From Clostridia bacterium (GTDB taxonomy: Bacteria > Bacillota > Clostridia > Oscillospirales > Acutalibacteraceae): 64,000 nt of DNA. Every line of letters begins with the position of its first letter. Within the stretch, counting starts at the first letter, position 1. The stretch covers positions 34,781-98,780 of the forward strand of contig JAFTXJ010000018.1 in assembly GCA_017461625.1 (NCBI GenBank). The letters are read 5' to 3'. The position numbers and the translations under genes were made by a program. A model generated the notes under the pieces. It searched no databases. It saw nothing but the letters and a program-made list of their open reading frames with translations, and was not told the origin of the DNA. This document shows, piece by piece, positions 1 to 64,000 of the stretch.

Positions 1-757
<757 letters not shown>

Positions 758-796
758 AGAAACGTTCCTTTCGGGATAAGATTACATCAGCAAATC

Positions 797-1378
797 TTAT
801 CTGTTTTTGATTACCTTGTCAACAATGCCGTATTCCATAGCTTCCTGAGCTGAAAGGTAGTTATCTCTCTCAGTATCGAGAGCAATCTGCTCAATAGACT
901 TACCTGTGTTTTCAGCAAGGATTCTGTTGAGCTTTTCTCTTGTTTTGATAATGTGGTTGGCAACAATCTGAATTTCTGTTGCCTGACCCCTTGCACCGCC
1001 CAAGGGCTGATGAATCATAATTTCACTGTTGGGAAGAGCGAGTCTTTTGCCCTTTGCGCCTGATGAGAGCAAAAATGCACCCATTGAAGCTGCCATACCC
1101 ATGCAGATTGTTGAAACATCACACTTGATATACTGCATTGTGTCATAAATAGCCATACCTGCAGTTACCGAGCCACCGGGGCTGTTGATGTAAAGGCTGA
1201 TATCTTTCTCAGGGTCCTGACCCTCGAGGAAAAGCAACTGTGCAACAACAAGGCTGGCAGTTGTGTCGTTAACCTCATCAGAAAGAACTATAATTCTGTC
1301 ATTTAAAAGTCTTGAGAAGATGTCGTACTGTCTTTCTCCTCTGTTTGTCTGTTCTACAACGTAAGGTACTAATGCCAT
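797..1378 (-). CDS. clpP: ATP-dependent Clp protease proteolytic subunit ClpP
   Basis: 193 aa. Active-site contexts [11 protein letters not shown] (Ser) and IMIHQPLGG (His). Gene order tig-clpP-clpX. Confidence 0.97.
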
Positions 1379-1489
1379 AATAAAATCCTCCTTATTCTTG
1401 CCGCAAAACTAAAATTTGTTTTAATTTAAACGAAATGAATGGCAAAATAGCCATTCACTCCATTTAATTATAGGTTGTAAATTGTAAAA

Positions 1490-2848
1490 TTATTCAGCAG
1501 CTTCTTCTTTTTTCTCTGCTGCTTTTTTAGTTGTCTTTTTTGCTGGTGTTTTCTTAGCAGGCTTTTCAGGAGCTTCTGCTACTGCGTTGTCAACAACAAG
1601 CTGAACTGCTTTGCCGTTTACGATGTCAGTTTTAATGTCTTCAACAGGAACAAAGCTCTTGATCTGCTCTGCTTCCATTTTATACATCTCAGCCATTTCA
1701 GCGTATTTAGCTTCAGCTTCTTCGTCTGTAGCCTCAATACCCTCAAGCTTAACAACTTTTTCTACTGCAAGCATAAGCTTAACCTGCTTCTCAGCACCGT
1801 CACGGAAAGATGCCTTGAGAGCGTCAAGATCCATACCTGTATATTTGAGATAGCCGTCAAGGTTAAGACCCTGCTGAGCAAGACGCTGAGCGAAGTTATT
1901 AATCTCTTCCTCAACTTTGTTATCATACATAACTTCAGGAATTTCACCCTGAACATTAGCTGCAAGCTGTTCAAGAAGAGCTGATTCAAAATCTCTGTCT
2001 GCCTGAGCTTTTTTAGCTTCAGTAAGTTCAGCTTTGATGCTCTTTTTAAGAGCTGCAAGTGTGTCAGCATCTTCGCTTACATCCTTTGCAAACTCATCAT
2101 CAAGCTCGGGGAGCTCTTTAACTTTGATTTCGTTAACCTTAACTTTGAATACAGCCTCTTTGCCTGCAAGCTCAGGTGTGTACTCTGCAGGGAATGTAAC
2201 GTTAACGTCAAATTCTTCACCTGCGTTGTGACCGATAATCTGATCTTCAAAGCCGGGGATAAACTGACCTGAACCGATTGTAAGTTCAAAGCCCTCACCT
2301 TTACCGCCGTCAAAAGCTACGCCGTCAACAAAGCCTTCAAAGTCGATAACTGCGATGTCATCCTTTTTAACTGCTCTGTCTTCAACAGTAACAAGTCTTG
2401 CATTTCTTTCCTGAAGCTCTTCGAGCTTTTTCTTAACGTCTGCTGCTGAAACAGTCGAGTCAGCCTTAACTGCTTTAAGACCCTTGTATTCGCCGATTTC
2501 AATTTCAGGTTTAACAGTAACCTTCATTGTCATCTCAACGCCTGTTTCGTCAATCTTGGTAACGTCAACATCATAAGGAGCTGCAACAGCCTCAATGCCT
2601 GATTCTTTAATTGCGTCGCCAACAACTTCGGGGTAAAGGATATCAAGAGCATCTTCATAAAATACACCCTTGCCGTAATAACGCTCAATAACCGAGAGAG
2701 GAGCCTTACCTTTACGGAAGCCGGGAACAGCGATTTTGCCTTTCTGCTTATTATAAGCTTTTACGATAGCGGCCTTGAACTCTTCGCCGCCGATTGAAAC
2801 CTCAAGAGTATAAATGTTGGTTTCTGTTTTGTTTGCTGATTTTAACAT
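1490..2848 (-). CDS. tig: Trigger factor (ribosome-associated PPIase chaperone)
   Basis: 452 aa with FKBP-type core VIDFEGFVDGVAFDGGKGEGF. Located upstream of clpPX. Has a Lys/Ala/Glu-rich C-terminal tail. Confidence 0.95.
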   Translation of the reverse strand: MLKSANKTETNIYTLEVSIGGEEFKAAIVKAYNKQKGKIAVPGFRKGKAPLSVIERYYGKGVFYEDALDILYPEVVGDAIKESGIEAVAAPYDVDVTKIDETGVEMTMKVTVKPEIEIGEYKGLKAVKADSTVSAADVKKKLEELQERNARLVTVEDRAVKKDDIAVIDFEGFVDGVAFDGGKGEGFELTIGSGQFIPGFEDQIIGHNAGEEFDVNVTFPAEYTPELAGKEAVFKVKVNEIKVKELPELDDEFAKDVSEDADTLAALKKSIKAELTEAKKAQADRDFESALLEQLAANVQGEIPEVMYDNKVEEEINNFAQRLAQQGLNLDGYLKYTGMDLDALKASFRDGAEKQVKLMLAVEKVVKLEGIEATDEEAEAKYAEMAEMYKMEAEQIKSFVPVEDIKTDIVNGKAVQLVVDNAVAEAPEKPAKKTPAKKTTKKAAEKKEEAAE

Positions 2849-2939
2849 CGTACTTCCTCCTGTACATTCTTTAACTCATGTATTATAACAGATGTTTTCA
2901 GTATTTTCCATAGTTTATTTAAAAAATTATCTCAAAAAG

Positions 2940-3632
2940 TCAAAATTTTACAATCAATTTGGGGCAAAAATTTAGGTAATCTCCCGAAACCAGGTGAAAT
3001 TTAATCGAGAACATCTCATCATTGAATGCAAAAGTGGTTGAATAGCCATGTAAATGACCATAATAACACTGTGAAACTCCGCCGTTTATAAGCTCATCAC
3101 AAATCTCCTGACAGACCTGTCCGCCTGCAATTGGCGGATAATGCAAAAATGCAATTTTTTCACCGCCTAATTTGTCAGCCTCCTGAATGGACATTCTGAG
3201 CCTGCCTGCTTCACGGGCAACGATTTTTTTATCCGCCTGCTTGTCACTGTCAAAAAACCAACCACGGCTGCCGCAAATGGCATAATCGCCCACCTTATAA
3301 GCATTATTATTAAGTATTTTTATGGTAGTAATTCCGTTTTCTTCAAAAAATTTGTCAGCCTTTTTCTTCGTTGACCACCAATAATCGTGGTTACCTTTTA
3401 ATATAATTTTTTCTCCGGGCAAATTATCAAGGAATTTGAAATCCTCCAATGCCTCTTCCATAGTCATCCCCCATGTTATGTCACCGGGGATTACAACGGT
3501 ATCATTGTCTTTAACAATAGCTCGCCAGTTTTTTTCAAGCTTTTGTTCAAAATTTTCCCATCCCGAAAAAATATCCATCGGCTTATCTGTACCGAAAGAA
3601 AGATGAGTATCACCTATTGCAAATAAAGACAT
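2940..3632 (-). CDS. Metallophosphoesterase family protein
   Basis: Motifs GDTH, GDITWG and GNHDYW. Start moved to MSLFAIGDTH (ATG 3632), which has GAGGTG 6 nt upstream. The ORF-track start at 3647 lacks an SD. Confidence 0.8.
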   Translation of the reverse strand: MSLFAIGDTHLSFGTDKPMDIFSGWENFEQKLEKNWRAIVKDNDTVVIPGDITWGMTMEEALEDFKFLDNLPGEKIILKGNHDYWWSTKKKADKFFEENGITTIKILNNNAYKVGDYAICGSRGWFFDSDKQADKKIVAREAGRLRMSIQEADKLGGEKIAFLHYPPIAGGQVCQEICDELINGGVSQCYYGHLHGYSTTFAFNDEMFSIKFHLVSGDYLNFCPKLIVKF

Positions 3633-3711
3633 TCTGACACCTCGCATATAACGAATTTTTTTGTTAAAAATAATTAAGGGTAAAGCCCAATAATAAACGG
3701 AGGTTAATATT

Positions 3712-3879
3712 ATGCGTCACGAAATCAAAGACATCAAATGTAATGTAAGTCATTGCATTTACAACGAAAACAACTGCAAATGCACTGCAGGTTCAATCGA
3801 AGTAGGCCCTTCAAGTGCCTGCAGCTGCTCAGAAACACTTTGTGCAACATTTGAGCCAAACACAAATATGACAAAATAA
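3712..3879 (+). CDS. Small Cys-rich protein, DUF1540-like (55 aa)
   Basis: Hand translation: MRHEIKDIKCNVSHCIYNENNCKCTAGSIEVGPSSACSCSETLCATFEPNTNMTK. GGAGG lies 7 nt upstream and a terminator follows. It is below the ORF-track length cutoff. Confidence 0.7.
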   Translation: MRHEIKDIKCNVSHCIYNENNCKCTAGSIEVGPSSACSCSETLCATFEPNTNMTK

Positions 3880-3894
3880 CCAACCATAAAGATT

Positions 3895-3928
3895 GCAGGA
3901 AACACGATAATGTGTTTCCTGCTTTTTA
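3895..3928 (+). terminator. Rho-independent terminator, probably bidirectional between the DUF1540 gene and thrC
   Basis: GCAGGAAACAC-gataat-GTGTTTCCTGC followed by TTTTTATT. Confidence 0.75.
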
Positions 3929-5425
3929 TTATTTAGAAAGCATTTCAAAAACAACAGCTTCCATATCTTCTTTTTTGCAGCACTGAGTAAATCTTGGTGT
4001 TTTACCTTTAAGATTTGCAAGCTGAGGGGGACATTCTGCCCCTGTTTCAACATGAAGACCAAGCACCATATCAAATTCATCCATACCTTCGGTCATACCG
4101 GGACGGACAGCATCAAGCACAGATGCACTAAATTTATATGGGTTTGCCGTTGAAGCAATAACTGTGGGGGTTTCATCTGCAGTAACATGAACATAGTCAT
4201 TATAAACTGCCACAGCAACTGCAGTATGAGTGTCACAAAGATATTTGTAATCATCAAAAACATTTGCTATTGTGGCTTTTGTGCCCTTATCATCACAGCA
4301 GCCTGCTTCAAACAAAGCTTTGATTTTATCAAACACTGCTTCATCAACTGAATACTTACCTTCCTGAGAAAGCTCGTTCATCCATTTTGAAACAGCTTCA
4401 TCATTCATGTCACTTAAAAGGAAGAGAAGTCTTTCAAGGTTTGATGAAATAAGAATATCCATTGAAGGAGAAATTGTTGTATAAAAATCTCTTTTTCTGT
4501 TGTAGTTGCCTGTTGAAAGGAATTCGGTAAGAACATCGTTTGCGTTTGATGCACAAACAAGCTTTTTAATGGGAACACCCATTTCCTTTGCATAGTATGC
4601 AGCAAGAATATTACCGAAGTTGCCTGTGGGAACAACAACATTGATTTCATCGCCTAATTTGATTTTGCCCTTTTCAAGCATATCACAATAAGCAGAAACA
4701 TAATAAACAATCTGAGGAACAAGACGGCCCCAGTTGATTGAGTTGGCAGATGAGAACATCATACCCATTGAATCAAGCTTTTCAGCAACTGCTTTGTCGG
4801 TAAAAATCTTTTTAACACCGCTTTGTGCATCGTCAAAGTTACCCTCAATGGCACAAACACCAACATTTGCACCCTCCTGAGTTGTCATCTGAAGCTTCTG
4901 CATAGGGCTTACACCGTCTTCGGGATAGAAAACAAGAATTCTTGTTTTGGGAACATCCTTAAAGCCTTCAAGAGCAGCTTTGCCTGTATCACCTGATGTT
5001 GCAACAAGAATAACAATTTCCTTATCGGGAGCTGACTTGGAAGAAGCAACTGTAAGAAGATAAGGAAGAAGCTGAAGTGCCATATCCTTAAATGCACAGG
5101 TCGGACCCTTCCAAAGCTCAAGAATTTCAGCTTTATCGTTAAGAGTATACAGTGGAGCAACCTTTTTGTCACTGAATCTTCCCTCAGCATATGCACCGTT
5201 TACGCAGTAATCAAGCTCTTCTTCGCTGAAATCGGTAAGATAAAGTGAAAGAATTTCTTTAGCTCTTTCTATGTAGCTGCAATTTACAAGACGCTGAATG
5301 TCATCAAGTGAAATTTTCGGAATTTCAACAGGAACAAACAATCCGCCCTCTTTTGATATACCGTGAGCAATGGCTTCGGCTGATTCAACCCTTATGCTTT
5401 TGTCACGGGTACTTGTGTATAACAT
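3929..5425 (-). CDS. thrC: Threonine synthase
   Basis: 498 aa. PLP-lysine context GPTCAFKDMALQ and ThrC-typical N-terminus MLYTSTRD. Confidence 0.93.
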   Translation of the reverse strand: MLYTSTRDKSIRVESAEAIAHGISKEGGLFVPVEIPKISLDDIQRLVNCSYIERAKEILSLYLTDFSEEELDYCVNGAYAEGRFSDKKVAPLYTLNDKAEILELWKGPTCAFKDMALQLLPYLLTVASSKSAPDKEIVILVATSGDTGKAALEGFKDVPKTRILVFYPEDGVSPMQKLQMTTQEGANVGVCAIEGNFDDAQSGVKKIFTDKAVAEKLDSMGMMFSSANSINWGRLVPQIVYYVSAYCDMLEKGKIKLGDEINVVVPTGNFGNILAAYYAKEMGVPIKKLVCASNANDVLTEFLSTGNYNRKRDFYTTISPSMDILISSNLERLLFLLSDMNDEAVSKWMNELSQEGKYSVDEAVFDKIKALFEAGCCDDKGTKATIANVFDDYKYLCDTHTAVAVAVYNDYVHVTADETPTVIASTANPYKFSASVLDAVRPGMTEGMDEFDMVLGLHVETGAECPPQLANLKGKTPRFTQCCKKEDMEAVVFEMLSK

Positions 5426-5473
5426 CGTACATTCTCCTTTATTAACTGTAGGATTAAATTCGCTATCCTAACG

Positions 5474-5502
5474 ATTATATCACACTTTGTCAATAGTGTA
5501 AA
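5474..5502 (-). promoter_or_regulatory. Putative sigma-A promoter of thrC
   Basis: On the minus strand: TTTACA, 17 nt, then TGaTATAAT (extended -10), about 45 nt upstream of the thrC ATG. Confidence 0.5.
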
Positions 5503-5524
5503 CGAATAAAATCAGTAAATTGCA

Positions 5525-5878
5525 CTAAAATGCATCTTTAATGTGATTTAAACTGAGTTTATTGAAATTTTTATCAAGAATAACCTCAACCACATCAAAT
5601 CTGACGTTGTTTTCGCCACCGAATTTATTCATGAAAAGACCTGCTGTAGCTCTGATTTTTTCTTGCTTTAAAGCATCAACAGCTTCTGACGGAGCAAACA
5701 TAGGGTCTTCGCCTCTTGTTTTAACCTCCACAAAGCAAACCGTATTATCTTTTTGAGCGATTATATCAATTTCGCCTACTCGTCTGCGGTAGTTGCCCGC
5801 GATAATCTTATAGCCGTTGTCACGCAGATATCTTGCCGCATAAAGCTCGCCCCATACACCTGATTTATTGATAACCAT
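5525..5878 (-). CDS. yraN: YraN family (UPF0102) endonuclease-like protein
   Basis: 117 aa with GEIDIIA...VCFVEVKTR. Conserved position downstream of rnhB. The start overlaps the rnhB stop by 1 nt. Confidence 0.85.
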   Translation of the reverse strand: MVINKSGVWGELYAARYLRDNGYKIIAGNYRRRVGEIDIIAQKDNTVCFVEVKTRGEDPMFAPSEAVDALKQEKIRATAGLFMNKFGGENNVRFDVVEVILDKNFNKLSLNHIKDAF

Positions 5879-6507
5879 TATTTTTCACCGGTAATTTTCT
5901 TTAAAAAACTTCTGCGATGAACAGGGCTTATGCCGTGTTTTTCAAGCATTTCATAATGAAGCTTCGTTCCGTATCCCTTATGCTTCGGGAATTGATATTC
6001 AGGATACTTTTCACTGATTTCAAGCATAAATCTGTCCCTTGTTACCTTTGCAAGCACAGAAGCCGCCGCAATGGAAGCCGAAAGAGCATCACCCTTTATA
6101 ACCGTCTGCGTTAGTATACCTAAATTCGGGTCACGGTTGCCGTCAACCAACACAAAATCAGGCTTAACGGAAAGACCGTCAACTGCCCTTTTCATCGCAA
6201 GGAATGTTGCTTGCAAAATGTTAATTTCATCAATCTCTTTTTCGTCTGCCATAGCTATTGAATAAGCAACAGCCTTTTCTTTAATTACATCATAAAGTGC
6301 TTCACGCTTTTTTTCGGTAAGCTTTTTTGAATCGTTAAGTCCGTCAATAATAAGTCCGTCAGGCAGTATAACTGCAGCAGCACAAACAGGTCCTGCAAGG
6401 GGTCCTCTGCCTGCCTCGTCAACTCCGCAAACAATGTTAAAGCCATTCGCCTTGGCTTCATTTTCAAATTTGTGCCAATCTATAATTTCATTAACGTCTT
6501 TTTTCAT
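5878..6507 (-). CDS. rnhB: Ribonuclease HII
   Basis: [13 protein letters not shown] motif. Start set at MKKDVNEII (ATG 6507, GAGGAAG upstream). The longer ORF-track start would overlap rbgA by about 100 nt. Confidence 0.92.
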
Positions 6508-6511
6508 TTTG

Positions 6512-7390
6512 TCACTTCCTCGGTGGCAATTCCATTGTGATTTTGCCGAGCTTTCCGCCTCTGTATTCATCAAGGAGCATAACAGCAGCCCTTTCGGTAT
6601 CAATTTCACCGCCGCTTATTAGCATACCTCTTTTTCTTCCGATAGCTTCAAGAAGCTCAAAAGCTTCAATATTTTCAAAATCAATGTTTTTTAATTTGTA
6701 GCGTTCGGTTATTCTGTCGGCATAGTCTTCTTTAAGCACCTCAAGCAGACGCACAGCCATAGTTTCACTGTCAAGAATAGAATCTTTAACCGAACCGATA
6801 AAAGCCAGCCTGTCGCCAACCTGCGGGTCATCAAACTTTGGCCAAAGAACACCGGGAGTGTCAAGGAGCTCAACACCGTTACCGATATTGAACCACTGGT
6901 TATGCCTCGTTACACCCGGCTTATCGGCAACAGCGGCTCTGTTTTTGCCTGCCATTTTATTAATAAATGACGATTTACCTGTATTGGGAATACCGACCAC
7001 CATCACACGCAAACTTTTGCCTACCATGCCTTTTTCGGTATTTGCCTGAATTTTATCTTTGAGCACCTCTCTTACTAACGGACGGTAAGCATTCAGTCCC
7101 TTACCAGAACGGCAATCAACAGGAAGTGCACTAAAGCCTTCATTTTCAAAATACTTTATCCATTTTGATGTCGCTTTTTCGTCGGCAACATCGCACTTGT
7201 TAAGAAGAATAATTCTCGGCTTGCCTGCAGTTATCTGCTCAATTTCAGGGTTACGGCTTGAAAGAGGCATTCTTGCATCAAGAAGCTCTGTAACAGCATC
7301 AACCATCGAAAGGCTCTCTTTAATAAGTCGCCTTGTTTTTGCCATATGACCGGGGAACCACTGTACGGTCTGTTTTTGAAAATCACTCAT
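6512..7390 (-). CDS. rbgA: Ribosome biogenesis GTPase A (YlqF/RbgA)
   Basis: Circularly permuted GTPase with NKCDV (G4) ahead of GIPNTGKSS (G1) and DTPG (G3). ATG 7390 (MSDFQ) is preceded by AAGGTG. The ORF-track first codon is a GTG inside that SD. Confidence 0.92.
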
Positions 7391-7438
7391 GTTTTTCACC
7401 TTAATTTAAATAAGAGGAGCCGAAAAGACTCCCCTGCT

Positions 7439-7990
7439 TTATTCAAAATATGCAAACTGATCAAACGGCAACACCCTGAAAAGAACCTTGCCGATGATAT
7501 ATCTTTCGTCAATCATACCAATAGCTGTTGAACGGCTGTCGGTAGAGTCGTTTCTGTTGTCGCCCATAGCAAAAATGCATCCCTCGGGAACAACCACCGG
7601 GAAGTTAACATCCTGCTTTGTGGTGGTACGCTCTGCGATATAATCCTCTTGCAAAAGCTCACCGTCAACAAAAACATCGCCTGTTTCAAAATCTATATCA
7701 ACCGTCTGCCCACCTGTTGCAATCACACGCTTAACAATCGGTTCGTTAAAAGCATTTGGTTGGGTGCTGATAATAATATCACCGTATTTATACTCTGTGT
7801 TTATTGCACGCACAAGCAACCAATCATTTTCATAAAGGGTGGGGTTCATTGAATCACCCACAACACCGACAAACCTGAAGAAAAAGGTAAACACTACCAT
7901 TATAACCACAAGTGCAGTGCATATAATTGAAACTAAATCATATGCAAACGGTTGTTTTATTTCCTTTTGATTCTGTTGTTCTTCGTTCAT
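7439..7990 (-). CDS. lepB: Signal peptidase I (copy 2)
   Basis: 183 aa with an N-terminal TM segment, the GDSMNPTL Ser box and GDNRNDSTDSR. Confidence 0.93.
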   Translation of the reverse strand: MNEEQQNQKEIKQPFAYDLVSIICTALVVIMVVFTFFFRFVGVVGDSMNPTLYENDWLLVRAINTEYKYGDIIISTQPNAFNEPIVKRVIATGGQTVDIDFETGDVFVDGELLQEDYIAERTTTKQDVNFPVVVPEGCIFAMGDNRNDSTDSRSTAIGMIDERYIIGKVLFRVLPFDQFAYFE

Positions 7991-8002
7991 TAAAAAGACC
8001 TC

Positions 8003-8626
8003 TTATTCTTCGCCGTAATACTCTTCATTAAAAAGCTTAATCTCATCAAAAGGTAAAATTCTTATAAAAGCTTTACCAAGAATATATCTCTCATCAATCG
8101 GACCGATTCTGGAAGAACGGCTGTCGAGAGAGTCGTTTCGGTTGTCCCCCATAGCAAAGACGCATCCCTCGGGAACATGATACGGAAAATCAACATCATA
8201 AGAAAGTGATGTTGGCTCAAATATGTAAGGCTCATCAAGAACCTTGCCGTTAACAGTAACCTCATGAGTGTTAAAATCAATATCAATTGTTTCACCACCA
8301 AGAGCAATAATTCTCTTAACCAAAGGCTCATTTCTGTCATTCGGCTGTGTGATTATAATTATATCCCCACGTTCATATTCACTCTCTGCTGAAACAAGCA
8401 ACCAATCACCGTCAGCAAGGGTTGGCACCATTGAACTACCCACAACGCTTACAGCTCTGAACATAAAAGTGAATATAACAAAAATTATAACAAGCGCTGA
8501 AAGAATTGACCCTGCCATATCATAAGCCTGATACCACTTTTTACGCTTGGACTCTGCCTGCTCAGGAGTTAATCCGCCCGGGTAATATTTGATTTTTGAA
8601 GTTTCTGTATGTCTGTAATTATACAA
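8003..8626 (-). CDS. lepB: Signal peptidase I (copy 1)
   Basis: GSSMVPTL and GDNRNDSLDSR boxes. The start is uncertain. The rplS terminator occupies 8652-8691, so the 8695 start is untenable. In-frame TTG 8626 has GGAGG 8 nt upstream, whereas ATG 8647 has no SD. Confidence 0.85.
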   Translation of the reverse strand: MYNYRHTETSKIKYYPGGLTPEQAESKRKKWYQAYDMAGSILSALVIIFVIFTFMFRAVSVVGSSMVPTLADGDWLLVSAESEYERGDIIIITQPNDRNEPLVKRIIALGGETIDIDFNTHEVTVNGKVLDEPYIFEPTSLSYDVDFPYHVPEGCVFAMGDNRNDSLDSRSSRIGPIDERYILGKAFIRILPFDEIKLFNEEYYGEE

Positions 8627-8651
8627 AGCGGTTACCTCCGTTATCATCGGT

Positions 8652-8691
8652 TTAATAAAAAACAAAGGGTATGCAGACACTCCGCATACCC
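8652..8691 (-). terminator. Rho-independent terminator after rplS
   Basis: On the minus strand: GGGTATGC-ggagtgtct-GCATACCC followed by TTTGTTTTTTATT. Confidence 0.8.
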
Positions 8692-8730
8692 TCAATGGTA
8701 CGACCTGAGCGTACCTTCAGCTCATTAAAA

Positions 8731-9078
8731 TCAGCCGAGCTTCTGCTTAACTTTAGCAGCTTTGCCGACTCTGTCACGCAGATAGTAGAGCTTGCTTCTG
8801 CGAACTTTACCTGTTCTGATGAGTTCAACGCTGTCTACGTTTGGTGAATGAACAGGGAATACTCTTTCAACACCTACACCGTATGAAACACGACGAACGG
8901 TAAATGTTTCGGAAACACCTGCACCTTTGCGAGCGATTACGATACCTTCAAAAGCCTGAAGTCTTTCTCTTTCGCCTTCACGAATTCTAACCTGAATTCT
9001 AACAGTGTTACCTACTTTGATTGCCTCAGATACGTCAGCCTTAAGGCTGTCCTGAGCGATGAGTTTAAGTGCGTCCAT
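8731..9078 (-). CDS. rplS: 50S ribosomal protein L19
   Basis: 115 aa with [31 protein letters not shown]. Confidence 0.98.
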
Positions 9079-9222
9079 AATAGACCTCCCGATAATTTCA
9101 GGCGTTCATGCCGTATACACAGCAGAGGACCGTCCGCTTTAATGTTGGGCATTAAATCCCCACTTGTAATCAAGCGGATACAAATGCTGAAATATCATAT
9201 CACAAGAAAGCGGAAAAATCAA
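9079..9222 (-). promoter_or_regulatory. rplS promoter (TTGATT-17-TGaTATGAT, 9194-9222) plus a structured 5' leader of about 115 nt (candidate L19-leader-type autoregulatory RNA)
   Basis: Near-consensus promoter read on the minus strand. The leader contains the enclosing stem TCCGCTT...AAGCGGA and an inner GGGGAT/ATGCCC region. Confidence 0.4.
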
Positions 9223-9238
9223 GCATTTTTTAATTTTT

Positions 9239-9913
9239 CTAACAAAAACTTTTTCCGCTTGCGGTCAGCAAGTCTTCACGCACAATATATTGTTGTTTTG
9301 AGGATATTTGTATATTCTTTTCAAGAGTTTCAATTAAAAGTGCAGGGTTAAGGTTGACAGAATTTCCCGCAGCAAGGTTAAGCGAAAGTAAAATTCGGTT
9401 ACCGTCAAGAGTAAGCTCTTTTTCAAAAATCTGCTCAATTAAGTTAACCTGCTTAAGCACTTTTCGGTGACCCTTTTTGCCCATCTTCTCAGCCATAAGC
9501 TCTTCGCCGTTCATAAGTGCATCTGCACTGTAATAAAAATTCTCCGCTTCATCGGCGTTCGCAAATTCAAGAGTAACGGCATATTTGGCACTTGCAATTT
9601 CATTGGCATTAAAAACAGGGTCTTTAACGCTTACAATCCCTACACCCTCAGGCATAACGGCTTTGAGTGCATCTTCAACCTGAGCGTTTGTCATATCACC
9701 CTCGATTCTGATATCCATATATTCACAGTCACTGCTCTGACCCAAAGAAAGAGGAAGTGCAAATGCGATATACGGATGAGGGTTAAATCCTTCGGTGTAC
9801 CACATAGGAAGCTTGGCCCTGCGAACAGCTCTTGTCATAAGGCGGTTAACATCAAGGTGAGAAATATAAATCATTCTGCCTGTTTTTGAAAATCTGATTC
9901 TAACACATCGCAT
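9239..9913 (-). CDS. TIGR03936-family radical SAM-associated protein (DUF2344)
   Basis: Start set at MRCVRIRFSKTGRMIYISHLD (ATG 9913), overlapping the stop of the upstream radical SAM gene. This is the conserved TIGR03960/TIGR03936 pairing. Confidence 0.85.
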   Translation of the reverse strand: MRCVRIRFSKTGRMIYISHLDVNRLMTRAVRRAKLPMWYTEGFNPHPYIAFALPLSLGQSSDCEYMDIRIEGDMTNAQVEDALKAVMPEGVGIVSVKDPVFNANEIASAKYAVTLEFANADEAENFYYSADALMNGEELMAEKMGKKGHRKVLKQVNLIEQIFEKELTLDGNRILLSLNLAAGNSVNLNPALLIETLEKNIQISSKQQYIVREDLLTASGKSFC

Positions 9914-11744
9914 GGCACTCACCTCCGTTGAGCTTGTTCGCTCCGCAGCCTGCACATTTTTCACGGCAGTTTTTGGTTGTTTCACTTCTGTGAGCCTTTT
10001 CATTCTCTTTCATAAGGAATTTTTTGCTCACACCGTAATCAAGATGATCCCAAGGAAGAATTTCATCAAAGCTTCTGCGACGGTTAGCATAGAAAGCAGG
10101 ATCAATTCCGCATTCTTCAAAAGCTTCCATCCACTTACCGAAATCGAACTGATTATCCCAACCGTCAAAACGGCAACCCTTTTTCCATGCAAGCTCCATA
10201 ACCTTAGAAAGTCGGCGGTCACCTCTTGCAAACACACCCTCCAAAAAGCTGGTTGGAGTCAGGTGAGTGCTGATATTTATTTTTTTAGTGGTCACGCTTT
10301 CAAGAAGATGCTTTTGCTTTTCTTGGAGCTGTTCCATTGTGTCCTGAGGCTCCCACTGGAAAGGAGTGAATGGCTTGGGAACAAAAGAAGAAGCACTGAT
10401 ATTAACGGTAACGCCCTTGCCCTTCGGCTTATCGGGGTTCTGATAAAAAGCATTTACAACTTTTTGACCAAGCTCAGCAATACCTGCAACATCATCCAAA
10501 GTTTCGGTAGGAAGACCAATCATAAAATAAAGCTTAACCCCGGTCCAGCCACCGCTGAATGCTTTTTTAACAGTTTCCATAACTTCGTCTTCAGTGACGT
10601 TTTTGTTGATAGCATCACGAAGTCGCTGTGTGCCTGCTTCAGGGGCAAAGGTAAGACCAGCACGTCTTACGGCAGTGAGTTTTTGCATAAGCTCGTCTGA
10701 AAAATTATCCACACGAAGTGACGGCAAAGCAACATTGATTTTGTCATCAATAGTCCAGCTCAACAATTTATCAAGAAGCGGCTCAATCTGAGTGTAGTCA
10801 CTTGTACTAAGGGAGCAAAGTGAAATTTCATCGTAGCCTGAGGTTTCACAAAGGCACTTGCTCTGGCTTTCAACCACATCTGCACTTTTTTCTCGGATTG
10901 GCCTGTAAATAAAACCCGCCTGACAGAAACGGCAGCCTCTGATACAGCCCCTGAAAATTTCAGCAGTTACTCTGTCGTGAACAATTTCGATTGACGGAAC
11001 TATAAACGACTTGGGATAAAAAGCTTTATCCAAATCCCTAACTACTCTTTTAACTGCTTTTTGGGGAGCAGTATATTTGGGAGTTACGCTTTTTATTGTG
11101 TTATCTTCATTATACTCCACATCATAAAGCGAAGGGACATAAAATCCGTCGATTTTTGCAACCTCACAAAGAAACTCAAACTTTGACGAGCCTTTTTTCT
11201 TATGCTCTTTGAGTAAATCAAGAAGCTCGTTTGTTATTTCTTCACCTTCACCGAGCATAACCACATCAATAAAATCGGCAATTGGCTCAGCGTTGCACAC
11301 ACAAGGACCACCTGCTACAACCAATGGTGTAAGACTCTCGCGGTCTTTTGAATAAAGCGGCACCTGTGCAAGGTCAAGCATATTCAGAACATTGGAAAAG
11401 CTCAACTCATACTGAAGTGTGAAACCGATCATGTCAAAATCCTTGATTGGGTCACCGCTTTCAAGAGCATAGAGAGGAATATTGTTTTCTCTCATCTGCT
11501 CTTCCATATCTACCCAAGGGGCAAACACACGCTCACATCAGGCATCCTCACGTTCATTAACGAGCGAATATAAAATTTTCATTCCAAGGTGAGACATTCC
11601 GATTTCGTATGTATCAGGAAAACAGAATGCATAACGCAAATCAACCTTGTTTTTGTCTTTAATAACGCTGTTAAGCTCACCGCCCACATATCTGCCCGGC
11701 TTCTGAACTTTCAGCAAAATATTTTCTACCTTCTGTGGAATCAT
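9900..11744 (-). pseudogene. TIGR03960-type B12-binding-domain radical SAM protein, interrupted by a single in-frame TGA (11538-11540)
   Basis: ORFs 11538..11744 and 9900..11528 are in the same frame. Read-through gives ...LVNEREDA*CERVFAPWVDMEE. The CxxxCxxC cluster is RGCIRGCRFCQAG. Total length is 614 codons. Confidence 0.8.
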
Positions 11745-11755
11745 AAAACTTTCCT

Positions 11756-12115
11756 TTACTGTTTAATTCTTTGTTTAACTTGTGTGTCAATATATTGGCA
11801 CACACCTTCAAAATTACGGTCAATATCAAGATTGCAAATTCGCAAAATCTTTAAGCCCAACCGTTCAAGCTCTTCACTTCGCAATTTATCTTTTAATATT
11901 TGCTCCTGTGCATAGTGACCTCCGCCGTCAAGCTCAATAACTAACTGAGCCTTTGCACAATAAAAATCAACAATATACTCACCTATTGCCTTTTGCCGTT
12001 GAAAATGAGTAGGATAATTTCGCAAAAAATCATACCATAACTTGCGTTCCCACGGAGTCATATTTTTGCGTAGGTTTTTGGCAAGAGGAATGTTGTTTTT
12101 GTTGTATTCTTTCAT
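11756..12115 (-). CDS. DUF559 (Vsr-like endonuclease fold) domain protein
   Basis: NLRKNMTPWERKLWYDFLR...FQRQKAIGEYIVDFYC...LVIELDGGGH. ATG 12115 is preceded by AGGTGG. The ORF-track first codon is a GTG inside that SD. Confidence 0.85.
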   Translation of the reverse strand: MKEYNKNNIPLAKNLRKNMTPWERKLWYDFLRNYPTHFQRQKAIGEYIVDFYCAKAQLVIELDGGGHYAQEQILKDKLRSEELERLGLKILRICNLDIDRNFEGVCQYIDTQVKQRIKQ

Positions 12116-12124
12116 AATTGCCAC

Positions 12125-12271
12125 CTGAAAAACTCAATCTAAAGTGGCTCCCCTTGTCAGGGGAGCTGTCGCAAAGCGACTGAGGGGTAGTCTGCTCGGA
12201 GTATCTCTCCCTCCGTCTTTTGCTTCGCAAAATCCACCTCCCTCATCAGAGGGAGGCAAGGAAGTCTTTTA
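12125..12271. repeat. GC-rich multi-hairpin palindromic element between the two AT-rich island genes
   Basis: Hairpins: GCTCCCC-ttgtca-GGGGAGC (12147-12166), GTCGC-aaa-GCGAC (12168-12180) and CCTCCCTC-atca-GAGGGAGG (12237-12256). A second CTCCCTC at 12207-12213 offers alternative pairing. About 53% GC in two hand-counted 60-nt lines. Confidence 0.7.
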
Positions 12272-13792
12272 TCATAGTGCAACTAAATCCGCATTAAATC
12301 TTCCGTTCTGCTTAAAGATACCTAAAGGTAATGTTTCCGAATCGTTTCCGTGATTTACTTTCCATTTTTCTGCTAAATCTTTTAATTCTTTTGCTGTAAT
12401 CAAAAGAATTATCGTATCACTAGTCAAAGCATATTTTGCACATTCTTTAGCTGAATCAGCCGTGAATTCAGGACCAATAACCATAAAAACAGAAACTGGT
12501 TTTGTTGAGTTAGTGATATACCTATCAAACTGCTTAATATGTTCAGCCAAAGATACTTGCATTTCTTTTGACTTGTTATCCCACATTATGAGTTTATCAT
12601 TGAACGAAAGTATCCCGTCAGGATGCTCTGTTCCACTCATAATCAAAGGTTTAATTTTAAATATTTTTTCAAATATATAGTTCGTAGCAGCTTCAAATTT
12701 ATGCTCGCACTCTAAATCTTTCGAAATAACACCTTGCTGATGAAGAACCTGCAAATTTCTTGAAGCCAAATCGACGAAATAATGGTAATACAGTTCTCTT
12801 TCATCTTCTTCGGAAACTTCTATTTGCTTTATTTCGTCATAATAAGATATTATTCGATTTATCAATTCAGGCTTCGTACCATAAGTGGTAAGACCTAAGG
12901 CTCCACACCATTCAGACAATGAGCCTTTATCTAAACCGTCATTCGCCGAAAATCCACCAATAAGCTGATGCGCTGTAAGATTTTTTACAACCAATTCTTT
13001 AAGCTCGGTAAGATTTGGATTGCTTGGCAATCTAACCTTACCCTTAGTCAACATATCAATAAGATATTTTTTACTCTTTACATACTTACTTTCTATCAAA
13101 GAGAGAAATGATGATTCCTTGATGTCTATGTTAAAAATATTCCTCAAACAACTTGCAACTTCCTCGGGGATTACATCATAATCAACACCGCTTGAATCTC
13201 TGACGGGAACGATAAGACCCTTAGATTGCAATAATCTTCTTACATCCGAAATATCATCTCTTGAATGAACAATGTTATTGGTTGTAGGGAACTTTCCAAT
13301 CTGAGCCTCCAAAATTTGGTGATGTTTTTCTGTTATACCCATTCTCTTGCGAATTTTATTGATAAGATTTTGTTCATCAACCGAAACATCGTCATTGTTA
13401 TCCCAAGCGGCATCAACAACATATTTATAAAAATCAATATCCTCTATTTCAGAGTCAAGAGCAAATTCATTTGCAAGGTCTATTATATCCTGCTCATAAT
13501 CTACTACTTTATATTCTGTTGCATTAAGTGTTTCAGTAAAATCATCACAATTCAAAAGAATACTCTTGATTATAATACTGAATAAAATTCTATTATTTCT
13601 ATTAGGATTAAGTTCAAAAAACTCAACTACATTCCTAATATTTTCCTCATTAGAATATTGCGGAGCAGTTTTTACTACAGCTGCTTTCAATTCGTCAAAA
13701 CTTAGTCTTTTGTAATCAATTACATATTCATTTGCTACTCTTTTTAAATCTGTAAAAGTCGAAACATTTGCAACACAATCCTTAAATTTCAT
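12272..13792 (-). CDS. Uncharacterised 506-aa protein: N-terminal helical region, SAP-like DNA-binding motif(s), C-terminal FokI-like PD-(D/E)xK nuclease module
   Basis: Residues 291-318 are LSEWCGALGLTTYGTKPELINRIISYY (SAP-like). Residues 361-407 are ECEHKFEAA...GTEHPDGILSFNDKLIMWDNK (E...PD...DxK). No NTPase motif is present. Strongly AT-rich coding sequence. Confidence 0.6.
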   Translation of the reverse strand: MKFKDCVANVSTFTDLKRVANEYVIDYKRLSFDELKAAVVKTAPQYSNEENIRNVVEFFELNPNRNNRILFSIIIKSILLNCDDFTETLNATEYKVVDYEQDIIDLANEFALDSEIEDIDFYKYVVDAAWDNNDDVSVDEQNLINKIRKRMGITEKHHQILEAQIGKFPTTNNIVHSRDDISDVRRLLQSKGLIVPVRDSSGVDYDVIPEEVASCLRNIFNIDIKESSFLSLIESKYVKSKKYLIDMLTKGKVRLPSNPNLTELKELVVKNLTAHQLIGGFSANDGLDKGSLSEWCGALGLTTYGTKPELINRIISYYDEIKQIEVSEEDERELYYHYFVDLASRNLQVLHQQGVISKDLECEHKFEAATNYIFEKIFKIKPLIMSGTEHPDGILSFNDKLIMWDNKSKEMQVSLAEHIKQFDRYITNSTKPVSVFMVIGPEFTADSAKECAKYALTSDTIILLITAKELKDLAEKWKVNHGNDSETLPLGIFKQNGRFNADLVAL

Positions 13793-13837
13793 AAAATGTC
13801 CTCATCTTTCTTTGTTTTACATACAATAACATCTTTT

Positions 13838-16228
13838 TTACTTTAAAGTAACAATACTTACACCGTCTTCGCCTTCACCGAAAGTACCGAGGCGGTGAGA
13901 TTTAACATAGGGGCTCTTTTTAAGATATTCCCTTACTGCTGTTCTCAGTGCTCCCGTGCCTTTACCGTGAATAATGGTAAATTCGTTAAGGCCCGTGCGA
14001 AGTGCACTGTCCATAAATCTGTCAAGGGTCATAAGGCATTCTTCAACGGTCATGCCTCTCAAATCAAGACGAGTGTCAGCAGAAATATTCATTCTGCTGT
14101 CCATTTTACTGCCGTGAGTTGCTTTTGGTTTCTGAATTTTAGGCTTATTTGATTTTTCAAGAAGTCGGAGGTTTGAAATCTGTGTTCTTGTTTTAATTGC
14201 ACCCATCTGTACCTCGGCAACACCTTTTTTAGTGTTAACCGAAACCACCGTAGCTTCAGCACCGATGTCTGCAAGAATTACGCTGTCACCCTGTTTGAGT
14301 TCACGGGGCAAAACATAATTTTCATCTGTATCAAATGTGCCGATAACAGGGTCTGCGGCAGCATCAATAGCACCGATTCCCCTCTTGACCGCCGCCCTTG
14401 CACGTCGAGCCATTTCTGCAGCATCCTTTTGTTTAGCCTGTTCTTTTTTGAGCCTTTCAAGCTCATCAAGGAGTGCGTATGCTTCACGCTTTGCCTGCTC
14501 GGTTATTTTAATCGCCTGAGCCTTTGCTTTTTCTATCTCTTTTTCACGAAGAGTCTGAATCTCGGCTTTCATCTGCTTGGCTTTTTCAATCTGCTGCTGT
14601 GCCTCTCGCTTTAACTGCTCGGCTTCATTTTTGCCCTGCTCCATCTGTCGACGGCTTTCTTCAAGCTTGTCAACAACATCTTCAAATCGGGCATTTTCTG
14701 TGGAAACAAGGTTTCTCGCAGTGTCAACAATTTCATCGGAAAGACCAAGTCTTTGAGAAATTGCAAAAGCGTTTGATCTGCCCGGTACACCGATCAAAAG
14801 TTTATATGTGGGTTTGAGGGTTGAAACATCAAACTCACAGCTTCCGTTGATTACTCCATCTGTCTGCAAAGCATAAGCTTTAAGCTCGGCATAGTGAGTT
14901 GTGGCGGCAATTTTTGCCCCCTGACGGCGAAGCTTTTCAAGAATAGAAACAGCCAACGCAGCACCTTCAACAGGGTCAGTGCCTGCACCAAGCTCGTCTA
15001 TGAGAACAAGACTGCCCTCACCTGCGATTTTCAAAATATCTATTATAGTTGTCATATGTGACGAAAAGGTTGAAAGGGATTGTTCAATGCTCTGCTCGTC
15101 ACCGATGTCGGCAAGCACATTTTCAAAAACGGAAATTCTGCTTCTGTCATCAACAGGGAGCATAAGTCCGCACATTGCCATTAAAGAAAGAAGCCCGATT
15201 GTTTTAATCGAAACGGTTTTACCACCGGTATTAGGTCCTGTGATAACAAGGGTATCAAAATCTTCACCTAATTTAATATCAACAGGTACAACCTTTTTAG
15301 GGTCAATCAGCGGATGCCTTGCCCTGCGAAGATCAATTATTCCTTCGTTATTGAGGGTTGGTGCAGAGGCTTTCATAGCATAAGCCAACTGAGCCTTGCC
15401 GAAAATGAGATTAAGCTCAACTGCACACTCGTAGCTTGATTTAATTGTGTCAGCAAAGGAACCTGCCTGAGCAGAAAGCTCAGCAATAATTCTTTCAATT
15501 TCATCCTGCTCCTGATTTTGAAGAAGTCGGATTTTATTATTGGCTTCAACCACTCCCATAGGTTCAACAAAAACAGTTGCACCTGATGATGAAGTGTCGT
15601 GAACCAGGCCCGGAACATCGGCTCGGTGTTCACTTTTAACAGGAACAACAAATCTGCCGTTACGCATTGTTATAATGTTATCCTGCAAATATTTTGAATA
15701 ATTTGTGTTTCGTGTAATTTTGCCCAACTGTTCTCTTACGTGAGATTCCTGAGCTCTGATTTTTCTTCTTATACTCGCAAGCTCTGGCGAAGCATTATCG
15801 GCAATTTCTTCTTCTGAAAGAATTGCATTTTTAATTGCATCTTCAAGATATCTGTTTGGTGAAAGTGAATTAAACAATGTGTCAAGGCAGGTTTCAACAC
15901 CTGAGCAGGTGCTTCTCCATTGAGTGATTGTTCTGATAACGTGAAGCACACTTGCAATGTCAAGAAGCTCTCTTAAAGAAAGAGAACTTCCGGCATCTGC
16001 TCTGTAAAGGGCATTTGTAACATTCACAAGACCACCGAATGCAGGACCGCCGAAACGTGCAAGAAGCATGTGGGCATCTTTGGTCTGATTAAGCAAAGCC
16101 TGAGCCAATTGAAGAGTTGGCTCTGGTTTCAGCTCACGGGCAAGAATACGGGCATCTTCACAAGAAACGTGAGATGCCAGCTTTTCAAGCACCTTATCAA
16201 GTTCAAGAGATAAATAATGTCTGTTCAT
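13838..16228 (-). CDS. mutS2: Endonuclease MutS2 (MutS domain plus C-terminal Smr)
   Basis: Walker A GPNTGGKT and Smr LDLRGMTVEECL...IIHGKGTGALR. Start at MNRHYLSLELDK (ATG 16228, GGAG upstream). Confidence 0.95.
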   Translation of the reverse strand: MNRHYLSLELDKVLEKLASHVSCEDARILARELKPEPTLQLAQALLNQTKDAHMLLARFGGPAFGGLVNVTNALYRADAGSSLSLRELLDIASVLHVIRTITQWRSTCSGVETCLDTLFNSLSPNRYLEDAIKNAILSEEEIADNASPELASIRRKIRAQESHVREQLGKITRNTNYSKYLQDNIITMRNGRFVVPVKSEHRADVPGLVHDTSSSGATVFVEPMGVVEANNKIRLLQNQEQDEIERIIAELSAQAGSFADTIKSSYECAVELNLIFGKAQLAYAMKASAPTLNNEGIIDLRRARHPLIDPKKVVPVDIKLGEDFDTLVITGPNTGGKTVSIKTIGLLSLMAMCGLMLPVDDRSRISVFENVLADIGDEQSIEQSLSTFSSHMTTIIDILKIAGEGSLVLIDELGAGTDPVEGAALAVSILEKLRRQGAKIAATTHYAELKAYALQTDGVINGSCEFDVSTLKPTYKLLIGVPGRSNAFAISQRLGLSDEIVDTARNLVSTENARFEDVVDKLEESRRQMEQGKNEAEQLKREAQQQIEKAKQMKAEIQTLREKEIEKAKAQAIKITEQAKREAYALLDELERLKKEQAKQKDAAEMARRARAAVKRGIGAIDAAADPVIGTFDTDENYVLPRELKQGDSVILADIGAEATVVSVNTKKGVAEVQMGAIKTRTQISNLRLLEKSNKPKIQKPKATHGSKMDSRMNISADTRLDLRGMTVEECLMTLDRFMDSALRTGLNEFTIIHGKGTGALRTAVREYLKKSPYVKSHRLGTFGEGEDGVSIVTLK

Positions 16229-16238
16229 ATTAACTCCA

Positions 16239-16976
16239 TTATGTAATGCTCTTGTAAAAATCAAGAGTTTTATATTTTCTGTTTGTCTGATTTAAAAGAT
16301 ATTTTTCGCAAACATCGGCAAGAATGGGATAGTTTTCTTCGCCAAGAGTGAAAGAAAACAATTTTTCAGGCTGAGAGTAGCAAATATATCTCATAGCTGT
16401 TACAACACTCAGCGGCAACTCCTCACAAGGCACATCTCCAACACATTCAGAGCAGTAAAGATGACCGTCATAAGTGCCGAAATACATAACTTCATCTTCA
16501 AACTTTCCGCAACCGTCGCAAGCAACCAAATCGGGCATATAACCTGCCAGCGAAAGAGTGCGAAGCTCGGCAATGGCTTTGAGCTGAGGCTCGGGACGTT
16601 TGTTTTTACCCAGCATATAAAGGCAGTTAAGTGTAAGGCGAAGAAAATCCGCCGCATCACTTTCCTGAGGGGCAAGCTCATACTGAAGCTCACAAAAATA
16701 CTGAGCCAAAGCAAGCTTACCGATGTCATTTCTTAAATCAAAAAATATCTCTTTGGTCTGAATTTCGTCAATAACATAAGCATCTTTTCCGCGGTAGATT
16801 GAGAAATCCGCATAGGAAAACATCTGACTTCCGCATTGGGTGCGGCTTTTAAGCCTTTGAGCACCTCTTACAAAAGCCCTGAGCACACCGTAATCTTTTG
16901 TAAGCACGGTAACAAGACGGTCATCGCCGTTTGTCTTGTGCTCTTTGATTATCAGCCCTTCTGTGTTCATTCGCAT
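16239..16976 (-). CDS. recO: DNA repair protein RecO
   Basis: 245 aa with an N-terminal OB-fold region and a zinc module CDGCGK...CSEC. Order era-yqzL-recO. Confidence 0.92.
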   Translation of the reverse strand: MRMNTEGLIIKEHKTNGDDRLVTVLTKDYGVLRAFVRGAQRLKSRTQCGSQMFSYADFSIYRGKDAYVIDEIQTKEIFFDLRNDIGKLALAQYFCELQYELAPQESDAADFLRLTLNCLYMLGKNKRPEPQLKAIAELRTLSLAGYMPDLVACDGCGKFEDEVMYFGTYDGHLYCSECVGDVPCEELPLSVVTAMRYICYSQPEKLFSFTLGEENYPILADVCEKYLLNQTNRKYKTLDFYKSIT

Positions 16977-17082
16977 TTTTCACATTCTCCTGCACGCTGT
17001 TAGTTGCTTTGTATTGAAGATAGTCACTGATTTTTCCGCTCTGGGCAAATTTATCCCAAGCGGCAAGATTTTTATAATCCAT
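16921..17082 (-). CDS. yqzL: YqzL-family small protein (53 aa)
   Basis: MDYKNLAAWDKFAQSGKISDYLQYK... with GGAGGG 6 nt upstream. Canonical position between era and recO. The 3' end overlaps the recO start by 56 nt. Confidence 0.65.
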   Translation of the reverse strand: MDYKNLAAWDKFAQSGKISDYLQYKATNSVQENVKNANEHRRADNQRAQDKRR

Positions 17083-17137
17083 TAAAATCCCTCCGCAAAT
17101 ATTATTTGCAAAGGGATTCAAATATTTCTTTTGTAAA

Positions 17138-18025
17138 TTAATCCAATCCGAAATTGTGGATAAGACCTTCACGGTTTCTCCAACCTTCTTTAACTTTTAC
17201 CCAGCACTTGAGATTGATTTTGCATTGGAAGAAGCGTTCCATATCTTCCCTTGCTCGGGTAGAAACCTTTTTGAGCATTGCTCCACCTTTGCCGATGATA
17301 ATACCCTTGTGGCTCTCACGCTCGCAATAAATAACGGCTTCAATATCAAGAATGTCGCTGTCTTCACGCTCACGCATTTTTTCAATGCTAACGGCTGTGC
17401 CGTGAGGAATCTCTTTATCAAGTGAGCGAAGAAGCTTTTCGCGGATAATTTCACCTGCAATTACTCTTTCAGGTTGGTCAGTAAGTGTATCTTCAGGGAA
17501 GAAGAACACGCTCTCAAAAGCAAGCTTTGAAAGCTCCTCTTCAAGCTCAGGCATATTGATACCCCTTAAAGCAGAAACAGGAACAATAGCTTCAAAAGGA
17601 TAAAGCTGTGAGAATTTTAAAATTCTTTCCATAAGCTGTTCCTTTTCGGGGATTGTGTCAACTTTATTGATGGCAAGAATTACAGGCAACTTTTCTTTTT
17701 TAAACTTTTCAATAAGTTCCTGCTCGGCAGGTCGGAGTTCACCCTCAGGCTCAGTTACAAAAAGAACTGCATCAACACCTGCTATGCTGTCACCTACTGC
17801 CTTTATCATTTTTTCGCCTAGCTTGTTTTTAGGCTTGTGAAAACCGGGAGTATCAGTAAAAACAAGCTGAGTATCATCCTTTGTAAGAACACCCATAATT
17901 TTGGTGCGGGTTGTCTGTGGCTTGTCTGATACAATGGCAATCTTTTGCCCTAACATTTTATTGAGTATTGACGACTTGCCAACATTGGGACAGCCGACGA
18001 TTGCTATAAAAGCAGTTTTAGTCAT
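17138..18025 (-). CDS. era: GTPase Era
   Basis: GCPNVGKSS, DTPG, NKVD and a C-terminal KH domain. Confidence 0.97.
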   Translation of the reverse strand: MTKTAFIAIVGCPNVGKSSILNKMLGQKIAIVSDKPQTTRTKIMGVLTKDDTQLVFTDTPGFHKPKNKLGEKMIKAVGDSIAGVDAVLFVTEPEGELRPAEQELIEKFKKEKLPVILAINKVDTIPEKEQLMERILKFSQLYPFEAIVPVSALRGINMPELEEELSKLAFESVFFFPEDTLTDQPERVIAGEIIREKLLRSLDKEIPHGTAVSIEKMREREDSDILDIEAVIYCERESHKGIIIGKGGAMLKKVSTRAREDMERFFQCKINLKCWVKVKEGWRNREGLIHNFGLD

Positions 18026-18512
18026 TCTTTTTACCTCTTAAAAAATTATATATTTTATGTGGCCCTGCAAGAATAAATATGCCATCAATCACAAGGCTCA
18101 CAACAAGCACGGCAATATATACAGGGTTAGTTAAAAAGTACGCAAACATATTTTCAAATGCAACAGGCTGATATAGAATCAGGATACCGATAATCACCGA
18201 AAATATTGACAACACAAGCACTCCGCCTGCCGCCGTATCCTTTGCAATTTTAACGTATTCATTTTTTTCGAGAGTTGCTGCATTTGCCGCGTTTTCAATT
18301 CCCGAATTTAAAAGCTCACCTGCCATAACAAGTGACGACATCATAAGTAAAACGGCAAATTCGGTTTTGCTCACTTCAAAAAAATCATAATGTAACAAAA
18401 AGAAAAGCATATAAACAAAAATGCTCATATGAAACCTGAAATTTCTCTCATTCATTATGCCGTAAGCAATTCCTTTAAAGGCATAACCGAAGCCTTTGAT
18501 AAAAGCCTTCAT
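18018..18512 (-). CDS. dgkA: Diacylglycerol/undecaprenol kinase family membrane protein
   Basis: 164 aa, 3 TM segments, ELLNSGIENA motif. Order ybeY-dgkA-era. Confidence 0.85.
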   Translation of the reverse strand: MKAFIKGFGYAFKGIAYGIMNERNFRFHMSIFVYMLFFLLHYDFFEVSKTEFAVLLMMSSLVMAGELLNSGIENAANAATLEKNEYVKIAKDTAAGGVLVLSIFSVIIGILILYQPVAFENMFAYFLTNPVYIAVLVVSLVIDGIFILAGPHKIYNFLRGKKND

Positions 18513-18514
18513 AA

Positions 18515-19021
18515 TTATTCCTCGTCCATATAGTAGCTGCTGTTTCGTTTTAAGCCAAGCTGAGTGAGAATTGTTTCTTCTTTTTCTCTCATTCTCACCT
18601 GCTCAATTCCGCCTGCCTCGTGATCATAACCAAGAAGGTGAAGCATTGAATGAACTGTAAGGAAGCCGATTTCACGCTGAAGTGAGTGTCCGTATGTTTT
18701 TGCCTGCTCAATGGCATGCTCAACTGAAATAACTATGTCACCAAGCATTTTTGCCCCTGTGGAATAGTTTATGTCATAAACTCCGTCTTCACCCAAGGGG
18801 AAAGAAAGCACATCGGTGCTGCGGTCAACATTTCTGTATTGAAGGTTAAGAGCATGAATTTCTTCATCGTCAACAAAACGCACGCTAACCTCAACCGAGC
18901 CGTCAAACCCCTCATTCACAAGCACGGCATTGCAGCAACGGCGGATAAGGAGTCTTATTCCCGTAGGAACCTTAACTGCCTTCTGATCGTCTGAAATTAC
19001 AACTTTTATCTTGTCACTCAT
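18515..19021 (-). CDS. ybeY: rRNA maturation RNase YbeY
   Basis: HSMLHLLGYDH zinc-binding motif. Confidence 0.95.
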   Translation of the reverse strand: MSDKIKVVISDDQKAVKVPTGIRLLIRRCCNAVLVNEGFDGSVEVSVRFVDDEEIHALNLQYRNVDRSTDVLSFPLGEDGVYDINYSTGAKMLGDIVISVEHAIEQAKTYGHSLQREIGFLTVHSMLHLLGYDHEAGGIEQVRMREKEETILTQLGLKRNSSYYMDEE

Positions 19022-19983
19022 TTTCTTCTTTTAACCTCCTCATATTTTTCATAAGCCTTGATAATGTCCTGAACAAGGCGATGTCTTACAACGTCTTTCT
19101 CCGTAAAATGGATTGTTTCAATATCATCAATATTTTTAAGGATTTTACTCGCTTCAACCAGACCAGAACGTTTACCGTCAGGTAAGTCAATCTGAGTAAT
19201 ATCGCCTGTAACAACAATTTTAGAATTGAATCCGAGCCTTGTTAAAAACATTTTCATCTGCTCAGGTGTAGTGTTCTGTGCCTCATCAAGGATGATAAAG
19301 CTGTCATCAAGTGTTCTGCCTCGCATATAAGCAAGGGGAGCAACCTCAATATTGCCCCTTTCCTGATAACGCTGAAAATTTTCAGCACCGAGCATATCAA
19401 AAAGTGCATCATAAAGCGGGCGAAGATAAGGGTCAACCTTCTGCTGCAAATCGCCGGGCAAAAAGCCTAACTTTTCACCTGCTTCAACGGCGGGGCGGGT
19501 CAGGATAATTCGATTAATTTCTTTAGCCCTGAAAGCATTAACCGCCATTGCAACGGCAAGATAAGTTTTGCCCGTACCTGCAGGACCAATACCAAAAACA
19601 ATAGTCTTTTCTTTAATTGCGTCAACATACTTTTCCTGACCTAAAGTTTTAGGTTTAACCGGTCTGCCCTTTGAGGTGATACAGATGCAATTGTTTGCCA
19701 TTGCCGAAAGCTTATCTTCGCTGCCCTCCGACACAAGGTTCATAACATATCGAACATTTTGCTCACTTAAGCCTTCACCCTTGTTGATAAGAGTGAGAAG
19801 CCCGTTGATAGCCCTGACAGCCTTCGCCACATTTTCAGCTTCGCCTGTCACTTTTAAGTCGGAGCCTCTGCTGATAACATTAACACCGTATTGACTTTCT
19901 ATGAGCTTAATATTGGCATCAAAGCTGCCAAAAAGAGCCACCGCCTGTTCCATACGGTCAAAATTGATAATCTGTTCAAACAT
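19018..19983 (-). CDS. phoH: PhoH family ATPase
   Basis: GPAGTGKTY Walker A and ILDEAQN. Start at MFEQIINFD (ATG 19983, GGAGG upstream). Confidence 0.93.
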   Translation of the reverse strand: MFEQIINFDRMEQAVALFGSFDANIKLIESQYGVNVISRGSDLKVTGEAENVAKAVRAINGLLTLINKGEGLSEQNVRYVMNLVSEGSEDKLSAMANNCICITSKGRPVKPKTLGQEKYVDAIKEKTIVFGIGPAGTGKTYLAVAMAVNAFRAKEINRIILTRPAVEAGEKLGFLPGDLQQKVDPYLRPLYDALFDMLGAENFQRYQERGNIEVAPLAYMRGRTLDDSFIILDEAQNTTPEQMKMFLTRLGFNSKIVVTGDITQIDLPDGKRSGLVEASKILKNIDDIETIHFTEKDVVRHRLVQDIIKAYEKYEEVKRRK

Positions 19984-20244
19984 ACAAAGCCTCCGATAAA
20001 ATACTAATCCTATTATCTGTTTAATTATATCATATTTTGCATTAAATGTCATTAACAACATCAAATTTAGCCCAAAAAATTAAACAGTTTTTTTAAGGCT
20101 CAGTTTGTGCAATTTGTATATGTGATTTTAAATGTAATGTCTAAAAAGATAAAAATTTGCAAAATTACTCTTTTATTATTTTTAAAAGTATAGTATAATG
20201 AATTGAATTATTGCGAAATCCTTAATCGGAAGGAAGATTTTGTT

Positions 20245-20592
20245 ATGTCAATAAATAAGGTTCGTCTGCGTATTTACGGCTCGGACTATTTCCTTACCAC
20301 AGACGATGATGTGCAGTATATGCGTAATTTAGGCGACGAAGTGGATTTTGTTCTTTCAAGCCTTTTAAGAGAGCATCCACGCCTTTCAATCACTCAGGCA
20401 GCTGTTTTGTGTGCGTTACAAATGGCTGATGAAAAGCACAAAACAGAGCAGACCTCTGCCACTCTCAGAAGTGAAATTCAGGCTTATATGGAGGATGCTT
20501 CAAAAGCAAAAACAGAAGCCGAAATCGCCAAAAGAGAAATTGACCGACTCAACAAAGAAATTAAAGCTTTAAAAAATAAACGTTATGAATAA
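20245..20592 (+). CDS. zapA: Cell division protein ZapA
   Basis: MSINKVRLRIYGSDYFLTTDDD... followed by a C-terminal coiled coil. SD GGAAGGAAG lies upstream of ATG 20245. Confidence 0.75.
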   Translation: MSINKVRLRIYGSDYFLTTDDDVQYMRNLGDEVDFVLSSLLREHPRLSITQAAVLCALQMADEKHKTEQTSATLRSEIQAYMEDASKAKTEAEIAKREIDRLNKEIKALKNKRYE

Positions 20593-22615
20593 TTTTCACG
20601 AAATCCTTGCCCCTGCAGGCTCTCCCGATTCACTGAAAGCCGCCGTTCTTTGCGGTGCAGATGCAGTATATCTCGGTGTTAAAGAGCTTAACGCTCGCCG
20701 CGGAGCAGATAATTTTGATTACTCTGACCTCGAGCAATCAGTTAAATTCTGCCATGCAAGAGGGGTCAAGGTATACCTCACATTAAACACCGTTATCAAT
20801 GACGGTGAAATTAAAACTGCATCAAAAATAATTGAGCGCGCCTGTGCAAGTGGCATAGATGCGCTCATTTTACAGGATTTGGCCGCTGCACAAATTGCAA
20901 AACGGTGTGCTCCCGATATGCCGATTCACGCTTCAACGCAGATGTCGGTTCAGGCCCTTGACGGCATTTGCAAATTAGCCGAGCTTGGCTTTTCAAGAGC
21001 CGTTCTGCCAAGGGAGATGAGCAAAAGTGAAATCGAGTTTTTGTGCAAGCACTCCCCCATTGAGCTTGAAATGTTTATTCACGGTGCGTTGTGTATGTGC
21101 GTATCGGGTCAATGCTATATGAGTGCCGTTTTGGGTTCACGCAGCGGTAACAGAGGTGCCTGTGCTCAGCCCTGCCGTTTGCCCTTCAGTGCAAAAGGAA
21201 CAGGAAGATTTGACCTGAGCCTTAAAGATTTATCTCTCACTGATTATATTAAAGAGCTTTGCGATATGGGCATTGCCTCGTTTAAAATTGAAGGCAGAAT
21301 GAAACGCCCCGAATATGTTGCCGCAGCGGTAACAGCCTGCAAGCAAGCTGTTTCGGGTACGGTTGACCCTGAAATAAAGCAGGATTTACAAAGCATCTTT
21401 TCACGAACGGGCTTCACTGACGGATACTACCAAAACACCCTCGGTAAAGAAATGTTTGGCACACGCAGAAAAGAAGATGTGGTTTCTGCCACACCGATTT
21501 TATCAAAGCTTGAAACACTTTATCAAAAAGAATCGCCCCGATTCCCTGTAGATTTTTATTTCACCGCAATAAACGATGAGCCGGTTTCATTAAGTGCCAA
21601 AAGCGGCGAGAAATCTGTTTTTTGTCAAAGCGATTTCATCCCTCGTGAAGCTATAAACAAGCCCCTTGACGATGCCTCCGTTAAAGAGCAACTATTGAAA
21701 ACAGGCGGAACACAGTTTTATATTGAAAACGTTGAGTGTGAAATTGAAAACAGACTTAATGTTCCTGTTTCGGTAATCAACAAATTAAGAAGAGATACTC
21801 TCACCGAGCTTGAGCAAAATATTATCGGTAGTCACACAAAAGCTTTTGCTCCGAATGATTTTAATATTCCCTCTCATAAATCACAAAGTCCAAAAATCAT
21901 TTGTCGCTTTAAGAATGAAGAATCTATTCCCAATGACCTTACAGGTGTCAGCGAAATAATTCTTCCGTTAAACAATATAAAATCCCGTTTTGATGCAACA
22001 GCACAGTTGCCAAGAGGCATTTTCGGGAACAGTCAAAAAATATACAATAAGCTTGTTGAATTAAAATCAAAAGGTGTCACCTCTGCTTTTGCAGACACTC
22101 TTGACGGCATTGAAATCGCCAAGAAAGCAGGGCTTACGGTAACAGCAGGCTACGGTACAAATATTTTTAATTCCGTTTCACTTGAAGCATATAAAACGCT
22201 CGGTGTTAATAACGCACTTCTCTCCCCTGAGTTGACACTGAATCAAATTAAAAATTTAGGCAGTGAGCTGCCCAGAGGAATTTTTGCTTACGGCAAACTT
22301 CCGCTTATGCTCACAAGAAACTGCCCTGTTAAAAATGTAAAATCCTGCGGTGAATGCAAGCAGACAGGCACCATTACCGACAGAAAAAATACTGTTTTCA
22401 CCATTGACTGTTCAAGCGGAATGAGTGAAATATTAAATTCACGACCTGTTTATATGGCAGACAGATTGAATGAAATTAAAAACACAGATTTTATTTTGCT
22501 TTATTTCACAGACGAATCAAAACAGCAGGCTCAGAATATTATTAAGCAATATCTGTCAGGCGGTAAACCTCAGGGTGAATTTACACGCGGACTTCTTTAC
22601 AGAGGTGTTGAATAA
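20585..22615 (+). CDS. Peptidase U32 family protein (676 aa)
   Basis: U32 signature region LEMFIHGALCMCVSGQCYMS. Confidence 0.88.
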   Translation: MNNFHEILAPAGSPDSLKAAVLCGADAVYLGVKELNARRGADNFDYSDLEQSVKFCHARGVKVYLTLNTVINDGEIKTASKIIERACASGIDALILQDLAAAQIAKRCAPDMPIHASTQMSVQALDGICKLAELGFSRAVLPREMSKSEIEFLCKHSPIELEMFIHGALCMCVSGQCYMSAVLGSRSGNRGACAQPCRLPFSAKGTGRFDLSLKDLSLTDYIKELCDMGIASFKIEGRMKRPEYVAAAVTACKQAVSGTVDPEIKQDLQSIFSRTGFTDGYYQNTLGKEMFGTRRKEDVVSATPILSKLETLYQKESPRFPVDFYFTAINDEPVSLSAKSGEKSVFCQSDFIPREAINKPLDDASVKEQLLKTGGTQFYIENVECEIENRLNVPVSVINKLRRDTLTELEQNIIGSHTKAFAPNDFNIPSHKSQSPKIICRFKNEESIPNDLTGVSEIILPLNNIKSRFDATAQLPRGIFGNSQKIYNKLVELKSKGVTSAFADTLDGIEIAKKAGLTVTAGYGTNIFNSVSLEAYKTLGVNNALLSPELTLNQIKNLGSELPRGIFAYGKLPLMLTRNCPVKNVKSCGECKQTGTITDRKNTVFTIDCSSGMSEILNSRPVYMADRLNEIKNTDFILLYFTDESKQQAQNIIKQYLSGGKPQGEFTRGLLYRGVE

Positions 22616-23688
22616 TGATAAAAAAATTACAAAAATCACTCCCCCGTTCCTGTGACGGAATTCTTATAACAAGCGAAGAAAACCGACGTTATTTTACAGG
22701 CTTTCACGCTTCTAACGGCATATTGATTGTTACTCATAACGATGCACTGTTTTTAACCGACAGCCGTTATATTGAGGCGGCACAAAATAAAATAACTCTT
22801 TGCCCTGTTATGGAAATGAAGAAAATTAAGGAGCAGATACCTGAAATTTTCAAGCTTCTTAAGCTCAACAAAAAACTTTTCCCGAAGCTGCTCGTGGAAA
22901 GTGACAAGTTGAAAGTCAGCGATCTTAAATATTTCCGTCAGATTTTTAAACCTGCAATGCTTTCAACCGTAGGCGGCGATAAGATAATCAACTCCCTCAG
23001 AGAAATAAAAACCAAAACTGAGCTTGATTTAATAATCAAAGCTCAACGCATTGCAGAGAAAGCCTTTGAAAATGTGCTGAATTTCATTCGCCCCGGTGTA
23101 AGTGAAAAAGATATTGCTCTTGAGCTTGATTTTTATATGCTCAAAAACGGTGCAGAATCGCTTTCATTTGAAACCATCGCGGTAAGCGGTAAAAAGTCAT
23201 CAATGCCTCACGGTGTGCCTGACGGAAAGCTTATTGAAAAAGGTGATTTTATCACAATGGACTTCGGTGCCGTTGTTGACGGCTATCACAGCGATATGAC
23301 ACGCACCGTTTGCGTTGGAGAACCGAGCGACAAACAGCGTGAAATTTATAACATTGTTCTTTCTGCACAGGAAAACGCTCTTAAAACAATAAAAGCAGGC
23401 ATCACCGCCAAGGATGCCGACTCCGCAGCTCGTGACATTATAAAAGAAGCCGGCTATGGTGAATTTTATCGTCACGCTACAGGTCACGGAGTGGGAGTCG
23501 AAATCCACGAAGGTCCTGTTGTGGCAGGTAACCCTAAAATAATACTCAGAGAAGGAAATGTTGTTACCGTTGAACCCGGAATTTATATCCCTGACGAGTT
23601 CGGTGTGAGAATTGAGGATATGGTTTATGTAACAGCTGATGGCTGTATCAACCTGACTGAATCACCAAAAAATTTAATAATATGTTAA
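22615..23688 (+). CDS. M24 family Xaa-Pro aminopeptidase
   Basis: Metal-ligand contexts MDFGAVVDGYHSDMTRT, HATGHGVGVEIHE and VEPGIY...RIED. Confidence 0.9.
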   Translation: MIKKLQKSLPRSCDGILITSEENRRYFTGFHASNGILIVTHNDALFLTDSRYIEAAQNKITLCPVMEMKKIKEQIPEIFKLLKLNKKLFPKLLVESDKLKVSDLKYFRQIFKPAMLSTVGGDKIINSLREIKTKTELDLIIKAQRIAEKAFENVLNFIRPGVSEKDIALELDFYMLKNGAESLSFETIAVSGKKSSMPHGVPDGKLIEKGDFITMDFGAVVDGYHSDMTRTVCVGEPSDKQREIYNIVLSAQENALKTIKAGITAKDADSAARDIIKEAGYGEFYRHATGHGVGVEIHEGPVVAGNPKIILREGNVVTVEPGIYIPDEFGVRIEDMVYVTADGCINLTESPKNLIIC

Positions 23689-23761
23689 ATTTTAAATATT
23701 TATTTGAATTACAGTATTGTTTATGGTAAAATAAAATGAATTTTATTAAGGAGGTATTCCT

Positions 23762-25378
23762 TTGGCTGAAGATACAAACAAAAAGTCAGGTTTGGATGAA
23801 AACACCGAACCTGCAAACAAAGATTGGGAATGGGATGCAAAAACTCCCGATGCACCTATTGATGCAGTAGACCTTTCACAGCTTGACATTCCTCAGGCTG
23901 CTGAAAAAGATGAAGAAATTTCCGTTGAAGAAGAAGCTGTTCCCGCAACGAGCGAACCGGGCTGTTGCATCATCTGTGGTGAAAAGTTAAAAAACAGCCC
24001 CAGTGAGCTTTACTGCAACGTTTGCCGTGAAAAATTTTTAAAAGTTAATTACGGTGCAAGCCACATCATTCTTTCAATTGTTATGATGTTTGTTGCAGTT
24101 ATAGGCATCGTTGCTTTTTCCGCAACAAGTCAGATCACTAAAAACATTTCAGACGGTGAAGATCATTTAAAAAACAACCACATAGCAAGAGCACTTGACA
24201 GCTTCAATGCTGTTGATTCTACCGCTAACACTCTTAACAGTGGCTTCAACGCCTTTATTAAGGGCATAAGCACCAACTTCGGTGAAGTTAATGTTTTTGA
24301 TGCAGGAACAGCTGCTAATAAAAAAATCGCCGAGATAATGGTAAAATCCATGACCTCTGCTTATGAAGACCGTGAAGCATTTATGGCTCTTGTTGAAAGC
24401 TCCTTTACCGAAAAAGAGCTTAACAGTGAAAAATACGCTGACATCAAAGAATGCTATGATTTTTGTAAATCCATGGATACCACAGCTAATGCGATTTACG
24501 AAGAATGGTATGCTATGCTTAACGAACGCTTAAGTGCATTTGATGAAAACGGTGTTATAACATCTGACGGCAGTGTACCCACAATTGATGACATCATCGC
24601 TTACCTGGACAGCTATGCTGCCAAAAATCCTGATGCTGAGCCCAGCACAATTGATTATTACAAAGTTATGACCGTTTACTATGAATACGCATCCTTCGGC
24701 ACGGTTGAAGCATCTGAAATGATGGGTCACCTTAACAATGCTTACACCAAGGCAGGTAAGTTTGGCTATTTTTACAGCGACTATTACCTCAGCTTTGCAT
24801 GGGAATGTGAAGATTACGATGCATTAATAAAAGTTGCAAACGAGATTCTTGAAGTTAACCCCGCAAACGAAGGGGCATACTTCTATCTGACCAAGGCACA
24901 TAGTCAACTTAAAGAATGGGACAAGGCATCCGGCATTTGTGAAGAGCTTCTCAAATATAACCCTGACAGCCTTGATTATTACACCCTTAAAGCCGAGGTT
25001 CTTCGCCGCACAGGCAAATTCAGCGAAGCTGTTGACGTTTGCAAAAAGGGACTCAAAGCAGGTGAAGATTCCGAGCTTTACAGGCAGGAATCAATTGCTT
25101 ATATGCTCAATGAAGAAAAAGACAAGGCACTTGAAATTGCAAAATCCGCGTATGAATCAGCTTATGCCGCCTCTTACACAGGCGGAACAATTTCGCTTGA
25201 GGTGCTTAACACAACTGCACTCATCAGCTACCTTTGCGATGAAGAAAAGACTTTGTATAATGAAATTATTGAAATGCTTGAAACCGAAGGCTACGAGCTT
25301 GAAGACTCTGTTAAAAGTGTAATCAAGGGTGACACCACCTTTGAAGATTTGTTCACTACAGGAAAGGGGGATATATAA
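23762..25378 (+). CDS. Membrane-anchored zinc-ribbon/TPR repeat protein
   Basis: TTG start 7 nt after GGAGG. Contains CCIICGEKL...CNVC, one TM segment and a C-terminal TPR-like helical repeat region. Confidence 0.6.
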   Translation: MAEDTNKKSGLDENTEPANKDWEWDAKTPDAPIDAVDLSQLDIPQAAEKDEEISVEEEAVPATSEPGCCIICGEKLKNSPSELYCNVCREKFLKVNYGASHIILSIVMMFVAVIGIVAFSATSQITKNISDGEDHLKNNHIARALDSFNAVDSTANTLNSGFNAFIKGISTNFGEVNVFDAGTAANKKIAEIMVKSMTSAYEDREAFMALVESSFTEKELNSEKYADIKECYDFCKSMDTTANAIYEEWYAMLNERLSAFDENGVITSDGSVPTIDDIIAYLDSYAAKNPDAEPSTIDYYKVMTVYYEYASFGTVEASEMMGHLNNAYTKAGKFGYFYSDYYLSFAWECEDYDALIKVANEILEVNPANEGAYFYLTKAHSQLKEWDKASGICEELLKYNPDSLDYYTLKAEVLRRTGKFSEAVDVCKKGLKAGEDSELYRQESIAYMLNEEKDKALEIAKSAYESAYAASYTGGTISLEVLNTTALISYLCDEEKTLYNEIIEMLETEGYELEDSVKSVIKGDTTFEDLFTTGKGDI

Positions 25379-25990
25379 ATGAAAATTCTTTATCTCATCT
25401 CTAAATATATCACCCTTCCGGGTGCTGTTGTTAAAGGCTTGTGGGAACATATTACCTGCGGAGCACTTAAGGTTCTTGTTGAAGACGGCAGATACCTTCA
25501 GGCAAACGAGCTTTGCGGCCATGTTGATCACGAGCTCACAAGCTCCAAGGCAAAAACATTTCTTTTAAGCTTTATCCCCACCCTCATCAACGGATTGCTT
25601 GCATTCTTCCTCGGCGGTGCAGGATTTATGGGATTATTTATGTTAAAGGTTGTTCCTCCCGCACCGGCAGAAGGTTCAGCTTCACAGCCAATCGCATTCT
25701 GGCTTTACATTGTTCTGTTTTATCTCGGTGTTTCATTTTTCTGCAATATGTTCCCTCTTTTTGAAGATGCACTTAACAACTGGGGACTTATTTATCAGTC
25801 AAAATTAACTGATGAGCAGAAGCAGACAAACGAAAGAATCAAAGCCGAAAAGGCATATGAAAAAGAAGCTAAAAAGCTTGCAAAAGCCAACGGACAGAAA
25901 TCTCCTGAAAAGAAAAGGATGCAGATGCACCCTCAATTGCAAAAGAAACAAATATCTTTACAAAAATTCTTCTTTTCATTCCGTCAGTAA
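25379..25990 (+). CDS. Hypothetical multi-pass membrane protein (3' end probably frameshifted; see findings)
   Basis: 203 aa with hydrophobic segments and a Lys/Glu-rich linker. The adjacent frame (25909-26079) encodes a further TM helix. Confidence 0.55.
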   Translation: MKILYLISKYITLPGAVVKGLWEHITCGALKVLVEDGRYLQANELCGHVDHELTSSKAKTFLLSFIPTLINGLLAFFLGGAGFMGLFMLKVVPPAPAEGSASQPIAFWLYIVLFYLGVSFFCNMFPLFEDALNNWGLIYQSKLTDEQKQTNERIKAEKAYEKEAKKLAKANGQKSPEKKRMQMHPQLQKKQISLQKFFFSFRQ

Positions 25991-26088
25991 TTATGCTCGT
26001 GGGCTCAATCCTTGAAAAGCACGGTTTAACATTTATCATCAGCATTGCGGTAACTGTTTTGGCTCTGCTTTTCTCATAAAACAACATT

Positions 26089-26126
26089 AATCTCCGTTTG
26101 AGTTATTCAAGCGGAGATTTTTCTTT
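26089..26126 (+). terminator. Rho-independent terminator
   Basis: 13-bp stem AATCTCCGTTTGA / TCAAGCGGAGATT, 5-nt loop, then TTTCTTT. Confidence 0.85.
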
Positions 26127-26171
26127 CAGAGAGCGATTGTGCTTACACTCCCTCAACCTTTTTCTACACAA

Positions 26172-26212
26172 AAATCCGACTCCCTTATACACAAGTGAGT
26201 CGGATTTATTTT
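26172..26212 (-). terminator. Rho-independent terminator after metY (usable in both directions)
   Basis: AAATCCGACTC...GAGTCGGATTT (11 bp) with T-rich flanks on both strands. Confidence 0.8.
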
Positions 26213-26219
26213 GCAATTA

Positions 26220-27503
26220 TTATTTCTGTGATTCTTCCAATGCCTGCTTAATATCCTCGAGGATATCGTCGATATGCTCAATACCGACTGAAAGGCGGAT
26301 AAGGTCTGACTTAACTCCGCACTCTTCAAGCTGAGCATCGGTAAGCTGGCGGTGAGTTGTGCTTGCAGGGTGCAATGCACAGGTACGGCAGTCTGCAACG
26401 TGAGTTACAACAGATGCAAGCTTAAGGCTGTCAAGGAATTTTGTAGCAGCCTCTCTGCCACCCTTAACACCAAATGAAATTACACCGCTTGTGCCGTTTG
26501 GCATATATTTCTTTGCAATGTCATACTGAGCATCGCCTTCAAGACCCGGGTATTTAACCCAAGAAACATTTTCACTGTCTTTGAGCATTTTTGCAACTGC
26601 AAGAGCGTTTTCACAATGCCTTTCAACTCTCAACGGAAGTGTTTCAAGACCGAGATTAAGAAGGAATGCATTCTGTGGTGCAGGGATTGAGCCAAGGTCT
26701 CTCATTAACTGAACAACAGCCTTTGTGATATATGCGCCCTTGCCGAAGCGCTCTGTGTAAGTGATGCCGTGATAGCTGTCATCGGGAGTGGTAAGACCGG
26801 GGAATTTGTCGTTCTGAGTCCAGTCGAAGTTACCGCTGTCAACTATAACACCGCCAACCTGAGTTGCATGACCGTCCATATATTTAGTGGTTGAATGTGT
26901 TACAATATCTGCACCAAATTCAAAAGGACGGCAGTTAACGGGAGTTGGGAAAGTGTTATCCACAATAAGAGGCACACCGTGAGCGTGAGAAACCTTTGCA
27001 AAAAGCTCAATATCAAGTACTTCAAGTGAGGGGTTTGAAAGAGTTTCTGCAAAAACGAGCTTTGTGTTATCTTTAAATGCAGCGTTGAGCTCTTCCTCTG
27101 TAGCGTGAGGGCTGACAAAAGTAAAATCAATGCCCAATTTTTTCATTGTAACTGAGAAAAGGTTGAATGTTCCGCCGTAAATCGCAGCGGAAGCAACAAC
27201 ATGATCACCTGCTGAGCAGATGTTAAAAACTGAATAAAAGCTTGCAGCTTGACCTGATGAAGTGAGCACTGCGGCAACACCGCCCTCAAGGGCAGCAATC
27301 TTTGCAGCAACTGCATCGTTGGTAGGGTTCTGCAATCTTGTGTAGAAATAGCCCGAAGCCTCAAGGTCAAAGAGCTTGCCCATTTCTTCGCTGGAATCAT
27401 ATTTATATGTGGTGCTCTGATAAATAGGAAGCACTCTGGGTTCACCATTTTTGGGAGTATAGCCTGCATGGAGGCAGTTTGTGTTTATACGGTATTTGCT
27501 CAT
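26220..27503 (-). CDS. metY: O-acetylhomoserine sulfhydrylase-type PLP enzyme (MetY/CysD family)
   Basis: 427 aa with PLP-Lys context THSTTKYMDGH and Cys/Met-metabolism PLP family features throughout. Confidence 0.9.
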   Translation of the reverse strand: MSKYRINTNCLHAGYTPKNGEPRVLPIYQSTTYKYDSSEEMGKLFDLEASGYFYTRLQNPTNDAVAAKIAALEGGVAAVLTSSGQAASFYSVFNICSAGDHVVASAAIYGGTFNLFSVTMKKLGIDFTFVSPHATEEELNAAFKDNTKLVFAETLSNPSLEVLDIELFAKVSHAHGVPLIVDNTFPTPVNCRPFEFGADIVTHSTTKYMDGHATQVGGVIVDSGNFDWTQNDKFPGLTTPDDSYHGITYTERFGKGAYITKAVVQLMRDLGSIPAPQNAFLLNLGLETLPLRVERHCENALAVAKMLKDSENVSWVKYPGLEGDAQYDIAKKYMPNGTSGVISFGVKGGREAATKFLDSLKLASVVTHVADCRTCALHPASTTHRQLTDAQLEECGVKSDLIRLSVGIEHIDDILEDIKQALEESQK

Positions 27504-27505
27504 TT

Positions 27506-28723
27506 TTATATCTCCTTAATAAATTTATTCATAAGCTCATAGCCTGCATCAATGTAAATACCTGTTGCTTTGGCTGTTTCTTCATTAATTGAAGCAACAC
27601 CACTGTCTTTTTCTTTTGATTTTTGATAAATCATATAAGGCACAGGGTCAGATGCGTGGGTTTTGGTGCTCAAAGGTGTGGGATGATCGGGAAGAATCAT
27701 GATTTTGTAATCCTCACCGATTTCTTCAAGCCCTTTTAAAATAATGGGAAGAACACGGGTATCAATATACTCAATAGACTTAACTTTATTTTCAGGCTCA
27801 AAGCGGTGACCGCATTCATCAGGCGCTTCAAGATGAACATAAGCAAAATCGCAATCACTCTTGAGTGCTTTAACTGCAGCCTCTGCCTTACCTTCAAAGT
27901 TTGTGTCTATGTAACCTGTTGCACCTTCAACATCAGGGGTCTGCATATCCGCTGCCTGACCGATACCTTTAAGCAGGTCAACGGCAGAAATAACAGTGCC
28001 CTTAACGCCATACAGCTCTTCAAAGGGAGTAAGCATAGGCTTTGTGCCCTCGCCCCAGAACCAAACAGAATTTGCAGGACGCTTGCCCTTTGCAATACGA
28101 GCTTTGTTAACAGGGTGGTCTTTAAGAACATCATAGCTCTTTTTCATTATGTCAATAAGCTTTTTCGCATTTTCACTTTTTGAAAGGTAGGGTCCAACCA
28201 CCTTGTCAGAAATATCGTGAGGGGGTGTCATTGTGCCAAGGTCCGTTGTTCCCTTGTGATGAATAAGGCAATGGCGATAGCTCACACCGCTGTAAAAATC
28301 AAACTCTCCGCCGCCAAAAACAGACTGAACTGTTTCAATAATCTGTGCAGCTTCTTCACTTGAAATATCACCTGCTGAATAATCAACCATTGTTTTGTCA
28401 TCATAGTTTTCTTCATCAGACACGGTAACAAGATTGCAACGAAGTGCAATATCATCGTCAGCCATTTTAACACCGATGCTGATAGCCTCCAAGGGTGAAC
28501 GACCTGTGTAATATATCTTGGGGTCATAGCCCATAACGGTGAGATTACCGATTTCACTACCGGGTTTTAATCCCTCACCGATTGTGCGAACAAGACCAAC
28601 CTCGCCCTTTGATGCCATTCGGTCAAAAATCGGCTTATTTGCCACCATCATAGGTGTTTTTCCGCCAAGAACATCAATCGGGTAGTCTGCCATTCCGTCA
28701 TATAAAACTACTACGTATTTCAT
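27506..28723 (-). CDS. Cofactor-independent phosphoglycerate mutase-like protein (ApgM family; the 'proposed homoserine kinase' clade)
   Basis: MKYVVVLYDGMADYP..., metalloenzyme motifs HLEAPDECGH and PDHPTP. Start at ATG 28723 with GGAGG upstream. Confidence 0.8.
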   Translation of the reverse strand: MKYVVVLYDGMADYPIDVLGGKTPMMVANKPIFDRMASKGEVGLVRTIGEGLKPGSEIGNLTVMGYDPKIYYTGRSPLEAISIGVKMADDDIALRCNLVTVSDEENYDDKTMVDYSAGDISSEEAAQIIETVQSVFGGGEFDFYSGVSYRHCLIHHKGTTDLGTMTPPHDISDKVVGPYLSKSENAKKLIDIMKKSYDVLKDHPVNKARIAKGKRPANSVWFWGEGTKPMLTPFEELYGVKGTVISAVDLLKGIGQAADMQTPDVEGATGYIDTNFEGKAEAAVKALKSDCDFAYVHLEAPDECGHRFEPENKVKSIEYIDTRVLPIILKGLEEIGEDYKIMILPDHPTPLSTKTHASDPVPYMIYQKSKEKDSGVASINEETAKATGIYIDAGYELMNKFIKEI

Positions 28724-28764
28724 TGTTTCGCCTCCGTAGATAAAATCAAAAAATAATTCATTAT

Positions 28765-28793
28765 ATTTTATCACGAACAAATAGAAATTTCAA
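28765..28793 (-). promoter_or_regulatory. Putative promoter of the apgM-like/metY operon
   Basis: On the minus strand: TTGAAA, 17 nt, TAAAAT. Confidence 0.45.
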
Positions 28794-28866
28794 CACCATA
28801 AATCACTATTGAAAAAAATCTCATAATATGATATTATTTCCCTTGTTGAAACATTGGAGTGACAGT

Positions 28867-29244
28867 ATGATAAAAGCTTATTTTGAAATGTTTGAAAGGG
28901 ACAGAGATTTTTCTACCCGACAGACAAAAGAAGATTTTTGGCGCAGTGCCTGCATAGATATTATTATCTGGTCTGTGCTCGCAATTCTTGCAATAATTTT
29001 TAAAGATATGATTATTTTCTGGGTAATCGTGGCAACACTTTATCTGTTAACCACATTTTCGGCAAGGCTTGCTTTATGGTTCAGAAGAATGCACGACACC
29101 GGCATCAGAGGAACATTTTCATTTGCTATTCTCATCCCCGTTCTCGGTGTGCTTGCATTACTCTTTATCTTTATGTCAGATTCACAGCCTAAAAATAATG
29201 TTTACGGAGAATATGTAAAGCCTCCGAAAAAAACAAAAAAATAA
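28867..29244 (+). CDS. DUF805 family inner-membrane protein
   Basis: WFRRMHDTGIRG motif and 3-4 TM segments. ATG 28867 is preceded by GGAGTG. Confidence 0.8.
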   Translation: MIKAYFEMFERDRDFSTRQTKEDFWRSACIDIIIWSVLAILAIIFKDMIIFWVIVATLYLLTTFSARLALWFRRMHDTGIRGTFSFAILIPVLGVLALLFIFMSDSQPKNNVYGEYVKPPKKTKK

Positions 29245-29245
29245 T

Positions 29246-29322
29246 CCGCCCGTAGCACAGTTGGATAGTGCGTCAGACTCCGATTCTGAAGGCCGGGGGT
29301 TCGAATCCCTTCGGGCGGGCCA
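29246..29322 (+). tRNA. tRNA-Arg (anticodon CCG)
   Basis: Hand-folded cloverleaf. Acceptor CCGCCCG/CGGGCGG; D arm GCAC-AGTTGGATA-GTGC; anticodon arm TCAGA-CTCCGAT-TCTGA; T arm GGGGG-TTCGAAT-CCCTT; encoded GCCA 3' end. Confidence 0.88.
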
Positions 29323-29328
29323 AAAAAG

Positions 29329-29358
29329 AGAGAGCATACATAAGGTGTGCTCTCTTTT
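29329..29358 (+). terminator. Rho-independent terminator after tRNA-Arg
   Basis: AGAGAGCA-tacataaggtg-TGCTCTCT followed by TTTCC. Confidence 0.7.
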
Positions 29359-29441
29359 CCGTTAAAAGGGGGGCGGAATAATAATTGATTTAAAAATCAT
29401 TTTCTGTTATAATAACAAGCACTATGAGAGGTGAGAATAAT

Positions 29442-30575
29442 ATGTCTGCAACGATAAAATTAACTACAAGAATCGAACAAATAACGCTGGAACAAGGGAA
29501 ACGAATTCTTGTTACAAGTGATATTCACGGTCACCTCTCTTATTTGAAAAAAGTCTTAGAAAAAGCTTGTTTTTGTGATGATGACATTTTGTTTATCGTT
29601 GGAGATATAATTGAAAAAGGCCCCGAGAACCTTGAAACCTTGCATTATATTATGAAGCTTTGTAAACGAGGTAATGTTATCCCCCTTATAGGCAATGTGG
29701 ATGCATACAGACTGAAGCTAATATATGAGCTTTCTGAAGAAAATGTAAACGGTTTTTACAACTATCTTTTAAACCTGAGACAATGGTCAGGCACATCATT
29801 TTATGAGGAACTTGCCAATCAGTGTGGATACTCAATAAACAATCCCGAAGATATTCTGTTGTCAAAGCAAGCCGTTATATCTCATTTTGAAAATGAATTT
29901 AAATTTCTTGCTAACCTGCCCACTGTAGTAGAAACGCAAAAGTATATTTTTGTTCACGGCGGATTACGAGAAAAGCAAGTTTCGGCCAATGTTTACAAAA
30001 GCGTTTTTGATTTAACAAAATATGATGCTTTTGCCGAAAACACTCCCAATAGTTTTAATAAATATGTAATTGCAGGGCATTGGCCTGTTGTTTTGTACGG
30101 TGCCAATATGCCGCAAATGAACCCGATTATTAACCGTGAAAAGAAAATTATTTCTATAGACGGTGGATGCGGAGTAAAAAAAGACGGACAACTAAACCTT
30201 TTGATAATCCCCGATATAAACTGTTCTGTCGATGAAATATCTCATATAAGCTATGATGAAATCCCCACTGCATACGCTTTACAAGACCAGAATCCAAGCA
30301 CTGAATCCATATACATATCATGGCTTAACAGAGAAATCAGGATATTGAATAAAGGTAAAGAGTTTTCGTGTATTGAGCATATAAAAACCGGACAGAAATT
30401 ACAAATCCCAAATTCCTACCTTAGAAATGAAACAGAATGTTTTGACTATACCAACTACATTCTTCCTGTAAAGAAAGGTGATAGATTGTCAATTATTTCA
30501 AAAAGCTCAAAAGGTTATATCGTCAAAAAGGACGGTATTATCGGGTGGTATTGCGGAGATTTAGCAATTCAATAA
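29442..30575 (+). CDS. PPP-family metallophosphoesterase with degenerate third motif and C-terminal SH3-like domain
   Basis: SDIHGH, GDIIEKGP and GNVD (in place of GNHE/D). C-terminal KKGDRLSIISKSSKGYIVKKDGIIGWY. ATG 29442 follows GAGGTGAG. Confidence 0.7.
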   Translation: MSATIKLTTRIEQITLEQGKRILVTSDIHGHLSYLKKVLEKACFCDDDILFIVGDIIEKGPENLETLHYIMKLCKRGNVIPLIGNVDAYRLKLIYELSEENVNGFYNYLLNLRQWSGTSFYEELANQCGYSINNPEDILLSKQAVISHFENEFKFLANLPTVVETQKYIFVHGGLREKQVSANVYKSVFDLTKYDAFAENTPNSFNKYVIAGHWPVVLYGANMPQMNPIINREKKIISIDGGCGVKKDGQLNLLIIPDINCSVDEISHISYDEIPTAYALQDQNPSTESIYISWLNREIRILNKGKEFSCIEHIKTGQKLQIPNSYLRNETECFDYTNYILPVKKGDRLSIISKSSKGYIVKKDGIIGWYCGDLAIQ

Positions 30576-30593
30576 ACTCGTCATTACACATCA

Positions 30594-30628
30594 AGAGAGT
30601 ACGACCGTTAGGTTTGTGCTCTCTTTTT
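30594..30628 (+). terminator. Rho-independent terminator
   Basis: AGAGAGTAC-gaccgttaggttt-GTGCTCTCT followed by TTTTAC. It resembles the terminator at 29329. Confidence 0.7.
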
Positions 30629-30706
30629 ACTATTCAGATGCTGATTAAGAATTGATTTAGCACTCACTTTATGATACAATAATAAGAGTTACAGAGGTGA
30701 AATCAT

Positions 30707-31669
30707 ATGAACTTAAAGGAATATCTTAAAACATCTACCATCAGACCTCAGGAAGGCGATAAGGTAGAATATATGAGTTTTCAAAGAAGAATGATAAGCA
30801 ATGTTCTTGTTAACTCTCAAAGGCTGACTCCCGGAGTCGGCTGTTCTTATGATGCTGATGTTACAAAGCTTATCGAAGAATACAAAAAGCTTAAATCCAC
30901 CTGCGGTTATGACCTGACTTTTAACACCATTATGTTAAAAGTATTGGTTGAATGCCTCAAGGCTGCACCGAAGCTTAACGCTCACTTTCTTTACAATCAC
31001 TTTTCGGGAAACGGAAAGCTGATTATAAAAAAACATATTGATGTTTCAATCGCCATAAATCTTGATAACGACCAGACTTTTCAGGTTAAAGTAATGAACC
31101 TTGAAGAAAAGAATTTAAAAGAAACCGCTTTTCTTGCTGAAGAAGCTAAAAGAAAGTTGCGGAATACCAAACTTGACGACATTATGTTTGAAGTAGCAAG
31201 GCAGAGAATTATCGGTCTGATTATTCACGGACATCTCCTCTCCCCTATATGTCAAACTATAATGGCGTGTTTCGGTAAAGGGAAAGCCATTAGCCTTACC
31301 AAAAGCCTTAAATCAGATTTTCGCAAGTTGATGAAAAAAGAAAAAATCGAAGATACTCTTAAAATGAAAGAGCTGAATGAAGGCTCCGTTTGCTTCACAA
31401 ACTGGGGAACTCTTTATGACGACCTCGATGTAAATATCACTTATATTCCACCGCTTTATCCTCAGGTTTTTATGTTTGGTATGGGCAGGGTTAAGGATGT
31501 TGATTTTGTATATAAAGATGAAGAAGATAACCTTCAAATGGGGACAAAGAAGATCTTGCCATTATCTTTAATTTTTGACCATAAAATAGGCGGAGCTACT
31601 GACCTGATGCCATTCATTAAAAAGCTTGATGAAATTTTAAAAAATCCCGAAATTATTCACACATGGTAA
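30707..31669 (+). CDS. Stand-alone 2-oxoacid dehydrogenase E2-type acyltransferase catalytic domain protein (no lipoyl domain)
   Basis: C-terminal LSLIFDHKIGGATDL matches the DHRxxDG catalytic-His motif (His codon at 31580-31582). There is no lipoyl or E1/E3-binding region, and a Lys-rich insertion sits mid-protein. Confidence 0.65.
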   Translation: MNLKEYLKTSTIRPQEGDKVEYMSFQRRMISNVLVNSQRLTPGVGCSYDADVTKLIEEYKKLKSTCGYDLTFNTIMLKVLVECLKAAPKLNAHFLYNHFSGNGKLIIKKHIDVSIAINLDNDQTFQVKVMNLEEKNLKETAFLAEEAKRKLRNTKLDDIMFEVARQRIIGLIIHGHLLSPICQTIMACFGKGKAISLTKSLKSDFRKLMKKEKIEDTLKMKELNEGSVCFTNWGTLYDDLDVNITYIPPLYPQVFMFGMGRVKDVDFVYKDEEDNLQMGTKKILPLSLIFDHKIGGATDLMPFIKKLDEILKNPEIIHTW

Positions 31670-31688
31670 ACTTTTCAGAGGTGATTTC

Positions 31689-31985
31689 ATGCCCGAAATT
31701 TTAGAAGTAATTATGATAATCAGCTTTGGTATTTCCTGGCCGTTGAATGTTATAAAATCATACAAATCCCACACTGCAAAAGGTAAAAGCCTCGGCTTTT
31801 TATGCCTGATTATTTTTGGCTACATAGCAGGCATTACATCCAAATTTATTAACCCTGCTTTTATGGCAGACATTTCACACAAGTGGTATGTTTTGTTTTT
31901 CTACTTTTTAAACTTGTTTATGGTCAGCCTTGATTTGATTATTTACTTCAGAAACAAAAAGCTTGATAAGGAAAATGCAAAATGA
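31689..31985 (+). CDS. Small 3-TM PQ-loop/SemiSWEET-like membrane protein
   Basis: 98 aa. WPLNVIKSYKSHTAKGKSLGF resembles the PQ-loop motif. The stop overlaps the next start (ATGA). Confidence 0.5.
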   Translation: MPEILEVIMIISFGISWPLNVIKSYKSHTAKGKSLGFLCLIIFGYIAGITSKFINPAFMADISHKWYVLFFYFLNLFMVSLDLIIYFRNKKLDKENAK

Positions 31986-32731
31986 AACTTTTATCAATCG
32001 GCAACAGCTTTTCAACCGATGCCCACAAATGGCTTCACAAATTAGCTGAAATCAACGGAATAAATATTGAAACCGCAAACCTTTTTATCGGCGGTTGCAG
32101 TCTTGAAACACATTGGGAAAATTTTACCCAAAATAATGCCTACTATTCTCTTGAAATCAACGGCAATGAGGGTGAAAAGCTGATAAGTATTCCTCAGGCT
32201 CTTGCAATGGATAAATGGGATGTTATCACCTTTCAGCAGGCAAGCCATTTCAGCGGAATAGAAGAAACCTATGAGCCGTACCTCACAAGCCTTGCAGATG
32301 CCGTAAAAAAAGCTCAACCACAGTCTAAGCTTTATTTTCACCAAACCTGGGCTTATGAAACGGACTCGCTCCACCCCGGATTTGCCGACTATAACCATAG
32401 TCAACAAGAGATGTTTGAAAGAATTGTTTCTGCCTCGCAAAACGCAGCAAAAGCAATCGGTGCAGAAATTATTCCGACAGGTTCAGTTATTCAAAGATTA
32501 CGCAAAACCGTTCCGGAGTTTGATTACGGAAACGGTGGTATTTCCCTTTGCCGTGACGGGTTTCATCTCTCTTTCGATTACGGCAGATTCACCGCAGCGG
32601 CTGTGTGGCTCCGCTCTTTGACGGGTATAAAAATTCAGTGCGATTGCTTCGAAGATTTTGACACCGCACTGCTAAATAAAATTTTAGAAGTTGTAAACAA
32701 CATATATGCAAAAACGCCACAGCAGAATTAA
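31982..32731 (+). CDS. DUF4886 domain protein (SGNH-hydrolase-like)
   Basis: MKLLSIGNSFSTDAHKWL...FIGGCSLETHW...DGFHLS. Confidence 0.7.
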   Translation: MKLLSIGNSFSTDAHKWLHKLAEINGINIETANLFIGGCSLETHWENFTQNNAYYSLEINGNEGEKLISIPQALAMDKWDVITFQQASHFSGIEETYEPYLTSLADAVKKAQPQSKLYFHQTWAYETDSLHPGFADYNHSQQEMFERIVSASQNAAKAIGAEIIPTGSVIQRLRKTVPEFDYGNGGISLCRDGFHLSFDYGRFTAAAVWLRSLTGIKIQCDCFEDFDTALLNKILEVVNNIYAKTPQQN

Positions 32732-32753
32732 CTGCCGTGGCTGAATTTTTGTC

Positions 32754-33443
32754 TTATTTCTTAAGCTTTGCAAGAATCATATTTGCACAATCAATCTGGT
32801 TGGGGATGTTGCCGTTTTCATCGCGAACTCTCCAAATGTCGGGAGTAATTTCATCAGCAACATATACCTTGCCGTTTTCGTCATAACCGATTTCAATCTT
32901 GAAGTCGATAAGAGTAAGGTTCATTGTAGCAAGCTCCGCTTTGAGAACCTCACCAACGCGAACCAATACATCAATAGCTTCGTCATACTGACCCTCTTTA
33001 AGAAGACCTTTCATAAGGCAGATACGCTCACTGATGAGGGGGTCGCCTTGTTCGTCACTCTTAAGAGTAACCTCTGTGTAAGGTGGGTTGAATTCAATAC
33101 CCTCTTCAAGGTCAAAACGGCGGCACATGCTGCCTGCTGTCTGATAACGAAGAACAAACTCAAGTCTCGGAACTGTGAGATTGCGAACCTTCATAAGGCC
33201 CTGGCTAATATCGCCACCAAGGTAATGTGTGGGAATTCCGTTCTTTTCCATAAGTTCAAAGAAATAAGTTGAAACCTCAAGGCCAACCTTACCTTTGCCC
33301 TCAACGCTGCCGCCTACTGAGTTTGAGCCGGGGTCGAAAACACCGTTTTCGCCTGTTGCTGAATCTTTAAAGAAAAGATGAACAATGCCGGTTTCTTCAT
33401 CGAGAAGAACGTTTTTGGTTTTTCCTTCATATAACTGCTTCAT
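32754..33443 (-). CDS. purC: Phosphoribosylaminoimidazole-succinocarboxamide synthase
   Basis: MKQLYEGKTKNV...; SAICAR synthetase features. ATG 33443 is preceded by GGAAGGAG. Confidence 0.95.
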   Translation of the reverse strand: MKQLYEGKTKNVLLDEETGIVHLFFKDSATGENGVFDPGSNSVGGSVEGKGKVGLEVSTYFFELMEKNGIPTHYLGGDISQGLMKVRNLTVPRLEFVLRYQTAGSMCRRFDLEEGIEFNPPYTEVTLKSDEQGDPLISERICLMKGLLKEGQYDEAIDVLVRVGEVLKAELATMNLTLIDFKIEIGYDENGKVYVADEITPDIWRVRDENGNIPNQIDCANMILAKLKK

Positions 33444-33530
33444 AAAAGGAGCTCCTTCCAATATCGCCGTCTGCCAAAAGGTATGCTGTCACGATAAAAT
33501 AAATTTGGGACATTCACAACCCATGGCGGT

Positions 33531-33560
33531 ATTATATCACACAAATATTTTATATATCAA
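33531..33560 (-). promoter_or_regulatory. Putative purC promoter
   Basis: On the minus strand: TTGATA, 18 nt, TGaTATAAT (extended -10). Confidence 0.45.
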
Positions 33561-33688
33561 CAAAAAATTACCCTTTTTTCAAATTTTTATTTCATTTATA
33601 ATTATTTGCACTGATATGCCACATCTTTTGTATGTATTTACAAAAAAAGTTTCTTCTAATGACTCTTTTATCAAAGTTTTCTTTTTGA

Positions 33689-33717
33689 TTGCAAAAACTA
33701 TATATGTTTGCTATAAT
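33689..33717 (+). promoter_or_regulatory. Putative promoter of the tagF-like operon
   Basis: TTGCAA, 17 nt, TATAAT, about 35 nt upstream of ATG 33753. Confidence 0.45.
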
Positions 33718-33752
33718 GTGTATATATAAATATTCAAGGAGTGTTAACATAA

Positions 33753-34904
33753 ATGAGAGAAAAGCTTTCAGTGTTTTGCTTTAACTTAATCAAATTTATC
33801 ACTGCACTTTTACCATTTAAAAACAATATAATTTTTGAAAGCAACCCTATCTTCGCAGACAACGCTTTTGCTGTTTATAAAGAATTTTTAAAACGCGGAT
33901 ATAATAAAAAATATAAACTGATATGGTTAATTAACGGAAATAATTATTCCGACACCCTGCCTTACAACGTTTCTGTTGTTAAACGAGACGGTTCACTTTC
34001 AGAAAAACTTATATACTATTGGATACTCTCTCGGTCAAAGTTCATTATCGATTCTAACAATTTTGTAAAAAAAGTTCATAGAAGGCAAATTCGCATACAT
34101 CTCAAGCACGGACTACCCATAAAAGATGCATCTCAATATACCAAAACAATCGGCGAATTAGATGTGCTATGCGTTCCGTCTGATTATTGGATTAACGTAA
34201 GTGCCAAAGAGCATAATGTTGATCCGTCAGTTATCAAGCCATTGGGCTTCCCCAGAAACGACGTACTCGTTCCTCATCCGCATGAGTTTAAAACAATCAT
34301 GTGGATGCCGACCTTCCGTAAAAACTCATTGGACACGGAATCTGATATTCATTTCGATTTCAACTCCATAATGCCACTTGGTCTTCCGTTTATTTCAAAT
34401 ATTGAATCATTGCAAAAAATAAACGAACTTTTTAAAACTAATAACGCATATCTGCTTGTGCGACTTCATCCGGCACAGGACCTTTCGGGCATCTCTCTTT
34501 CAGAGATGTCGAATGTGAAAATTTGTAATGATGAATTTATAAAAAGTCATAACACCTCACTGTATAAAATTCTTACTTACACTGATGCTTTGATTTCGGA
34601 TTACTCTTCAATTTATTATGACTATCTTCTTTTAAACAAGCCCATTGCTTTGGCAACATTTGATTTTGAACATTACAAAAATCACAACGGCATCATTGTC
34701 AAAAATTATGATGAATTCAAAAAAGCTTTTCCCTCTGTTTTTGTTGAAAGCTTTGATGATTTAATTGCATTTTTCACTGATATTTTTAACGATAATCCCG
34801 ATGCGTATAAATGTGCCGAGGCAAAAGAACGATATATGAAAGATTGCGATTCACATTCAGCAGAAAAAATCGTTGATTACATAGCCAACAACTATAAATT
34901 ATAA
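33753..34904 (+). CDS. CDP-glycerol glycerophosphotransferase family protein (TagB/TagF-like)
   Basis: 383 aa with family-typical LISDYSSIYYDYLLLNKPI and HP...L region. Confidence 0.85.
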   Translation: MREKLSVFCFNLIKFITALLPFKNNIIFESNPIFADNAFAVYKEFLKRGYNKKYKLIWLINGNNYSDTLPYNVSVVKRDGSLSEKLIYYWILSRSKFIIDSNNFVKKVHRRQIRIHLKHGLPIKDASQYTKTIGELDVLCVPSDYWINVSAKEHNVDPSVIKPLGFPRNDVLVPHPHEFKTIMWMPTFRKNSLDTESDIHFDFNSIMPLGLPFISNIESLQKINELFKTNNAYLLVRLHPAQDLSGISLSEMSNVKICNDEFIKSHNTSLYKILTYTDALISDYSSIYYDYLLLNKPIALATFDFEHYKNHNGIIVKNYDEFKKAFPSVFVESFDDLIAFFTDIFNDNPDAYKCAEAKERYMKDCDSHSAEKIVDYIANNYKL

Positions 34905-34916
34905 AGGGTGAAGTAT

Positions 34917-35567
34917 ATGAATATTGCTTTAATCTTAAGTGGTGGAGTCGGAAAAAGATTTGCTTCAGATTTGCCGAAACAATATAACTTAATTAACGGA
35001 AAGCCTGTTATTGATTATGTTATTGAGGCTTGCCAAAACTCAAAGCTTACAGATAAAGTTATAGTAGTTTGTGACCCCTCGTGTAAACAATTCAGCAAAT
35101 ACCTTGAAAACGATGAAGTCGAAACTATTGTTAACGGTAAAGAACGCTATGACTCATTGAACAACGGTATCGAATTCATCAAAGAGCATTATAATTGCAA
35201 AAATATCTGTATCCTTGATGCTGCAGCACCGCTGGTTTATCCGGGTCTGCTTGATGAATATTTCACAAAGCTTGATGAATACGAGTGTGCAATAACCTGC
35301 AGAAAAATCACAGGCGAAATAGGAAATTATCATAATGACATTTTTGTAAGAGACGATTACTATCTGATGCAATCACCCGAAGCATTTCATTTTGAGCTTA
35401 TAACTAAACATTTTCGTCCGGATTTTTATTCTTCGGAGCTTGTTTATCAAATGCCTAAAGAAACCACGCGTTATCTAAACTTTAACTTTAATCATCACAT
35501 AAAAATCACTTACGACACTGACTTGATTTGTGCAGAGGCATTGATAAATTATTTTAGCAACAAATAA
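34917..35567 (+). CDS. IspD/TarI-family sugar-phosphate cytidylyltransferase
   Basis: MNIALILSGGVGKRF...PKQY. ATG 34917 follows AAGGGTGAAG. Confidence 0.8.
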   Translation: MNIALILSGGVGKRFASDLPKQYNLINGKPVIDYVIEACQNSKLTDKVIVVCDPSCKQFSKYLENDEVETIVNGKERYDSLNNGIEFIKEHYNCKNICILDAAAPLVYPGLLDEYFTKLDEYECAITCRKITGEIGNYHNDIFVRDDYYLMQSPEAFHFELITKHFRPDFYSSELVYQMPKETTRYLNFNFNHHIKITYDTDLICAEALINYFSNK

Positions 35568-35649
35568 CATTCTTTATCCAATATTTACTTGCCAAATGAG
35601 AAAAAATCAGGTATAATCTTTTTAATATTCTTTTGAAAGGGCGGATATC

Positions 35650-36621
35650 ATGTTAGCTTTTTTGCAACAAGTTCTCGCATTTATTTTAGCAACACTTCAG
35701 ACTTTCATTCCTTTTGTAAGCTATCATCCTGTTGATGAGGATGAAATTTTACTTAACGTAGCTATGATTTCCGACACACATCTTGACGACCGTTTCCCCG
35801 GCGGTAAAATGAACCTCGCGTTCGGGCTTAAAGATATTGCACGTAACAGCACCCCCGCTGACGCAGTTATCGTTGCAGGCGATCTCACCAACTATGGTGA
35901 CGAGGCTTCTGTTGCTTGCTTCTACGAAGTTATGAATAAGCATTGTGCAACAGATCCATCAGCATGGATTGTTGCCACCGGTAACCACGAAATCGGACAT
36001 CCCGAAGAATTCACCAACGAAGAAGCACGTCAGAACTTTATCAAGTACCACAAGCAGTACACCAATCACAACATTGAAAACGTTTATTACAGTGCGGATG
36101 TTGACGGCTACACATTTATTGTTATGGGTGACCAGAGTGAAGACAATTGGGACAGCTGTGACATTTATGACGACCAGCTCGCTTTCCTTGATGCTGAGCT
36201 CGCACGTGCAACTGCCGACGGCAAACCTGCATTTGTTATTTGCCACGTTCCTGTTGAAGGTGTTAACGGTCAGGATGTTATTTATGAAGACGGTGGTCTT
36301 GACCCTGACGTTACCGAAAAAGTTACCGCAATTATGGAAAAATATAACAATGTAGTTTTCATCAGCGGTCACGTTCACACCGGTATCAACGGACCTGTTC
36401 TTCAGAACCTTTTCAGTGAAGACTTCTGTTGCGTTGAAGAGCATGACGGCGTTACATATGTGAACCTTCCCACCTATGGTCTTGTTAACCGCTATGGTAT
36501 TCCGTGGAACGGTATGGGCTTCTGGATGGAAGTTTATGAGGATGAAATCGTTCTTCGCGCAAGAAAATTCAACACCTCAAGATGGTATGGCAATTACACT
36601 TTTACTGTTGAACTCGACTAA
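35650..36621 (+). CDS. Secreted/membrane-anchored calcineurin-like metallophosphoesterase
   Basis: N-terminal hydrophobic anchor, then SDTHLDD, GDLTNYG, GNHE and GHVHTG. Confidence 0.8.
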   Translation: MLAFLQQVLAFILATLQTFIPFVSYHPVDEDEILLNVAMISDTHLDDRFPGGKMNLAFGLKDIARNSTPADAVIVAGDLTNYGDEASVACFYEVMNKHCATDPSAWIVATGNHEIGHPEEFTNEEARQNFIKYHKQYTNHNIENVYYSADVDGYTFIVMGDQSEDNWDSCDIYDDQLAFLDAELARATADGKPAFVICHVPVEGVNGQDVIYEDGGLDPDVTEKVTAIMEKYNNVVFISGHVHTGINGPVLQNLFSEDFCCVEEHDGVTYVNLPTYGLVNRYGIPWNGMGFWMEVYEDEIVLRARKFNTSRWYGNYTFTVELD

Positions 36622-36685
36622 CAAAATTCCCTCTCGATTTGCGTAATCGGGAGGGTTTATTTCAATATTTTCAGGAGGATTTATT

Positions 36686-37588
36686 ATGTTAGATAAAATT
36701 TCAGAAGCATTGGGTCTTGTTCTCAGAGAAGAATGGGCTTTTAAGAACATTTTCTATTACCTTGGACAGGCTTTCAGCTCTTTCTCTATAAAAGGATTTT
36801 TTGCAGGGATGCTTGCCGTTATTGAAATGTTTGGTATGCTGTTTTTCGGTTTACCCACAACACCGAGAGGGCAGGAACTTGACCTGACAGGTTATAGCCT
36901 TGTATTTTACGATGAATTTGAAGGCGATACCCTTGACACATCCAAATGGCAGACAAGAGGTAACGGACCGAGACGCGGAGGCTACAATGCCCCAAGTCAG
37001 GTTTTTGTAAGAGACGGCAACCTTGTTATTGCAGGTGAATATCTTACCGACGGTGAATACGGTGAAGGTTGGTATGCAGGTGCCGTTAAGCTCAATGAGC
37101 GTTACACACGTGGTTATTTTGAAATCCGTTGCATCTGCAACCCCGGTGAAGACTTCTGGAGTGCATTTTGGATTCAGGCTGATGCCCCCTACACCGCTTC
37201 AGTTTCAAAAGGTGGCATAGGCGGAGCTGAAATTGACATTTTTGAAGCTTTCAGCTACGGTAAAAAAATCGGTGGCAACTGTGTAGCCCACACCATTCAC
37301 TGCGCAGGTGTTGACGGAGTGGAAGAAGGATTCCAGTCAGCAGTTCTCGGTGATTTCTACGGAAATAACATTTTCGAAGAATATAACACCTACGGCCTTG
37401 AATGGACTGAGGATGAATATATTTTCTACATCAACGGGGTTGAGTCGGTACGCTCCAGCTTCGGTAACGGAACATCTCAGGTACCGGAGGACGTTATTGT
37501 TTCTTTGGAATTCCCCAACGACATCACTCAGGACAAGGATTTCTATACAGAGTATATCGTAGATTACGTTAAAATTTATCAGAAATAA
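36686..37588 (+). CDS. Glycoside hydrolase family 16 protein, membrane-anchored
   Basis: GH16 catalytic motif GGAEIDIFE and an N-terminal TM segment. Confidence 0.85.
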   Translation: MLDKISEALGLVLREEWAFKNIFYYLGQAFSSFSIKGFFAGMLAVIEMFGMLFFGLPTTPRGQELDLTGYSLVFYDEFEGDTLDTSKWQTRGNGPRRGGYNAPSQVFVRDGNLVIAGEYLTDGEYGEGWYAGAVKLNERYTRGYFEIRCICNPGEDFWSAFWIQADAPYTASVSKGGIGGAEIDIFEAFSYGKKIGGNCVAHTIHCAGVDGVEEGFQSAVLGDFYGNNIFEEYNTYGLEWTEDEYIFYINGVESVRSSFGNGTSQVPEDVIVSLEFPNDITQDKDFYTEYIVDYVKIYQK

Positions 37589-37600
37589 TTGGAGTTTTAA

Positions 37601-38626
37601 ATGTTATCTTTTGAATGTGATTATAATTGCGGTGCACATCCTGCAATTCTTGAAAGCTTGATTAAAACCAACTTTGTGCCACAGTCAGGTTATGGGTTTG
37701 ATGAATACTCTGACTCTGCAAAAGAAAAAATCAGAGCAGCCTGTAACTGCCCTGATGCAGAAATCTTCTTTCTTGTTGGCGGCACTCAATCAAATGCTGT
37801 TGTTATTGACTCACTGCTTAAATCTTACGAAGGTGTTGTTTGTGCCGACACGGGTCACATCGGCACTCATGAAGCAGGCGCTGTTGAAGCTTGCGGACAT
37901 AAGGTGCTTACTCTGCCCAATCATCAGGGCAAAATCTGTGCAAACGAGCTTTCAGTTCTACTCAAAAACTTTTATGCAGACGAAAACTATGAACATATGG
38001 TGTTCCCCGGAATGGTTTATATTTCTCACCCGACGGAATACGGAACACTGTATTCAAAACAGGAATTAAGTAACATTTCTTCAGTTTGCAGGGAATATGA
38101 AATTCCACTTTATATTGACGGAGCAAGGTTGGCTTATGGTTTAATGAGTAAGCAAACTAATGTTTCACTTGCCGATATCGCAGAGCTTTGCGATGTGTTT
38201 TACATCGGCGGAACAAAATGTGGAACCCTTTGCGGCGAAGCTGTTGTTTTTACAAAAAATAATATGCCAAAGCACTTTTTGACCATAGTGAAAAATCACG
38301 GTGCTCTCCTTGCAAAGGGCAGACTAACAGGTGTTCAGTTTGATACCCTTTTCACCGATAATCTTTATTTTAAAATAGGCAGATATGCAAATAATCTGGC
38401 AGAAACACTTAAAAACGGATTAAAGGATAAAGGGTACAAAATTTTTATAGACTCCCCTACCAATCAGCAATTTGTAGTTCTTGAAAACAAGACTATGGAA
38501 GAGCTCAAAAACAAGGTTTCATTTTCATATTGGGAAGTGTTTGATGAGAACCACACCGTTGTCCGCTTTGCAACAAGCTGGGCAACCACCCGAGCAGATG
38601 TTGAAAAGCTGCTGGAGATTTTGTAA
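37601..38626 (+). CDS. ltaE: Low-specificity L-threonine aldolase (beta-eliminating lyase family)
   Basis: 341 aa with DGARL...YIGGTKCG (PLP Lys) and family-typical N-terminus DYN.GAHP. Confidence 0.8.
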   Translation: MLSFECDYNCGAHPAILESLIKTNFVPQSGYGFDEYSDSAKEKIRAACNCPDAEIFFLVGGTQSNAVVIDSLLKSYEGVVCADTGHIGTHEAGAVEACGHKVLTLPNHQGKICANELSVLLKNFYADENYEHMVFPGMVYISHPTEYGTLYSKQELSNISSVCREYEIPLYIDGARLAYGLMSKQTNVSLADIAELCDVFYIGGTKCGTLCGEAVVFTKNNMPKHFLTIVKNHGALLAKGRLTGVQFDTLFTDNLYFKIGRYANNLAETLKNGLKDKGYKIFIDSPTNQQFVVLENKTMEELKNKVSFSYWEVFDENHTVVRFATSWATTRADVEKLLEIL

Positions 38627-38645
38627 AATAACTAACATTTCAACC

Positions 38646-38675
38646 AAAGTCGCTTCACTTGAGGCGACTTTTAAA
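38646..38675 (+). terminator. Rho-independent terminator
   Basis: AAAGTCGCTTC-actt-GAGGCGACTTT (11 bp including one G-T) followed by T-rich sequence. Confidence 0.7.
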
Positions 38676-38763
38676 TATAAACCTTACTGTTTTTAGCACA
38701 AAAAATCAGGAACATTTTAATTCTTTCTGTTATAATTCGATTACAACGAAAGGAGGAAAAGAT

Positions 38764-39633
38764 ATGGATTGGATTTCCGGTATTCAAAAATCACTTGACT
38801 ACATTGAAAACCACATAACAGAGGAGCTGAATTATGAAGCTATAGCAAAAGAAGCTGCTTGCTCAAATTTTTACTTTCAGCGAATTTTTAGCATTCTGTG
38901 CGGAATTTCCATTGGTGAATATATCAGATGCAGAAGACTCACACTTGCCGGCAACGAACTCTGCAAAACCAATAAAAAAGTGATAGATATAGCCTTTGAA
39001 TATGGATATGAGAGCCCTGAAAGTTTTTCACGTGCCTTTCTTAAATTTCACGGAGTCACCCCTTCAGAAGCGAAGAAAGACGGTTCAAAGCTGAAATCTT
39101 TTTCACCTCTTTCGGTGCAAATTATTTTGAGAGGTGGTAGTATTATGGACTACAAAATTGTTGACAAACCTGCATTTACGGTACTCGAAAAGGTTGAGCA
39201 TCACAGTGTTGACGATTCGCAAAACAAAAACTCTATCCCCGATTTCTGGACACGGTCACACAAAGATGGTACAGTTAAAACCCTTTTAGAGCTGGCTGAC
39301 GACAAGACATACATATTTGGAATTTGTTACAACACACCAAAAGATAACAAATACTTTGAATATTCAATCGCTGCAGTATACACAAACAGAAAAATCATTC
39401 CCAAGGGATTCAGAATAAATGAAATTCCTGCACGAACTTGGGCAGTGTTTGAAACAACCGGAGCAATGCCAAACGCAATCCAAGACCTTTTTCACAAAAT
39501 TTTATCCGAATTTTTTCCAACATCTGCTTATCAACCAACATATGAAATGGATATTGAAGCCTATACAGCTGGTAACATGAGTTCTCCTTGCTACAAAAGC
39601 GAAATTTGGATTCCGGTGATTAAAACAAAATAA
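38764..39633 (+). CDS. AraC-family transcriptional regulator with GyrI-like effector-binding domain
   Basis: The HTH region contains YESPESFSRAFLKFHGVTPSEAKK. The C-terminal part is GyrI-like. ATG 38764 follows AAAGGAGGAAAAG. Confidence 0.88.
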   Translation: MDWISGIQKSLDYIENHITEELNYEAIAKEAACSNFYFQRIFSILCGISIGEYIRCRRLTLAGNELCKTNKKVIDIAFEYGYESPESFSRAFLKFHGVTPSEAKKDGSKLKSFSPLSVQIILRGGSIMDYKIVDKPAFTVLEKVEHHSVDDSQNKNSIPDFWTRSHKDGTVKTLLELADDKTYIFGICYNTPKDNKYFEYSIAAVYTNRKIIPKGFRINEIPARTWAVFETTGAMPNAIQDLFHKILSEFFPTSAYQPTYEMDIEAYTAGNMSSPCYKSEIWIPVIKTK

Positions 39634-39641
39634 AACAAAAA

Positions 39642-39676
39642 GACCGTAGTCACAATGACTACGGTCTCATTTTTAC
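39642..39676. terminator. Bidirectional Rho-independent terminator (araC-like gene / rplL)
   Basis: GACCGTAGTCA-caa-TGACTACGGTC with TCATTTTT on plus and TTTTTGTTTT on minus. Confidence 0.88.
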
Positions 39677-39684
39677 AATCAAAC

Positions 39685-40062
39685 TTATTTAAGTTCAACT
39701 TTTGCGCCAACTTCTTCAAGTTTAGCTTTGATTTCTTCAGCTTCTTCTTTAGAAGCGCCTTCTTTAACAGCCTTAGGAGCGCCGTCAACGAGAGCTTTTG
39801 CTTCTGCAAGACCAAGACCTGTGATGTCTTTAACAGCCTTAACAACCTTAATTTTCTGTGCGCCTGCGTCTGCAAGAACAACGTCAAATTCTGTCTTTTC
39901 TTCAGCTGCTGCTGCGCCGCCTGCTGCGGGGCCTGCTGCTACAACTGCTGCTGCAGCTGATACGCCGAATTCTTCTTCTACTGCTTTAACGAGCTCTGAA
40001 AGCTCAAGAACTGAGAGAGTCTTTAACTCTTCAACGATTGCTGTAATCTTTTCTGATGCCAT
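39685..40062 (-). CDS. rplL: 50S ribosomal protein L7/L12
   Basis: [21 protein letters not shown]...AKVELK. The second ATG is chosen because it lies 9 nt from GGAGG. Confidence 0.97.
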
Positions 40063-40113
40063 TTTAGTCATCCTCCTATAAATTTAAAAATTAATTTTTA
40101 ATGTGAGCTTAAA

Positions 40114-40635
40114 TTAAGCTTCTGCAGGAGCCTCTGCTCCGTCTGAATTTTTGTCAGCAATAGCCTGAACCGCACGTGCGAAAGATGCGATAGGTGCGCT
40201 GAATACATTTGCAACCATAGAAAGCAATGTTTCTCTTGAGGGAAGTGTTGCAAGCTCTTTGAGCTTATCATCGCTGATAACTTCACCGTCAATGTAGCCT
40301 GTTTTAAGGTTGAATGATTCAATCTTCTCAGCGTACTTGTTAAGTACACGAGCAGCTGCTACGTAGTCATCGTTGCTGGTTGCAATAGCGGTTGTGCCTT
40401 CAAGTGAAGCACTCATGCTTTCAAGGCTTGTGTCTTTAATAGCGAGACCGAGAAGAGTATTTTTAACAACAGTGTATTCAACACCTGCTTCTCTGAGCTC
40501 CTTACGCATTGCTGTGTCGTCTGCAACAGTGATACCCTTGTATTCAACAACAACACCTGCGATTGACTTGCTGAGTCTTTCAGAAAGTTGAGCAACAACC
40601 TGCTTCTTCTGTTCCAATACGCTTGCGCTTGGCAT
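40114..40635 (-). CDS. rplJ: 50S ribosomal protein L10
   Basis: MPSASVLEQKKQVVAQLSERL... ATG 40635 follows GGAGAGGTG. The longer ORF-track start runs through the leader RNA. Confidence 0.96.
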   Translation of the reverse strand: MPSASVLEQKKQVVAQLSERLSKSIAGVVVEYKGITVADDTAMRKELREAGVEYTVVKNTLLGLAIKDTSLESMSASLEGTTAIATSNDDYVAAARVLNKYAEKIESFNLKTGYIDGEVISDDKLKELATLPSRETLLSMVANVFSAPIASFARAVQAIADKNSDGAEAPAEA

Positions 40636-40850
40636 TTTTTGTTTCACCTCTCCATACTTTAAGTAAGTGGTGCATATGCGAGAAAATCCCTGCCCACGAA
40701 ACCGTAGGCAGGGATATACATACAAAATTATTCTGTATGTTCCTAACCTCGGCAGGTGGGGTTTACCCATTATGCATTAAGCACCTGCTGTCTTAAGTAA
40801 AAAGAACAGCTTAGTTATAATACCACACGAATTGCTTCGTGTCAAGTATT
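40636..40850 (-). ncRNA. rplJ 5' leader (L10-leader-type autoregulatory attenuator) including an intrinsic terminator at about 40683-40714
   Basis: 215-nt untranslated gap. Minus-strand hairpins are GCAGGTG...CACCTGC (40752-40788) and TCCCTGCC-tacggtttcgtg-GGCAGGGA followed by TTTTCT. Confidence 0.55.
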
Positions 40851-40855
40851 TTTAA

Positions 40856-41563
40856 TTATTCAGCAGAAACTGCACTGGCCTTAGCGGGGTTAATACGAAC
40901 ACCGGGGCCCATTGTTGTTGCGAGAACGCAAGAACGGATGTACTGACCCTTTGCAGCTGCGGGCTTAGCCTTTTCGATAGCTGTGATAAGGGTGTTATAG
41001 TTCTCAGCGAGCTTCTCTGCGCCGAATGATACCTTGCCGATTGGGCAATGGATGATGTTTGTCTTATCAAGACGATATTCGATCTTACCTGCTTTAGCCT
41101 CTTCAACAGCTTTAGCAACATCAGGTGTTACTGTGCCTGCTTTAGGGCTGGGCATAAGACCACGAGGTCCGAGCACTTTACCAAGACGACCAACAAGACC
41201 CATCATGTTCGGTGCTGCGATAGCAACGTCGAAATCAAGGAAGCCTTCGCCCTGGATTTTAGCTACAAGATCTTCAGCGCCAACAACTTCAGCGCCTGCA
41301 GCAACTGCAGCTTCAGCAGCATCGCCTTTTGCGAAAACTGCAACTCTAACCTTTTTACCGGTACCGTTAGGAAGAACTACTGCGCCTCTAACCTGCTGGT
41401 CAGCGTGACGAGAGTCAACACCCAAACGTACGTGGATTTCTACTGTTTCATCAAATTTTGCAGAAGCGGTTTTAACAACAGTTTCAAGAGCTTCTGCAGG
41501 CTCATAAAGCTTTGTTCTGTCAACAAGCTTTGAGCTTTCAACATACTTCTTGCCGTGTTTCAT
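40856..41563 (-). CDS. rplA: 50S ribosomal protein L1
   Basis: 235 aa beginning [20 protein letters not shown]. Confidence 0.98.
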
Positions 41564-41621
41564 TTCTTAATTTACCTCCCAAATAAGTGGTTAATCGGAT
41601 TTTTCCTCCCACCAGGGAGCA

Positions 41622-42047
41622 TTAGTCCACTACAGTTACACCCATGCTGCGAGCTGTTCCTGCGATCATGCTCATAGCTGTTTCAACGCTTGAAGCGTTG
41701 AGGTCGGGCATCTTCTGTTCTGCGATTTTTCTAATCTGCTCACCGGTAATAGTTGCAACCTTTGTTTTGTTAGGAACACCTGAACCGCTCTCAATACCGC
41801 AAGCCTTTTTAATAAGAACTGCTGCGGGTGGAGTCTTGGTTACAAAAGTGAATGTGCGGTCTGCATAAACTGTGATAACAACAGGAATGATAAGACCTGC
41901 ATCGTTCTTTGTGCGCTCATTGAATTCCTTTGTGAACGCCATGATGTTTACACCGTGCTGACCTAATGCAGGACCAACAGGTGGAGCCGGGGTTGCTTTG
42001 CCGGCGGGGATCTGAAGCTTAATAAAGCCTACAACCTTCTGAGCCAT
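41622..42047 (-). CDS. rplK: 50S ribosomal protein L11
   Basis: [39 protein letters not shown] 42047 follows GGAGGTG. Confidence 0.98.
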
Positions 42048-42181
42048 TTCTTGCACCTCCAAAAATATGTGGTTATGGCGGAACATCTGAAAAAATTTAT
42101 GTTCCTCCCACAGGGAGCCGAAGCTCCATGCGTAAAAATACGCATATAATTAAACGGCTGACCGTTAATTATCAGTGTAAA

Positions 42182-42739
42182 TTAGTCGGCAATGGGTTCA
42201 ACCTGGTCAAGCTCAAGTTCAACCATGGTCTCTTTGCCGAAAAGAGCAGAAACCGTAACACGAACCATATTGTTCTCTGCGTCAATAGCTTCAACTCTGC
42301 CTGTGAATCCGTCAAAGATTTCGTCAATAATATTAACGGTATCTCCGACAGCGTAGTTGACCTCAACTGTGCGTTTTTCAACGCCCAAGCGATAAACTTC
42401 CTCCTCTGTGAGGGGGGTGGGCTTGCTTTCAGGGCCTACAAAGCCTGTAACACCTCTGGTGTTTCTTACAACAAGCCAAGCTTCATCACTGATAACAGGA
42501 AGGTCATTGTCGTCAAAATCAACGGCCATTTTAACCATAACATAGCCGGGGAAGAGCTTGCGCTCAACCTCTCTTGTTTTATCTTCCTTAACCTCAACAA
42601 CAGTTTCGGTTGGGATCTTAACCTCAAGAATAAGGTCCTGCATACCGCGGTTTTCAACGACTTTTTCAATGTTGCCGGCTACTTTGTTTTCATAGCCGCT
42701 GTAGGTATGAACTACATACCATCTGGAGTTATTAGACAT
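42182..42739 (-). CDS. nusG: Transcription termination/antitermination factor NusG
   Basis: MSNNSRWYVVHTYSGYENKV... with a C-terminal KOW domain. GGAGGAAAAG lies upstream of ATG 42739. Confidence 0.96.
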   Translation of the reverse strand: MSNNSRWYVVHTYSGYENKVAGNIEKVVENRGMQDLILEVKIPTETVVEVKEDKTREVERKLFPGYVMVKMAVDFDDNDLPVISDEAWLVVRNTRGVTGFVGPESKPTPLTEEEVYRLGVEKRTVEVNYAVGDTVNIIDEIFDGFTGRVEAIDAENNMVRVTVSALFGKETMVELELDQVEPIAD

Positions 42740-42774
42740 TGCTTTTCCTCCGAAATCAGCCAATTTTAACAAGA

Positions 42775-43167
42775 TTATTCAGCACTTGCTTCTGTTGGCT
42801 CTGTTTCAGTTGATTCTGATTCAGTGCTTTCGCTTGCTTCTTCATCAGCAGTCTGGCTTGTCTTGTAATTTTCAGCAAGACTTTCAATTCCGCTAACACC
42901 CTTGGAAAGACCAAGGTCAACTGCGAAAACAATTAAACCGATAACAACGATTGAAACGAGAACAACAACTGTGCTCTTAAGAACCATCTTAGCACCGGGC
43001 CATGTAATCTTCTTGATTTCACCTTTGAAATCTTTGCAGAATTTTACAATAGCTTTGCCCGCACGTTTAAAGGGATTGCCCTTTTTAACTTTAGGAGCAC
43101 CGGCCTTCTTTTCTTTAACGGCCTTTTCAATCTTTTCAGCAGCTTCGGACTTTTCATGTTTAGCCAT
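42775..43167 (-). CDS. secE: Preprotein translocase subunit SecE (extended, 130 aa)
   Basis: Core FKGEIKKITWPGAKMVLKSTVVVLVSIVVIGLIVFAVD. Position rpmG-secE-nusG. It has a Lys-rich N-terminal extension and an acidic S/T/E-rich C-terminal extension. Confidence 0.9.
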   Translation of the reverse strand: MAKHEKSEAAEKIEKAVKEKKAGAPKVKKGNPFKRAGKAIVKFCKDFKGEIKKITWPGAKMVLKSTVVVLVSIVVIGLIVFAVDLGLSKGVSGIESLAENYKTSQTADEEASESTESESTETEPTEASAE

Positions 43168-43182
43168 AAATGTAACCTCCGC

Positions 43183-43332
43183 TTACTTTGTTTCTCTGTG
43201 GAGAGTGTGCTTCTTGCAGAATCTGCAATACTTGTTCATCTCCAACCTGTCCGGTGTGTTCTTCTTGTTTTTCATTGTGTCATAGTTGCGCTGTTTGCAC
43301 TCTGTACACGCAAGGGTAACTTTTACTCTCAT
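43183..43332 (-). CDS. rpmG: 50S ribosomal protein L33 (49 aa)
   Basis: Hand translation: [56 protein letters not shown] lies upstream. It is below the ORF-track cutoff. Confidence 0.95.
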
Positions 43333-43453
43333 ATCGGCACCTCCGTTTAACCGGGTTTTACCCGGAATTTTAGCCTCCCTCTTACCAAAAGCTCTACCCT
43401 GTAAGCTTTTGAATCAGGGCACAAAAAAAGAACCCTCTTTAAGAGGTACGAGT

Positions 43454-43482
43454 ATTTTAACATTAATCCCCCTTCTTGTCAA
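43454..43482 (-). promoter_or_regulatory. Promoter of rpmG-secE-nusG-rplKAJL
   Basis: On the minus strand: TTGACA, 17 nt, TAAAAT, about 120 nt upstream of rpmG. Confidence 0.55.
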
Positions 43483-43605
43483 GAAAAATTTACAAAATTA
43501 ATTTATTTTTTTGTTAAATTCCACAAATTGTATATTGTGCAAATGCAACACACCAAATATGCCACTATACGTCTATACAATTATATTACAAACTGCAAAC
43601 CCGCT

Positions 43606-43633
43606 TTGACATTCACTTAAAAAATGATATAAT
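43606..43633 (+). promoter_or_regulatory. Promoter of the SEDS/PBP operon
   Basis: TTGACA, 16 nt, TGaTATAAT (extended -10), 28 nt upstream of ATG 43662. Confidence 0.55.
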
Positions 43634-43661
43634 AACATAAAACACTGAAGGAGGTGTTGCA

Positions 43662-44963
43662 ATGGCTCAGGAAAAGCAACGTGTTTTTCATTGGTTCCCT
43701 GTTATGCTGTTAGTCGGATTGTTTCAGATAATAACCGCTTTTACCGTCTTATTTCAGAAAGACGAGTTTGATTTTTTACTGGCAGCGGTTTTATTGGGAT
43801 ATGTGTTTATTGAGTTTGCATACTTTTTTGTAGCAACCGCCTTTTTTAATCAGAAACACACCGAACTTGAAGTTATCGGCTTTTTTCTATCGGGTATAGG
43901 TCTGACAGTTTGTGCAAGCGTGGATTCGGGCTATGCAATAAAACAAGCAGTTGCAATCTTGTTGGGCTTGCTCGTTTTCATAGTTATGGTAGCAGTGTTG
44001 CGACGCTCTGATATTGTGATGAAGCTCAGAACACCCGTCGGCATACTCGCAATCGGTTTGCTTGCCCTTAACATTGTTTTGGCAGAAACGACAAACGGCA
44101 CTCTTAACTGGATTGAAATCGCAGGCATTTCAGTTCAACCGTCAGAAATAGTTAAACTGGCTTTCGTTTTTGTCGGAGCCGCATCTTTGGACAAGCTTCA
44201 GCGTACACGAAGCATCACCAAATACATCATTTTCGCTGTCGTCTGCGTAGGATTTCTCTTTCTTATGCGTGACTTCGGAACAGCACTTATCTTCTTTTTC
44301 ACTTTTATTATTATAGCATTTATGCGTTCGGGCGATTTCCGAACAATTGCCCTTATTTGTGCAGGGGCAGTGCTCGGTGCAATAATGATAATCTATTTCA
44401 AATCAACCGTTGCCGCACGCTTTGCAACATATCGCCATATATGGGATGATATGTACGGCAAAGGCATGCAGCAGACAAGAACTTTGATTTATTCAGCAAG
44501 TGGCGGACTTTTTGGTCTTGGCATTGGTAAAGGTAAGCTCAAAGGAACATTTGCCTCAACCACCGACCTTGTTTTTGGTATGATTTGTGAAGAGTGGGGA
44601 TTTATTCTTGCCCTCGCGATCATGCTTATATTTGCTCTTCTGGTAATCTATGCTGTTAAAACAGCAAGAGATACACGCTCTGCATTTTATGCCATAGCAG
44701 CCTGTGCCGCATCGGGAATGTTGCTTTTTCAGATGTCGCTGAACATCTTCGGTGTAACAGATCTTCTTCCCTTCACCGGTGTTACTCTTCCGTTTATCAG
44801 CCGAGGAGGAACAAGTATGCTTTGCTCATGGGGCTTATTGGCTTTTATCAAATCGGCGGACATTCATACTTACCCTCGCCTTTCAGAAACAATTTTACCC
44901 GATCATCCTCTTTATCCCGATGATATACCTGTAAGCAAAAGAAGGAGGCGACCGGCAAGATGA
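43662..44963 (+). CDS. FtsW/RodA/SpoVE (SEDS) family peptidoglycan polymerase
   Basis: 433 aa, about 10 TM segments, SEDS-typical ...QPSEIVKLAFV... and LPFISRGGTSM. Confidence 0.9.
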   Translation: MAQEKQRVFHWFPVMLLVGLFQIITAFTVLFQKDEFDFLLAAVLLGYVFIEFAYFFVATAFFNQKHTELEVIGFFLSGIGLTVCASVDSGYAIKQAVAILLGLLVFIVMVAVLRRSDIVMKLRTPVGILAIGLLALNIVLAETTNGTLNWIEIAGISVQPSEIVKLAFVFVGAASLDKLQRTRSITKYIIFAVVCVGFLFLMRDFGTALIFFFTFIIIAFMRSGDFRTIALICAGAVLGAIMIIYFKSTVAARFATYRHIWDDMYGKGMQQTRTLIYSASGGLFGLGIGKGKLKGTFASTTDLVFGMICEEWGFILALAIMLIFALLVIYAVKTARDTRSAFYAIAACAASGMLLFQMSLNIFGVTDLLPFTGVTLPFISRGGTSMLCSWGLLAFIKSADIHTYPRLSETILPDHPLYPDDIPVSKRRRRPAR

Positions 44964-46330
44964 AAAACACCACAAAACGAGCTTATGTGCTTTTTGCTGT
45001 TTTAATTGCGTTCTTTGTAGGTTTTACCATTTTAATATATACATTTATAATGAACGGTTCAGACTGGGCAACCAACAAAGCCAACCGCCATCTTTATTCT
45101 GACGGAAGTATTTCTGCCGCAGGGTCAATTTATGACTGCAACGGTGAAATTCTTGCACAAACTGTTGACGGCAACAGAAGATATAATGAAAGCTCTTCTG
45201 TCAGAAAAGCTACCCTTCACACTATCGGTGACCTTAACGGTTTTATTGCCACAGGTGTTCAATACACATATCGTCATACCCTAACAGGCTATGATTTTAT
45301 AAATGGTATTTCTTCAATCGTGCAATACGGCAAAGGAAATGATATTCACCTTACCATTGATTCTGATGTGTGCGAGGTTGCATATAAAGCCCTCAACGGA
45401 CGAAAAGGTGCCGTAGGTGTTTATAACTACAAAACTGGTAAAATCATCTGCATGGTTTCAGCACCAACTTACGACCCTAAAAATAAGCCTTCCGATATTG
45501 ATACCAACGAAAAATATGAAGGAGTTTATCTCAACCGAGTTTTATCGGGTCTTTACACTCCGGGTTCAACCTTTAAGGTAATTACCGCTGCAAGTGCAAT
45601 CGAAAACATCCCTGACATTTATCAGCGTGAATTCAAATGCACCGGCAAATATGACACGGGTGACGGCACTGTTATATGCAACAGCACTCATGGCACAGTT
45701 AATTTTGAAGAAGCACTGAACAAATCCTGCAACAGTGCATTTGCTCAGATTGCAATCGAATTAGGCTCAGAAAAGCTTACTCTCACAGCTCAGGAGTTGG
45801 GATTTAATACTGACGTCACCGTTGACGGAATCGCTTCGCCTGAAACATCAATTTTTGATGTGAGTAAGGCAACCAAGGTTGACCTCGGCTGGGCAGGCAT
45901 AGGTCAGTACATCACACTTGCTAACCCCTATCAAATGATGATGGTAATGGGTTGTATCGCAAATTCAGGTGTTACCGTTGAGCCTTATGTTGTTGATTAT
46001 ATTCAAAGCCCCAAGCTTATTCGTGATATTACGCAACCGCAAACAAGTGAAGAAATAACTCTTACCTCCGATGTTGCAAATAAGCTTAAAACGCTTCTTC
46101 GCTCAAATGTGAAGAACTATTACGGTGATAAAAAGTTCCCCGGACTTGAAATGTGCGGAAAAACAGGTACTGCACAAATTGACGACGGTGAACCGCACTC
46201 ATGGTTTGTGGGCTTTTCTCAAAACAGCTCCACACCCTATGCAATTGTTGCTGTTGTAGAAAACGGAGGTTCCGGCCTTTCAGCAGCAGGAAACGTTGCA
46301 AACAAAGTTATGCAAGCAATTTGCAATTAA
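44960..46330 (+). CDS. Class B penicillin-binding protein (transpeptidase)
   Basis: STFK (GSTFKVITA), SCN (KSCNSAF) and KTGT motifs. N-terminal TM anchor. Overlaps the SEDS gene stop. Confidence 0.92.
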   Translation: MKNTTKRAYVLFAVLIAFFVGFTILIYTFIMNGSDWATNKANRHLYSDGSISAAGSIYDCNGEILAQTVDGNRRYNESSSVRKATLHTIGDLNGFIATGVQYTYRHTLTGYDFINGISSIVQYGKGNDIHLTIDSDVCEVAYKALNGRKGAVGVYNYKTGKIICMVSAPTYDPKNKPSDIDTNEKYEGVYLNRVLSGLYTPGSTFKVITAASAIENIPDIYQREFKCTGKYDTGDGTVICNSTHGTVNFEEALNKSCNSAFAQIAIELGSEKLTLTAQELGFNTDVTVDGIASPETSIFDVSKATKVDLGWAGIGQYITLANPYQMMMVMGCIANSGVTVEPYVVDYIQSPKLIRDITQPQTSEEITLTSDVANKLKTLLRSNVKNYYGDKKFPGLEMCGKTGTAQIDDGEPHSWFVGFSQNSSTPYAIVAVVENGGSGLSAAGNVANKVMQAICN

Positions 46331-46537
46331 TCCTCAAACACAATCTGTTGTGTATTTTGGTCAGAATACGTACTATTCTATTGTCATAGTTAACAAAATC
46401 AACCGTGTAAATTTTATCCAAAAAGAGTTTATTTTTCTTTTTTAGAATTTTAAATCGTTATTGTTGTGTTAGTATTACTATAACAAAGTGCAAACTTTGC
46501 AAATTATTCGCACAAAGTGCAAAAGGAGAAATTAGCA

Positions 46538-47395
46538 ATGAAAAAGTTTTTAGCAGTAGTTCTCGCTCTTGTTATGACATTAGCTATGGGAACAGCCGCA
46601 TTTGCTTACGTTGAAGTTGCTCCCGGTCAGATTTATCTCGGACCAGCAGACGCTGAATACTTAGCAAACCCCGGCGACGAAGTTACACTCACATTCCGTT
46701 ACGCTGGTAGCCCTCTTGAAACAGACGGTTATCCCACAGACGGTTATGCAATCGTAACATTCTTTGGCATCATCGGCGACGTTAACTACAACACAATCAC
46801 AGGTGCTGACCTCACTCAGGAAGCTAAGGATGCAGGTTGCTCATTCATCGTAAATGAGAACTCAATGTATAACTCATACGTTGAAGCAGAGTCAGCTACA
46901 GCAGTTGCATCAATCATGATGCCCGTTGAGCTTCTCGGCACAGACTTCAACCTCTTCACAATCACAACATCTGTTTCAACTGACTGGGTTGTTGTTGACT
47001 ATGTTGCTGAAACACCTATCGACATCATCGGCTATGCAGGCGACTATGCTGCAGCTCCCAGCATCATCGTTACTGATGAAGAAGCAGCTGCAATCACAGC
47101 AGGCGAAATGATGGCTGAAGAAATCGAAAACCCCGTTTACATCAACGGTATTATGACTGAAACAAACACAGTAATCAACGCTATGCCTTACCAGCCCACA
47201 TGGGAAGAAGCTTTCACAGAGCAGCTTAAAGGTATTGGTTCAGCTATCCTCGACGTACTTATGATCGGTATCAACCTTCTTAAGGGCGAACTCGCTCCTG
47301 AAGATTGGTTCGTTCCCGGCGAGCATGACGTTGTTGACCTCAGTTTCATCACTGATGGTATCGCAGCTCTCGTTGGCATGATCATCGGTGGCTAA
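46538..47395 (+). CDS. Secreted acidic hypothetical protein with C-terminal hydrophobic segment
   Basis: Signal peptide MKKFLAVVLALVMTLAMGTAAFA after AAAGGAG. I recognise no family. It ends ...GIAALVGMIIGG. Confidence 0.6.
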   Translation: MKKFLAVVLALVMTLAMGTAAFAYVEVAPGQIYLGPADAEYLANPGDEVTLTFRYAGSPLETDGYPTDGYAIVTFFGIIGDVNYNTITGADLTQEAKDAGCSFIVNENSMYNSYVEAESATAVASIMMPVELLGTDFNLFTITTSVSTDWVVVDYVAETPIDIIGYAGDYAAAPSIIVTDEEAAAITAGEMMAEEIENPVYINGIMTETNTVINAMPYQPTWEEAFTEQLKGIGSAILDVLMIGINLLKGELAPEDWFVPGEHDVVDLSFITDGIAALVGMIIGG

Positions 47396-47413
47396 TCCTA
47401 CTTAACAAAAACA

Positions 47414-47441
47414 GCCGGTTCGTAAGAACCGGCATTTTTTT
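47414..47441. terminator. Bidirectional Rho-independent terminator
   Basis: GCCGGTTC-gtaa-GAACCGGC followed by ATTTTTTT. The minus-strand side has TGTTTTTGTT. Confidence 0.88.
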
Positions 47442-47448
47442 GCACTTT

Positions 47449-48030
47449 TTATATTTTTAACCAACCATTTTTCACACTGTCATCAAGCATCGCTTTAACC
47501 TTTGGCCACACTTCGGGCATAGCTGCTTTTATTTTAAGCATTCGTTTTTCAACCATATCATAAGTCACTCCCTCAACCCATGTGTGACCTTGTGTTTTGT
47601 AATTATTAATCAGTGGCTGCAATCTATCAAGGGCACAGGTATATAAAGCATCGGCAGTTTTTTCTTCGTCAAACTCAAGCCATAAAGCTTTATACTCCTC
47701 ACCTTGTCCGTCAGGCAATTGAGCAAAAAGCTTTTCTGCAGCGTCAAGCTCACGCTGAGCTTTATCCTCATAACCTCTGGCATCATATGCAAAAGTGTCA
47801 CCCGCATAAATTTCCACAAGGTCATGAACGAGTGCCATTTTAACGCAACGGTCTATGTTGACCTCGGGCTTTGCATAGTCTTTAAAAAGAATCACCATCA
47901 TAGCAAGATGCCACGAATGCTCCGCATCAGTTTCTGTTCTGCTTTTGTCAATAACAAGTGTTCTGCGATACACAGATTTCATCTTGTCAATTTCTGCAGA
48001 AAATTCAATCAATTTATCTATATTATCCAT
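47449..48030 (-). CDS. HD-domain phosphohydrolase (YfbR-like 5'-nucleotidase family)
   Basis: AEHSWHLAMM...ALVHDLVEIYAGD. Confidence 0.8.
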   Translation of the reverse strand: MDNIDKLIEFSAEIDKMKSVYRRTLVIDKSRTETDAEHSWHLAMMVILFKDYAKPEVNIDRCVKMALVHDLVEIYAGDTFAYDARGYEDKAQRELDAAEKLFAQLPDGQGEEYKALWLEFDEEKTADALYTCALDRLQPLINNYKTQGHTWVEGVTYDMVEKRMLKIKAAMPEVWPKVKAMLDDSVKNGWLKI

Positions 48031-48586
48031 GCTGAATCTCCTTTAACGCTCTCACTGTTTCCGCAACAGGCAGACCGACCACGTTAAAATAGTCACCCTC
48101 AATTCCTTTAACAAGCACACAGCCGTTGGTCTGAATTCCGTAACCCCCTGCTTTATCAAAGCAGTCACCCGAAGAAATGTATTCATCAATTTCGTTTTGT
48201 GAAAGCGAATAAAATTCAACGGCAGTTTTTTGGCACAAAACTGTCGCTTTTTCATTTGTCATAATGCACACACCGGTAAAAACATAATGCTTTTTACCCG
48301 AAAGCATATTCAACATTTCGTTAGCTTCGTTATAATTTTTAGGTTTTCCGAGAATCTTGCCGTCAATGGCAACCACCGTATCAGCACCGATAACTATACT
48401 GTCAGGGTGCTTTGCAAAAACAGCTTTAGCTTTAATCTGAGCCAATTTTTTCACCGCTTCATCGGGAGAAATACCGTTTTCAAGCGTTTCATCGGCATCA
48501 GCAACATCCACCGTAAAGTTAACACCTGCCAATTGCAAAAGCTCTCTGCGTCTTGGAGAGGCAGAGGCTAAAATTATATCTTTCAT
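48023..48586 (-). CDS. maf: Maf-like nucleoside triphosphate pyrophosphatase
   Basis: IILASASPRRRELL...GADTVV...DKAGGYGIQ. Confidence 0.93.
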   Translation of the reverse strand: MKDIILASASPRRRELLQLAGVNFTVDVADADETLENGISPDEAVKKLAQIKAKAVFAKHPDSIVIGADTVVAIDGKILGKPKNYNEANEMLNMLSGKKHYVFTGVCIMTNEKATVLCQKTAVEFYSLSQNEIDEYISSGDCFDKAGGYGIQTNGCVLVKGIEGDYFNVVGLPVAETVRALKEIQHG

Positions 48587-49119
48587 TTGTTCATCCTCAA
48601 AAAAGTTTTCAATATTGCCGCCTGAGTTTTTCCGTCAGGAATCTCATTATTCATAACCATCTCAACAGCTTTTTCAAGAGGAATTTTTTCAACATTCAAA
48701 AACTCATCCTCATCAAGATCCTGCTCACCAAAGCTAAGCCCTTTTGCAAGGTAGAGATAAATTATTTCATCCACATATCCGCAAGTGGGATAAAACTTGC
48801 CCAAATCTATATATTCCCGGGCAGTGCAACCAACCTCTTCCATCAACTCCCGTTTACCTGTTTCAAGGGGGTCTTCCCCTCTTTCAAGCTTACCAGCAGG
48901 GAGTTCAAGCAAAACATCCATATAAGGATATCTGAACTGACGCACAAAAACAAGCTCGTTGTTATCAGTCAGTGCGGCTATACATACTCCGCCGGGATGC
49001 TCAACAACCTCTCTGATACAAGGTTTTCCGTTTGGCAAAAGTGCATCGTCACGGCGAAGGTTAATAATTCTACCCTCATATATATAATTCTTTTTTACCG
49101 TTGTTTCTTCAAGCTTCAT
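48583..49119 (-). CDS. NUDIX hydrolase (ADP-ribose pyrophosphatase-like)
   Basis: Nudix box GKLERGEDPLETGKRELMEEVG. Confidence 0.88.
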   Translation of the reverse strand: MKLEETTVKKNYIYEGRIINLRRDDALLPNGKPCIREVVEHPGGVCIAALTDNNELVFVRQFRYPYMDVLLELPAGKLERGEDPLETGKRELMEEVGCTAREYIDLGKFYPTCGYVDEIIYLYLAKGLSFGEQDLDEDEFLNVEKIPLEKAVEMVMNNEIPDGKTQAAILKTFLRMNK

Positions 49120-49129
49120 AATAAATCCC

Positions 49130-49606
49130 TCATCTGATTTTTACTTTAAAATCTGTGGAACATCTTGGGCAACAAACCGTATGTTCACCCTTGCGTTTAG
49201 GCAATCTGATTGTTGCCTGACAGTTAGGGCATTTTTTAAAAACGTGAGTTTTTCTGTCTCTGAATCTCATCTTTAAAGCATCAATTTTCTTTTTGAAATT
49301 TGACGGCTTTTTAGGAGTAATATCATAAGGATTTCGGCTGAAATCTTTGCTCTTTATTTTGGAAATTATCTGCAAAAACTTTGCATTTTCTTTTTGCCTC
49401 TGATACAGATTTTTTGAAAAGAATCTGTACATTGTAAGCACAAAAAACACCAATGTAAAAACTGAATAAATTCTTGAATTTATAAACCAATCCGCAACCT
49501 CAAGAATCAGACTGAAAATAACCATCGCAAAATATAAATCGTCAGAGCCGTTTCTCCCCCTCATAAACTCCATAAACTTAAATTTGAGATTATTCAATTC
49601 ATTCAC
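49130..49606 (-). CDS. Membrane protein with C-terminal zinc ribbon
   Basis: Two TM segments followed by CPNC...CCPRC. Confidence 0.6.
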   Translation of the reverse strand: MNELNNLKFKFMEFMRGRNGSDDLYFAMVIFSLILEVADWFINSRIYSVFTLVFFVLTMYRFFSKNLYQRQKENAKFLQIISKIKSKDFSRNPYDITPKKPSNFKKKIDALKMRFRDRKTHVFKKCPNCQATIRLPKRKGEHTVCCPRCSTDFKVKIR

Positions 49607-50897
49607 CTAACTTTTTAATCACTTCTTTGTAGTGATTACCTTTGTATTCAAAATTTTTATACACATTGTAGCTTGATGCCGCAGGAGAAAGCAAGCAGCT
49701 CTTTCCCTTTGCAGTCAACTCAAATGCTGACCCCACAGCGTGTTCCATATCCGTTGCCTTGACCATTGTCTTTTTGCAACCTGCTTCAGTAAGCCTGTCA
49801 ATAATACTGTGGCCTGTTTCGGGCATACCGATAAGATTTGACACAGGGCAGGAAATCAGATATTTTTCAAATTCATCATAGTCGATACCTCTGTCAAGTC
49901 CGCCAAAAATCAGAGTGTCAACGTCACCAATCGCCTCAACTCCGCACTCAACTGCATGAGGGATTGTTGCAATACTGTCGTTAAAAAATTTAACGCCCTT
50001 AAACTCACCAACAGGCTCCAGGCGATGAGGTATTCCCTTAAAATTTTCAACACCCTTTTTAACTGCATCCTTGCTGATGCCGAGAATTTCTGCAACCTTG
50101 GCGGCAAAGAAAATATCCTGATGAGTATGAACACCTAAAAGTCTGCCGTTAAGTGTTGTAAGACTTTGCAAAAATTCATCACTCTGTACCGCACTTACAG
50201 CGATTTTTTGACCCATTGTCACGCTAAAATCAACCACTCCGGTCAAATCCTGATCAGGGTTATAAACGAGATAATCGTCTTCACTTTGGTGATTCATTAT
50301 ATTAAGCTTTGCACCCACATAGCCCTCAAAGCCGTTGTAATGGTCAAGATGCTCGGGGTAAACGTTTGTAAGCACAGCAATATGAGGAGAAGTGCGTGTG
50401 AACTCAAGCTGATGCGATGACATTTCAATCACTGCAATCTTGCCTTCACTTGCATCAATAACATCAAAAACAGGTACACCGATGTTGCCGATAAGGCAGG
50501 TATCTTTACCAGAAGCAGCAATCACTTCATAAATCAGTGTTGAGGTTGTGGTTTTTCCCTTTGTGCCTGTGATACCGATTTTCATACAAGGGGCATATTT
50601 CAAAAACAAATCCGTCTGACAGGTTATTGTAACGCCCTCGGGGATTTCAACATCTCTCACCGAAATACCGGGGGTTTTCATAACGATATCATAATCCTTC
50701 ATTGCTTCCATATAGTTTTCGCCTGTGTGAAGGGTTACGTTCAGGTCATCAAGGTTTATTTCTTTCATATCAGCAATACCCAACTGCTTTTCGGGCAGGT
50801 ATTTGCGAATATAGTTATAGGTTGAAATTCCCTCACGACCAAATCCCATAATAAGAACTTTTTTATTTTTATAAAAATCAATAAGCGACTGACACAT
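49599..50897 (-). CDS. murD: UDP-N-acetylmuramoyl-L-alanine--D-glutamate ligase
   Basis: GITGTKGKTTT P-loop and Mur ligase domains. ATG 50897 (MCQSL) lies 9 nt after GGAG. Confidence 0.93.
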   Translation of the reverse strand: MCQSLIDFYKNKKVLIMGFGREGISTYNYIRKYLPEKQLGIADMKEINLDDLNVTLHTGENYMEAMKDYDIVMKTPGISVRDVEIPEGVTITCQTDLFLKYAPCMKIGITGTKGKTTTSTLIYEVIAASGKDTCLIGNIGVPVFDVIDASEGKIAVIEMSSHQLEFTRTSPHIAVLTNVYPEHLDHYNGFEGYVGAKLNIMNHQSEDDYLVYNPDQDLTGVVDFSVTMGQKIAVSAVQSDEFLQSLTTLNGRLLGVHTHQDIFFAAKVAEILGISKDAVKKGVENFKGIPHRLEPVGEFKGVKFFNDSIATIPHAVECGVEAIGDVDTLIFGGLDRGIDYDEFEKYLISCPVSNLIGMPETGHSIIDRLTEAGCKKTMVKATDMEHAVGSAFELTAKGKSCLLSPAASSYNVYKNFEYKGNHYKEVIKKLGE

Positions 50898-50967
50898 AAT
50901 TAACATCTCCGATGTGATAAAGTATGATGGTTTAATATGAACTTTTTGTAATCAAAGTCTTAATTTT

Positions 50968-51192
50968 CTATTTTTTCTTTCCAAATAAGCGAGATTGCAG
51001 ATCAAGCATTTTCTGCTTTTCAACATCTGTTTCTTCATTCAGAATCATATATTTTTCATTGTCAAAGGCAAGTATATCTCCACTTTTTACGCCCTGAGGC
51101 AACAGTGATATTTCAATTTCCTTAAAGCTTTTGTTCTGCGTTTCACATTTTGCAATGCCGTTTTCAATAAATTCAACAACAAATCTTTCCAT
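50968..51192 (-). CDS. DUF3006 domain protein
   Basis: 74 aa: MERFVVEFIENGIAKCE...LPQGVKSGDIL. Confidence 0.7.
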   Translation of the reverse strand: MERFVVEFIENGIAKCETQNKSFKEIEISLLPQGVKSGDILAFDNEKYMILNEETDVEKQKMLDLQSRLFGKKK

Positions 51193-51193
51193 T

Positions 51194-51382
51194 TTAAAAC
51201 TCGCTTTCTGCTATGCAACGCTTTGTGCTGATAAGCGAACCTGCTTCAACAACACCGTTTTCACATCCGCACCACGGACAATGGATATGTTCCATTGGAG
51301 CACGCAGGTCAGGAGTGACGGGAATTGATGTATCCCTGACCACTTCAAACCTTTTATAACACCCTGCACATTGCTTTTTCAT
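51194..51382 (-). CDS. Small Cys-rich (zinc-ribbon-like) protein
   Basis: MKKQCAGCYK...HCPWCGC. GGGGTG lies upstream of ATG 51382. It abuts the DUF3006 gene. Confidence 0.45.
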   Translation of the reverse strand: MKKQCAGCYKRFEVVRDTSIPVTPDLRAPMEHIHCPWCGCENGVVEAGSLISTKRCIAESEF

Positions 51383-51605
51383 TCGATAACACCCCATTGT
51401 ATTTTATATACTTATTATAACTTTTAACTAATAATCTGTCAACGACCTTAAAAGGGCAAAATGTTTTTTTAAATCAAAGTGGCAATATGCACTAAATTTC
51501 TTTATTTCAAGCCCTTTTTTCGTTGTTTTTTATCGTTAAAATATACAAAGTTGATTTTTTTATACATCTTATATTGACCAAATTGTAGAAAAAGAGTTTT
51601 AACCC

Positions 51606-51633
51606 TTGTTTTTGCAAAAAAGTGTGTTATAAT
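51606..51633 (+). promoter_or_regulatory. Putative promoter of the ilv-leu operon
   Basis: TTGTTT, 16 nt, TGtTATAAT (extended -10), about 30 nt upstream of the leader-peptide SD. Confidence 0.45.
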
Positions 51634-51667
51634 ATCTGCAATTAATATGGAGTTGTGAGGAATTAAA

Positions 51668-51784
51668 ATGTTTTCATTCGCATCACAATTGGGAATAATA
51701 ATTATTAACGTTATCAATCTCGTGGTCGTGACCCTAATTGATAACGCAAAAGATTATGCCCCAAGGTGTCAGAAAGCAGTTTAA
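51668..51784 (+). CDS. Candidate ilv-leu leader peptide (38 aa, Ile/Val/Leu-rich)
   Basis: SD GAGGA lies 7 nt upstream. Sequence MFSFASQLGIIIINVINLVVVTLIDNAKDYAPRCQKAV has 13 of 17 residues at positions 8-24 branched-chain. It is followed by terminator hairpins before ilvB. Confidence 0.6.
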   Translation: MFSFASQLGIIIINVINLVVVTLIDNAKDYAPRCQKAV

Positions 51785-51831
51785 TTAAAGCCCCACGGAA
51801 TAATACCAAGGGTTTTTATTATACATACTCG

Positions 51832-51870
51832 AAGCCTATGGTTTAATCTTTAAGCCATAGGCTTTTATTT
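51832..51870 (+). terminator. Attenuator terminator in the ilvB leader
   Basis: AAGCCTATGG-tttaatctttaag-CCATAGGCTT followed by TTATTT, 34 nt upstream of the ilvB ATG. A weaker AAAGCCC...GGGTTTTT hairpin sits at 51787-51817. Confidence 0.65.
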
Positions 51871-51903
51871 ACGAAACGCAACTCTCCACAGAAAGGAAAC
51901 GCT

Positions 51904-53571
51904 ATGAAATTAACTGGTGCTCAGATTCTTATTGAAACCCTTATTGAGCAAGGTGTTGATACCATTTTCGGTTACCCCGGCGGCTCTGTTCTTGATATTT
52001 ATGATGAGCTTTATAAAAACGCTGACAGAATCAATCACGTCATTTCTGCTCACGAGCAAGGTGCTGCTCACGCCGCTGAAGGTTATGCAAGGGCTTCGGG
52101 CAGATTAGGTGTTGTTCTTGCCACATCAGGCCCCGGTGCCACCAACCTTGTTACCGGTATTGCAGATGCCAATCTTGACTCAACCCCTTTGCTTGCCATC
52201 ACAGGTAATGTTGGTACTGCAGTTTTAGGCAGTGACGGATTTCAGGAGGTTGACATCGTAGGTGTGACCTACCCCATTGTCAAGCACAGCTATCAGGTTA
52301 AAGATGTTACCAAGCTCGCTGACACAATCCGCGAAGCAATGCAGATTGCACAGTCAGGCAGACCGGGTCCCGTACTTATTGATATTCCCAAAGATGTTCA
52401 GTTAGCATCCACAGATTTTGAAAACAAAGAAAAGGTTGCTCTTTTTGACAACCCTCCTTATGATGAGGAGCTTATTGATAAAGCTGTTGAAATGATTGCT
52501 CAGAGCAAACGCCCATTTATCTATTGCGGTGGTGGTGCAGCTAAAGAAAGATGCTGCCATGACATTATGGCTTTTTCAGAAAAGATTGATGCCCCTATCG
52601 GCACAAGTATGATGGGTCTTGCCTCAATTCCCGCTTCATTCAAAAACGGTTTAGGTATGTGCGGCATGCACGGTCATTACGCTTCAACAGCAGCAATGTA
52701 TGAGTCAGATTTGATTATTGCTATGGGTGTACGCTTCAGTGACAGAGCCACAGGCGATAAGAAAAAGTTCTCTCTTGATAAAAAAATCATTCATATTGAC
52801 ATTGACCCTGCCGAAATCAGCAAAAATATTTCAGTAAATCTCGGCATCACAGGCGACCTTAAAGAAGTTCTCGCTGCAATTAACGAGAAAACCTCTGAAA
52901 GCAAAAAGCCTGAATGGATGGCAAAGATTGACGAATTCAGAAAATACGAAGAAGAAAACACTTACATAAGCCCTAACAAGCTTACACCTTATGATATTAT
53001 TGATGCAGTTAATGCAATCAAGGATGAATATTCACCCGTAAGCACTGACGTTGGTCAGCACCAGCTCTGGACTTCACAGAGGAACAAGGTTCACCATTCA
53101 AAAACCTTCATCACAAGTGGCGGTCTTGGTACAATGGGATTTGGTATGGGTGCCGCAATCGGTGCGGCTGTTGCAACAGGCAAAACAAGCATCCTTTACA
53201 CAGGTGACGGCAGCTTCGGTATGAATCTTAATGAGCTTGCCACAGCAGTGTCACAAAATCTTCCGTTAGTTGTTGTTCTTTTCAACAACGGTGTTCTCGG
53301 CAATGTTCGCCAGTGGCAGACTATGTTCTACGGTGAGCGTTATTCACAGACCACCCTCAACCGTAAAACAGATTTCGTTAAGCTTGCAGAAGCTTTCGGA
53401 GCAAAAGGCTTCAGAGCTGATGACAAAGATTCCCTCAACGAAGCTCTTAAAGAAGCTTTTGCTTCAAAGAGCCCCTGCGTTGTTGAATGTATAATCGACA
53501 AAGACGAAATGGTTCTTCCTATGATTCCTCCCGGAAAGTCCATTGACAGTCTGCTTATGCGATTCAGATAA
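51904..53571 (+). CDS. ilvB: Acetolactate synthase large subunit
   Basis: 555 aa with TPP motif GGLGTMGFGMGAAIGA...GDGSFGMN. Confidence 0.96.
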   Translation: MKLTGAQILIETLIEQGVDTIFGYPGGSVLDIYDELYKNADRINHVISAHEQGAAHAAEGYARASGRLGVVLATSGPGATNLVTGIADANLDSTPLLAITGNVGTAVLGSDGFQEVDIVGVTYPIVKHSYQVKDVTKLADTIREAMQIAQSGRPGPVLIDIPKDVQLASTDFENKEKVALFDNPPYDEELIDKAVEMIAQSKRPFIYCGGGAAKERCCHDIMAFSEKIDAPIGTSMMGLASIPASFKNGLGMCGMHGHYASTAAMYESDLIIAMGVRFSDRATGDKKKFSLDKKIIHIDIDPAEISKNISVNLGITGDLKEVLAAINEKTSESKKPEWMAKIDEFRKYEEENTYISPNKLTPYDIIDAVNAIKDEYSPVSTDVGQHQLWTSQRNKVHHSKTFITSGGLGTMGFGMGAAIGAAVATGKTSILYTGDGSFGMNLNELATAVSQNLPLVVVLFNNGVLGNVRQWQTMFYGERYSQTTLNRKTDFVKLAEAFGAKGFRADDKDSLNEALKEAFASKSPCVVECIIDKDEMVLPMIPPGKSIDSLLMRFR

Positions 53572-53583
53572 GGGGGTTATGAA

Positions 53584-54078
53584 ATGAAAAGATTTGTTAT
53601 CGGTATGTTGGTTTCTAACCAGTCAGGTGTTTTAACAAGAATTTCAGGTATGTTCTCCCGCCGAGGCTTTAACATTGACAGCCTTACAGTTGGTGTTACA
53701 GAAAACCCCGACCTTTCAAGAATGACTGTTACAATGACAGGCTCGGAATATGAACGTGACCAGATGTTAAAGCAGCTTGGTAAGCTCTTTGATGTTAAAG
53801 AAATTAAAGAAATTGAAACCTCAATAGCAATCAACCGTGAGCTTGCAATCGTTAAGGTTAAGGCAAATCCTGCCGACCGACTTGAGGTGCTCACTGTTGC
53901 TAACACCTTCGGTGCAAAGGTTGTTGACCTTTCAGCTGAAACCATCTGCTTTGAAAAAACAGGTGAAAGCAACAAGCTCGATTCGTTTGTTGAGCTTCTC
54001 AAACCCTACGGTATAGTAGAGATGTGCCGCACCGGTCTTGTAGCAATTGACCGTGGCAGCACAACCCTTAAAAAATAA
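53584..54078 (+). CDS. ilvN: Acetolactate synthase small (regulatory) subunit
   Basis: ACT domain GMLVSNQSGVLTRISGMFSRRGFNIDSLTVG. Confidence 0.95.
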   Translation: MKRFVIGMLVSNQSGVLTRISGMFSRRGFNIDSLTVGVTENPDLSRMTVTMTGSEYERDQMLKQLGKLFDVKEIKEIETSIAINRELAIVKVKANPADRLEVLTVANTFGAKVVDLSAETICFEKTGESNKLDSFVELLKPYGIVEMCRTGLVAIDRGSTTLKK

Positions 54079-54106
54079 ACAAATAAATTATTATTCAAAG
54101 GAGTAA

Positions 54107-55102
<996 letters not shown>

Positions 55103-55115
55103 TTATTCCTATTTT

Positions 55116-55194
55116 CGCCCTGTCTGCCCAACGGCAGACAGGGTGTGCAGGGTTTATCTGAGAATTTATTTTTTGAGTTCTGAGATAAACCCTG
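55116..55194 (+). other. Two strong inverted repeats in the ilvC-cimA spacer
   Basis: Hairpin 1 is CCCTGTCTGCC-caac-GGCAGACAGGG (55118-55143). Hairpin 2 is CAGGGTTTATCTGAGAA...TTCTGAGATAAACCCTG (55148-55194, 17 bp with 1 mismatch). Neither is followed by a T-run. Confidence 0.6.
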
Positions 55195-55213
55195 TAAGAA
55201 AGGAGCTGAATAT

Positions 55214-56791
55214 ATGTCCGATTTCAAGAAAATCGAGATTTTCGACTCCACGCTCCGTGACGGCTCACAGGGTGAGGGAATCTCTTTTTCCGTTCAGGAC
55301 AAACTTAAAATCGCAACAATTCTTGATGAATTCGGTGTTACATACATTGAAGCCGGCAACCCCGGTTCAAATCCCAAAGAGCTTCGCTTTTTTGAAGAGC
55401 TGAAGCACGTTGAATTCAAAAATGCAAAGCTTTGTGCTTTCGGCAGTACAGCCAGAGCAGGTAAGCCCGTTTGTGAGGATGCAAACATCATTGCTCTTCT
55501 TTCAGCAAACACACCTGCGGTTGCCATATTCGGCAAAACATGGGATTTGCATGTTACCGAAATTCTTCATATTTCTTTGGAAGACAACAAAAAAATTGTA
55601 AAAGACACCCTTGCATACCTTAAGGAGCAAGGAAAAGAGGTTATATTTGATGCCGAACATTTCTACGACGGTTATAAAAATAATCCGTCTTATGCTCTTG
55701 AAGTGCTTAGTTGTGCAGTTGAAGGCGGTGCGGATGTGCTTGCCCTTTGTGACACAAACGGTGGTTGCCTCCCTGATGAAATTTCACAAATCACATCAGA
55801 TGTTACGAAAGCTTTCCCGAATGTAAGAGTGGGTATCCATTGCCACAACGATACAGGCTGTGCTGTTGCCAACTCAATGTCAGCAGTTAAAAGCGGTGCC
55901 GTTCAGGTTCAGGGAACATTCGTAGGCTACGGTGAAAGATGCGGTAATGCAGACCTCAGCACAATCATCGCAAACCTTGCTTTAAAGTGCGGTTATGATG
56001 TGAGTGTTGACCTCACTCAGCTTCGCCTCACCGCCCGCAAGATTGCAGAGATTTCAAATGTCCGCCTTAATCACAATCACCCATATGTGGGTAAAAGTGC
56101 CTTCGGTCACAAGGCAGGAATGCATATTGACGGCGTGCAGAAATGTTCACGCTCTTTTGAACATGTTCCTCCCGAATCGGTTGGTAATGAAAGAAAGTTC
56201 CTTATGAGCGAGGTTGCAGGCAGAGGCACTGTTTTGCCTAAGATTCAGAAATTTGCCCCTGAGCTTGATAAAAAATCACCCGAAACAGGCATTATCACCG
56301 AGGAGCTAAAAAAGAGAGAAAACGCAGGCTACCACTACGAGGCTGCCGAAGCAAGCTTTGACTTGTTTGTAAAAAAGCAGTTGGGCCTTTACAGACCTCA
56401 TTTTAATGTTATTATGTATAAAGTGCTTGACGACTTCCCCGCACCCGACGGCGAACAACAGTCAAACGCTATGATTAAAATTGAAGTTGACGGCAAGATC
56501 ACAATGTCCTGTGCATCAGGTAACGGTCCCGTTAACGCATTGGATAAGGCAATGAGAGATGCTCTCTCCTGTTTCTATCCCGAAATCAGTGATATGCACC
56601 TTATGGACTATAAGGTTCGTGTTATTGAGTCAGGTCTCACAACCGACTCAAAAACCAGAGTTATGATTGACTCTGCTGACTCAAATTCGGTATTTACCAC
56701 CATCGGAGTTTCCAGCGATATTATTAAGGCGAGCTTCAGGGCTCTGGTGGACTCTTTTGAATACAAATTATCCAAAAAGGAGAATGAATAA
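55214..56791 (+). CDS. cimA: (R)-citramalate synthase (CimA, LeuA-related TIGR00977-type)
   Basis: [20 protein letters not shown]...[13 protein letters not shown] matches the CimA-type pattern as I recall it, rather than LeuA (RDGEQ...IEAGF). 525 aa with a C-terminal regulatory domain. Confidence 0.75.
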
Positions 56792-58053
56792 TGGGAATGA
56801 CAATGACACAAAAAATCCTCGCTGCTCACGCAGGTCTTGACTCAGTGAGTGCAGGTCAGCTCATTCTTGCAGACATCGACCTTGTTTTGGGCAACGACGT
56901 TACAACACCCGTTGCCGTATCAGAATACAAAAAGCTCGGTCTTGACAAAGTGTTTGACAAGAATAAGGTTGCAATGGTAATGGACCATTTCACACCTAAC
57001 AAAGACATCAAAGCTGCAACACAGTGCAAAATGTGCCGTGAATTTGCAGGCGATATGGACATCGTAAACTACTTCGACGTTGGTGATATGGGCGTTGAAC
57101 ACGCAATCCTCCCCGAAAAAGGTCTTGTAGTTTCAGGCGACGTTGTAATCGGCGCAGACTCTCATACCTGCACATATGGTGCTCTCGGCGCTTTCTCAAC
57201 AGGCGTTGGTTCAACTGATATGGCTTGCGGTATGGCAACAGGTAAGGCTTGGTTCAAGGTTCCTTCAGCTATCAAATTTGAGCTTAAAGGCGAGCTTCAG
57301 CCAAACGTTTACGGTAAAGACGTTATCCTTCACATCATCGGTATGATTGGTGTAGACGGTGCACTTTACAAATCAATGGAATTCTGTGGCGAAGGCGTTC
57401 ACACACTTTCAGTTAGTGAAAGACTTTGCATGGCTAATATGGCTATTGAAGCAGGCGGTAAGAACGGTATCTTTGAAGTTGACGATAAGACAATCGAATT
57501 CATCAAAGAAGCAGGCGGCAAAGAGCCAACAATTTATAAAGCTGACGATGACGCTGTTTATGATGAAACTTACGTTATCGACCTTTCAGAAATTCGCCCC
57601 ACAGTAGCATTCCCCCACCTTCCCGAAAACACACGCACCTTTGACCAGATCGGCGAAGTTAAAATTGACCAGGTTGTTATCGGCTCCTGCACAAACGGCA
57701 GACTCGAAGACCTTGTTGTTGCCGCTAACATCCTCAAAGGCAAAAAGGTTAAGAAGGGTGTTCGCACAATCGTAATCCCCGCAACTAACAAGATTTATCT
57801 TGACGCTATGGAAATGGGACTTCTCAAAATCTTCATCGAAGCAGGTGCTATCGTTTCAACACCTACCTGCGGACCCTGCCTCGGCGGTCATATGGGTATT
57901 CTTGCTGAAGGTGAAAGAGCAGTTGCCACAACCAACCGTAACTTCGTTGGCCGTATGGGTCACCCCAAATCAGAAGTTTACCTTGCAAGCCCTGCAGTTG
58001 CTGCTGCATCAGCTATCACAGGTAAGATTTCTTCACCAGAGGAGGTTATGTAA
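56791..58053 (+). CDS. leuC: 3-isopropylmalate/citramalate dehydratase large subunit
   Basis: Fe-S ligand contexts GADSHTC, GSCTNGR and CGPCLG. Confidence 0.95.
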
Positions 58054-58055
58054 TA

Positions 58056-58550
58056 ATGTTATTTGAAGGTAAAGTTATTAAATACGGCGATAACGTTGAC
58101 ACTGACGTTATTATTCCTGCCCGTTATCTTAACACTATTGATAAAAAAGAGCTTGCTGCTCACTGCATGGAAGACCTTGATGCAACATTCGTAAACCGTG
58201 TTGAAGACGGCGACATTATGGTTGCAGGCTACAACTTCGGCTGCGGTTCTTCACGTGAGCACGCTCCCATCGCTATTAAAGCAAGCGGTATTTCTCTTGT
58301 AATCGCAAAGAGCTTTGCAAGAATTTTCTACCGTAACTCAATCAACATCGGTCTCCCCATCATCGAGTGCCCCGAAGCTGTTGACGCTATCAGCGAAGGC
58401 GACAAGCTCAAGGCTGATATGGACGCAGGTGTTATCTACAACCTCACCACAGGTGATGAATACAAGGCTGAGCCGTTCCCTGCATTTATTCAGGAAATTA
58501 TCGCAACAGGCGGTCTTATTGAATCAATCAAAGCAGGTAAAATTAAATAA
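58056..58550 (+). CDS. leuD: 3-isopropylmalate dehydratase small subunit
   Basis: [14 protein letters not shown]. Confidence 0.95.
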
Positions 58551-58571
58551 TTATAAAAGGATCTGACTAAA

Positions 58572-59648
58572 ATGGATTTTAATATTGCTTTACTTAAAGG
58601 CGACGGTATCGGCCCTGAAATAGTTGACAGTGCCGTTGCAGTTTTAGACAAGGTTGCCGCTAAATACGGCCACAAATTCACATTCACACCTTACCTTGCA
58701 GGCGGTTGCGCTATTGATGCAACAGGTATTCCCCTTCCTGAAGAAACCGTTAAAGCTTGCCAGGCAAGTGACAGCGTTCTTCTCGGTGCTGTTGGCGGAC
58801 CTAAGTGGGACACTCTCCCCGGTCACCTTCGCCCCGAAAAGGCTCTTCTCGGTGTTCGTCACGCTCTCGGACTTTACACCAACATCCGCCCTGCAAAGAT
58901 TTACCCCGCACTTAAAGGTGCAAGCCCCCTCCGCCCCGATATCATTGACAACGGCGTTGACATCGTTATGATTCGTGAGCTTACAGGCGGTATCTACTTT
59001 GGTGAAAGAGGCCGCAGACAGGGTGCAGGCGGAGAAGAAGCATTTGACACAGAGTGCTACAGCGAGATGGAAGTTGAAAGAATCGCACGCGTTGCATTTG
59101 AAACAGCAAGAAAAAGAGGCCACGTTGTTACAAGCATCGACAAAGCTAACGTTCTTGAATCTTCAAGACTCTGGAGAGAAGTTGTTCACAGAGTTGCTAA
59201 GGATTATCCTGACTGTGAATGCGTTGATATGCTCGTTGATAACGCAGCAATGCAGCTTGTTAAGAACCCATCTCAGTTTGACGTTGTTGTAACATCAAAT
59301 ATGTTTGGCGATATTCTTTCTGACGAAAGCTCACAGATCACAGGCTCAATCGGTATGCTTGCTTCTGCATCACTTGGTGATACAAAGTGTGGTATGTATG
59401 AGCCTATCCACGGCTCTGCACCTGACATCGCAGGTCAGAACAAGGCTAACCCCATCGCAACAATCCTTTCAGCAGCTATGATGTTCCGTTATTCATTTGA
59501 CCTTGAAGACGAAGCTGTTTGCATTGAAAAGGCAGTTGACGATGTTCTTGAAGCAGGCTACAGAACTGCTGATATTCTCGGCTCAAGCGACACAAAGCCG
59601 CTTTCATGCACTGAGATGACAAAGGTAATTCTTGATTATATTAAATAA
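58572..59648 (+). CDS. leuB: 3-isopropylmalate dehydrogenase
   Basis: [10 protein letters not shown]...[12 protein letters not shown]. Confidence 0.96.
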
Positions 59649-59676
59649 TTTCAGTTTTTGAAAGAAGGAAAATAAG

Positions 59677-60747
59677 ATGCTCGACATCAAAATAGAAAAA
59701 ACCTCATCACCAAAGGCTAAACCTCAGAAGGGTGAGCCTCTCGGCTTCGGTCATATTTTCACTGACCATATGTTCATTATGAACTACACCGAGGGCAAGG
59801 GCTGGTACGATGCAAGAATCGTACCCTACGGCGACCTCACACTCTCACCTGCCGCTATGGTTTTCCACTACGGTCAGGAAATGTTTGAAGGTCTTAAGGC
59901 TTACAAGGGCGTTGACGGAAAGAATTATCTTTTCCGCCCCGATATGAACGCTAAGAGAACAAACGCAACTAACGACCGTCTTTGCATTCCTCAGCTTCCC
60001 GAAGAGGATTTTGTTCAAGCAGTTAAGGCAGTTGTTGAAGTTGATAAAGATTGGATTCCCGAAGAAGAAGGCACTTCCCTTTACATTCGTCCTTTCATTA
60101 TCGCAACTGATGCTTTCCTCGGTGTTGCACCGTCAAAGACATATTTGTTTATGATTATCCTCTCTCCCAGCGGCGCTTACTACGCGAGCGGTCTTGCTCC
60201 TGTTGGTATTTGGATTGAAGATGATTATGTACGCGCAGTTAAAGGCGGTATGGGCTTTGCTAAAACAGGCGGTAACTATGCTGCAAGCCTTGCAGCTCAG
60301 GTTAAAGCTCACGATGACGGTTATTCTCAGGTGCTCTGGCTCGACGGTGTTGAGAGAAAGTATATTGAAGAAGTCGGTGCAATGAACATCTTCTTCAAAA
60401 TCGACGGTAAAATTGTTACTCCTATGCTCAACGGCTCAATTCTTCCCGGTATCACCCGTGACTCTGTAATCAACCTTTGCAAGCACTGGGGTATGGAAGT
60501 TGAAGAGAGAAGAATTTCTGTTGACGAGCTTCTTGAAGCTCAGAAAAATGGAAAGCTCGAAGAAGTTTTCGGCACAGGCACAGCAGCAGTTATCTCCCCT
60601 GTTGGTAAACTTCGTTATAAATACGATGTTATGGAAATCAACGGCGGTGTTATCGGTGAAGTAAGTCAGAAGATTTACGACACCGTAACAGGCATCCAGT
60701 GGGGCAAAATTGACGACCCATTCGGCTGGAGAGTTGAAGTTAAATAA
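59677..60747 (+). CDS. ilvE: Branched-chain amino acid aminotransferase
   Basis: 356 aa, class IV aminotransferase, with FEGLKAY and KTGGNYAAS. Confidence 0.94.
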   Translation: MLDIKIEKTSSPKAKPQKGEPLGFGHIFTDHMFIMNYTEGKGWYDARIVPYGDLTLSPAAMVFHYGQEMFEGLKAYKGVDGKNYLFRPDMNAKRTNATNDRLCIPQLPEEDFVQAVKAVVEVDKDWIPEEEGTSLYIRPFIIATDAFLGVAPSKTYLFMIILSPSGAYYASGLAPVGIWIEDDYVRAVKGGMGFAKTGGNYAASLAAQVKAHDDGYSQVLWLDGVERKYIEEVGAMNIFFKIDGKIVTPMLNGSILPGITRDSVINLCKHWGMEVEERRISVDELLEAQKNGKLEEVFGTGTAAVISPVGKLRYKYDVMEINGGVIGEVSQKIYDTVTGIQWGKIDDPFGWRVEVK

Positions 60748-60753
60748 AGCTTT

Positions 60754-60786
60754 AAAGCGGACTGAAATTCAGTCCGCTTTTTTTAG
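60754..60786 (+). terminator. Rho-independent terminator of the ilv-leu operon
   Basis: GCGGACTGA-aat-TCAGTCCGC followed by TTTTTTT. Confidence 0.9.
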
Positions 60787-60837
60787 GCAAAAATAGCAAA
60801 GTTCTGGTCGTTTTCGGGAGGGTGCAGACCCTTCCTT

Positions 60838-61719
60838 TTACGGCATATAAGAATTCAGCTCATGATAAAACACATCATAAGGTTTTTCAACACCTTCCAA
60901 ATACTTAGAAACATCATATCCCATAGGATTAAAATATGTGTTGTCGGGTGCAATAATAATTTCAAGCCACCCCGCATAAACATAAATCAATTCTTCACCT
61001 TTATGAGCTTGCAGGTATGTATTATAATTATCAAACCACTTTGCACCGAAAGAAAGGGTATTGAATATCTCACCATTTTCTTTCCAAAGCGTTATAATTG
61101 CTACAAGTTTATTGTCGTTATAGATAAGATAATCTCGATAGTTTTGTCTGACTTCCAAACTTTTACCTATAGTACCATCATAACTTACATGACAATAACC
61201 TTTATCTGACATTTTTATGGAGTCCGAGGACACACCGCTTGATGCTAAACTGCCCATAATGCTGATTTTGTTTTTTCTGAAATATTCCTGTGCTTCAGCA
61301 TCGGTTATTGTTTCACCTGTAATCTTAATTTCTTTGTCAAATGGAACAAGTGGAATATTAAAATAATTCCCCTCACCACCTGAAAATGAGCCTCCATCAG
61401 GCGATGTTTCAGAACTCTGTGATAATGTCGATTGTTCTGTCGATGGAATTGTTGTTTGGTTAGTCGGTTTTTCCTGTTTTGCGTGGTTGCTCGTAGATTC
61501 AATACTACCACCTTCCTGTGATGAAGGCTTATCAGTCGGCAACAAATCCGAATCAAACCAACCACTTTGCCAAATTCCTACGCTTAAAACGGCAACAACA
61601 GCGAAACAACTTACAAAAGATGAAATGCGATTCATCTTTTTTTTCTTTACTCTCTGTGCCTCGTCATATTCATCTCTACGTAATAAAACACTATGTGCAA
61701 CTTCATTATAATTCTTCAT
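60838..61719 (-). CDS. Putative anti-sigma factor: single-pass membrane protein with uncharacterised extracytoplasmic domain
   Basis: Start MKNYNEVAHSV (ATG 61719) overlaps the sigma gene stop. Short cytoplasmic segment, one TM segment, a Ser/Thr/Gln-rich linker and a C-terminal domain of about 180 aa. Confidence 0.6.
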   Translation of the reverse strand: MKNYNEVAHSVLLRRDEYDEAQRVKKKKMNRISSFVSCFAVVAVLSVGIWQSGWFDSDLLPTDKPSSQEGGSIESTSNHAKQEKPTNQTTIPSTEQSTLSQSSETSPDGGSFSGGEGNYFNIPLVPFDKEIKITGETITDAEAQEYFRKNKISIMGSLASSGVSSDSIKMSDKGYCHVSYDGTIGKSLEVRQNYRDYLIYNDNKLVAIITLWKENGEIFNTLSFGAKWFDNYNTYLQAHKGEELIYVYAGWLEIIIAPDNTYFNPMGYDVSKYLEGVEKPYDVFYHELNSYMP

Positions 61720-62263
61720 ATTCAAAGCCCTCCTTTTCCAGCTCTGATTTAAGAGATTTTTTGGCCCTATAAATAAGATTTTCAATCTGACGCTTATTCT
61801 TTTTCATTATCAATGCTGCTTCGGAATTAGAAAAGCTTTCAAAATAAACTAAATATAAAACCTGAAAATATTCCGGATTCAACTTCCTCATTGTCTGATG
61901 AAGTATTATTTTTTGTTCTTCAATCAAATATTCTCTTTCAACATTTATTTCCTCGGCTAAATGATTTCTGCATTCTTCAATCGGAGAAAAAACAAATCTT
62001 GAATTATATCTTAGCCAATCAAGCGAAACATTGCGAGCGATTGTGAAGAGCCATGTTTTAAAAGAGCTTTTTCCAAAAAACCTTGGCTTTTTTATTGATA
62101 ATTTGAAGAAAACTTCTTCCATCAAATCTTCTGCAACAAAAATGTTGTTTACATAACCGTTTATGTATAAGGTCAGACCGTCTTTATACTCTTTGATTAT
62201 TTCTACTATTCCTGTGTCATCACCATCAAGGTAACGGCGGTAGCTACTTTCACCGGTATCCAT
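61706..62263 (-). CDS. ECF-type RNA polymerase sigma-70 family factor
   Basis: Region 2 FKTWLFTIARNVSLDWLR and a region 4 HTH near the C-terminus. ATG 62263 follows AAAGGAGAGAG. Confidence 0.85.
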   Translation of the reverse strand: MDTGESSYRRYLDGDDTGIVEIIKEYKDGLTLYINGYVNNIFVAEDLMEEVFFKLSIKKPRFFGKSSFKTWLFTIARNVSLDWLRYNSRFVFSPIEECRNHLAEEINVEREYLIEEQKIILHQTMRKLNPEYFQVLYLVYFESFSNSEAALIMKKNKRQIENLIYRAKKSLKSELEKEGFEYEEL

Positions 62264-62358
62264 TGACTCTCTCCTTTCCGAAAAAGCGTGCACTTTTTTG
62301 CTTTTCATTTATTAGACGAACAAAATCGTAATAACTCTCACTTAATTATAACAAATTT

Positions 62359-62390
62359 ACACAAAAACGCCCCGACCGGAGTCGAGGCGT
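62359..62390 (-). terminator. Rho-independent terminator after the PAP2-like gene
   Basis: On the minus strand: ACGCCTCGAC-tccg-GTCGGGGCGT followed by TTTTGTGT. Confidence 0.75.
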
Positions 62391-62400
62391 TTAATTATAT

Positions 62401-62862
62401 TCAGTTGTAAACAACAAAATAAAGGAAAAGAGCAATTACAATACCAAACGCAGAACCCACAACAACCTGAAGAGGGGTGTGGCCAACTGCTTCTTTGATT
62501 TTTTCTTCGGCTTCTATATTTTCCTTTTTCATAATACGGTTAAGGATCTTCGCATGCTTTCCTACTTCGTAGCGAACACCAAAAGCGTCGTTCATAATCA
62601 ACATAGCGAAGAGAAAGGTTCCACCGAACTGGAAAGAGTCAAGACCGTATAAGCAAGCACTTGCCGCACATAAAGCACTTACTCCTGCAGCATGTGAACT
62701 GGGCATTCCTCCGTTTGCACCGATATGGCGCATTCCTTTGAGTGATTTTTCTCTTATAACACCCTGCACACCTTTTGCAAACTGGGCCCAGAACCAGGCC
62801 GATGCAACGGTTATTAAAGTATAGTTAGAAAAAAGTGCTTTAATAACATCAACAAAAGTCAT
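62401..62862 (-). CDS. Divergent PAP2 family membrane protein (DUF212)
   Basis: 153 aa with GGMPSSHAA and FGVRYEVGKHA. Confidence 0.8.
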   Translation of the reverse strand: MTFVDVIKALFSNYTLITVASAWFWAQFAKGVQGVIREKSLKGMRHIGANGGMPSSHAAGVSALCAASACLYGLDSFQFGGTFLFAMLIMNDAFGVRYEVGKHAKILNRIMKKENIEAEEKIKEAVGHTPLQVVVGSAFGIVIALFLYFVVYN

Positions 62863-62883
62863 TATATACCCCCTTTACTCTCC

Positions 62884-64000
62884 TCAGTTTTTAATATTTT
62901 TTGCCATTTCATCTGCCGCAGAAAGAAGAAGCTTGATTCTGTTAACCTGGTTAACTTCAGATGCACCCGGGTCATAGTCAACCGCAGCGATATTTGCCTG
63001 CGGATACTTATTCTTCATCGCCTTAATTACACCTTTACCAACAACATGGTTAGGAAGGCAGGCAAAAGGCTGAATACAAACAATGTTTGGAGTGCCTGTG
63101 TTGATAAGCTCTGCCATTTCACCTGCAAGGAACCAACCCTCACCATACTGGTTACCAAGTGAAAGGAACGGCTTTGCAAGCTCGGCAACATTCTCAATCT
63201 TCATTGCAGGTTCAAAGCGTTTGCTCTTTTCAAGGGCTTTGATAGCAGGACGCTTAATTAACCTGATAAGTCTTACACCGGCAAAAGCGATTACTGAAGC
63301 AATTTTTCTTGAACCAAGATACTTGTGCTTATAATCGTTTTTATAAAGATAATAATTGAAGAAATCCATCAAATCAGGAACAACAGCCTCTGCACCCTCT
63401 TTTTCAAGAAGCTCAACAATATGGTTGTTGGCAAGAGGCATGTATTTAACAAGAATTTCGCCAACAACGCCTACACGGTGTTTTTTAACATCTTCACGTA
63501 TAGGAAGATTATCAAAATCTCTTACAATGCCTTCACAAATCTGTTTGTATGAATATTTCTTACTTTTGCCTACAAGTGAATCTACACAGATGTCTCTCCA
63601 CTTTGCATGTAACTCATTTGCAGAGCCCTTAACAAGCTCATAAGGACGAACACGATAAAGGCAACGCATAAATAAATCGCCGTAAACAATTGCCTTAACA
63701 GCCAACGGAAGCACGTGAGGCGGAATTTTGAAGCCTTCGTTCTTTTCCATACCGTTTGCATTAAGTGAAATTACGGGAATATGTGAAAGCCCAACACTTT
63801 CCAAAGCACGACGGATAAAACCAACATAGTTACTTGCTCGGCAGCATCCGCCAGTCTGTGTCATAATAATAGCAAGTTTGTCAGTATCATATCTTCCTGA
63901 AAGCACAGCTTCCATAATCTGACCAACTACGGTGATTGACGGGAAACAGGCATCATTATTAACAAACTTCAAACCGGTATCAATCGCCTGACGGTTATCG
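62884..64000 (-). CDS. C-terminal part of a large acyl-CoA dehydratase activase-related protein (5' end beyond window end)
   Basis: The reading frame is open to the window edge. ...NDACFPS...QTGGGCRASNY-like segment (TQTGGCCRASNYVGFIRRAL), typical of the DUF2229/2-hydroxyacyl-CoA dehydratase-related fusion family. Confidence 0.6.
   Translation of the reverse strand, partial: DNRQAIDTGLKFVNNDACFPSITVVGQIMEAVLSGRYDTDKLAIIMTQTGGCCRASNYVGFIRRALESVGLSHIPVISLNANGMEKNEGFKIPPHVLPLAVKAIVYGDLFMRCLYRVRPYELVKGSANELHAKWRDICVDSLVGKSKKYSYKQICEGIVRDFDNLPIREDVKKHRVGVVGEILVKYMPLANNHIVELLEKEGAEAVVPDLMDFFNYYLYKNDYKHKYLGSRKIASVIAFAGVRLIRLIKRPAIKALEKSKRFEPAMKIENVAELAKPFLSLGNQYGEGWFLAGEMAELINTGTPNIVCIQPFACLPNHVVGKGVIKAMKNKYPQANIAAVDYDPGASEVNQVNRIKLLLSAADEMAKNIKN

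Follow-up and report, generated by a model that had tools for sequence, protein, structure and literature searches.

The block of 2,075 bp that separates mutS2 from a radical-SAM gene is a lineage-specific, horizontally acquired insertion of foreign composition. With moderate confidence it is read as a composite, made of a solitary nuclease gene, a palindromic A–B repeat and a DUF559 gene that are not one system. The block occupies positions 11763–13837 of the window, which is the whole 64,000-nucleotide stretch analysed, and all features described below lie on the minus strand. It comprises an ORF for a predicted nuclease of 506 amino acids (12272–13792), a GC-rich intergenic element (12125–12271) and a gene for a 122-residue, predicted Vsr-fold nuclease of the DUF559 family (11756–12124). 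Each of these parts belongs to a widespread, unstudied mobile family.

The earlier note had described the island as a horizontally acquired defence or selfish module holding only predicted nucleases. Its horizontal acquisition and its gene content, a SAP/FokI-type protein and a DUF559 protein by Pfam, are both upheld, while the genes and the element do not make up one module. Neither a DUF559 gene nor the element was found within 6–8 kb of the 506-residue family gene in any of 10 other contexts, and at 80 DUF559 loci no homologue of the 506-residue protein occurs. Since the co-occurrence that the earlier note had proposed to look for is absent in both directions, the two nuclease genes do not form a module and are independent of each other. 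That they move and work together with the element as a single two-gene module is suggested by their adjacency on the same strand, inside one insert of 2,075 bp that has a single pair of borders, and by the nuclease-like nature of both products. The reciprocal counts and the association of the element with DUF559 alone make this very unlikely. For annotation, the lesson is that nucleases encoded side by side in an insert are not necessarily one system.

Site, borders and composition of the insertion

The insert is AT-rich and occupies the exact junction between the stop codon of mutS2 (13838–16228/16264, an ORF), which directly precedes it, and the radical-SAM gene, whose ATG lies 18 nt beyond its end. 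In four relatives (L018–L021), in which mutS2 is 82–94% identical, the two genes are neighbours, separated by 18, 11, 11 and 177 nt, so that the empty site is known. The comparison of synteny, suggested earlier as a check, thereby defines the borders and bears out the proposal that an island of about 2.0 kb interrupts a housekeeping operon. The spacer of L018, ACAGTAAAGGAAAGTTTT, is identical to positions 11762–11745, the host spacer having been kept to the base, and the end of the DUF559 gene of the window, AAA CAG TAA, corresponds to host spacer sequence in L018. The borders are uncertain by 4 nt because TAAA is present at both junctions (13840–13837 and 11765–11762); this repeat could be a chance microhomology in AT-rich DNA. 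Neither flanking gene was damaged by the insertion into a target spacer of 11–18 nt between co-oriented, conserved genes, and the same insert is present in conspecific contigs. The list of ORFs within the insert contains no integrase, transposase, methylase or ATPase, as had been noted from the sequence.

The content of G+C is 26–36% over positions 12300–13800, compared to 41–47% in the flanks, with 32.7% for the 506-codon gene (28.7% in its first 450 nt) and 36% for the DUF559 gene. The whole insert has 34.5% G+C against a window mean of 40.8% (z = -2.5 relative to other 2-kb windows of the 64-kb stretch), in line with the AT-rich composition reported previously. A still lower G+C, 32.9%, is reached elsewhere in the window, in a teichoic-acid-type gene cluster at 33.5–35.6 kb. 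The GC3 of the 506-residue gene family is 22–31% in every host versus 34–89% for host genes; L001, for example, has 31% for the family gene and 86–89% for the genes of its host.

The 506-residue protein and its family

The 506-residue protein was modelled with AlphaFold2 (pLDDT 91.7, pTM 0.80); the stop codon of its gene is TGA. It is predicted to contain a novel helical N-terminal region (residues 1–285), a SAP (helix-extension-helix) DNA-binding motif (residues 291–323, positions 12824–12922) and a FokI-type PD-(D/E)XK cleavage domain (residues ~355–500, positions 12293–12730), the last assigned from Pfam, alignment and Foldseek. The N-terminal region includes a winged-helix-like segment (residues ~178–220, positions 13133–13261), which is apparent from the secondary structure of the models, and is otherwise unmatched. 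A structure search of the PDB with residues 1–285 yielded nothing significant, matches to winged-helix proteins of the ArsR/MarR/PadR type appearing at E ≥ 0.5. As this region matches nothing in the PDB, DNA binding and the type of target are matters of inference. By analogy with FokI, the N-terminal modules would bind DNA, and two cleavage domains would pair to cut both strands.

Both Pfam matches of the protein itself are weak, with E = 2.5e-4 and 21 bits against a cut-off of 23.9 for SAP (PF02037), and E = 5e-4 and 20 bits against a cut-off of 25 for FokI_cleav_dom (PF09254). The SAP motif is matched in 25–27 of 31 homologues (best 1e-9) and in more distant family members at 8e-10. PF09254 is matched by 25 of the 31 at E ≤ 0.01 (best 3.1e-5), and precomputed PF09254 matches are on record for most homologues. 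When the family profile was run against PDB sequences, only weak matches to SAP domains came up, and FokI was not reached. An alignment of 31 sequences shows three invariant residues, D392 (12617–12619), D405 (12578–12580) and K407 (12572–12574), located on strands 393–397 and 400–406 of the model, in which the PD...D-x-K arrangement is carried by an alpha-beta-beta-beta-alpha-beta core. The best Foldseek matches of the model are to FokI (2fok/1fok; 2fok_B with E = 1.8e-7 and probability 1.0), followed by Nt.BspD6I; the whole-chain TM-score to FokI is low, 0.27. The small subunit of R.BspD6I (2p14) is also matched, with a TM-score of 0.53 on the target. No match below E = 1e-3 was found for the full-length model among predicted viral structures. 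The sub-cut-off Pfam matches, the invariant residues and the Foldseek result agree with the SAP-like and FokI-like PD..DxK assignment of the earlier note, and the intact D...D-x-K site within a predicted FokI-type domain indicates that the protein is probably a nuclease by nature.

The family has more than 541 homologues, nearly all of around 505 residues, which form about 400 clusters at 50% identity and are common in gut and rumen Clostridia. Its gene is solitary in every context read, and neither the window nor any of 10 further contexts shows an adjoining methyltransferase. The closest methylase is an EcoRI-methylase-like gene located 3.4 kb upstream of one of two paralogues found in a single genome; this paralogue also has a GmrSD_N/HNH gene and a toxin-antitoxin pair as neighbours, and the other adjoins a DUF4062 gene. 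One homologue adjoins a tyrosine integrase, together with PcfJ/PcfK and a rolling-circle Rep protein, and distant haloarchaeal relatives occur in the Halorubrum virus Humcor1 and, near an integrase, on a Natrinema megaplasmid. PADLOC-DB 2.0.0, NCBIfam and PHROGs contain no family for the protein, and PADLOC returned only scattered single weak matches for 31 homologues; the search thus agrees with the earlier failure to match it to a named defence system. The family is uncharacterised and probably represents a stand-alone, mobile DNA endonuclease.

Like FokI and Nt.BspD6I/R.BspD6I (2fok, 1fok, 2ewf, 2p14), the 506-residue protein has a predicted C-terminal PD-D-x-K cleavage domain, and it shares with FokI-type enzymes a similar total length and the plan of a helical N-terminal DNA-binding part, predicted here, with a separate cleavage domain. 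Unlike in FokI, a putative SAP motif lies between the N-terminal and cleavage parts, residues 1–285 do not match the FokI recognition domain in structure, and no adjacent methyltransferase gene is seen in any context read. Single-gene nuclease defence systems and Type IV restriction enzymes resemble the protein in being solitary nucleases that have, at the N terminus, a sensor or a part for DNA binding (again predicted here), in their carriage by mobile elements and in the occasional adjacency of defence genes. Unlike these, the protein shows no detectable modified-base reader domain of known type and no consistent match to a PADLOC model.

The protein could be the endonuclease of a Type IIS restriction-modification system, with the gene for its cognate methyltransferase at another place in the genome, as its best structural matches, FokI and then the Type IIS nickase Nt.BspD6I, and the EcoRI-methylase-like gene near one paralogue would suggest. 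The absence of an adjacent methyltransferase in the window and the other contexts read renders this distinctly unlikely, as does the N-terminal region, which resembles neither the FokI recognition domain nor any PDB entry and is conserved along its whole length, with 50–79% identity across homologues, whereas recognition domains of restriction enzymes usually diverge. A free-standing homing-type selfish gene, whose product cuts an empty intergenic site and which is then copied in by repair, would account for an exact insertion into an 11–18-nt spacer that leaves both conserved neighbours intact and for a solitary gene of foreign composition everywhere; precise insertion and an empty allele in relatives are as expected for a free-standing homing endonuclease gene. 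Yet the insertion sites are wholly different among hosts, with no conserved target site seen across the contexts compared, an element with an integrase carries one copy simply as cargo, and the insert of the window carries DUF559 and a repeat besides. No FokI-type domain is known from homing endonucleases, and homing is regarded as quite unlikely. The uniform length and high conservation of the family, and the proximity of recO and mutS2 in the window, might point to a vertically inherited housekeeping protein of DNA repair or the chromosome, placed by mutS2 for its function. Such a role is barely credible for a gene that is absent from the site in relatives with 82–94% identical mutS2, lies in a different context everywhere else, has a GC3 of 22–31% in hosts reaching 89%, is duplicated in one genome and in another case rides on an integrative element.

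By the preferred reading, the 506-residue protein would be a one-gene nuclease of defence or addiction, restriction-like and possibly dependent on modification; defence is judged from the contexts of a minority of loci. This role is favoured because no methylase gene neighbours the family gene, because it is carried by mobile elements and because defence genes are sometimes nearby. The family consists of solitary nucleases, predicted to be of FokI type, that have no methylase partner, annotation or defence-database match. If the protein restricts phage or plasmid DNA, the family would be a further single-gene defence family, and it might also offer a DNA-binding module of a new kind, joined to a FokI-like nuclease.

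The palindromic element and the DUF559 gene

The GC-rich intergenic element folds far better than shuffled sequence (z = -4.8). The palindrome between the two genes that the earlier note had pointed out is real, but it goes with DUF559 and not with the 506-residue gene. Its A–B part, a gene-less copy and the single one within the 64-kb window, spans 111 nt. Arm A (12205–12256) consists of the hairpin H1 (CCTCCCTC tgat GAGGGAGG, 12256–12237), TGG, a variable hairpin with a GCGAAGC core (12232–12217) and then ACGGAGGGAGAG. Arm B (12146–12187) is made of CCCCTCAGTC, a small hairpin (GTCGC ttt GCGAC), GACAG and the hairpin H3 (GCTCCCCT gaca AGGGGAGC, 12166–12147). Their alignment shows that arm B approximates the reverse complement of arm A, loops included. 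As in MITE/REP-like elements, the whole is an imperfect inverted repeat without coding capacity. In 18 of the 19 distinct versions, the variable hairpin of arm A is retained although its sequence has changed, and the small hairpin of arm B covaries (GC 84, AT 35, CG 10, non-Watson–Crick 3; n = 132). The hairpin loops are GAA, GTA or GCA closed by C–G, that is, of the GCGAAGC type, which forms a very stable DNA mini-hairpin.

The pattern CCCCTCAGTC-N7-GACAGCTC occurs in at least 120 genome stretches from several phyla, and among the matches listed the core of arm B is common to Alphaproteobacteria, Chloroflexota, Bacillota, Bacteroidota and others. Most A–B copies are gene-less, since only 2 of the 120 arm-B loci among these matches have a DUF559 gene; gene-less copies are present in Caulobacter, Dehalococcoidia, Clostridia and Bacteroidota. 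The arms are seen in both orders and orientations, often several per locus, and several genomes have 2–5 copies of the element within the loci examined. Two other identities were considered for H1 and rejected. A terminator of the 506-residue gene had been suspected (four short-read contigs end just past H1), but H1 recurs in many genomes as a conserved component of arm A; a hammerhead ribozyme, suggested by CUGAUGAG in the loop of H1, has no Rfam match, and the motif is merely a hairpin loop.

Small palindromic intergenic repeats and MITEs include REP/BIME, REPIN doublets, BoxC and Correia elements. The A–B element resembles them in its size of ~110–140 bp, its short GC-rich hairpins, its intergenic and mostly gene-less occurrence and its multiple copies in several genomes. 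REP-type repeats are usually lineage-specific, whereas the A–B core is shared between phyla. Unlike in RAYT or DDE-transposase elements, the gene found inside full A–B copies encodes a predicted Vsr-fold nuclease. In the literature searched on DUF559, COG2852, YcjD and the arm sequences, neither the arms nor a bracketing of DUF559 by a hairpin-pair inverted repeat is described.

The 122-residue protein is a clear member of DUF559 (PF04480; E = 5e-27; 94.4 bits, where the cut-off is 20.6; positions 6–107 of the 109 in the profile are covered), with a predicted Vsr fold; the closest known proteins are YcjD, Vsr and the Vsr-fold homing endonuclease I-Bth0305I. DUF559 is a very large family with E. 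coli YcjD among its members; the YcjD equivalog NF007294 of NCBIfam gives the 122-residue protein only 66.7 bits against a cut-off of 218. In the classification of Steczkiewicz et al. (2012, PMC3424549), DUF559 shares a group with Vsr and with a homing endonuclease from a group I intron. Unlike Vsr, the gene has no Dcm-type methylase nearby and no methylase ORF accompanies it in the insert, and unlike I-Bth0305I it lies outside any intron or intein.

In close relatives of this DUF559 gene (66–77% identical), arm A abuts the ATG and arm B contains the stop codon, and GGAGGGAGAG of arm A serves as the ribosome-binding site 3–4 nt before the ATG. Flanking inverted repeats are significant at 32 of 61 non-redundant DUF559 loci, the observed score being reached by none of 200 shuffles. 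At distances of up to 200 nt from DUF559 genes, the A/B signature has 17 times its density in the rest of these loci. Copies of the A–DUF559–B form occur in Bacillota, Chloroflexota (a Dehalococcoidia genome) and a Bacteroidota genome. That arms A and B enclose the gene in most of its close relatives, and in other phyla too, suggests a role of DUF559 genes as the cargo, and probably the nuclease, of a selfish palindromic element, of which the gene-less A–B copies would be derivatives or targets. The copy in the window has no flanking inverted repeat around it (z = -0.5); it lies just outside an A–B copy and would have lost its own arms. No matched filled and empty sites for the element were seen among the loci compared. 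The more general proposal, that DUF559 proteins are the nucleases of unrecognised cross-phylum palindromic selfish elements, with the gene-less copies as miniature derivatives or homing sites, is put forward tentatively. Through the GC-rich element, DUF559, which is among the oldest of the large domains of unknown function, is linked to a conserved cross-phylum hairpin-pair inverted repeat, and "function unknown" can be replaced by the testable hypothesis that nuclease and repeat form one selfish element.

The element might instead act only at the RNA level, as a leader or terminator of DUF559 in which the ribosome-binding site is sequestered by CCUCCC, with no DNA repeat or mobile element involved. 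The position of GGAGGGAGAG immediately before the ATG and the presence of a matching CCUCCCUC strand in H1 are consistent with this, as are the fold (z = -4.8), the two G–U pairs used by the long stem in the window and the terminator-like score of H1 followed by TGGATTTTGC. A DUF559 leader is nevertheless hard to reconcile with the lack of the gene at no fewer than 118 of the 120 arm loci among the matches listed, with arms that occur in both orders and orientations, often several at a locus, and with their being inverted copies of each other down to the loops, which are of the DNA mini-hairpin type. At a permissive threshold, Rfam gave no family for the region and 8 element loci, only spurious sub-threshold hits to miRNA-precursor hairpins. 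An RNA-level function as the sole explanation is thus unlikely, and a DNA element that carries DUF559 remains the preferred reading.

Expression of the insert and the neighbouring stop codon

The 45-nt leader of the 506-residue gene (13793–13837) contains a GAGGA Shine–Dalgarno sequence and, by eye, a possible extended -10 element, TGTTATTGT. A scan of this gap between mutS2 and the gene revealed no promoter above chance and no terminator, the latter as the earlier note had read it, and a promoter scan across the region likewise gave nothing exceeding chance. As no terminator intervenes, read-through from mutS2 is plausible and probably accounts for expression of the insert, in keeping with the transcription from the host operon envisaged before. 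Homologues elsewhere have their own TATAAT-like -10 element at a similar distance, and a weak promoter of the insert's own would possibly add to the read-through.

The gene downstream of the island had been described as carrying a premature stop. The stop is real, an in-frame TGA at 11538–11540 that splits the radical-SAM gene into two ORFs (11538–11744 and 9900–11528), but it lies outside the insertion. In the conspecific contigs L005 and L006, which are 99.96% identical, the codon is TGG and the 614-residue protein is intact, the change being one of only three mismatches in 8 kb. The stop is unconnected with the insertion, since it is a private single-nucleotide change from TGG to TGA. Recoding of TGA was also considered and rejected, as the conspecific contigs read TGG and the 506-residue gene itself ends in TGA.

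Borders and origin of the insertion

On the minus strand, phoH, ybeY, dgkA, era, a 53-aa ORF, recO and mutS2 (13838–16228) are followed by an ORF of 506 aa (12272–13792), a GC-rich spacer of 147 nt, a DUF559 ORF of 122 aa (11756–12124), and then by the radical-SAM gene, a DUF2344 gene, rplS and more housekeeping genes. The G+C content drops to 26–36% between 12300 and 13800, against 41–47% in both flanks; the whole insert has 34.5% and the window 40.8% (z = -2.5 versus other 2-kb windows). The minimum of the window, 32.9%, is located at 33500–35600 in cell-wall polymer genes for a CDP-glycerol glycerophosphotransferase-like protein and an IspD/TarI-like cytidylyltransferase (a teichoic-acid-type cluster), and therefore comparable AT-richness is not confined to the insert. 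Between mutS2 and the 506-aa gene there are 45 nt, with neither a terminator-like site nor a promoter match above chance, and the insert is most likely expressed through read-through from mutS2. The earlier note had described this ORF layout, G+C dip and terminator-free gap accurately. Downstream of rplS, direct repeats at 7454–8497, 582–585 nt apart and 66–74% identical, correspond to two tandem signal-peptidase (S26) paralogues, a pair that is also found in relatives.

A search with mutS2 led to contigs of four relatives, in which mutS2 is 94, 93, 91 and 82% identical. The synteny comparison proposed in the earlier note shows mutS2 directly preceding the radical-SAM gene in all four, at distances of 18, 11, 11 and 177 nt. 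In the closest relative the 18 nt read ACAGTAAAGGAAAGTTTT and are identical to those that precede the ATG of the radical-SAM gene in the window (11762–11745), and therefore the insert comprises 2,075 bp, 11763–13837, starting directly after the mutS2 stop codon. The DUF559 ORF ends within this host-type stretch of 18 nt, which supplies its last codon and its stop codon. Each junction has a TAAA, a sequence that occurs once in the empty site; either a 4-bp duplication of the target or microhomology by chance could account for it. The same insert is carried by metagenomic contigs 99.96% identical to the window. The block is an insertion of foreign origin, and the event is of an ordinary type, a small horizontal insertion of accessory genes.

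The premature stop noticed earlier in the downstream gene is real, as an in-frame TGA at 11538–11540 interrupts the radical-SAM gene. Conspecific contigs have TGG at this codon, and their product of 614 aa is intact. The TGA is a private single-base change, or else a sequencing error, and is not tied to the insertion. Over 8 kb the window departs from the 99.96%-identical contigs at just three places, each of which replaces a G of the coding strand: the radical-SAM gene has TGA for TGG at 11538–11540 and AAT for GAT at 10154, and the 506-aa gene has TAT for GAT at 13513, a conserved acidic position. Strain variation or errors of assembly could explain these differences.

Two further observations concern this operon. 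In the relative with the 82% identical mutS2 (locus L021), the mutS2/radical-SAM spacer (8389–8565) is 177 nt long as opposed to 11–18 nt in the others, and fragments of arm A and arm B (in reverse orientation), the two hairpin-bearing halves of the GC-rich element, are found between era and two extra membrane-protein ORFs (3590–3790); therefore this operon seems to gather such elements in the spaces between its genes. In a distant lineage with a 55% identical mutS2 (metagenome contigs L181, at 2974–3363, L182 and L204), a DUF559 gene, 51–54% identical, likewise lies ~31 nt past the mutS2 stop codon. This recurrence could indicate that the lineages share a hot spot for insertion, or a preference for targets downstream of mutS2, or it could be a coincidence.

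The predicted nuclease family of the 506-aa protein

More than 541 relatives of the 506-aa protein are present in a word-indexed protein collection, nearly all of 503–511 aa and 49–79% identical over the full length. They are unnamed or annotated as hypothetical, and the named sources are Clostridia, Oscillospiraceae, Ruminococcus and Acutalibacteraceae. An exhaustive profile search yielded 406 clusters at E <= 1e-3, some with ~100 additional N-terminal residues. Pfam gives only weak matches, to SAP (residues 291–323) and to the FokI cleavage domain (361–429), and the same matches are returned by 25–27 of 31 homologues. Residues D392, D405 and K407 are invariant in the family, and the nuclease motifs are intact.

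The AlphaFold2 model, based on 31 sequences (pLDDT 91.7, pTM 0.80), has FokI as its top structural match in the PDB (E = 1.8e-7, probability 1.0), followed by the Type IIS nickase Nt.BspD6I and the catalytic small subunit of R.BspD6I. The N-terminal 285 residues, modelled alone (pLDDT 87), have no PDB match, and residues ~178–220 show only faint winged-helix similarities. While the cleavage domain is of the FokI type, the protein differs from Type IIS restriction-modification enzymes in having neither a methylase partner nor a FokI-like recognition domain. It matches none of the named defence systems, and no family in NCBIfam, PHROG or PADLOC covers it, in agreement with the earlier note, which could match the module to no named system.

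Ten other loci encoding family members were read, and every context is different. Five lie among ordinary metabolic or housekeeping genes. Two are paralogues of one genome, the first with an EcoRI-methylase-like gene, a GmrSD_N/HNH gene and a Gp49/HTH pair as neighbours and the second with a DUF4062 gene. One adjoins a tyrosine integrase, on a contig that also encodes PcfJ, PcfK and a rolling-circle Rep protein. The other two are distant relatives (22–24% identity over residues 163–505), from Halorubrum virus Humcor1 and from a Natrinema megaplasmid, near an integrase. An adjacent methyltransferase is found in none of these contexts, nor in the window. In all cases the gene is lower in G+C than its surroundings, and its GC3 is 22–31% regardless of the host, including one whose neighbouring genes have 86–89%. 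Contexts and composition taken together indicate that the gene is self-contained and moves often between genomes.

The gene has no methylase partner, is carried by mobile elements and occasionally neighbours defence genes, which suggests a restriction-like nuclease that acts alone and may depend on modified DNA. DNA binding would fall to the winged-helix and SAP modules, and the FokI-type domain would have to pair with a second copy for double-strand cutting.

Arms A and B of the GC-rich element

The spacer upstream of the DUF559 gene folds far better than shuffled sequence (z = -4.8). On the minus strand, arm A (12256–12205) consists of CCTCCCTC-tgat-GAGGGAGG, TGG, a small hairpin with a GCGAAGC core and ACGGAGGGAGAG, while arm B (12187–12146) consists of CCCCTCAGTC, a small hairpin, GACAG and GCTCCCCT-gaca-AGGGGAGC. 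Arm A is approximately the reverse complement of arm B, loops included. A C-G pair closes the hairpin loops, which are GAA, GTA or GCA. Such loops are typical of very stable DNA mini-hairpins, and this would favour an involvement of single-stranded DNA in folded form. In addition, CCUCCC/GGAGGG pairing may allow arm A to control translation.

An exact scan for CCCCTCAGTC-N7-GACAGCTC in one genome per species gave at least 120 matching loci. The matches listed include the Alphaproteobacteria Caulobacter and Phenylobacterium as well as Dehalococcoidia, many Clostridia, Bacteroidales, Bifidobacterium and others, with the same second hairpin usually following and an arm A often preceding. The resulting hairpin-pair repeat, made of arm A, a variable spacer and arm B, often occurs in several copies per locus and in both A-B and B-A order (for example L022 6480–6640, L058, L138 and L140 5680–6150 of the scanned loci L022–L141), and no Rfam family covers it. 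The small hairpin of arm B covaries (G-C 84, A-T 35, C-G 10, non-Watson-Crick 3; n = 132), and of 19 distinct versions of the variable hairpin in arm A, 18 form a stem of 4 bp or more, compared with 19% of shuffles. Only 2 of the 120 arm B loci listed contain a DUF559 gene, so most copies of the element are gene-less. We take the element to resemble palindromic repeats of the REP/BIME, BoxC or MITE type, from which it differs in having a core sequence common to several phyla and in enclosing a Vsr-fold nuclease gene.

Four independent short-read contigs (L007–L010) all end at one base, equivalent to window position 12235, just past the hairpin H1 of arm A, which fits assembly breaking at repeated or strongly structured sequence.

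DUF559, the arms and the composite island

The 122-aa protein is a clear DUF559 member (94 bits, full domain coverage), although by the NCBI cut-off it does not belong to the YcjD equivalog. DUF559 has been grouped with Vsr and a group I intron homing endonuclease (Steczkiewicz et al. 2012, PMC3424549); the protein of the window lacks a Vsr-type methylase partner.

DUF559 genes and arms are physically linked. Among 80 metagenomic loci with relatives of the window's DUF559, most of those 66–77% identical have arm A directly upstream, with GGAGGGAGAG serving as the ribosome-binding site, and in several the ORF reads into arm B and has its stop codon there. The genes of more distant relatives have other GC-rich hairpin pairs, inverted in orientation, on their two sides. 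A flanking inverted repeat is present at 32 of 61 non-redundant loci, with a score reached by none of 200 shuffles, and the A/B signatures are 17 times denser within 200 nt of the DUF559 ORF than elsewhere in the same loci. The exact A-DUF559-B arrangement occurs in a Dehalococcoidia genome, and in a Tidjanibacter genome hairpin pairs of the same type form a near-perfect inverted repeat around the gene. In E. coli K-12 ycjD, also a DUF559 gene (L226, NC_000913.3, 1351030–1351830), the GTG start codon is inside a long perfect hairpin and the stop codon is in the loop of a GC-rich hairpin; downstream, ~40 nt of the 3' end of the gene are duplicated, followed by a GGGAGAGGG/GGGTGAGGGG GC-rich palindromic repeat that resembles BoxC. 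The DUF559 gene of the window is an exception: a gene-less A-B copy lies just upstream, no flanking arms surround the gene (z = -0.5), and the insert ends approximately where arm B would begin. No description of the DUF559/arm link was found in the searchable literature, though it may already be described; the association may be of wider interest.

The earlier note had read the two nuclease genes as one defence or selfish module. The horizontal insertion in that reading is upheld, while the two-gene system is not: the ten other loci read for the 506-aa family have neither DUF559 nor the arms, and a 506-aa homologue is missing from all 80 DUF559 loci. The 506-aa gene, the DUF559 gene and the element are not one system; the island is a composite and its two genes are independent. 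Both are members of unstudied families, with clear testable hypotheses. DUF559 would act as the nuclease in a small selfish element that has arms A and B as its ends, and the gene-less A-B copies could be miniature versions derived from this element or target sites for homing of the gene.

In locus L150, a sub-threshold match to the Gut-1 RNA motif (3519–3586; 40.4 bits versus a gathering score of 50, E = 1.5e-4) was observed ~150 nt downstream from a DUF559 element.

Follow-up and report, generated by a model that had tools for sequence, protein, structure and literature searches.

The window, the 64,000-nucleotide stretch of a Clostridia bacterium contig that was analysed, carries on its minus strand a gene for a putative DNA-binding nuclease. 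The features of the locus are collected in Table 1. The open reading frame for a 506-residue protein, as it appears in the preliminary description, is present and complete. It is preceded by a plausible ribosome-binding site and, on the same strand, by mutS2. A promoter scan of the window copy revealed nothing convincing upstream. The GC-rich element just past the stop codon folds with −60 kcal/mol (z = −6.2) and includes a terminator-like hairpin, found by a terminator scan; it has no match in Rfam. A gene for a Vsr-like endonuclease of the DUF559 family lies beyond it.

Table 1. Features of the nuclease locus, in window coordinates.
Feature	Position	Strand	Description and basis
mutS2	13838–16264	minus	stop codon 45 nt upstream of the nuclease gene
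Ribosome-binding site GATGAGGA	13799–13806	minus	GAGG at 13800–13803; 7 nt to the ATG; from sequence
Nuclease gene	12272–13792	minus	complete ORF, 506 aa plus stop codon; ORF list
All-helical N-terminal domain (predicted)	13403–13792	minus	residues 1–130; conserved K17, R18, Y23, D26, Q45, Y46, R68
Winged-helix-like unit (predicted)	13127–13402	minus	residues 131–222; three helices and a β-hairpin
First SAP-like helix-loop-helix, degenerate	12953–13087	minus	residues 236–280; translation, model, tandem matches in relatives
Second SAP motif LSEWCGALGLTTYGTKPELINRIISYY	12827–12943	minus	residues 284–322; Pfam SAP, E = 2.5e-4
FokI-type PD-(D/E)xK cleavage domain (predicted)	12275–12718	minus	residues 359–506; Foldseek, hhalign, Pfam
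Catalytic residues (predicted)	12572–12694	minus	E367 12692–12694, D392 12617–12619, D405 12578–12580, K407 12572–12574; checked by translation
GC-rich three-hairpin element, 115 nt	12149–12263	minus	just past the stop codon; right insertion boundary; kept in the empty site
Terminator-like hairpin	12237–12252		inside the 115-nt element; terminator scan
DUF559 gene (Vsr-like endonuclease)	11756–12124	minus	Pfam DUF559, E = 5e-27

Domain architecture of the protein

According to sequence comparison and an AF2 model (pLDDT 89.5 and pTM 0.70 for the whole protein), the gene codes for a predicted multidomain DNA-binding nuclease with a helical domain, a winged-helix-like unit, two SAP motifs and a FokI-type domain.

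A likeness of the C-terminal module to the FokI cleavage domain had been suggested from the motif layout. This layout is present, with ECEHKFE starting at residue 361 and P391-D392 followed 13 positions on by D405-N406-K407 (12572–12580), as are the downstream strings FDRYI (422–426), VSVFMVIGPEF (433–443) and ILLITAKEL (462–470). Three lines of evidence, namely Foldseek, hhalign and Pfam, uphold the likeness. Foldseek comparison of the AF2 model with the PDB gave FokI chains (2fok/1fok) as the top three hits (E = 4e-7 to 1e-5, probability 1.00); next came Nt.BspD6I, a FokI-like nickase of Type IIS, and the small subunit of R.BspD6I. In hhalign, the deeper alignment A2 matched the FokI domain, whose sequence was verified against 1fok, with E = 3.4e-4 over 107 columns; the shallow alignment A1 was too weak (probability 0.2). 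D392, D405 and K407 are paired with FokI D450, D467 and K469, and the FMVIGPEF strand with FLFVSGHF. R424 is paired with R487 of the FokI dimer interface, which is a hint only. The Pfam domain FokI_cleav_dom (PF09254) scored 20 bits (E = 5e-4) in the window protein, under its gathering score of 25 bits, and matched 23 of 26 family members, all weakly (best E = 3.1e-5). Neither the single protein nor a 26-sequence profile reached FokI among the PDB chain sequences. As plain sequence and HMM searches missed FokI, the relationship was reached via structure and profile–profile comparison only.

The preliminary description depended on conservation of the catalytic residues, and these are conserved. 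None of E363, E367, D392, D405 and K407 varies among 26 relatives with identities down to 49%; across diverse members, at identities reaching about 20%, E367, D392, D405 and K407 each occur in 49 of 50 sequences. The PD...D-x-K motif exceeds chance. Sequence and model alike indicate that the C-terminal 150 or so residues are a FokI-type PD-(D/E)xK nuclease with a predicted intact active site.

SAP motifs are rare in bacteria. The stronger of the two motifs had been placed at residues 291–318; a SAP-like stretch is indeed found there, its start being residue 292. In the AF2 model it consists of two helices (289–298 and 307–319) connected by an extended loop, and it aligns with the SAP domains of Hcc-1 and MKL1. 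A weaker motif proposed for residues 241–270 agrees with model helices at 241–250 and 261–271 and with tandem SAP matches in three relatives (P0134, P0244 and P0228). The window protein scores 21 bits against Pfam SAP (PF02037), for which the gathering score is 23.9 bits, and relatives reach 38.5 and 40.4 bits, over the cut-off. The motif was matched in 20 of 26 members (best E = 1e-9). These data support real SAP motifs at the family level, with a marginal Pfam score in the window protein.

No relative of the N-terminal 230 or so residues was found in Pfam or the PDB. Residues 1–130 gave neither a Pfam match nor a significant PDB fold match. In the winged-helix-like unit, DSSP analysis of the model assigns helices to residues 138–151, 155–164 and 178–190 and strands to 195–198 and 204–207; the only fold matches were of the ArsR/RPC62 type and of low probability. 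This unit holds an invariant AAW...S-DE-NL motif, the stretch that had been called TerB-like. TerB appeared neither in Pfam scans of 26 members nor among the fold matches, and this assignment is abandoned. Modelled alone, residues 1–335 gave a pTM of 0.87 and a best PDB E-value of 0.6, with no match to the FokI recognition domain (D1–D3), so that a FokI-like recognition domain in the N-terminus was rejected. Modified-base reader domains (SRA, GmrSD-N, PUA-like and others) were found there neither by Pfam nor by fold search. From the models, residues 1–325 are predicted to form one compact, conserved, novel module which is joined to the nuclease by a linker. Across phyla, the binding module shows about the same degree of conservation as the nuclease, and among the 150 best representatives no other effector is attached to it. 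The 'non-specific' binding of the preliminary description is an assumption; the N-terminal 325 residues could confer specificity.

Insertion, neighbourhood and spread of the gene

An empty site was found in a close relative (L083), where mutS2 is followed directly by a radical-SAM gene and the nuclease gene is missing. Compared with the occupied loci L082 and L084, its L19 protein is identical and the flanks are about 90% identical. We infer that the window copy was inserted between mutS2 and the radical-SAM gene. Its GC content, 0.28–0.35 across the ORF, differs from that of the flanks (about 0.43). No target duplication was detected at the window's own insertion. The window copy is probably read through from mutS2.

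The DUF559 gene is also missing from the empty site, where only its last 14 or so nucleotides remain, and it adjoins family genes in 4 of 82 loci. A two-gene cassette with DUF559 was rejected, as separate indels flank the 115-nt element which the empty site retains.

It had been stated that no Walker motif, methylase or helicase lies nearby. The last two are indeed lacking; the first part does not hold, since MutS2 carries GPNTGGKT and Era and PhoH are encoded close by. MutS2, Era and PhoH are housekeeping genes unrelated to the nuclease gene, as the empty site shows.

The protein belongs to a large, so far uncharacterised family which has been transferred widely among bacteria. More than 541 full-length proteins were collected (277 representatives after 50% clustering), and a protein identical to that of the window (P0001) occurs on eight contigs. 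Because the scan of 185,579 species-representative genomes was pattern-limited, its count of 201 stretches with the family is a minimum. The members stem mainly from gut and rumen Clostridia; carriers also include Izimoplasma, Christensenellaceae, Kiritimatiellae, Victivallales, Gastranaerophilaceae and one Woesearchaeota bin. A pseudogenised copy with an internal stop codon (L067) and a catalytically dead one (P0136) were detected. In the literature searched, including that on PF09254, on anti-phage FokI-like proteins and on SAP restriction endonucleases, no description of the SAP plus FokI-type architecture was found.

No neighbour is common to the 82 loci analysed. The 134 immediate neighbours belong to 149 Pfam families, of which the commonest are 23S_rRNA_IVP (7/134) and HTH/WYL (3–4/134); no methyltransferase family occurs twice, and no conserved antitoxin or regulator gene is present among these neighbours. 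The lack of a specificity or modification partner, first remarked on for the window, thus holds over the 82 loci. One copy (L089) adjoins the defence-island markers GmrSD, an EcoRI-type methylase and a toxin–antitoxin pair, and others are close to defence candidates (WYL regulators, MADS, PARIS AriA, PDC). The majority of loci lie among ordinary genes of metabolism and show no defence island. A search of PADLOC-DB v2, including Lamassu and mREase, gave no family at E ≤ 1 for the window protein.

The family gene usually has its own strong promoter, of the form TTGACA/TAnAAT, and a terminator. A near-consensus promoter ending about 19 nt before the ATG precedes 44 of 76 copies as compared with 113 of 698 control genes, and locus-specific flanking direct repeats of 15–156 nt were found for 6 of 74 copies and for none of 326 control genes (p = 3e-5), both counts taking in related genes and thus not representing independent events. 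The direct repeats correspond to the 'long target duplication' signature, an insertion mode of restriction genes which was initially observed with Type IIS systems (PMC2853133). Shared inverted repeats or a common target across copies were not found, transposon-like ends were rejected, and the gene-sized indel contains no integrase or transposase. Recurrence at one conserved target, as in homing, was not observed; neighbours and flanks differ except among close relatives. Members are very scarce in phages and plasmids: matches were limited to one distant haloarchaeal virus, one haloarchaeal megaplasmid and one IMG/VR contig, and PHROGs and BFVD contained none. A phage or plasmid origin was rejected for this reason. 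The gene is a self-contained single-gene accessory unit whose presence varies between close relatives and which has moved across phyla.

Proposed function and alternatives

Most likely, the family represents a new stand-alone nuclease of the restriction type, either defensive or selfish. That the protein is a solitary, methyltransferase-free restriction-type endonuclease has, in our estimate, about an even chance. The N-terminal module would bind DNA. That all domains are conserved to a similar degree within the family suggests one common ligand for it (such as a modified base, a structure of the DNA or foreign DNA rich in AT) rather than many different sequences. Two molecules would have to pair on DNA for a double-strand break, as in FokI, because there is only one active site per cleavage domain. 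Host DNA, which would be without the recognised feature, would be spared by a Type IV-like logic, and for the same reason no methyltransferase would be needed. This rule of self and non-self is a conjecture, since the N-terminus has no known modified-base reader domain. The strong promoter that is usual for the gene and the lack of an antitoxin-like neighbour indicate that carriers probably produce the family protein constitutively and tolerate it. Such expression suits a surveillance nuclease of the restriction kind no less well than a suicide effector that needs a trigger.

A more far-reaching version, which we regard as rather unlikely, is an unrecognised class of single-gene immune nuclease that does without a methyltransferase. 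The new domain of about 230 residues, together with the eukaryote-like SAP motifs, would recognise a general sign of foreign origin in DNA (such as modification, structure or base composition) and license FokI-type dimerisation; the same cleavage would drive the spread of the gene by long target duplication without integrase or transposase.

It is unlikely that the protein acts as an abortive-infection effector, in which the N-terminal module would hold the nuclease inactive until a phage component is sensed, followed by indiscriminate DNA degradation and cell death or arrest. The large conserved non-catalytic module encoded by this single gene could be a sensor, a methyltransferase is lacking, and WYL regulators, PARIS AriA or MADS genes adjoin some loci. 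Further, FokI, the top structural match (2fok), sequesters its own cleavage domain until DNA is bound. However, the non-catalytic module appears to be built from DNA-binding elements (two SAP motifs and the winged-helix-like unit), with no known protein- or nucleotide-sensing domain, and the surroundings of the gene include no conserved NTPase, antitoxin or regulator. Abi and NLR-like sensors typically exchange effectors, whereas this module was never found with another one among the 150 best representatives. Computation cannot separate triggered from constitutive activity.

A purely selfish mobile nuclease gene, homing-like or a 'restriction gene as parasite', would promote its own insertion or retention with no defence benefit for the host. 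The gene-sized indel devoid of integrase, transposase and inverted repeats, the enrichment of long flanking direct repeats, the variable contexts with transfer across phyla, the promoter carried by the unit and the existence of the pseudogenised and dead copies would all agree with this. We nevertheless consider it distinctly unlikely. Homing enzymes are found again and again at a single conserved target, whereas the neighbours differ here at nearly every locus. Strong purifying conservation over the full length, with the active site kept in 49 of 50 members in spite of deep divergence, points to a selected activity, and hardly any members come from phages or plasmids, in which selfish nucleases flourish.

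The catalytic domain most resembles those of FokI and BspD6I, which are Type IIS enzymes, and the DNA-binding module precedes the cleavage domain in the FokI-like order; even so, an ordinary Type IIS enzyme with a cognate methyltransferase gene at another place in the genome is very improbable. Type II restriction and methyltransferase genes are almost always linked, and the 82 loci show no recurrent methyltransferase neighbour. The N-terminus is unlike the FokI recognition domain, and it is about as conserved as the nuclease, whereas Type II recognition domains diverge rapidly. A lone restriction gene entering a naive genome would be lethal. A housekeeping repair or recombination nuclease acting with the adjacent MutS2 and RecO genes, to which the co-oriented position 45 nt past mutS2 and the lack of a separate promoter (and hence probable co-transcription) might point, is effectively refuted by the empty site, which rejects a functional tie to MutS2/RecO; moreover, MutS2 is not a neighbour in more distant relatives (72–74% identity and below), and the stretches found with the family in the pattern-limited scan, at least 201 among 185,579 species-representative genomes, are few.

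Zinc-finger and TALE nucleases rest on FokI-type cleavage domains, and to our knowledge few natural FokI-type relatives have been studied outside the classical Type IIS systems. The present family pairs such a domain with a wholly different predicted DNA-binding module that has no solved structural relative. Should the solitary restriction-type enzyme proposed here be an immune nuclease, it would constitute a single-gene system that today's defence catalogues lack, and it might bring a new reader of a DNA feature. Should it be selfish, it would provide a clean case for restriction-type gene movement with long target duplications and no recombinase.

Comparison with known systems

The predicted cleavage domain has the same fold as those of FokI and Nt.BspD6I/R.BspD6I and the same D...D-x-K, aligned residue for residue. 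As in FokI, the putative DNA-binding region comes first in the chain, followed by a cleavage domain that has one active site. In contrast to FokI, the family has no cognate methyltransferase, its N-terminal 325 residues are unrelated to the D1–D3 recognition domain, and it contains SAP motifs; the similarity to FokI is under the Pfam gathering threshold.

MspJI, DpnI, GmrSD and Mrr are Type IV or other solitary restriction endonucleases. The family shares with them a single polypeptide and the lack of a methyltransferase, a mobile and patchy distribution, and probably the fusion of a DNA-reader module to a PD-(D/E)xK-type cleavage domain. It differs from Type IV enzymes in having no known modified-base reader domain and, for the window protein, no PADLOC mREase match.

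Lamassu systems in which LmuA has a FokI-type nuclease effector are called 'Lamassu-Fok'. They likewise use a FokI-like cleavage domain as defence effector, whereas the family has no LmuB/SMC-like partner at any locus, no PADLOC Lamassu match and another N-terminal architecture.

The eukaryotic SAP/LEM-tethered nucleases LEM-3/ANKLE1 (PMC11975286) differ from the family in the nuclease fold, which is GIY-YIG instead of PD-(D/E)xK, and in their role, the processing of chromatin bridges in eukaryotes. The likeness is one of concept, with no homology implied: in both, a helix–extended loop–helix motif that binds DNA or chromatin would tether a nuclease.

FokI-type nuclease domain

The open reading frame lies, as the preliminary description had it, at 12272-13792 on the minus strand and encodes 506 residues; all peptide strings cited there are found in the translation. 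Translation of 12572-12697 gives FEAATNYIFEKIFKIKPLIMSGTEHPDGILSFNDKLIMWDNK, which places E367, D392, D405 and K407 in window coordinates. Residues 361-429 match the Pfam domain FokI_cleav_dom below threshold (E 5e-4, 20 bits; cut-off 25), and 23 of the 26 aligned family members match it as well. The AlphaFold2 model of the window protein, computed with 26 homologues as input, is confident (pLDDT 89.5, pTM 0.70). In a search of the PDB its first three hits are all chains of FokI (E 4e-7 to 1e-5, probability 1.00), so the PD-(D/E)xK fold proposed earlier was recovered. The FokI-like Type IIS nickase Nt.BspD6I and the R.BspD6I small subunit rank behind them, with HindIII and SdaI lower still.

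Profiles were compared using a FokI cleavage-domain query 100% identical to 1fok_A 381-576. A shallow family alignment gave negligible signal, with the register already correct. With a 50-sequence alignment reaching down to ~20% identity, hhalign gave E 3.4e-4 over 107 columns, pairing D392 with FokI D450, D405 with D467 and K407 with K469. The strand FMVIGPEF, which had been likened to FokI FLFVSGHF, pairs with exactly that strand.

E363, E367, D392, D405 and K407 are invariant among close relatives. In the diverse set the last four are each conserved in 49 of 50 sequences, as the FokI-like reading demanded; E363 varies there, which makes E367 the likelier acidic residue of helix 1. This conservation of the catalytic residues is decisive for nuclease identity: the domain is securely identified, and the FokI-type active site of the window protein is intact.

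The sole exception, P0136, has lost all four residues together. This full-length relative (513 aa, 28% identical), in which the catalytic four are replaced (…NLTGRIKSDDKLYLYTAVASEKP…), is catalytically dead and may act by binding only.

SAP motifs and N-terminal module

The stronger SAP-like stretch noticed earlier is present, although it starts at residue 292, not 291. In the window protein this motif (292-318) is slightly below the Pfam cut-off; in relatives it scores 38.5 and 40.4 bits, well over it, and SAP is matched in 20 of 26 members (best E 1e-9). The motif aligns to the SAP domains of Hcc-1 and MKL1. The weaker upstream motif, at about 241-271, forms a helix-loop-helix in the AlphaFold2 model. 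Its counterpart in distant relatives is a second, independently scoring SAP, and some of these have three or four SAP repeats.

Modelled separately, residues 1-335 form a single compact and confident unit (pLDDT 90.7, pTM 0.87), for which Foldseek gave no significant PDB match (best E 0.6). The low-probability matches were generic winged-helix pieces (ArsR, RPC62) and DEK, a SAP protein. In the model, three helices and a hairpin follow one another in residues 138-207, as in a winged helix, and the stretch is tentatively assigned to this fold. The TerB-like N-terminus of the preliminary description is without support; the region resembles neither TerB nor the FokI recognition domain.

Across the family, the degree of conservation is alike in all domains. 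Such evenness would not be expected of restriction enzymes with many differing specificities. Where paralogues share a genome, the SAP and linker region is their most divergent part and the nuclease the best preserved. Such pairs occur in Izimoplasma ZiA1 (L067 2950-4470 and L070 8001-9521, the former with an internal stop codon), in one MAG (L040 and L077) and on one 767-kb contig (P0066 and P0074). SAP and linker identity is about 0.61-0.72 in the latter two pairs, and paralogue nuclease identity is 0.88-0.92.

A solitary and mobile accessory gene

In the window, mutS2, the 506-aa gene, a DUF559 gene and a radical-SAM gene follow one another on one strand, with a GC content of 0.28-0.35 at the 506-aa gene versus ~0.43 in the flanks. 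It had been stated that no Walker motif lies nearby; in fact mutS2, whose product contains GPNTGGKT, ends 45 nt upstream, with Era and PhoH also in the vicinity. All three turn out to be irrelevant to the 506-aa gene.

A search for contigs that encode the identical L19 protein yielded L082 and L084, where the site is occupied and identical to that of the window, and L083, where it is empty and mutS2 is directly followed by the radical-SAM gene. Alignment revealed two separate indels, one on each side of a 115-nt element that is 96% identical in the empty site (flanking genes ~90%). The first comprises ~1.57 kb (the 506-aa gene with its ribosome-binding site) in place of ~18 nt after the mutS2 stop; by the second, DUF559 is absent from L083 save its last ~14 nt. 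Target duplication, inverted repeat and recombinase were not found at the window locus. It follows from these observations that the 506-aa gene is accessory here, that the empty site rules out a functional tie to MutS2, and that the separate indels flanking the retained element rule out a cassette with DUF559.

The 115-nt element occurs once in the window and had no Rfam match. In other genomes, DUF559 genes are bordered by its first part (hairpin 1 plus the sequence next to it), in direct orientation upstream and inverted downstream, and DUF559 may thus be a very small unit, mobile or deletable, with inverted repeats at its ends. In four loci a DUF559 gene comes right after the family gene, whose product shares only ~46% identity with the window protein. 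An in-frame TGA divides the 614-aa radical-SAM protein into ORFs of 68 and 542 aa; the site is TGG (Trp) in L082, otherwise 99.98% identical, and in the related L083, so that a nonsense mutation or else a sequencing error must account for it.

Coordinates of features at the window locus and in related loci
Feature	Location	Strand	Remarks
115-nt GC-rich intergenic element	12149-12263	minus	three strong hairpins; MFE -60 kcal/mol, z = -6.2
DUF559 gene	window 11756-12124		
In-frame TGA	11538-11540	minus	inside radical-SAM gene 9900-11744
Element parts at DUF559 genes	L063 9757-9782, 10158-10210; L064 9659-9682, 10056-10109; L066 9694-9804		
PF05635 neighbour	L026, L028, L030, L031, L068, L069; L036		immediately upstream; downstream in L036
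Distant relative	L095 4455-6095		Halorubrum virus Humcor1, accessory region
Distant relative	L096 5449-7089		Natrinema versiforme plasmid pNVE500, ~4 kb downstream of integrase gene

In a large subgroup, ~50 nt before the ATG are conserved between loci with differing neighbours. The stretch has the sequence of a near-consensus promoter (TTGACA, 17 nt, TGnTAnAAT), and GAGGTGG comes next. Of 76 copies, 44 have a −35/−10 pair that ends ~19 nt before the ATG, versus 113 of 698 control genes, a comparison whose p-value overstates independence since the copies are related. Short conserved sequences also occur past the stop codon. Locus-specific direct repeats, the shortest of 15 nt and the longest a 156-column alignment, bracket 6 of 74 copies; among 326 similarly sized control genes from the same loci there is no such case (Fisher p = 3e-5). 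For restriction genes of Types I-IV, insertion with long target duplication in the absence of other mobile elements has been described, Type IIS systems being the first case (PMC2853133). The repeats of the family resemble this pattern and are putative target duplications. The family gene is a solitary, self-promoted and horizontally mobile accessory gene.

Family proteins have ~505 aa and show conservation from end to end. A word-indexed search matched more than 541 clusters at E <= 1e-3, the 120 best matches listed ranging from 100% to 49% identity; an exhaustive phmmer search gave 277 representatives at 50% clustering. Where the source names them, members are annotated 'hypothetical protein', and no model for the family was found in NCBIfam or PADLOC. 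A scan of species-representative genomes revealed at least 201 relatives, and 80 loci were kept. Most are from gut or rumen Clostridia (Acutalibacteraceae, Oscillospiraceae); further hosts are Christensenellaceae, Erysipelotrichaceae, Izimoplasma, Kiritimatiellae, Victivallales, Gastranaerophilaceae and a Woesearchaeota bin. The copies in the Woesearchaeota bin (L018), Kiritimatiellae (L032), Victivallales (L071) and Gastranaerophilaceae (L057) are 47-49% identical to the window protein and could reflect recent horizontal transfer or metagenome binning contamination.

Clustering of all ORFs in the kept loci found no conserved neighbour. The 134 immediate neighbours represent 149 Pfam families with at most seven occurrences each, and no DNA methyltransferase family is seen twice among them. 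The commonest (7/134) is the '23S rRNA intervening sequence protein' (PF05635), a four-helix bundle of ~115 aa, encoded 57 nt upstream on the same strand in four loci. Defence-island character is confined to a minority of loci: GmrSD, an EcoRI-type methylase and a Gp49/HTH pair are encoded in L089, and others have WYL regulators, MADS, PARIS AriA, PDC candidates, Schlafen/AlbA or resolvases. Many surroundings are plainly metabolic. Mobile-element collections contain hardly any members of the family: one distant match each in a haloarchaeal virus and a haloarchaeal megaplasmid, one contig in 2.9 million in IMG/VR, and none in PHROGs or BFVD. The two haloarchaeal relatives are 546-aa hypothetical proteins, 22-24% identical over residues ~165-505, with a differing N-terminus.

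Possible mode of action and comparison with known systems

The protein joins an active site to a DNA-binding-type module and, we infer, is made constitutively and tolerated by the cell; if so, it must discriminate its substrate. As there is no methyltransferase, the simplest self/non-self rule would be that host DNA lacks the feature read by the N-terminal module, a Type IV-like logic. With one active site per chain, a double-strand break would, by analogy with FokI, need two molecules pairing on DNA. We give this reading as a whole about an even chance of being right.

The abortive-infection effector suggested by the preliminary description is unlikely, as the non-catalytic part consists of DNA-binding elements and effector swapping is not seen among the 150 best representatives. 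Less probable again is a purely selfish nuclease: its mobility fits, but the insertion sites are variable and purifying selection is deep. That the protein is a Type IIS enzyme with an unlinked methyltransferase seems very unlikely, and a repair role alongside MutS2 is the most improbable of all.

The window protein has no match among the defence systems catalogued in PADLOC, and a literature search found no description of the SAP and FokI-type architecture; the family is large and untouched by earlier study. Its biological role is inferred from the features described. The likeness to FokI is at the catalytic end, yet the window protein falls under Pfam's own threshold for that family, and membership in Type IIS restriction-modification was rejected, methyltransferase and FokI-type recognition domain both being absent. 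Its behaviour recalls that of Type IV or solitary restriction genes, from which it differs in having no known modified-base reader. It is a FokI-type nuclease joined to a novel SAP-containing DNA-binding module and encoded by a stand-alone gene.

Follow-up and report, generated by a model that had tools for sequence, protein, structure and literature searches.

The window, which is the whole 64,000-nt stretch of DNA that was analyzed, comes from a gut MAG of Acutalibacteraceae (Oscillospirales). On its forward strand it carries an eight-gene operon (51904-60747), in which NCBIfam equivalog matches above the cut-off identified ilvB (51904-53571; TIGR00118, 683 bits), ilvN (53584-54078), ilvC (54113-55102), cimA (55214-56791), leuC (56791-58053), leuD (58056-58550), leuB (58572-59648) and ilvE (59677-60747). 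The products of the operon are Ile, by the citramalate route, and Val, in agreement with the codons that the leader would sense. The genes upstream of the leader are divergent, and the leader sits in the divergent intergenic region. A putative promoter read from the sequence (51606-51633, forward strand) consists of a -35-like TTGTTT (51606-51611), a 16-nt spacer and an extended -10 element, TGTTATAAT (51625-51633), and would place the transcript start near 51640. Its CTTGT and TATAAT are kept in all eight members of the clade, defined as the window and seven related genomes whose IlvB is 84-99% identical. A promoter consensus scan did not call this site, whose -35 element matches at only three of six positions.

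The initial annotation had proposed an attenuator candidate built around a 38-codon ORF preceded by a Shine-Dalgarno (SD) sequence, with four Ile codons and 13 branched-chain residues out of 17. This ORF is present at 51668-51784 (forward strand; 38 codons plus stop); it translates to MFSFASQLGIIIINVINLVVVTLIDNAKDYAPRCQKAV, and its SD sequence, GAGG (51657-51660, forward strand), lies 7 nt upstream of the ATG. The 13 Ile, Leu and Val residues fall within residues 8-24, with four Ile codons in a row (ATA ATA ATT ATT, 51695-51706) and three Val codons in a row. Such clustering of end-product codons was absent from the shuffled controls: none of 3000 dinucleotide-preserving shuffles of 51641-51903 contained an ORF with at least 13 of these residues in 17 (mean maximum 5.2, sd 2.5). 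ATA, used twice in the leader ORF, is rare in the operon (6/142 Ile codons), where GTG (two in the leader ORF) and GTC (one) account for 13/155 and 3/155 Val codons, respectively, and CTA, also present in the leader ORF, for 1/147 Leu codons.

Loss of the ORF or of its branched-chain amino acid (BCAA) codon run in relatives had been named beforehand as a refutation. Both are conserved in 7/7 related genomes (L001-L005, L008 and L009), always with 38 codons, together with the hairpins and the terminator. The translatable frame is kept with its start codon, and GTGAGGAA around the SD sequence shows no variation in the eight-sequence clade alignment. In L005, indels shift the C-terminal part, and the conserved nucleotides GGTGTCAGAA fall in another reading frame. 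Because these nucleotides are kept while the frame differs, the RNA and the ORF length, not the peptide tail, are conserved in L005.

The leader (51640-51903) folds far above its shuffles (z = -5.2, 0/200 shuffles), and the three hairpins described earlier are all present. Hairpin A (51709-51746, forward strand) has a perfect 10-bp stem (CGTTATCAAT, 51709-51718; ATTGATAACG, 51737-51746), in which GTTATC, coding for V-I, pairs with GATAAC, coding for D-N, and an 18-nt loop, CTC GTG GTC GTG ACC CTA, that encodes L-V-V-V-T-L. The stop codon is followed by the weak spacer hairpin B with its U-rich run (51787-51822, forward strand; stem 51787-51816, AAAGCCC...GGGUUUU plus GG/CC). Between this hairpin and the first structural gene lies a strong intrinsic terminator (51831-51870, forward strand), with a 15-16-bp stem (51831-51846/51850-51865), the loop UCU and the tail UUUUAUUU; its hairpin, 51831-51865, has a folding energy of -20.8 kcal/mol and is followed by TTTTATTT. 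A check of hairpin conservation suggested with the candidate bore it out, as 97% of hairpin A and 99% of the terminator stem are paired in the eight clade sequences, every change in the terminator stem being pair-preserving.

Since the terminator ends about 33-34 nt before the ilvB ATG and the upstream genes are divergent, it can act on the leader transcript alone. This distance leaves no space for a promoter of ilvB itself, and ilvB therefore needs terminator read-through. A terminator scan picked out a mini-hairpin within the terminator (51852-51864) together with the T run; by itself, the 3′ arm can form this 5-bp hairpin with the U tail, which may leave some residual termination. Hairpin B was also considered as the true terminator and was rejected, given that it is weak, that an unrelated 9-bp hairpin (CAAAGCAUA/UAUGCUUUG) stands in its place in L009, and that a much stronger conserved terminator lies downstream. 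It may double as a pause signal.

Alternative pairings in the leader

Four regions of the leader take part in alternative pairings. Region 1 (51689-51706, forward strand; UUGGG AAUAAUAAUUAUU) holds the four Ile codons and pairs in the resting fold with region 2 (51749-51770, forward strand; AAAGAUUAUGCCCCAAGGUGUC), while region 3 (51831-51851, forward strand) comprises the terminator 5′ arm and loop, and region 4 (51850-51865, forward strand) the terminator 3′ arm. In the minimum free energy (MFE) fold, 51689-51693 pairs with 51760-51764, 51698-51703 with 51752-51757, and 51705-51706 with 51749-51750. These pairs between 51689-51706 and 51749-51764 are conserved, and region 2 is thus held by a strand that overlaps the regulatory codons. 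Alternatively, region 2 can serve as the antiterminator strand and pair with region 3. The antiterminator core joins 51749-51760 to 51840-51851 in 11 bp and is paired in 8/8 clade sequences, with a compensatory change from U-A to C-G in L005 and a wobble change from A-U to G-U in L008. The change in L005 weakens the 1:2 pairing and keeps 2:3 and 3:4. In silico, the 2:3 antiterminator would exclude the terminator. This element had escaped the initial annotation; its conservation supports the attenuator candidate before ilvB, and the strand 51749-51760 would complete a four-region attenuator.

When the leader was folded at equilibrium with ribosome masks at eight codon positions, the terminator appeared in every MFE fold, and the antiterminated state was less favorable than the MFE by 10-14 kcal/mol, even under such a mask. 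Classical attenuators share this equilibrium preference for the terminator. Because the terminator always wins at equilibrium, any switching would have to be kinetic; equilibrium folding cannot reveal it, and nascent-transcript folds and duplex scans took its place. Among all 24-nt segments of the leader, none paired more strongly with the terminator 5′ half than 51748-51771 (-16.8 kcal/mol). In a nascent transcript reaching to 51849 with its 5′ part masked by a ribosome, the terminator 5′ arm is paired with 51751-51771, and hairpin B is enclosed between them, within the antiterminator loop. A second segment, 51794-51819 in the 3′ arm of hairpin B, could likewise bind the terminator 5′ arm (-14.4 kcal/mol); a ribosome at the stop codon would free this segment, and the pairing, if it formed, would have the wrong logic. 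The clade alignment is shallow, with eight sequences and one compensatory event, and its covariation is not significant, as the shuffle controls were not exceeded.

Related leaders in other Clostridia

A pattern scan of metagenomes for further clade members returned three loci, all of the L009 species. A related architecture was found before ilvB in at least 30 further Clostridia loci, in which IlvB is only 52-63% identical. The layout of this wider family comprises an SD sequence, an I/V-rich uORF ending in ...DNAYxRCAG, an inner hairpin, a spacer hairpin and a terminator. A hairpin stands at the stop codon in most members (mean z -1.5; z < -1 in 17/25). The family leaders diverge widely in sequence and contain indels; the open frame and start codon are nevertheless kept in 34/34 and a clear SD sequence in 31/34, and in every case the strand that carries the I/V codons competes for region 2.

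A covariance model, R1, was built from 17 core members and gave 26 matches at E <= 1e-4. Overall, 94.9% of cells in the wider-family stems are paired, compared with 81.5% in shuffles (0/500). Both-side changes occur in 8/10 pairs of the inner hairpin and in 12/12 pairs of the terminator, the most strongly co-varying part. In a fixed register, 82.5% of the antiterminator cells are paired, with both-side changes at four pairs, a count matched by 23/500 shuffles; this fixed-column count loses signal because the Oribacterium register is shifted by one column and because sequence conservation is strong. A register-free partner-swap test was used in its place. Native duplexes between the uORF 3′ end and the terminator 5′ half averaged -17.2 kcal/mol, and swapped ones -12.2 kcal/mol (30 leaders, 0/5000 permutations); with one representative per sequence type, the values were -18.1 and -12.2 kcal/mol (12 leaders, 0/20000). 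An example of this co-evolution is Oribacterium, where GUAAAGCU pairs with AGCUUUAC, as GUUGCGCUG does with CAGCAAAAC in the core type.

The window leader agrees with the R1 family (for example, L053, MLTSLFASVIVVVISIIVIISDNAYRRCAGGGS) in gene context and in the order of its parts. Both have an SD sequence, a uORF of about 30 codons rich in I/V and an inner hairpin of GTTATC and GATAAC formed by V/I and D-N codons; in both, the uORF tail supplies region 2, with which the terminator 5′ half pairs, and a spacer hairpin stands at the stop codon. They differ in the inner loop (18 nt in the window clade, 7-10 nt in the R1 family), in regions 2 and 3 (AAAGAUUAUGCC with GGUUUAAUCUUU in the window clade, CGUUGCGCUG with CAGCAAAACG in the R1 family) and in how far the terminator lies from the stop codon (78-86 nt and 49-80 nt, respectively); the peptide motif IIINVI...IDNA..Y..RC of the window stands against ...IIVIIDNAYRRC in the R1 family. 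Model R1 aligned to the window leader at 51698-51822 (forward strand) with a nonsignificant 12.7 bits, covering only the inner hairpin, and clade members scored 13.3-13.5 bits (E about 2.5 in a 611-kb search). Homology between the window leader and the R1 family is plausible from these shared parts. We see an even chance that the window leader is a divergent branch of a large, uncatalogued family of Ile/Val-sensing leader-peptide attenuators that gut Clostridia use as their chief control in cis of ilvB operons, in place of the T-boxes and ppGpp riboswitches of other Firmicutes.

As to distribution, the carriers under this large-family reading are Oscillospirales, Lachnospirales including Oribacterium, Christensenellales and others; copies sometimes stand in tandem, and the element turns up now and then in bins of other phyla. 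The conserved tail DNAYxRCAG would on this reading be a by-product of RNA pairing, though the nascent chain may also have a role. Oribacterium sp. P6A1 and NK2B42 are cultured carriers of the family. The Clostridial ilvB leader family was found neither in Rfam 15 nor in the full-text literature that was searched, and Rfam detected only tRNAs in 19 family loci.

Proposed mechanism and rival explanations

We observed the sequence elements and their conservation, as well as alternative pairings that co-vary, and these lead us to a putative mechanism, in which the leader is very probably a ribosome-mediated Ile/Val(/Leu) transcription attenuator of ilvB-ilvN-ilvC-cimA-leuC-leuD-leuB-ilvE. Transcription would begin near 51640, and the 38 codons of the leader ORF would be read by a ribosome. 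With an ample supply of charged Ile-, Val- and Leu-tRNAs, this ribosome would reach the stop codon and region 1 would re-pair with region 2 around hairpin A, allowing the terminator (51831-51865) and its U tail to form and RNA polymerase to halt about 34 nt before ilvB. The absence of any translation would give the same terminated fold. When Ile-tRNA is short, the ribosome would stall on ATA ATA ATT ATT, and when Val- or Leu-tRNA is short, on codons in and beside hairpin A; in each case, region 1 would be covered or held apart and region 2 left free. Free region 2 would pair with 51840-51851 as soon as this segment is transcribed, through the 11 bp of the core and four further pairs (51764-51767 with 51834-51837), with hairpin B closing the loop between region 2 and the terminator arm. 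The terminator 5′ arm and loop would then be occupied, and the polymerase would read through into the operon. From the sequence, we infer the start site, the ribosome stalling, the kinetics and the amino-acid response of this scheme. DNA metagenomes contain the ilvB leader locus; in metatranscriptomes, a related sequence appeared in one thin, weak assembly only, where a single 165-nt contig spans 51760-51924 and may represent either read-through RNA or carried-over DNA.

Control by a protein, a tRNA or a ligand (ppGpp, Ile or Leu), acting on an attenuator or riboswitch-like element with an incidental ORF and no involvement of the ribosome, would also account for the strong folding of the leader, and RNA pairing fully accounts for the conserved peptide tail. 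Moreover, control of ilvB by ppGpp riboswitches and T-boxes has been reported in many Firmicutes (PMC10272879, PMC6123439). However, in line with the initial annotation, which saw no T-box features, no T-box or other Rfam 15 family, riboswitch models included, matches the leader at the gathering score or at E <= 10; there is no Rfam match to a ykkC-type (ppGpp) riboswitch in the leader, none at E <= 10 to the Rfam-curated amino-acid leader families, and the T-box core motif GGTGGNACCRCG is absent from all 80 ilvB upstream regions. No aptamer-like junction or conserved unpaired pocket is present either, and the open frame, in most cases a clear SD sequence, and the placement of the I/V codons persist across divergent family members. 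We consider this explanation very improbable. A different output is conceivable for a peptide that does sense BCAA, namely Rho-dependent termination, mRNA stability or initiation of ilvB translation in place of termination at 51866-51872. The MFE fold pairs the SD-proximal 51650-51657 with 51822-51831, which indicates that long-range contacts exist, and a few family members (L029, L063 and L011) have terminator hairpins with poor U tails. Against this reading, which we judge very improbable, the terminator of the window has the canonical form of a strong hairpin and U tail, the terminator stems are where the family co-varies most strongly, and the ilvB SD sequence (AAGGA near 51892) lies outside every predicted stem.

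In the leader peptide, a hydrophobic core of 17 residues leads into a polar and charged tail, its only Pfam match is to Hol_Tox (PF16935; E = 0.11, 12.8 bits), and a strong terminator lies downstream of the ORF, all of which would suit a real small hydrophobic membrane peptide of the type I toxin or holin-like kind that stands before ilvB by chance. Yet the Pfam match is below the cut-off of 23.3, and the frame shift in L005 argues that the tail is without protein-level selection. The element always lies directly upstream of BCAA genes in distant taxa, its uORF 3′ end co-varies with the terminator, the promoter scan found no promoter-like site for an antisense RNA within 51640-51900, and ilvB would be left without space for a promoter of its own; we find this explanation scarcely credible.

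Comparison with known attenuators and implications

Ribosome-mediated attenuation as proposed for the window resembles that of E. coli ilvBN (ivbL) and ilvGMEDA (ilvL), whose 32-aa leader peptides are described as containing 11 or 15 BCAAs (PMC6123439). In both cases a BCAA-rich leader peptide and a terminator precede the first ilv gene, and 1:2, 2:3 and 3:4 pairings would be combined with a multivalent Ile/Val/Leu response. The window leader shows no sequence similarity to the E. coli leaders, has a Clostridial host and lacks an Rfam leader match; unlike in E. coli, the Ile codons themselves form region 1, the loop of hairpin A holds Val codons, and a spacer hairpin lies within the antiterminator loop. 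The B. subtilis ilv-leu T-box likewise places before ilvB a premature terminator that is relieved by uncharged BCAA-tRNA, but it senses uncharged tRNA-Leu by direct RNA-tRNA contacts and has no uORF, whereas the window carries no T-box signature.

The initial annotation had called the locus an under-described case, on the view that leader-peptide attenuation is classically proteobacterial or actinobacterial. That view is outdated, as ribosome-mediated attenuation has been shown experimentally for the S. aureus ilv-leu attenuator peptide (Kaiser et al. 2018, PMC5794164) and, as described in PMC6123439, for the BCAA attenuator of Listeria monocytogenes, and leader-peptide attenuation of ilv-leu has been predicted in Lactococcus and Streptococcus (PMC6123439). 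While ilv-leu leader-peptide attenuation is thus already known in Bacilli, its occurrence in Clostridia appears to be undescribed. The S. aureus and L. monocytogenes systems are, like the window, Firmicute cases in which attenuation of a BCAA operon replaces the T-box used by B. subtilis; they come from the class Bacilli, their sequences are unrelated to the window, and the peptide of S. aureus is rich in Leu. CodY acts alongside them, whereas near the leader promoter there was no CodY box with three or fewer mismatches, and the total for the window was under chance expectation. The Corynebacterium ilvB-II uORF, ilvB-OMG and Leptospira ilvB motifs, which combine conserved BCAA-codon-rich uORFs with a terminator stem (PMC10272879, PMC8632094), resemble the window leader in these parts and in lying upstream of ilvB, and were recognized by comparative genomics. 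They differ in phylum, sequence and structure, and none has been reported from Clostridia.

Our analysis leaves the understanding of the attenuation mechanism itself, which is a textbook one, unchanged. It offers a testable model of how an uncultured ruminant-gut member of the Acutalibacteraceae may switch on an eight-gene Ile/Val operon, and the family covariance model is a possible addition to RNA family databases. Such ORFs of 30-40 codons in front of ilvB call for annotation as leader peptides rather than as toxins or hypothetical proteins, and the alternating pairings provide ready designs for BCAA-responsive reporters in anaerobes. Beyond Proteobacteria, Actinobacteria and Bacilli, ribosome-mediated attenuation of ilvB would be common in Clostridia.

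Organization of the ilvB leader and its operon

The intergenic region 51398-51903 separates two divergent sets of genes. A 67-aa ORF (51194-51397) and a murD-like gene (49599-50906) lie on the minus strand, and an eight-gene operon beginning at 51904 lies on the plus strand: ilvB (51904-53571), ilvN (53584-54078), ilvC (54113-55102), cimA (55214-56791; citramalate synthase, TIGR00977, 662 bits), leuC (56791-58053), leuD (58056-58550), leuB (58572-59648) and ilvE (59677-60747). In this operon cimA takes the place of leuA, which indicates threonine-independent isoleucine synthesis via LeuCD and LeuB. The combination of the citramalate route to isoleucine with the shared isoleucine/valine steps fits an Ile/Val sensor.

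We recovered every leader element described in the initial annotation, namely an SD-preceded ORF rich in branched-chain amino acids (BCAAs) with a run of Ile codons, a 10-bp hairpin, and one weak and one strong hairpin. The ORF (51668-51784, plus strand; product MFSFASQLGIIIINVINLVVVTLIDNAKDYAPRCQKAV) has the SD sequence GAGG 7 nt 5′ of its ATG and carries ATA ATA ATT ATT at 51695-51706. Hairpin A is a perfect 10-bp stem (51709-51718 with 51737-51746) whose loop encodes L V V V T L; hairpin B, weak and U-tailed, spans 51787-51816; the terminator is a 15-16-bp stem (51831-51865) followed by TTTTATTT. No ORF with 13 Ile, Leu or Val in 17 residues arose in 3000 shuffles of the leader that kept dinucleotide content, so the BCAA density is not due to composition. 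The folding z of the leader is -5.2. Several leader codons are rare in the operon, including ATA twice (6/142 Ile codons), CTA (1/147 Leu codons), GTG twice and GTC once; these would sharpen the response, though the stems also constrain these choices. Pfam scored the peptide against Hol_Tox, a family of holin-like toxins, at 12.8 bits (E = 0.11), below the cut-off of 23.3, and the composition of its hydrophobic run is the most likely reason for this match.

The initial annotation had seen no T-box features in this leader, and Rfam 15 agreed, returning zero leader matches at the gathering score or at E up to 10. There is therefore no T-box, ykkC/ppGpp riboswitch or curated amino-acid leader family here. 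The sole Rfam matches in the window, both outside the leader, are a ribosomal protein L10 leader (40672-40815, minus strand; RF00557, 66.5 bits) and a tRNA gene (29246-29319, plus strand). The T-box core motif was likewise absent from the sequence upstream of ilvB at all 80 loci taken from other genomes.

Alternative pairings and a putative attenuation mechanism

Equilibrium folding with the ribosome footprint masked at eight positions never removed the terminator, and we therefore folded nascent transcripts ending before the terminator 3′ arm. Covering the 5′ part, as a ribosome stalled on Ile or Val codons would, let 51751-51771 pair with the terminator 5′ arm and loop, with hairpin B inside the loop enclosed by this antiterminator pairing. 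In a scan of all 24-nt leader windows, 51748-51771 paired best with the terminator 5′ half (-16.8 kcal/mol), and the hairpin B 3′ arm is a second possible partner of the same region (-14.4 kcal/mol). In the resting fold, the partner of the antiterminator segment is 51689-51706, which comprises UUGGG and then the Ile codons. These alternatives give the leader the four classical attenuator regions: the regulatory Ile codons (region 1), the K-D-Y-A-P codons (region 2), the terminator 5′ arm and loop (region 3) and the terminator 3′ arm (region 4), with 1:2 as the resting pairing, 2:3 as the antiterminator and 3:4 as the terminator. The 2:3 core consists of AAAGAUUA (51749-51756) with UAAUCUUU (51844-51851), plus GCC with GGU.

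We infer leader start site, pausing and stalling, and propose the following mechanism. When charged tRNA is ample, the ribosome would reach the stop codon, 1:2 and hairpin A would re-form behind it, and the terminator would form. When Ile-tRNA is scarce, the ribosome would occupy region 1 itself, and when Val- or Leu-tRNA is scarce, it would sit in hairpin A, keeping regions 1 and 2 apart. With the ribosome stalled, the free region 2 would capture the emerging region 3, causing polymerase read-through. The 1:2 fold with hairpin A has -20.5 kcal/mol and the terminator -20.8 kcal/mol; the antiterminated state, at 10-14 kcal/mol above the MFE, must thus be a short-lived kinetic trap. These energetics resemble those of classical attenuators. 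Each terminator arm is itself a small palindrome, and at 51852-51864 the 3′ arm alone can form a 5-bp mini-hairpin (AAGCC-AUA-GGCUU) with a U tail, reported by the terminator scan, which could cause residual termination in the antiterminated state.

Conservation among close relatives

Scanning the IlvB protein against one genome per GTDB species placed the window in a gut MAG lineage of the Acutalibacteraceae (Oscillospirales, Clostridia) from ruminants. The leader is present in all seven relatives (loci L001-L005, L008 and L009; IlvB 84-99% identical), which form the window clade with the window, and the ORF keeps its 38 codons in each. In L005, two compensating indels shift the conserved tail nucleotides GGTGTCAGAA into another frame while ORF length and stop position stay unchanged. 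One expects this of a leader peptide, for which selection acts on the RNA and on translation itself, and not of a functional protein. In L009, an unrelated 9-bp hairpin replaces the weak post-stop hairpin at the same place, which suggests a need for some hairpin after the stop codon, whatever its sequence. The 11-bp 2:3 core is paired in 8/8 clade sequences in the alignment, with U-A changed to C-G in L005 and A-U to G-U in L008; the L005 change keeps 2:3 and 3:4 and breaks the matching 1:2 pair. The 2:3 conservation in these eight close sequences does not exceed the shuffle controls and, not significant by itself, is suggestive.

A leader promoter, conserved in the relatives, is plausible on the plus strand, with an extended -10 element TGTTATAAT (51625-51633) and a -35-like TTGTTT (51606-51611); the consensus promoter scan did not call it. 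Farther 5′, the block 51540-51600 is kept throughout the clade, even in its most distant member, L009, and may serve as an UP element or as a site for a regulator. By eye, AAATTGTAGAAAAAG within this block matches 10/15 positions of the CodY box; a search allowing up to three mismatches found no CodY box nearby. The minus strand has a promoter that fits the consensus perfectly (TTGACA, 17 nt, TATAAT; 51414-51442) and faces the 67-aa ORF and the murD-like gene.

A wider Clostridial leader family

We scanned 500 nt 5′ of ilvB in 80 loci. Unexpectedly, in about 30 of them (IlvB only 52-63% identical) a strong hairpin follows an SD-preceded ORF that is about 30 codons long and very rich in Ile and Val. 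Example peptides are MLTSLFASVIVVVISIIVIISDNAYRRCAGGGS (L053) and MSFIFSVVVVIVLVGVIVIIDNADRRCAGKGR (L042), and the ORF often ends in ...(I/V)(I/V)DNAYxRCAG. Codon pairing explains the conservation of this tail: D-N-A (GAUAAUGC) pairs with S-I-I (GCAUUAUC), and R-C-A-G (CGUUGCGCUG) with upstream S-A-I codons, though R-C-A-G can alternatively pair with the conserved terminator apex (CAGCAAAACG). The ORF is present in 34/34 leaders, at a near-constant distance from stop to terminator. Rfam has no family for these leaders either.

We built a covariance model on 17 of these leaders, leaving out the window clade. It gave 26 matches at E up to 1e-4, including second tandem copies; some matches precede another gene about 1 kb 5′ of ilvB. 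Both-side changes occur in 8/10 pairs of the inner hairpin and 12/12 of the terminator, and 94.9% of cells are paired compared with 81.5% after shuffling (0/500). In a fixed register, the antiterminator is 82.5% paired (slid controls 11-52%) and four of its pairs show both-side changes, with at least that many in 23/500 shuffles; this support is modest, in part owing to a one-column register shift in Oribacterium. A register-free swap test, in which the 3′-terminal 39 nt of each uORF were paired with its own terminator 5′ half and with those of other leaders, clearly supports the pairing: -17.2 (native) versus -12.2 kcal/mol (swapped) in 30 leaders (0/5000), and -18.1 versus -12.2 kcal/mol in 12 sequence types (0/20000).

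Locus L035 carries two complete tandem attenuators before ilvB (L035:2631-2776 and L035:2792-2963), each with its own uORF and terminator, as L040 probably does (L040:492-628 and L040:698-826). In L015:1831-1997 and L023:1781-1962, the leader lies about 1 kb 5′ of ilvB, before an ORF of about 320 aa, so the family is not bound to ilvB as first gene. Weaker matches, significant or borderline, with I/V-rich uORFs occur in bins of Coriobacteriia (L017, L057), Treponema (L037), Verrucomicrobia (L040) and Kiritimatiellia (L066); all these bins are labelled as non-Firmicutes, which points to mis-binning or to a horizontally transferred ilvB locus that took its leader along. Three Oribacterium loci (L049, L050, L055) have about 265 nt of extra untranslated sequence between terminator and ilvB, which might hold a second regulatory element; L049 had no match in Rfam.

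The window clade and the wider family share gene context, element order and the inner hairpin core (GTTATC with GATAAC), and their peptide pattern is similar (IIINVI...IDNA..Y..RC), whereas the clade differs in regions 2 and 3 and in a larger inner loop. The family model scored only 12.7 bits on the clade leader, aligning just the inner hairpin. On these grounds common descent is plausible, though unproven; a common mechanism is well supported.

Ribosome-mediated attenuation of ilv operons is textbook knowledge in E. coli. It has also been demonstrated in S. aureus and L. monocytogenes, with further cases predicted in Lactococcus, Streptococcus and Corynebacterium (PMC6123439, PMC5794164, PMC10272879). 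As late as 2010, leader peptides were reported as a notable finding in Firmicutes (PMC2965389). Our full-text search of open-access literature found no description of ilv leader peptides in Clostridia. The initial proposal of an under-described case thus holds for the Clostridial leader family, which appears uncatalogued, and not for the mechanism, which is ordinary and already known in Firmicutes.
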